The position numbers and the translations under genes are program-made. Below are positions 1-64,000 of a stretch of DNA of 64,000 nt, piece after piece. Source of the DNA: Mobula hypostoma. Its lineage: Eukaryota. Where the stretch lies: positions 114,516,001-114,580,000 of the forward strand of contig NC_086107.1 in NCBI RefSeq assembly GCF_963921235.1, given 5' to 3'. Under the pieces are notes generated by a model that was not told where the DNA came from, did no database searches, and worked only from the letters and a program-made list of their open reading frames with translations. Numbering within the stretch: position 1 is the first letter of the stretch; each line of letters starts with the position of its first letter.

Positions 1-225
1 TTGGGAGTGCGGACGGTGGGAATGAACGGGAAGGGGTGAGATTCATCAGGAGTGCGGACCGTGGGAATGAATGGTAAGGGATGGGGTCCCGTTGGGAGTG
101 CGCACAATGGGAGCAAACCGAAAGGGGTGACATCCCACTGGGAGTGCAGACGGTGGAAGAGAATGAAAAGGGCTGGGTCACATTGGGAGTGCCGTTGATG
201 GGAGTCAGTGAGATGGGACACTTAC

Positions 226-21037
<20,812 letters not shown>

Positions 21038-21239
21038 CTTGCAACCCAACACAATCCAACCAAGACTCAAGGTTGGGAGGATCTCTCAATATTTGAAGAG
21101 TAAATCCCCTTAAAGTTGGATTTTATCGAAGAGTAAAGCATTCTGTTGACAAAGTTCTTCCATTGTGCTCTTCTTGGCCCGGAAATACATAGCTCTTGAG
21201 GAGGCGAAAGTCAACAAACGAATTAGCTCCAAATGGTCA

Positions 21240-22403
21240 AGGTCGCCATCTTGAAGTCTCCCCTCTCCCCTTCCGGGTCCTCTTCGTTTCGCCCACCAAG
21301 GTCCGACTAACCGTGTGCGCAATGACGTCACTTGACCCAGTCTCCCACAGCCTCTGCGTGCTGTCGTCACGGCAGGGGGCAGGATGTTTCCCCTGAGAGA
21401 CAGGTCGTTAGACCAATCAAGAGAAGAAGTGGCAGGTTAATACCGGAAATTCAGCAAATCTCTGGCGGCAGTGTTGAGGGGCAGGTCGAATGAGGGCGGG
21501 GTGGAGGGCAGGTTGGAAAGCAGCGAAAAATCAATTACGGCTTCAACGACCTGGAGGCGCAGTTTCAATATGAAATGAACCAAGAGCGGGTCCCGGTGAG
21601 GGGAAAGGGGCGGGGTCGAGCTCGAGATATCACGTGGCAGGGATTCCTACGCAATCCAATAAAAGCTAAAGGAGGGGGAGGGAGCAAACGACAGGGTACG
21701 ACCAATCACATGGAGGGGCGGGTTTTATCGTGAGCTGTCGATCAAACCAATCGAATCTAGAGACGTGACCCGTGACGCAAGAGACTGACGTAATTCTTGG
21801 CTTCATTAATGCAAATAAATTTCTAGGTGTTGTTAATGTTGAGCATAACGTGTTGGAGGAGCTCAGTAGAGTCCTGAAGGTCTTTGTCTGAAACGTTCAC
21901 TGTTTTCTCTATTCTTGCTTTGTCCCCACTGCGTCCCGTGCAGATTAATCATGGTTTCAAAGGATAATTGGCGGATTTTATCCAGAAAAACGTACAAAAA
22001 TACTGGGGAAACTCAGGAGGTCAGGCAGCATCTGCTGGTGAGATAGTACCTATGGAATGATGGATGCTGTCTGACCTGCTGAATTTGTTCAGCACTTCGC
22101 GTGGTTCCCCGGATTTCCAGCATCAGTTATCCAAAACAGACTGTTTTCAATTGGTATTTGATTGGCAGGGTATAATGACCAATCGAATGAGGAGAGACGC
22201 ATACCGTTGAACCAATCGGGTCTAAACTAGCGGGGAGATGGGCGGTACACAAAATAGCGGCAACCAATCAGAGATGCAGTGTGTTGGACCCGCGACAGCA
22301 GCGGACCAATGGATGCGGCCAGAACGGGACGGTACCCTCCCCTTTCTGGAAGCATCCCCCGCCCGCGCATGCGGCTTGTAGTGGAAAACAAAACGAAACG
22401 GTG
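21240..22403. promoter_or_regulatory. Divergent BCKDK/KAT8 promoter region, CpG-rich
   Basis: CCAAT at 21413, 21656, 21702, 21747, 22179, 22212, 22264, 22306; ATTGG at 22150, 22161; GC box GGGGCGGGG 21607; CRE TGACGTCA 21323; ETS-like CCGGAAAT 21443; E-box CACGTG 21631; YY1-like CGCCATCTTG 21244; octamer ATGCAAAT 21809; NRF1-like GCGCATGCG 22365. Confidence 0.8.
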
Positions 22404-46185
<23,782 letters not shown>

Positions 46186-46389
46186 AGAGGGGATGGATGG
46201 CAAGGATAGTGTTGGGCAGTGGCGCTCGCTGGAAATGGAGGGGGATCCTCGATGCTCCCTGGTTCGTCTGTTGGGAGCATCTGCTCGACCTTTGATCTCT
46301 GTGCATCATGTGAGCGAGTCTCTGCAACTGTGTCTCAGTGTGTGTAAATAATCTCTCCTGTTCTCACTGTAATACTTGCACTTCTCAAT

Positions 46390-46395
46390 AATAAA
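46390..46395 (+). terminator. Probable KAT8 polyadenylation signal AATAAA
   Basis: AATAAA ~205 nt after the stop codon, followed by a U/GU-rich tract (ttttattttgtatgggtggttt). Confidence 0.7.
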
Positions 46396-47974
46396 CTTTT
46401 ATTTTGTATGGGTGGTTTCTGTCTCCACATTAACATCTCCACAGGGACTAATCGGGGTTCATTGCAGTGTTCTGATCCCTCTTTGCACCACCATGGAGAC
46501 TGCTGGGACCCGGCAACCCTGGACATCCCACAGCCTGCTGTTGAGGGGCAAGGTAGTACAGTAGTTCAACACAGGAACACAAGTCACATCCCTCCTCGCT
46601 GCTAACCATTTTTACAGGTGCTGCCATGTGAAGGCTGGACAGTACAGGATGCCTTTACCAAAACATCAGCACCTCTTATTTTCACTCAGTGCTGCGGGTC
46701 TAAGGCCAGACCCTGTAGTTCCCATGTCCTCCGCTGCAGCTGCTTCCAGTCATACAGCCTCCTTCCTCTGTAATCTCCATGAAGGGTCCCCTCCCATGGC
46801 TGCTGCCCAACTTGGTGAGTTTCTCCAATGTTTTCTTAAATTCTCTAACGGGCCAGTGTTCCTGCAGGCTTCAAGGCAATCACAGACATTCCAGTGCACG
46901 AGAGACAGTGCTGCTCCCTAGGCCTGTGCTGAGCTCACTGTACTGCATCTAGCTCAAGATGCACCATTTGCTGATACAGAAGTGGCTGGCCTCATTAATG
47001 AGTTGGGATACAGAGAAAAGGTAAAAGGATTGTCAACTGTAGAAGAACAGCCTGAGACTTGCTCTCCATTGTACATCCATAGCTCTGCTCTGAAGAGCAC
47101 AAACCCTCATTAATCAAGAAAGCTAAAAGCACCTACACTTTCTGAGGAGATGGAGGCATGCAAGGTACCAGTGGGAGTGATCAATGTGCAGATTGGAAGC
47201 AGCAAGGGATCAGGTGAAAACCACCAAGAGGATCAGTGGGTTCTCCCCCACCCCACCCCACCCCATTTATATCTGTAAATAACATCAAAACAGGACAAGT
47301 GGTGCAGCAACATCAAAGAGGAAAGGCCTGCAGCATTGTTGAGAATCCCCACCACCCATCCATAATCTTTTACCCATTACTGTCAGGAAGGTGGTGGTGG
47401 TGTATCAGGACAAATGACAGTCTGAATACCCTGCCATCACTAAATAGTGAGCAGTTCACGTGCATTGTGAATGATACATTTGTTTAATTTTGCTTCGTGC
47501 TGTGTGTGATGCTTTATAGGTGCAGCATGGTCCAGAGCAATGTTACTGTTTGGTTGTATACAGGTAGTCAGATGACAATAAACTTGACCTTGTATCCACA
47601 CAGCCGACGTGGACACCTTCAGGAATCTTGTCGAATGCCATTCTAAAATCCACATACACTGGCCATCAATTTGTTTGGTGACAAACTCACTCAAGGTCGA
47701 TGAGGCTGAGTTGACTATTGCCAATTAGACTATACTATTAAAGCCTGAAAGCACATAACACCAGACTCAATGATAGCTTCGAACTCCAGAATGGACCTGT
47801 GAATGCGTGCGCACACACACACAAACAAAATCTGCCCTGTCTCACTCAGGATTGGTGACCGTCTTTCCTGATAGCTTTGCCCAGAGCCCAGGGAGGAGTC
47901 CGTTTGAACACTGACAGGGAAAGGCATGTCTCTTTTCTGGGAGAAGTAACGAGAGGAGTTAAAACAGTTGGAGG

Positions 47975-47980
47975 TTTAAT
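47975..47980 (-). terminator. Possible FUS polyadenylation signal ATTAAA
   Basis: ATTAAA on the minus strand ~170 nt after the stop codon, at the end of a U-rich 3' UTR. Confidence 0.45.
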
Positions 47981-48150
47981 GTCAACTTGTGGAAAATACA
48001 GGTTAAAATCCAACAAATACAAAAAAAACAGCTCCTCTGACGCAATGTAACGGTTATTACACACTTTGATGCACAAATCAACACAGAAACCGTATACAAA
48101 ATAAAAAATAAAGGTAGAAATCCCAAGGTCCCAATGAGTATGTACACAAA

Positions 48151-48190
48151 CTAATATGGTCTCTCTCTTCGGTCTTGTCTGTGATCACTC
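48151..48190 (-). CDS. FUS: FUS exon 15 (PY-NLS, stop)
   Basis: [12 protein letters not shown] with TAG at 48153-48151. Confidence 0.95.
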
Positions 48191-51100
48191 CTTCAGGGAG
48201 AGAGAGAAAGAAAAGGCAAGGAGGGAGGTGGGGAGGGGAGAGAGACGCAAAACAAAAATGGGTTAGACTGTTACATTCAGCAACAAGGGATGTCTTCAAT
48301 TACAAAGTCAGTACCATAAGACAGGAGGGGCACGAACTGAGCGGCGCGTGTCTGTGTCTGCGAAGGGACTGAAAATGTTCATGATACGAAGGTCAGCAGA
48401 ACCATTTACCTGGAGTCCATTTTCCCAGATCCCATGCCAAACCCTCCTCGGTCACCACCTCTGCTCCGGAATCCCCCTCGGTCCCCTCCACGGCCACGGA
48501 AACCGCCACGGTCAAAGTTCCCGCGGCCTCCGCGATCCCCTCCTCCAAAACCACCTACAGTGGAAACAGGGAGGCGGAAATGTCAGGGAAAGGCAGAGAG
48601 ATCAGAGGCACATTCCCTCCACACCATCCCAGGGTCGGACAAAGATAGAGACACTCGCATGGAATTTAACCCTTACTTACCCATCTGGGGTGGCCCGCCC
48701 GCTCCTTCAGGTTTGGGAGATTTGCACTGGTTGCATTCATTCCTCCATGAGAAGTTGATGTTGCCACAGCTCCTGCCAGAGAGAGAGAGACCATTCAGAT
48801 CACGACTGGAGTCCTGTCCACCTAAACCTGCCACTCCAGCCCCACTAACCTCACAAGCATTCAGTTAACGGTGCTCCACACCGGGCATACACAGTGAACG
48901 TCAGGGCCCCTGGCTGGGACTGTTACACAGCTGAGGGACCTAGGGGTATGGTGATATGGTTTGCTGAGAGTATTGTCACAGGTAGACAAGGCAGTGACCA
49001 TGGCATTTAGCATTCTGCCCTTCATCAGTCAGGAGTTGGGATGTTATGTCACAGTGCACAAGGTGTTGGTACTATGAGCAGCTCAGATCATCCCGCCATT
49101 TTTGCCCTGGGAACAAAAGTCTCTGGCTAGTCACTTTTATCTATGCCCCTTATCATCTCGTACAGTTTTACCAAGTCACCGTTCTTCCTCCTCCTCCTCT
49201 CCAAAGATAAACACCGTACTTCACTCAACCGTTCCTCAGGAGATGTGCTCTCTAGTCAAGCCAGCATTCTGGTAAATCTCTTCTGCACCCTTTCTAAAGC
49301 ATCCACATCCTTTCTATGAGTTAACCAGAACTGAACGCAATATTCTAGTTGTAGCATAACAGTTTTATAACAGGCTTTTGAACATAGTACAGCACAGTAC
49401 AGGCCCTTCAGCCCACAATGTTGTGCCGACCCTCAGACCCTGCCTCCCATATAACCCCCCACCTTAAATTCCTCCATATACCTGTCTAGTAGTCTCTTAA
49501 ACTTCACTAGTGTATCTGCCTCAACCACTGACTCAGGCAGTGCATTCCACGCACCAACCACTCCCTGAGTAAAAAACCTTCCTCTAATATCCCTTTGAAC
49601 TTCCCACCCTTACCTTAAAGCCATGTCCTCTAGTAATTGAGCAGTGATGCCCTGGGGAAGAGGCGCTGGCTATCCACTCTATCTATTCCTCTTATTATCT
49701 CGTACACCTCTATCATGTCTCCTCTCATCCTCCTCCTCTCCAAAGAGTAAAGCCCTAGCTCCCTTAATCTCTGATCATAATGCATACTCTCTAAACCAGG
49801 CAGCATCCTGGTAAATCTCCTCTGTACCCTTTCCAATGCTTCCACATCCTTCCTATAGTGAATGCAAGGAGTGTTTAAGCTGCAGAAAAGATTCATAGGA
49901 ATTTTGCTGTACTGAAAGGCTTGAGTTACAAGGAACGACCAGATAGACTGGTGTGTTGATGTTTCTGGAAGACAATTTTAGACAAGACTTTCAGGGATGT
50001 GGTACAGCAGAGTACAAGTACAAGGGGTCCATGAAAGTGGTGTCACAGGCAGACATGGCAGTAAAAAGGCATTCAGCACACTGGCCTCCATGTGTCAGGG
50101 CACTGTGTACAGGAGTTGCAGTCACACAAGATATTGGTGAATCCTCATTTGGAGTGTTGCCTTCGGTTCTAGTTCATTATATGAATGACGCCGAAGCTTT
50201 AGAGAGGCTGCAGTGGAGATCTATTACAATGCTGCCTGGATTAGAAAGCACATCATACTGAGGAAAGATAGAGTAGGCTTCTCTCTGGAGGAAATATGCT
50301 ATTAAGCTGGAACAAGTGCAGAGGAGATTCACAAGGACATCACCAGGACTCATAAGACTAAGTACGCTCTGAGGAGAGATCAGGCACACTGGGACTCCTC
50401 CTTGAAGGGCGATCTTACAGAGGTGTTTAACCTCCTTGAAGGCCACAACTAGGGGGAATGACTATGATACACAAGAGCAGAACTAAGCCAAGTATTCTCT
50501 GTCATTCCACTATGGCTGATTTATTTTCCTTCGCAACTCCAGCATCCTCCCCATGATCCCCTTACGAACTGGGAAGTATTATTATCTTATACGCCAGGGT
50601 TTGGGATCCAAAACCCAGAGGGCAGAGGGTTAAGATGAAATGGGAAAGATACTTAGTAGGGACCTGAGGGGGTGGTCCATGTATGGAACGAGCAGTAAGA
50701 GGAAATGGCTGAGGTACGTTTATGACGTTGAAAAAACATTTGGACAGGTACACATACAGAAAAGGTTGAGGGCAAGTGGGACTAGCAGAGATGGGAATCC
50801 TGATCGGTGGGGACTGGACGAACCAAAGGGCCTTTTGTTCTGAGCCTGGACGTTCACCAACACAGGGCAGGGTTTTCTGAAGACCTCTCATACTCACGGA
50901 TTTGAGCACTTCCAGTCACCAGCTCGCTGCTGTCCTCCACCACCACCTCCTCCTCCTCCTCCACCTCCAAAACCACCTCGTGGACCACCTCCGAATCCTC
51001 CACGGCCCATGGAACCTGACCCAGAGACAGAGAGAGAGAGGGAGATGAGAAGGAGAGAGACACCAAGGGTTGGGCAGAGAAAGTTGGGCTCCAGCTACCC

Positions 51101-54100
51101 CTTGGCACCTCCACAGTGGAGACATGGACGGGGGTGGTGGAAGAAGAGGGGCAGCAGGGTAGCCACACCCCACCAAGAGAAGCCGAAGCGCCCCCTCCCC
51201 CAACCCCATAACTACTTGGAAAGGAAGCACTGGAGCATTATGAATCCTACTCACCTCCGCGACCTCCACCTCCTCTGCCCCCACCTCTCATGCCTCCACG
51301 ACTGAATTCGGTGCGGCGTGTGGCAAAGGATACTTTGATCATGTGACCGTTGAATTCCTTTCCTGAGACACAGAGGAAAGAGTTGGCGAGACAGGCTTGG
51401 TCACAAACTACCCTTCCTCAATACCGTCAACAGGAAGGCCGTATCCTCCCCCCCCCCCCCCCCCGGGTCCTTCTGCGTCTCCACCATTGAGTCAGCAGTA
51501 AGGAAGACAAATGCAATATTAGCACTCATTTCCAGAGGACTAGAAGATGTAATGCTGAGGGTTTATAAGGCGTCAGTGAGACTGCATCTGGAATATTGAA
51601 AGTAGTTTTGGGGTCTGTACATGAGACAAAATGTGCTGGCATTGGAGAGGATCTATCTAGATCTTTAATTAGGTAGGTGTCAATAATATCCTTGCTTATT
51701 CTTCTAAACTCCAGTGAGTGCAGGCAGAGCCATTAACCTTTTCATTCCCACGATCATTCTCAGAAACCTCCTCTGGACCCTCTGCAACACCAGCATGACC
51801 TTCTTCAATTCCCCTATTTCGGTTATCCTTTCCCCTCTTCTCTTCCGCCCATTACCACATTCCTGGTTCAAAGTAAATTCATTATCAAACTAAGCACCAT
51901 ATACATCCTTGTTTCCGTGCAGACATTTTACATGTAAATTAATGAATTTACAAAAAGCTATACATAACTAAGGCTGAAAAGGAAACAATGTGGAAAAAAA
52001 CAACTAAATAAAAAGTATCAAGAACAAGATTTGCAAAACAAGTCTATATATCATAGAATCAGTTCAGAGTAGCAGTGAATGAAGTTATTGTTGAAGGCTA
52101 GTAACCGTTCCTGAACCTGAGGCTTCCGTAGCTCCTTCCTGGTGGTAGCACTGAGAAGTCTTGGACGAGATGGTGGGGTACTGGATACTGCTTACTTGTG
52201 GCAGCATTTTGTGTAAGTGTGCCCAGTGGTGGGAGGGCTTTGCCCGTGATGGACTGGGCATTGGTGCTTCCATACCAGGCTGTGATTCAACCAGTTAAGT
52301 AAGATGCATCTATTAGAGCTTTTGGTAATATACCAAATACAACATGCAAATCACTCATCTTCCAGCATTCCCAGGCTCTTAAGTCAGCATGAACACCACC
52401 CCCCACCACCACCACCGTTACCCACAGCCACTCACCGTCAAACCAGTCGATGGCTGCCTTGGCAGAGGGAGGATCATCAAAGGAGACGGTGGCCTCACCC
52501 TTCAACTTGCCGGTCTCACGGTCAGTGTACAGGTTGATCATGGGCTGCCCAGTCCTCTTGTTCATCTGCAAGGTGGTGATGGGGGTAAGAGAAGGGTTCG
52601 CCCCACAGCCACCCCCCGTCTGTTCTAAATGCCCCACAGCCAAACCCCGTGTTCTAAATGCCCCACACCCAAACCCCATCTGTTCTAAACGCCCCACACC
52701 CAAACCCCGTGTTCTAAATGCCCCACACCCAAACCCCATCTGTTCTAAACGCCCCACACCCAAACCCCGTGTTCTAAATGCCCCACACCCAAACCCCATC
52801 TGTTCTAAATGCCCCACACCCAAACCCCATCTGTTCTAAATGCCCCACACCCAAACCCCGTGTTCTAAATGCCTCTTCAATACCTGCATCGTATCTGCCT
52901 CTACCACCACCCCTAGTAAGCACATTCTAGGCACCCAGGTCAAACTTGAAGGCAGAGTAGAGCGCTAATGGCAGCATTCTTGGTAGTGTGGAAGAACAGA
53001 GATCTTGGAATCCACATCCATAGATCCTTCAAAGTTGCCACGCGTTGACAGTATCGCTAACCAAGTGTATGGTGTGCTGGCGTTAGGTGGGCTAAAAAGT
53101 CGCGAGGTAATTTTTCAACACCAGAAAACTCTGGTTAGTTCACACGTGTTCAGTTCTAGTTACCTCATTATAGGAAGGATGTGGAAACTTTAGAGGCTGC
53201 AGAGATGATTTACCAGACACTGAACACACTTAAGAGGAAAGGGCTTTCCGTGTGAAGGATGAAAGAAAACTTGACAGAGGTGCACAAGATGATAAGAGGC
53301 ATAGACAGAGTGGACAGGGAGGCAATGGTAGATACCAGACGACATCACTTAAGGTGTATGGAAGAAAGTTTAGGGGAGATGGTGAAAGGTGCCTTTGTTT
53401 TTACAGAGTGTGGGTGCCTGGACTACACGGCCCAGGGTGTGTGACAGAGGAAGATAAGCGGATGGCAATGTGGTAGACTAGGGTCAGAGTAGATTAAAAG
53501 GGCCTGTACTGTTCCGAACTATGCACCACAGGCAGGCAACAGGGGATATAGACCACATGCAAGCATTACAGTGACCTTGTGGCCTGCACAGATGCATTGG
53601 ACCAAAGGGCCGTGAGACAGGGTACTGGCAGTGATGCTGCACGAGTTGAGTGAGGCCAGGGAACCAGAGGGGGTCAGCAATTTACCTTGATCACGCCGAT
53701 CTGCTTGAAGAAGTCGGCCACAGTATCCACAGTGACGTTCTCACCGAGTCCCTGGACGAAGATGGTGTTGTTGTCAGAGTTGTCCTGGTCTGAGCCTGCG
53801 ATGGGGTGAAGAGGGAAGAGAAATGACATATCTTTCTGAGCTACTGAGGGAGCATGTCCCCACCCATCACTCTCTCCCTTGTCTCTGAAACCCACATCAC
53901 AGTAACCCTGTCACTAACACAATCCACCCCACCGTCACATCAACACACCACCAGAGCCTTCCGCCATATTTTAACCCAGGGGTGGCGAGCCTTTTTGCAT
54001 GTGTGCCCAAATTGGCGATAATCTTTCAAAAATAATTTTCTTGTTTGCCATGATTACTTGCAGCAGTGATCATCACAGGTTAGTGAATTTGTAACAATAA

Positions 54101-57100
54101 TTAGTCTTCTTTAGCATAATATGATGAGTCCTGTCGCTTATTTATGTGTATTGTTTTACTATTAATAAAAATAGATTGAAATAAATGAAACATTTTTGAA
54201 AACCTGTTCAAAAATTGCTGAGGCGAATGTTTCCTCTAATTAGTAAATTCCTTGGGCTGTGCCATTTTTGCCCAGTGACAGCAGCATGAATGGAAGTAAA
54301 CACAAAGCTTTTCTAAGGATCATAAAGTACCAAGTCCAGTTTGCTATTAATTGTTTAAGAGAAATAAAACTGAATCAGAAACTGGAAAAGGAAATGCGAT
54401 TGTGTATGATCATAAAATATACTGAACATGCCAACGAGGTAGAGGGTGACAACCTTCTAAATGCGCCAGTCATAAAAGATGTGTGCAGACACACCTCAGA
54501 GGGAGCACTGATGGAGGCGCTGAGCCACCACATACAGTTACCAAAGTTACTGAGTATCCCGTGTTCACCAACAAACGACAGAAAAAGCAGAATGAAGCTA
54601 ACGGCAACTGGTCCAACACTGTAAAACCAGGCCTGCGAGGATTTCAAAACCTGTCAACCAACATCATGTGTGGTTGTGCCAAGCTGATGCGAGACACTTT
54701 CCTGTGTATTAATCTTGCTGCTGACAGGTTGCAAAATATCATTCTCTGTTCCATTTCACAGTACAGATCTGTTTTTTTTATTACAGGGTGGGGTTTAAAG
54801 AAAGACGAGGCACATGCCATCTTGGGTATGCTTACTATAGGATTACCACCCTGGACCCCTCCAATTCCCTTCCCTGTACATTCGTCACAATTAAACAGGG
54901 GGAGGGGAACAGAAAACGAAGAGTCATTCCTACCTGGGTTGGCGTTTCCTGATCCTTGGTCCCGGGGACCTTGGGTTTGAAAAAGAAAGAGGGAGAGAGT
55001 TAATGCCCGAGACCTGGACCTCCCCGCCTCTCTCTCTCTCCCCCCTCCACAACCCCCCCCAGCCCCGAAGGGAGGGGGAGAAAGCGAGAGAACGCCACAC
55101 AGCATAGAACCCGCCGGCAATGCAAACGAAACGTTCCGGGCCAGAGCTGAGACTCCAACTCCTGTCAGTGCTTCGCCGCCTGCTCGTTCCCTGGGTGGCA
55201 AAAAACCTGCCTGTGCAGCAGACCTTCCACATCAGCCTGTGACCAATTACCAAATCCACCAGTGACTTTAACCTCTGAGGCAGAGTGTGTGTGTGTTAAG
55301 TTTTTTTTACTCTTTTGTTTAAACAAACCATTTCATTTTTCTCAACATGAACCACTTTTGCCCCCATCCTCCAACTCAACTGATCGGTATCCAGCTGGGG
55401 GGTGTTTTTGTTCTCCCCAGCAGCGGACAGGTGGAAATCCTTCTCGAGTGGAGCCCCCACACACAAGCTTGACCAACACCCAGGACACGTGCAGTAAACA
55501 GCAAGCTTCATTCACTTTCAATCCTTGATTCTAAAACAAAGCCCCTTGTGTGTGCTTGCTCGCCCATGTTTTGAGAAATTTCTGCTCAAGACCCTCACTC
55601 AACACCACTCTTCAGCCTAGAGATGATGGTCCAGGCCGTGATCAGCAGCTGGGGGAGTGGAGCCGTGGATTGACTAACGCTGAGACTCACCACTCTGGAT
55701 TAGACGCCCGACAGCCCACTCTGCGACAAACCACGGGATAGGGAGTTTGAGGGGGAAAGGGCACAGGGGCAGTATGGTGAAAGAGTGGGGGTGGTCCTCT
55801 GACCACTACCAGTAAACTTACATGACCACAAGTGAACCCAACTTGAGAGAGGGTGGGTTGTTAATGGCAGCTGTGGCACGACTGCAGTGGGATCGGTGGT
55901 TGGTACAAAGCCGTTTCTCATGCAAGAATACTGGCGAGAGTGAGCAGAAGAAGAGAAACAAGAACTAGAGAGAAGAGAGAAAAGAGAACCCTCCCCCCAG
56001 CCAAAAACACAAACACCACACAGCAAGGACATTCTGCCTGAGTCCAGGACGCCCTAAACAGAACCTTCTTGCTGTCTCTTCACCTGCGAGAGGGGTAGTT
56101 CACCCTGGCTACAGGATGGACAGGATGAAGGCGGGTAGCTGAGGGGGCAGAAGGTACACGTGCCCAACACTGGGTATGTCGCGCTGGCCAAGCCTCAATG
56201 TTAACTCCCCAGAGATCGAGAGGAATGCACACAGACCGGAGCTGTCCCAAGTGACCCGCAAGGTGGGTTGGAGGCCACCGTCTTTCCAACGCATCACACA
56301 AGTCAGTAACATGTTGGCAAACCCCTCTGTAACCATTCAGTTATCAATATTATAGACACACCAATATATGCTATATTAAACCCATACATAGTGGCGTTAT
56401 TTTTTCCAGACCAACAAACGCCGTTACTTTTGTTTTGATAAACACCAGTATCTGTACTCATGCACATCAGTAACACCATGACCCATTCACTGTATTTTGT
56501 TTTTTTTGTTGTTTTAAGATGCTTAGATTAGCTTTCGCACCACACCCTCCCAGGTTTTGATGTTAAGATGATATTTGGCTGAGGGGAGGCACTCAGAAGA
56601 GTAGCTCTCACCAAGGGATGCAGAGAGAGAGAGGGGAGGGGAGGGGATTGGTGTTTGTAAACCCCATGCCTTACAATCCCCACAAGTCATACCATGATAA
56701 CAGTGCCTTTGATTCACAATATACTCTGTTAAACACATTGAATGCTTCAAGTCTTTAGAGTTTTTTTTGCTTTTTTTGGTTTCGATTTGCTTAACTCTTT
56801 CACTTACCACCAAACTTATTGAATCCACCTCGTTCACCACCGCTGAGAAGACAAATTTGAAGATATTGAAGCTTTTTCCACGTGTCTGTGTGCGCGCACG
56901 TTTTGTGTGGGTGTGTGTGTATGTACATGTATGAACTTAGACCTATGGTTTATTTACATGTATATATACACTTATTTTTTTGTTCAAAAAAACCAGACCT
57001 TTGATTTTAACATGACACTGTTAATGCAAACCATCTCTTTTTACCGAAAGGTATGTTGGAATTTCTCCAAAAGTCTTATCTGTCCAAATTTCACCATAAA

Positions 57101-60100
57101 ATATACTCTCTAGTACCAAACCTTGCATAGGACATTCACATACTAAGCTCAGCCAATTTTACCATTAACAGCTCTGCACACAGTTTTGCCTTCTACAAAA
57201 AAAAGATTAGGTATAAAAATATGTAAAATATAATACAGGACTCATTCGGTAGGTATGTAGAACTACACAGAGGTGCGTCTATTGTAAAGACACCTCACTG
57301 TACTTGTTACCTTTGATTCCACTCTTAACACACACCACTGCTATGGCAGAATCTTTACGTGTATACAAGACCTTGGTTTTTTTTTTGTTTTTGAGACTTG
57401 CATTAACCTTAAAAGCGGCTGAATTGTGGTGTCAACTTTTTTTGTGTACGGCATGCAACTCTCTTGGATTAACAAAAAATAAAAAGGATTTTGGTTATGT
57501 AAACTAGTGTGGAGGGGTGCAGAAGTGATACAGTTCATTTCACTTTGAAACCTGTGACACACAAAATTGCAAGATTTGTTAACATCAAAACAGCAGATAA
57601 ATAAATGTGTTTTATCTAAGTAGTAAATATATTTGCTTTCATATGCCCGTCATTCACACCCAGCCCTGATCTGCCAACCCAGAGATACACACCAGCAGTT
57701 AATGTGAGAACCCCTGCAGCAAACCTGGCTTCATGCCGAAGTCTTGGCGTGAGGCAGGTTACCGTCACACCAAACCAAGTAACTGGTGCATGTCTGACCC
57801 GGTGGAGAGATAGTCACAGAGCTTTCCTCGGCCCTTTGCCCACCCCCACAAAAATTACGGTACTCCACCCCCTTTATTTTAGAAAAGGAATCACACCACT
57901 TCTCGGTAGACTTAGGGACACCACGGCCTTCTCTTTGTCAACAGAATCGTTTGCAGACACAGATGAACATACAACAGGTTTAGCAGAGCTGGCCTGGGCC
58001 TCTCCTTCCCCTGGCGCCCCACCGAGCACACACTTTCAGCTGAGTGCACAGGAGGCTCCTGTCGGGAGACCCCAGCCGACGGCCAACGACAGAATGTTCG
58101 GTTTAAGACGATAGAACACAGGGTGGTACACCAGGGTAGGGAAAACAGCCCGGCCCGATCAGCTTTTGTCTCCCACCCACCACATGCAACTAGTTCGTAG
58201 CCTTGTCAGTGTACTTGGAGTTCAGAACCACCCTAAATATTCTCCCCCCACCCTGTTTATCTTCCCTCCCACTGAGTCTGTCACACCTTCCTCATCCCCC
58301 TCCCTAGCTGTGCTCCACCCATTCACCGCCCCTGGAATCAGTCTAGCTTTGTCCCCAAGCCCTAGTCATCATGACACTTCTCCCCTCACTCCTGGACACT
58401 GCTCTTCACCCTTCCCTGGGTCTGCTTCAGTTCACACCCCACCCTCAAACACCACCTTTCTGAACCTCCTGCCCCAAATACCCACCCCATTCCCGAAGGA
58501 CCACCCCTTTCACCTGTCCACAGTAACCCCAGACACACTTGCCTCCATCCCATCCCCTCCTAATCTGGCTCAACTTACACCCCACCGCCCCCCACCAACC
58601 GCACAACACCTCACCTCACTGTCGTGTACCATCCTCCCCAGCACCTCTCCCTTCACTTCCCATCCCTGGCTCATCCCCTCCTGCCCTGCCCAAACTCTAC
58701 TCTCTCCCTTCACTCTCGCTCCTCTGCTGGCCACAGTCCCCCTTCCCCTCTCCCTCTCCCATCCCCCCTCCCGCTCCCTCTTTTCCCCACCTCATCCTTT
58801 TCTCTCCTAATGCCGCATCCCTCCTAGACTGAAGCTGCTGAACCACTCCGAGACACCGGCCTTCCCGTGGAGGTGAAACAGGCTCCCCCTACCGCTCCCT
58901 CAAGCACGTCTCCCCACCCCCTCCCACATGAACGGATCAAGAGGCTGAACCTTACCTCATACCCCCACCTCGTCCTCCACGGCTCCCTCGCCCGCCTCCT
59001 CCACCGCCCCCTCGCTCGAAGCTGCCACCTCCTGCTCCTCCGCCTCCGCCTCCACCACCTCCGCCGCCACGGCTATACCCCCCTCGACCTCGGCCTCGGC
59101 CTTCCTGCTGCCCTCCTCCATATCCACCGGGGTCCTGGCTGCCGTAGCCTCCACCGGGGCTGGAGTCCTGGTTGTATCCACCTGCAGGGGAAAGGAGAGA
59201 CGGTCAAAAGGAAAGAGACGAACAGACAGACAGAAACGCTGAGGAAGGAGAGGGAGAGCGTGAGGGAAACAGGTCCGGGGGTGGGGGGGTGGAAACCAAG
59301 TTTTATAAGGCATTACTTACAGCGCACTGGAATACAGACAGGCTGTAGACTGGTCAGGGCATCAAAGGCACTAACACAGGGTTATGAGGGATAACAGAAT
59401 AGCAGGGAAGGCTCAGGGGGCAAAATGGTCTCAACCTGCTCCCATGTCTGATGCTTCTCATCAAGTACTCGTACAAGTCTTTAGTGCTCATAGTACCACT
59501 GGTCAGCACTGACATCCTGGGACAAAGGGCCTGCTTCTGAATCGTATGATCTGAGAGACCCCTCGCTTTTGACTCCTTTGCTGCTTTAAACATCCTTGTC
59601 CACCCCATGTCAGGACTTTCTATCTTTCAGTGAAATCACCTCTCATTTGTTCCTAGGAGGATCCAAAGGAGAGCTAACGAACTGCATCCACAGCAGGCAC
59701 GATGGAAGCCAGTTTTTCAGACAGGAGACCGGTGACTAGAGGCATTCCCTGAGGCTGGCCCTGGGACCTACATTCTCTGTCATTCACTAACGATCGAGAT
59801 GAGGGGCAGGGCGGTGAAGTGTGCACGTTATGTTGCAGCTGTAAAAGATGGCGGTGAGTCCACATATGGTACAGTAGTCCAGTTTTGTTCACCCAAGACA
59901 CCAGTACACTGTGGAACGTAGAACAGATTTACAACAGTGCTGCAGGGACTTGAGGGAATGAGTTATGGAGAGGGGCTAGGCAGGTTGGGACTATAATTCC
60001 TTGGTGAGTAAGAAACTAAGTGACTTTACAGAAATGTAGAAAACCATGAGGGGCGCAGATAGGTTGGGGAATCAAGAACAAGAGGACACAAGTTTAAGAA

Positions 60101-63100
60101 GAGAGGGAAAGATTTAATAGGGACCTGATGGAACGAGCTAGCAAAGGAAGTGGTTGAGGCAAGTATATTAACAACACCAACAGTACCTGCTACAAGTACG
60201 TGGACAGCGAAGGTTTAGAGGGATTTACAATGATTAAGGAAGATTATAGGGATATGGGCCAAAGACAGGCAAATGGGACGAGCTGCTACAGGGATCTTCA
60301 ATGCAAGCTTCCTTCGATGGGGCTCTACAACTAGATAGCAGAGAATATTTGCGCTGTAACTATCCCTCACTCCCCCCCCCCCACCCTCAGCGCTCTTGGC
60401 ACATGGTTAAAAAGGGAAGAATTAGATTGGTGCTAAGAGGAGGTTATGAGGTCAGCACAGTGTAGACTGAAGGACCTACACGATGCTGCACTGCTCCATG
60501 TTCTCCCTTCCCCAGCTCCTGCAAAGGGCCTCGTTCTCTGCGATGAGAGTGAAGCAGTGGGAGAAGCTGGGACCAGCGCGACCCGAGGGACTCGGCTCCC
60601 GGTGGTAGCGACCTGAACAGAACCAAATACTCACCCCCTCCTGAGCTGCCCCCACCGCTGCCACCGTACTGGCCCTGTTGACCGTAGCCTCCGCCTGCCT
60701 GGCCCTGGTAGCCCTGCTGTTGTCCGTAAGGGCCTTGCTGTTGTCCATAGGGTCCTTGCTGTTGTCCATAGGACCCCGGTTGTTGTCCATAGGGTCCCTG
60801 CTGTTGTCCATAGGACCCTGGCTGCTGACTGTAGCCCCCACCGCCCTGTGGGTGCCCATAACTGGTCGTCTGCGAGTTTGTTCCCCCGTAGCTGCTGAGG
60901 GAGTAACAATGCGCTCAGGTCAAAGGAGCTGGGTATGTACAGTTAATATCCCCTTCTGGACCCCTGGTGTTGAGACAAGCTGTCCTACCCCAGGCCCCAG
61001 ACACACCACCCACCTCCCCAACCCCGGAACTCTGTGGGAGCAGGCGTCGGGCAAGCCGCCCCCTCCCACCCTGTGGGACCAGGCGTCGGGCAAGCCGCCC
61101 CCTCCCACCCTGTGGGACCAGGTGCTGGACATCACCACCCTGGACTGGGTGCTATGTTGTGTTACCAGCCCAAAGACTCACCTGCTGGAGGAGGTGGCTG
61201 AAGGTGCCTGCTGACCATAGCCAGGGTAGGAAGACTGTTGCCCGTAGGAACTCTGTGGTGCCTGGGTATTGCCATAACCAGAGGAACTGTAGCCACCCTG
61301 GCCCGAGTGAGTGTAGCCTTGAGAGGTGGGCTGGGTCCCATACCCTACAACGAGAACACAGCATGTAGGCATATCATATTGTTTACAAACGCATAATATT
61401 ATTTCAATTCCCACCACTACAAGGAGATTCCATGTTCTCTCACATGGGATTCTTCCGGGTGCTCCAGCTTCCTCCCACATCCCAGAGACATATGGCCCGG
61501 GATAGGATTAGTAACTTTTGGGAATGCTATGTTGGCGCCGGAAACATGGCGACACATTTTCGGACTGTGTTGGTCGTGTCACAGACAACGCGTTTCACGG
61601 AAGGTTTTGATGTATGTGCGACAAATAAAACACTGCAGTCGTACAAAACTCCCGTTTGGTGTGCAGTCTGTCCGTCACATCTGCAGACATGACAGCAACG
61701 GGCAGTGCAGAGCAGCATTGCCTGGAATGGAGAGTGACCATAAAGAGAGATTCTACAGGTTGGGTTACTAACAGAAGGCCGTGCGGGGACTTTATGAAAT
61801 TTACAAAGGCACCATTAAGGTAAATGATCAGTACTTCTCCAGGTTAGGGGCGGCTCTTTCACACTCACTCAGTGGGCGTTTAATAATCCTTCATTATAGG
61901 ATGTGGAAGTTCAGAGTGTGTGCAGAGCTTTAGCAGAATGGGGCCTGGCCTAGAAAGCACATCTTGTGAGGAACGGAGGAGTGAGCAGATCCAATAAGCT
62001 GGAAGAAGTGCAGAGCAAGGATGTTGGTGGGACTTGAGGGAATGAGTTAGAGAGAGAGGTTGGGACTTCATCCCTTGGAGCGTAGAAAACTGAAGACTAC
62101 CTTTCAGGGGTGTGTAGGAGGACAGACAGTGAAAATGCAGTCTTTTATTGATTAGGAAAATCAAGACGTAGATGGCACAGGTTTAAGGTGAGATGAAAAA
62201 GATTCAATAGGGATAGGATGGGCAACTTTGTCCACCCAGAGGGTGGTCCATATATGAAACAAGCTGGCAGACGATGTGGTTGAAGCAGGTACAATTACAA
62301 TTAAGAGGCTTTTGGACAGATACATGGATAGGAAAGGTGTAGCAGGATATGGGCCAATGGGGGAGGGGGGCGAGGAGAGAAAAGGTTTAGCAGAGCGGCA
62401 CGGCAGACAAGATGGAGAGATGGTTTTAAAGGAGCAGAATCTGCACTGTACAACCCAATGCCAATGTAGGGCAGACAACCAGAATTAGGCTCATTATCGC
62501 CAAAGAGTGCAAAACGAAAGGTTTACAGTTTACAGAGAGTTCACCAATCTGCTGGGGGGAAGAGAAGATGCTGTCTTGCTGAAGAAAAATGAGAATACAT
62601 CACATCTGCATCTGTCACCCTTCTCCTGGGCTCTAGCTAAACCTGCTGAGTACCTTTGTCCCACTGTTTGCCGACAACAGCATATGAAGAGCTGGTAACA
62701 GAAGATGTAAACAACAGGAGCAAGAGTGGCCCGTCAAGTCTGCTCCGTTACTCAGTATGATCAGTGGCCACGGTCTCAGCATCTTCCTGCCTTTTCCCGA
62801 GAACTCTGCATTCCCCTGCCATTTGGGTCCACAGGAGAGTTACCAGGATACTGCCTGGATTAGACAGCATGTCTTATAAGGGTGAGTGAGCTATTGTGTT
62901 TCTCTTTGGAGGACAAAAGGCAACTTGATAGAGCTGTATAGGGTTATGAGGCATTGATAGAGTGGGCTGCCATCATCTCTTTTCAAGGGGAGCAATGGTC
63001 ACTACAGAGATAAGTGGAGGAAACTTTAGGAGAGATGTCAAAGTCACAAGTGTTTTATTTTAGAGTGTGCTGGATGCCTGGTGTGAGGTAGAGGCTTAAA

Positions 63101-63936
63101 CATTCAGAGACTCTTAAACCGGCATATCACTGAAGGAAAAGGGAGGGTTATGGGCGCTGAGGGAAGGGAGGATTAGGCTGATGGCAGAGTAGGTCTATAC
63201 AGGTTGGGAACAGACACAGAGAACATGCAGTGCAGGCAGACAATATGGTGGAAGGGCCACGTTGATGTAGATAGGGTAGAACCTGTCAGCCTGGTGGGAC
63301 ATGCTTTCACGATTTTGTATCTTCTGTTCGAGTGGAGGGGAGAGAAGGGAGCATATTGGGCTGTACTGTTCTACTTTCCCCATTACGTTTAATGCTGTGT
63401 AGGAGGGAAGGATAAAGGAAAAAAGATACGCAGACAGCCACTGCCTTTGTCCCAGGGTGAAACAGCTAGTACTAGAGGATATGATTTTAAGGTGACTGAA
63501 GAGATGTCAGGTGTTTTTTTTTTTAAACACAGAGTGGTGGGTGTATGGAACTATCTGCCAAGCATGGAGGTAGAGGCAGATACATATAGAGACATTTAAG
63601 AAACTCTTAGAAAGGCACATGGATGATAGAAAAATGGAAGAGTTAGATTCATCTCAGAGTAGGTTAAAAGGTCAGCATAACACCATGGGCCAAGGGGGTC
63701 TGCGCTGTGCCACTGTTTGTTGACACCCACAGAACTACCGTAAACCCATTACGAGGGTTTGCCAACGACACTTACCAGTCTGTGCCTGGCTGTAGGAGGA
63801 ACCGTAACCGCTGCCCTGACTGTAGCCAGACGTATCCGTTGGCTGGCTGTATCCACTGTAGCCCTGGTGGCTGTACCCCTGGGGAGGAGGCTGGCTGTAG
63901 CCACCTTGACCGGGTTGGGTGCTGTAACCCCCATAG
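48151..63936 (-). CDS. FUS: RNA-binding protein FUS (FET family), 5'-partial (exons 3-15)
   Basis: Exons 63936-63776, 61344-61182, 60894-60635, 59181-58956, 56842-56808, 54969-54934, 53795-53686, 52565-52436, 51362-51255, 51015-50898, 48772-48681, 48554-48410, 48190-48151. QGSY-rich prion-like domain, RGG boxes, RRM ([10 protein letters not shown]...[23 protein letters not shown]), RanBP2 zinc finger ([24 protein letters not shown]) and PY-NLS (RQDRRERPY*). Adjacency to KAT8/BCKDK favours FUS over TAF15. Confidence 0.94.
48410..48554 (-). CDS. FUS: FUS exon 14 (RGG3)
   Basis: [48 protein letters not shown]; 145 nt. Confidence 0.94.
48681..48772 (-). CDS. FUS: FUS exon 13
   Basis: [30 protein letters not shown]; 92 nt. 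Confidence 0.95.
49381..49860 (-). mobile_element. CR1-type LINE 3' fragment
   Basis: [23 protein letters not shown]...[17 protein letters not shown]; within a cluster of older CR1 debris (~48900-50830). Confidence 0.85.
50898..51015 (-). CDS. FUS: FUS exon 12
   Basis: [38 protein letters not shown]; 118 nt. Confidence 0.94.
51255..51362 (-). CDS. FUS: FUS exon 11
   Basis: [35 protein letters not shown]; 108 nt. Confidence 0.94.
52436..52565 (-). CDS. FUS: FUS exon 10
   Basis: [43 protein letters not shown]; 130 nt. Confidence 0.96.
52610..52872. repeat. Minisatellite, alternating 29/31 bp units (FUS intron 9)
   Basis: tgttctaaa(t/c)gccccacacccaaacccc(g/atc) x ~8. Confidence 0.94.
53686..53795 (-). 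CDS. FUS: FUS exon 9 (RRM start)
   Basis: [36 protein letters not shown]; 110 nt. Confidence 0.95.
54934..54969 (-). CDS. FUS: FUS exon 8
   Basis: [12 protein letters not shown]; 36 nt. Confidence 0.9.
56808..56842 (-). CDS. FUS: FUS exon 7 (35 nt)
   Basis: ctcag|C GGT GGT GAA CGA GGT GGA TTC AAT AAG TTT GGT G|gtaagt = [11 protein letters not shown]. Confidence 0.93.
58956..59181 (-). CDS. FUS: FUS exon 6
   Basis: [43 protein letters not shown]...GRGGGM; 226 nt. Confidence 0.93.
60635..60894 (-). CDS. FUS: FUS exon 5
   Basis: [38 protein letters not shown]...GGSSGG; 260 nt; CAGCAG tandem acceptor. Confidence 0.92.
61182..61344 (-). CDS. FUS: FUS exon 4
   Basis: [53 protein letters not shown]; 163 nt. 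Confidence 0.93.
61700..63700 (+). mobile_element. Multiple degraded CR1-type 3' fragments (FUS intron 3)
   Basis: Repeated relics of gcacaggtttaaggtgag, cacagagtggtgggtgtatggaa and ttggacagatacatggataggaaagg. Confidence 0.7.
63776..63936 (-). CDS. FUS: FUS exon 3
   Basis: [53 protein letters not shown]; 161 nt. Confidence 0.92.
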
Positions 63937-64000
63937 CTGGAGGGGAGAGCAGGAACAGGTTAACACAGGAACTGGAATATTATTGACCAATGTACAGTAA

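Follow-up and report, generated by a model that had tools for sequence, protein, structure and literature searches.

The DNA that we analyzed is a 64,000-nt stretch from Mobula hypostoma (hereafter the window; assembly GCF_963921235.1, contig NC_086107.1, positions 114,516,001 to 114,580,000), and its minus strand encodes exons 3-6 of FUS (Table 1). When spliced, these exons amount to 810 nt, and every splice site is canonical. Downstream on the same strand we found an RRM, a zinc finger, and an end in ...RQDRRERPY, so the main frame is that of FUS. Furthermore, exons 1-6 are colinear with the annotated FUS of a ray, Narcine bancroftii (235 of 274 aligned residues, or 86%, are identical). A search with the main-frame translation of exon 5 gave 4 matches among 7302 candidates, of which one belonged to the FET family: the "RNA-binding protein FUS" of N. 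bancroftii. The EWSR1-like and TAF15-like loci are separate and lie elsewhere in the same genome. The downstream domains and the alignment to Narcine FUS indicate that the host gene is the FUS orthologue, as a previous, sequence-only reading had proposed.

Exons 1 and 2 fall outside the window. Motif searches modelled on the human N-terminus did not find exon 2; a scan for splice signals and composition gave three candidates, of which only a 34-nt exon fits, and it is backed by the N-terminus of Narcine FUS. By eye, the acceptor of exon 5 is a tandem CAG|CAG (a candidate NAGNAG site); use of the second acceptor, 3 nt further in, could remove 3 nt, which would leave 267 codons in the overlapping frame described below and would leave both frames unchanged. 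The canonical splice sites and the colinear alignment to Narcine FUS rule out an artefact of a wrong exon model. There were no matches to Rfam within the window.

Exon 3 opens with C TAT GGG, and its main frame is out of phase by one base. A second frame, whose codons consist of main-frame positions 2 and 3 and the next position 1, stays open for 268 codons across the spliced exons 3-6, from the ATG at 63934-63932 to the TGA at 58959-58957. It overlaps the N-terminal prion-like domain of FUS with a shift of one nucleotide. Re-reading the spliced exons reproduced both this open frame and its division of 53 + 54 + 1 + 86 + 74 residues, as first reported. The ATG lies in the context AGAGCTATGG, where -3 and +4 are both G, and it is the first ATG 3' of the FUS ATG (49 nt apart in the inferred mRNA). 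In the shifted frame, exon 6 encodes an acidic tail of Glu, Ala, and Val.

Table 1. Features of FUS and of the shifted-frame ORF (positions within the window)
Feature	Position	Strand	Description
FUS exon 3	63776..63936	-	161 nt; AG acceptor and GTAAGT donor; colinear with Narcine FUS
FUS exon 4	61182..61344	-	163 nt; AG...GT flanks; colinear with Narcine FUS
FUS exon 5	60635..60894	-	260 nt; AG...GT flanks; colinear with Narcine FUS
FUS exon 6	58956..59181	-	226 nt; Gly-rich/RGG part; AG...GT flanks
Shifted-frame ATG	63932..63934	-	TAT (Tyr17) and the G of GGG
Shifted-frame TGA	58957..58959	-	only internal main-frame Met codon (ATG) and the A of the next codon; wholly within exon 6
Exon 5 tandem repeat	60712..60824	-	21-nt units coding G-S/P-Y-G-Q-Q-Q

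Composition, CpG avoidance, and the paralogues

Why does the frame stay open? The 269 main-frame codons of the overlap encode G97 Q45 S40 Y31 P17 T12 R8 A6 H3 D3 N3 E2 F1 M1. Leu, Ile, and Val are absent, and the one Met is the last codon, which makes the TGA. Because the main frame lacks Leu, Ile, and Val, no choice of synonymous codons can create a stop in the shifted frame. Similarly, Narcine FUS has no Leu, Ile, Val, or Met between L6 and M274.

We compared the ORF to a null in which the synonymous codons were either permuted or drawn uniformly (20,000 trials each). Neither set of trials gave a single internal shifted-frame stop in exons 3-6. An ORF that begins with ATG and reaches 268 codons or more arose with P = 0.747 if codons were permuted and P = 0.828 if they were uniform, and one that reaches 170 codons or more arose with P = 0.981 or 0.995, respectively. 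So the 268-codon ORF is no longer than expected by chance. The sequence-only reading had cautioned that composition largely forces the frame open and had named codon shuffling as a check. Given the absence of Leu, Ile, and Val from the 269 codons and the equally long ORFs in 74.7% (permuted) or 82.8% (uniform) of trials, that caution is correct and is decisive. The spliced region is also open at length in other frames, with 230 codons in the third sense frame and 269 codons in one of the antisense frames.

Long alternative-frame ORFs reportedly arise where the composition of the main frame is biased. The overlapping ORFs of coding regions that are disordered or of low complexity would share this cause with the FUS ORF, although they are a general statistical phenomenon rather than a specific family.

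The ATGs of the shifted frame arise where TAT precedes G. In FUS, Tyr codons are TAT before G in 10 cases, TAC before G in 8, TAT before another base in 1, and TAC before another base in 13 (Fisher p = 0.0075), but these counts are not independent, as 4 of the 10 TAT-G sit in the exon 5 tandem repeat, where they provide 4 of the 10 shifted-frame ATGs (in PMDNS-type repeats). By eye, exon 3 has just one TAT and one TAC before G, and its seven other Tyr codons are all TAC. Pyrimidine-ending codons other than Tyr show the same preference (T before G, 21; C before G, 15; T before other bases, 26; C before other bases, 66; p = 0.0022). Because T is favored before G outside of Tyr codons as well, this is CpG avoidance, and it reproduces the ATGs.

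The paralogues behave alike. In both the EWSR1-like and the TAF15-like genes, as in FUS, a TAT-GG at the start of an exon supplies an ATG in the shifted frame, and that frame is open for as long as the main frame is without Leu, Ile, Val, or Met. In the EWSR1-like gene, the same frame holds an ORF of 138 codons that begins with a TAT-GGA at the start of an exon; the three shifted-frame stops of this gene are all at main-frame Val or Met codons. In the TAF15-like gene, one exon begins with C TAT GGA, and the shifted frame ends in a TGA at the first Leu codon (TTG-A). Both ORFs are closed at these points because these domains contain a few Leu, Ile, Val, or Met (9 of 298 residues in the EWSR1-like stretch).

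We think it quite probable that the ORF, although it occupies the place of human altFUS, exists and has its length as an automatic by-product of composition and CpG avoidance. First, the N-terminal half of FUS, which is rich in Gln, Gly, Ser, and Tyr and then in Gly and Arg, lacks NTA and NTG codons, which would keep the shifted frame free of stops. Second, CpG avoidance would favor TAT over TAC before Gly and so would seed ATGs in that frame. Some translation from the shifted-frame ATG is plausible on this reading: because the ATG has a good context and is the first after the FUS start codon, a ribosome that misses the FUS AUG while scanning would be expected to initiate there. If composition and CpG avoidance are the cause, then low-complexity domains of the FET family would by default have a long ORF with an ATG start in the shifted frame, and neither the openness of the frame nor the identity of the shifted-frame proteins across species would be evidence for dual coding.

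Alternatively, the C TAT GGG might be held by a constraint at the nucleotide level, with the ATG as a passenger. This could be the context of the 3' splice site or an exonic enhancer, or it could be that TAC-G decays quickly to TAT-G and reverts slowly. The motif occupies exon bases 2-7 in FUS, both paralogues have an equivalent TAT-GG at an exon start, codon boundaries all along the gene favor T before G, and in the EWSR1-like gene, 21 of 22 Tyr-Gly have TAT. Nevertheless, 8 of the 18 Tyr-Gly in FUS retain TAC, so the decay of CpG is incomplete, and a nucleotide-level constraint is compatible with translation from the ATG. We consider this explanation very unlikely.

Comparison with human altFUS and other vertebrates

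Human altFUS (OpenProt IP_243680; 170 aa) was described by Brunet et al. 2020 (EMBO Rep, PMC7788448). According to the parts of that paper and its supplement that we draw on, the altFUS frame is shifted by one nucleotide; the protein has support from Ribo-seq, mass spectrometry, and antibodies; and a mitochondrial localization is reported. The M. hypostoma ORF, in contrast, is a prediction from the sequence. By eye, human altFUS (MGPT...) and the M. hypostoma ORF start at the homologous Tyr-Gly, with TAT-GGG at the beginning of the exon, and the ten bases at the ATG, AGCTATGGGG, are identical in the human mRNA (from the supplement) and in M. hypostoma. In the human mRNA (by eye) as in M. hypostoma, no other AUG comes between this one and the FUS AUG, and positions -3 and +4 are both G. 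The original claim that the frame and the start are those of altFUS (a one-nucleotide shift and the same TAT-GGG Tyr-Gly) agrees with the human sequence in Table EV2, as compared by eye. Judging by the gene, the shift, and the Tyr-Gly start, this ORF of 268 codons corresponds in position to human altFUS.

Several blocks of the shifted-frame protein are roughly 40-50% identical to human altFUS in a by-eye comparison, and the blocks that resemble it by eye are MG.T.P.P, TV..AS, and ..PTLAM.S. (To call a homologue, Brunet et al. asked for an identity to human altFUS of 20% or more that covers 25% or more of the human protein.) A likeness of this kind would in any event be expected from the conservation of the main frame. 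In the human sequence from the supplement, every Met of altFUS derives from TAT-G, and its C-terminal part is rich in Val, Glu, and Ala and derives from a poly-Gly tract, as in M. hypostoma. The lengths differ: the human protein has 170 aa and the M. hypostoma ORF has 268 codons. As inferred from the C-terminus of human altFUS, the mammalian ORF is short because a main-frame Met-Ser (ATG-AGT) closes it early in the homologue of exon 6, while M. hypostoma has no such Met-Ser.

Comparable shifted-frame ORFs from frog, coelacanth, and zebrafish are already in Table EV2 of Brunet et al. 2020 (PMC7788448). In the rows examined, the ORFs of Xenopus, Nanorana, Latimeria, Danio, and Salmo are in the same frame and have about 210 to over 300 aa. 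The frog ORFs start with MGH, the zebrafish ORF keeps an internal ...AMGV..., and the coelacanth ORF begins with MV at the aligned position. These ORFs have acidic or Val-rich tails like that of M. hypostoma, but they end further downstream. An acidic tail had been thought to be an addition in M. hypostoma; it is not special to this fish, as the coelacanth, frog, and salmon ORFs in those rows have similar tails rich in Val, Glu, and Ala. As listed in Table EV2, there are no ORFs from cartilaginous fish (Callorhinchus and Rhincodon were looked for, with 0 entries).

Selection on the second frame

Another alternative is that the ORF is an orthologue of altFUS that has been translated by leaky scanning and selected since the ancestor of jawed vertebrates, perhaps for a role in mitochondria. 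The gene, the frame, and the start codon are as in human altFUS in the parts of the paper cited above, some blocks of the two proteins look alike by eye, and the ATG has a good context and is the first after the FUS AUG. The same ATG (an MG start) is found in 58 of the 71 rows of Table EV2 that we examined, and these 58 include mammals (with a marsupial), a lizard, and three frogs. Also, the first 27 residues of the ORF include Lys and Arg but no acidic residues, so the N-terminus is basic and resembles a presequence, yet this also follows from codon composition.

On the other hand, all of these features are predicted from the conservation of the main frame, composition, and CpG avoidance, and the paralogues, which are not reported to be dual coding, behave alike in their start and frame. 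Conservation does not extend to where the ORF ends (human has 170 aa, M. hypostoma 268, and coelacanth and frogs have over 230-300 aa, according to the rows of Table EV2 examined), and the first ATG is absent from the ORFs listed there for mouse, cattle/yak/bison, pig, pika, and shrew. Of the 2406 single-base changes that could occur, just 4 would be silent in the two frames at once, and a real double constraint should therefore freeze the DNA. About half of the third positions in exon 3 differ between human and M. hypostoma (by eye, with the human sequence taken from the supplement), and the parts of Brunet et al. 2020 (PMC7788448) that we draw on give a PhyloP over the overlap that is lower, not higher (2.6 vs 4).

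Contrary to such freezing, the repeat units of exon 5 vary mainly where a change leaves the main-frame residue as it is and alters the one in the shifted frame. Among the five 21-nt units, 26 changes are synonymous and 10 are non-synonymous in the main frame, while the shifted frame has 10 and 26, respectively (these counts are sums over non-independent pairs). We see nothing in the codon null, in CpG avoidance, or in the changes among repeat units that would point to constraint on the second frame beyond that from the main frame and base composition. Thus, selection for a second protein leaves no sign that we can see in the sequence, although these tests would be compatible with weak selection that acts on the shifted frame in its N-terminal part. 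Dual coding, by which we mean a second protein that is both translated and selected, does not appear to be supported here, either for this fish lineage or for the jawed-vertebrate ancestor. The second frame is real and lies at the place of human altFUS, yet by itself it is no sign of a second gene.

We also searched for shifted-frame FUS ORFs of other organisms with the shifted-frame translation of exon 5 (86 aa). Against proteins of 152-2000 aa there were 297 candidates, none of them at E ≤ 0.001. Against 1.84 billion representatives there were 13 matches at E ≤ 0.001 (the best had E = 7.1e-8), and all 8 that we inspected were unrelated tandem-repeat proteins of the x-D-N-S-K type.

We consider it unlikely that the ORF is an orthologue of altFUS maintained by selection since the jawed-vertebrate ancestor. 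That the start and the open frame might together be an ancestral gnathostome feature that is translated and selected seems to us slightly more doubtful still. If the ancestral reading were true, then FUS would have encoded two proteins for over 400 million years, and the mammalian form of 170 aa would be a shortened derivative of a longer, acidic-tailed ancestral protein. And if the shifted-frame protein were functional in cartilaginous fish, then altFUS would be ancient and silent variants in FUS would need to be re-read across vertebrates. The one feature that merits a closer look is how deeply TAT has been retained at the Tyr-Gly from which the start codon is formed.

The FUS locus and its shifted frame

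The 268-codon ORF in the frame one base beyond that of FUS is real, and it is the positional counterpart of altFUS, the human alternative-frame protein. The window (G000:C45:114516001-114580000, in an assembly of 3.48 Gb and 200 contigs) carries FUS as a minus-strand gene at its right-hand end. Spliced at canonical borders, exons 3-6 give 810 nt and 269 main-frame codons, rich in Gln, Gly, Ser and Tyr and then in Gly and Arg. The ORF reported by the sequence-only reading, from the ATG at 63934 to the TGA at 58959-58957, is correct to the base.

Features of FUS and its paralogues (FUS positions are those of the window, or window equivalents where marked)
Feature	Position	Strand	Remarks
FUS exon 1	73032 (equivalent)	minus	ATG GCG TCC AAC G, then gt
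FUS exon 2	65388 (equivalent)	minus	34 nt; strong polypyrimidine acceptor, GTAAGT donor
FUS exon 3	63936-63776	minus	161 nt; canonical AG/GT borders
FUS exon 4	61344-61182	minus	163 nt; canonical AG/GT borders
FUS exon 5	60894-60635	minus	260 nt; canonical AG/GT borders
FUS exon 6	59181-58956	minus	226 nt; canonical AG/GT borders
FUS RRM	~53763 and ~52502	minus	read on FUS strand
FUS zinc finger	~48753	minus	read on FUS strand
FUS ...RQDRRERPY terminus	~48180	minus	read on FUS strand
EWSR1-like shifted-frame ORF	G000:C78:23998007-24001832 (loci L010-L011)		138 codons; ATG at exon-start TAT-GGA
TAF15-like paralogue	G000:C71:47245426-47267045 (loci L005, L007)		homologous exon opens C TAT GGA

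Exons 1 and 2 fall beyond the window, in upstream DNA. Main-frame exon 5, used as a query, found a single FET-family protein, "RNA-binding protein FUS isoform X2" from the ray Narcine bancroftii (P0002), with which spliced exons 1-6 are colinear (235 of 274 aligned residues identical, exon 2 peptide included). The alignment has a one-residue gap close to where exons 4 and 5 join, consistent with the tandem CAG/CAG (NAGNAG) acceptor of exon 5 at 60889-60897; either site preserves both frames, and the inner CAG makes each one codon shorter.

By eye, the last ~130 residues of P0002 look like the zinc-finger/RGG region translated out of frame (...TNANPRNQKEE..., for example, stands where the window encodes a different peptide): one more case of a Gly/Arg-rich FUS segment whose alternative frame is open over a long stretch. 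Intron 3 holds an interspersed repeat at 63500-63700 (at least 40 copies on many contigs, 74-87% identity), and intron 4 a 39-nt unit repeated 2.3 times with 98% identity (61032-61122). GC-rich, strand-skewed minisatellites with periods of 21-158 nt lie at 1409-2294, 2941-3845, 4379-5101, 10285-11096, 25732-26144, 28335-28945 and, inside a FUS intron, 52599-52873; they cause the window's composition spikes.

Openness and chance

Shifted-frame stops arise only where the main frame has NTA before A or G, or NTG before A, and so only at Leu, Ile, Val or Met. Exons 3-6 encode no Leu, Ile or Val and one Met, whose ATG is the last codon and forms the TGA with the following A. In Narcine FUS, these four residues are absent between Leu6 and Met274. 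The sequence-only reading had itself cautioned that composition largely forces the frame open and proposed codon shuffling as a check. Synonymous codons were permuted among positions 20,000 times and drawn uniformly 20,000 times; in neither set did a shifted-frame stop arise inside exons 3-6. ATG-started ORFs of at least 268 codons appeared in 74.7% of permutations and 82.8% of draws, and those of at least 170 codons, the length of human altFUS, in 98.1% and 99.5%. The caution was warranted: equally long ORFs are common, and the open shifted frame is no more than chance gives.

In the third sense frame the spliced exons read open over 230 codons. Antisense to spliced 58956-63936, one frame is stop-free over 269 codons, another composition effect.

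Start codons, paralogues and selection

From the FUS ATG to the end of exon 6, every ATG but the final Met is in the shifted frame, and all 10 are TAT-G at Tyr-Gly. Tyr codons end in T 10 times and in C 8 times before G, versus 1 and 13 times before other bases (Fisher p = 0.0075), but these entries are not independent, as 4 of the 10 TAT-G lie within one exon-5 tandem repeat of 21-nt units. Other pyrimidine-ending codons share the bias (T 21 and C 15 before G, T 26 and C 66 otherwise; p = 0.0022), so TAT is over-represented before Gly through the usual avoidance of CpG where codons meet. By eye, the start-site TAT is the only one among the nine Tyr codons of exon 3, just two of which precede G (one TAT, one TAC). 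Composition and CpG avoidance account for the openness, length and start codon of the ORF.

The same genome has an EWSR1-like gene on contig C78 and a TAF15-like gene on contig C71. The EWSR1-like exon homologous to FUS exon 3 opens with G TAT GGA, which puts an ATG into the shifted frame as in FUS; Tyr-Gly uses TAT in 21 of 22 cases, and over a 298-codon stretch each of the three shifted-frame stops arises from a Val or Met codon of the main frame (GTA-G, ATG-A). Read in exons outside 47245477-47266720, the TAF15-like shifted frame is open across two exons and then meets TGA at a Leu codon (TTG-A). Within this genome, FET low-complexity domains thus share this start and frame behaviour as a general trait.

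The overlap allows 2406 single-base changes, of which just 4 are silent in both frames; a sequence constrained in both would therefore be expected to stay frozen. Among the five exon-5 repeat units, the differences (summed over non-independent pairs) are 26 synonymous and 10 non-synonymous as read in the main frame, versus 10 synonymous and 26 non-synonymous in the shifted one; in one unit a TAT>TAC change has removed the shifted-frame Met. By eye, human and fish exon 3 differ at about half of the third positions where the residue is identical. These three observations bear on selection more weakly than a synonymous-rate test would. In the sections consulted, Brunet et al. 2020 (PMC7788448) give lower PhyloP over the FUS/altFUS overlap (2.6 versus 4). 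When other organisms were searched for called shifted-frame FUS products, none of the matches inspected was related.

Comparison with altFUS

According to the same sections, altFUS overlaps the prion-like domain in a frame shifted by one nucleotide and is 170 codons long, with Ribo-seq, mass spectrometry and antibody support and a mitochondrial localisation (Brunet et al. 2020, PMC7788448). In their Table EV2, human altFUS begins MGPT... and the printed mRNA reads ...AAAG CTATGGGGCC..., so it starts at the same Tyr-Gly as in fish FUS. By eye, the ten bases AGCTATGGGG at the start are identical, and in neither species does another ATG come between this one and that of FUS; its positions -3 and +4 are G and G, against A and G at the FUS ATG. 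Low-level translation of a putative shifted-frame product by leaky scanning is plausible.

The sequence-only reading took the acidic tail for an addition in this fish. That does not hold: the tabulated ORFs of frog, coelacanth and salmon are also long with Val/Glu/Ala-rich tails, which makes an acidic tail the common non-mammalian state; the mammalian ORF differs in being shortened by a main-frame Met-Ser. Such ORFs are already tabulated in bony vertebrates. "Callorhinchus" and "Rhincodon" have no matches in the table as consulted, relative to which Mobula FUS is the first cartilaginous-fish example. One feature stands out: the TAT-GGG start is deeply retained. In the part of the sheet examined, 58 of 71 ORFs start with MG; the other 13 are from mouse, three bovines, pig, pika, shrew, chicken, zebrafish, coelacanth, salmon and two cichlids, with zebrafish retaining an internal ...AMGV... 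and coelacanth having MV at the aligned start.
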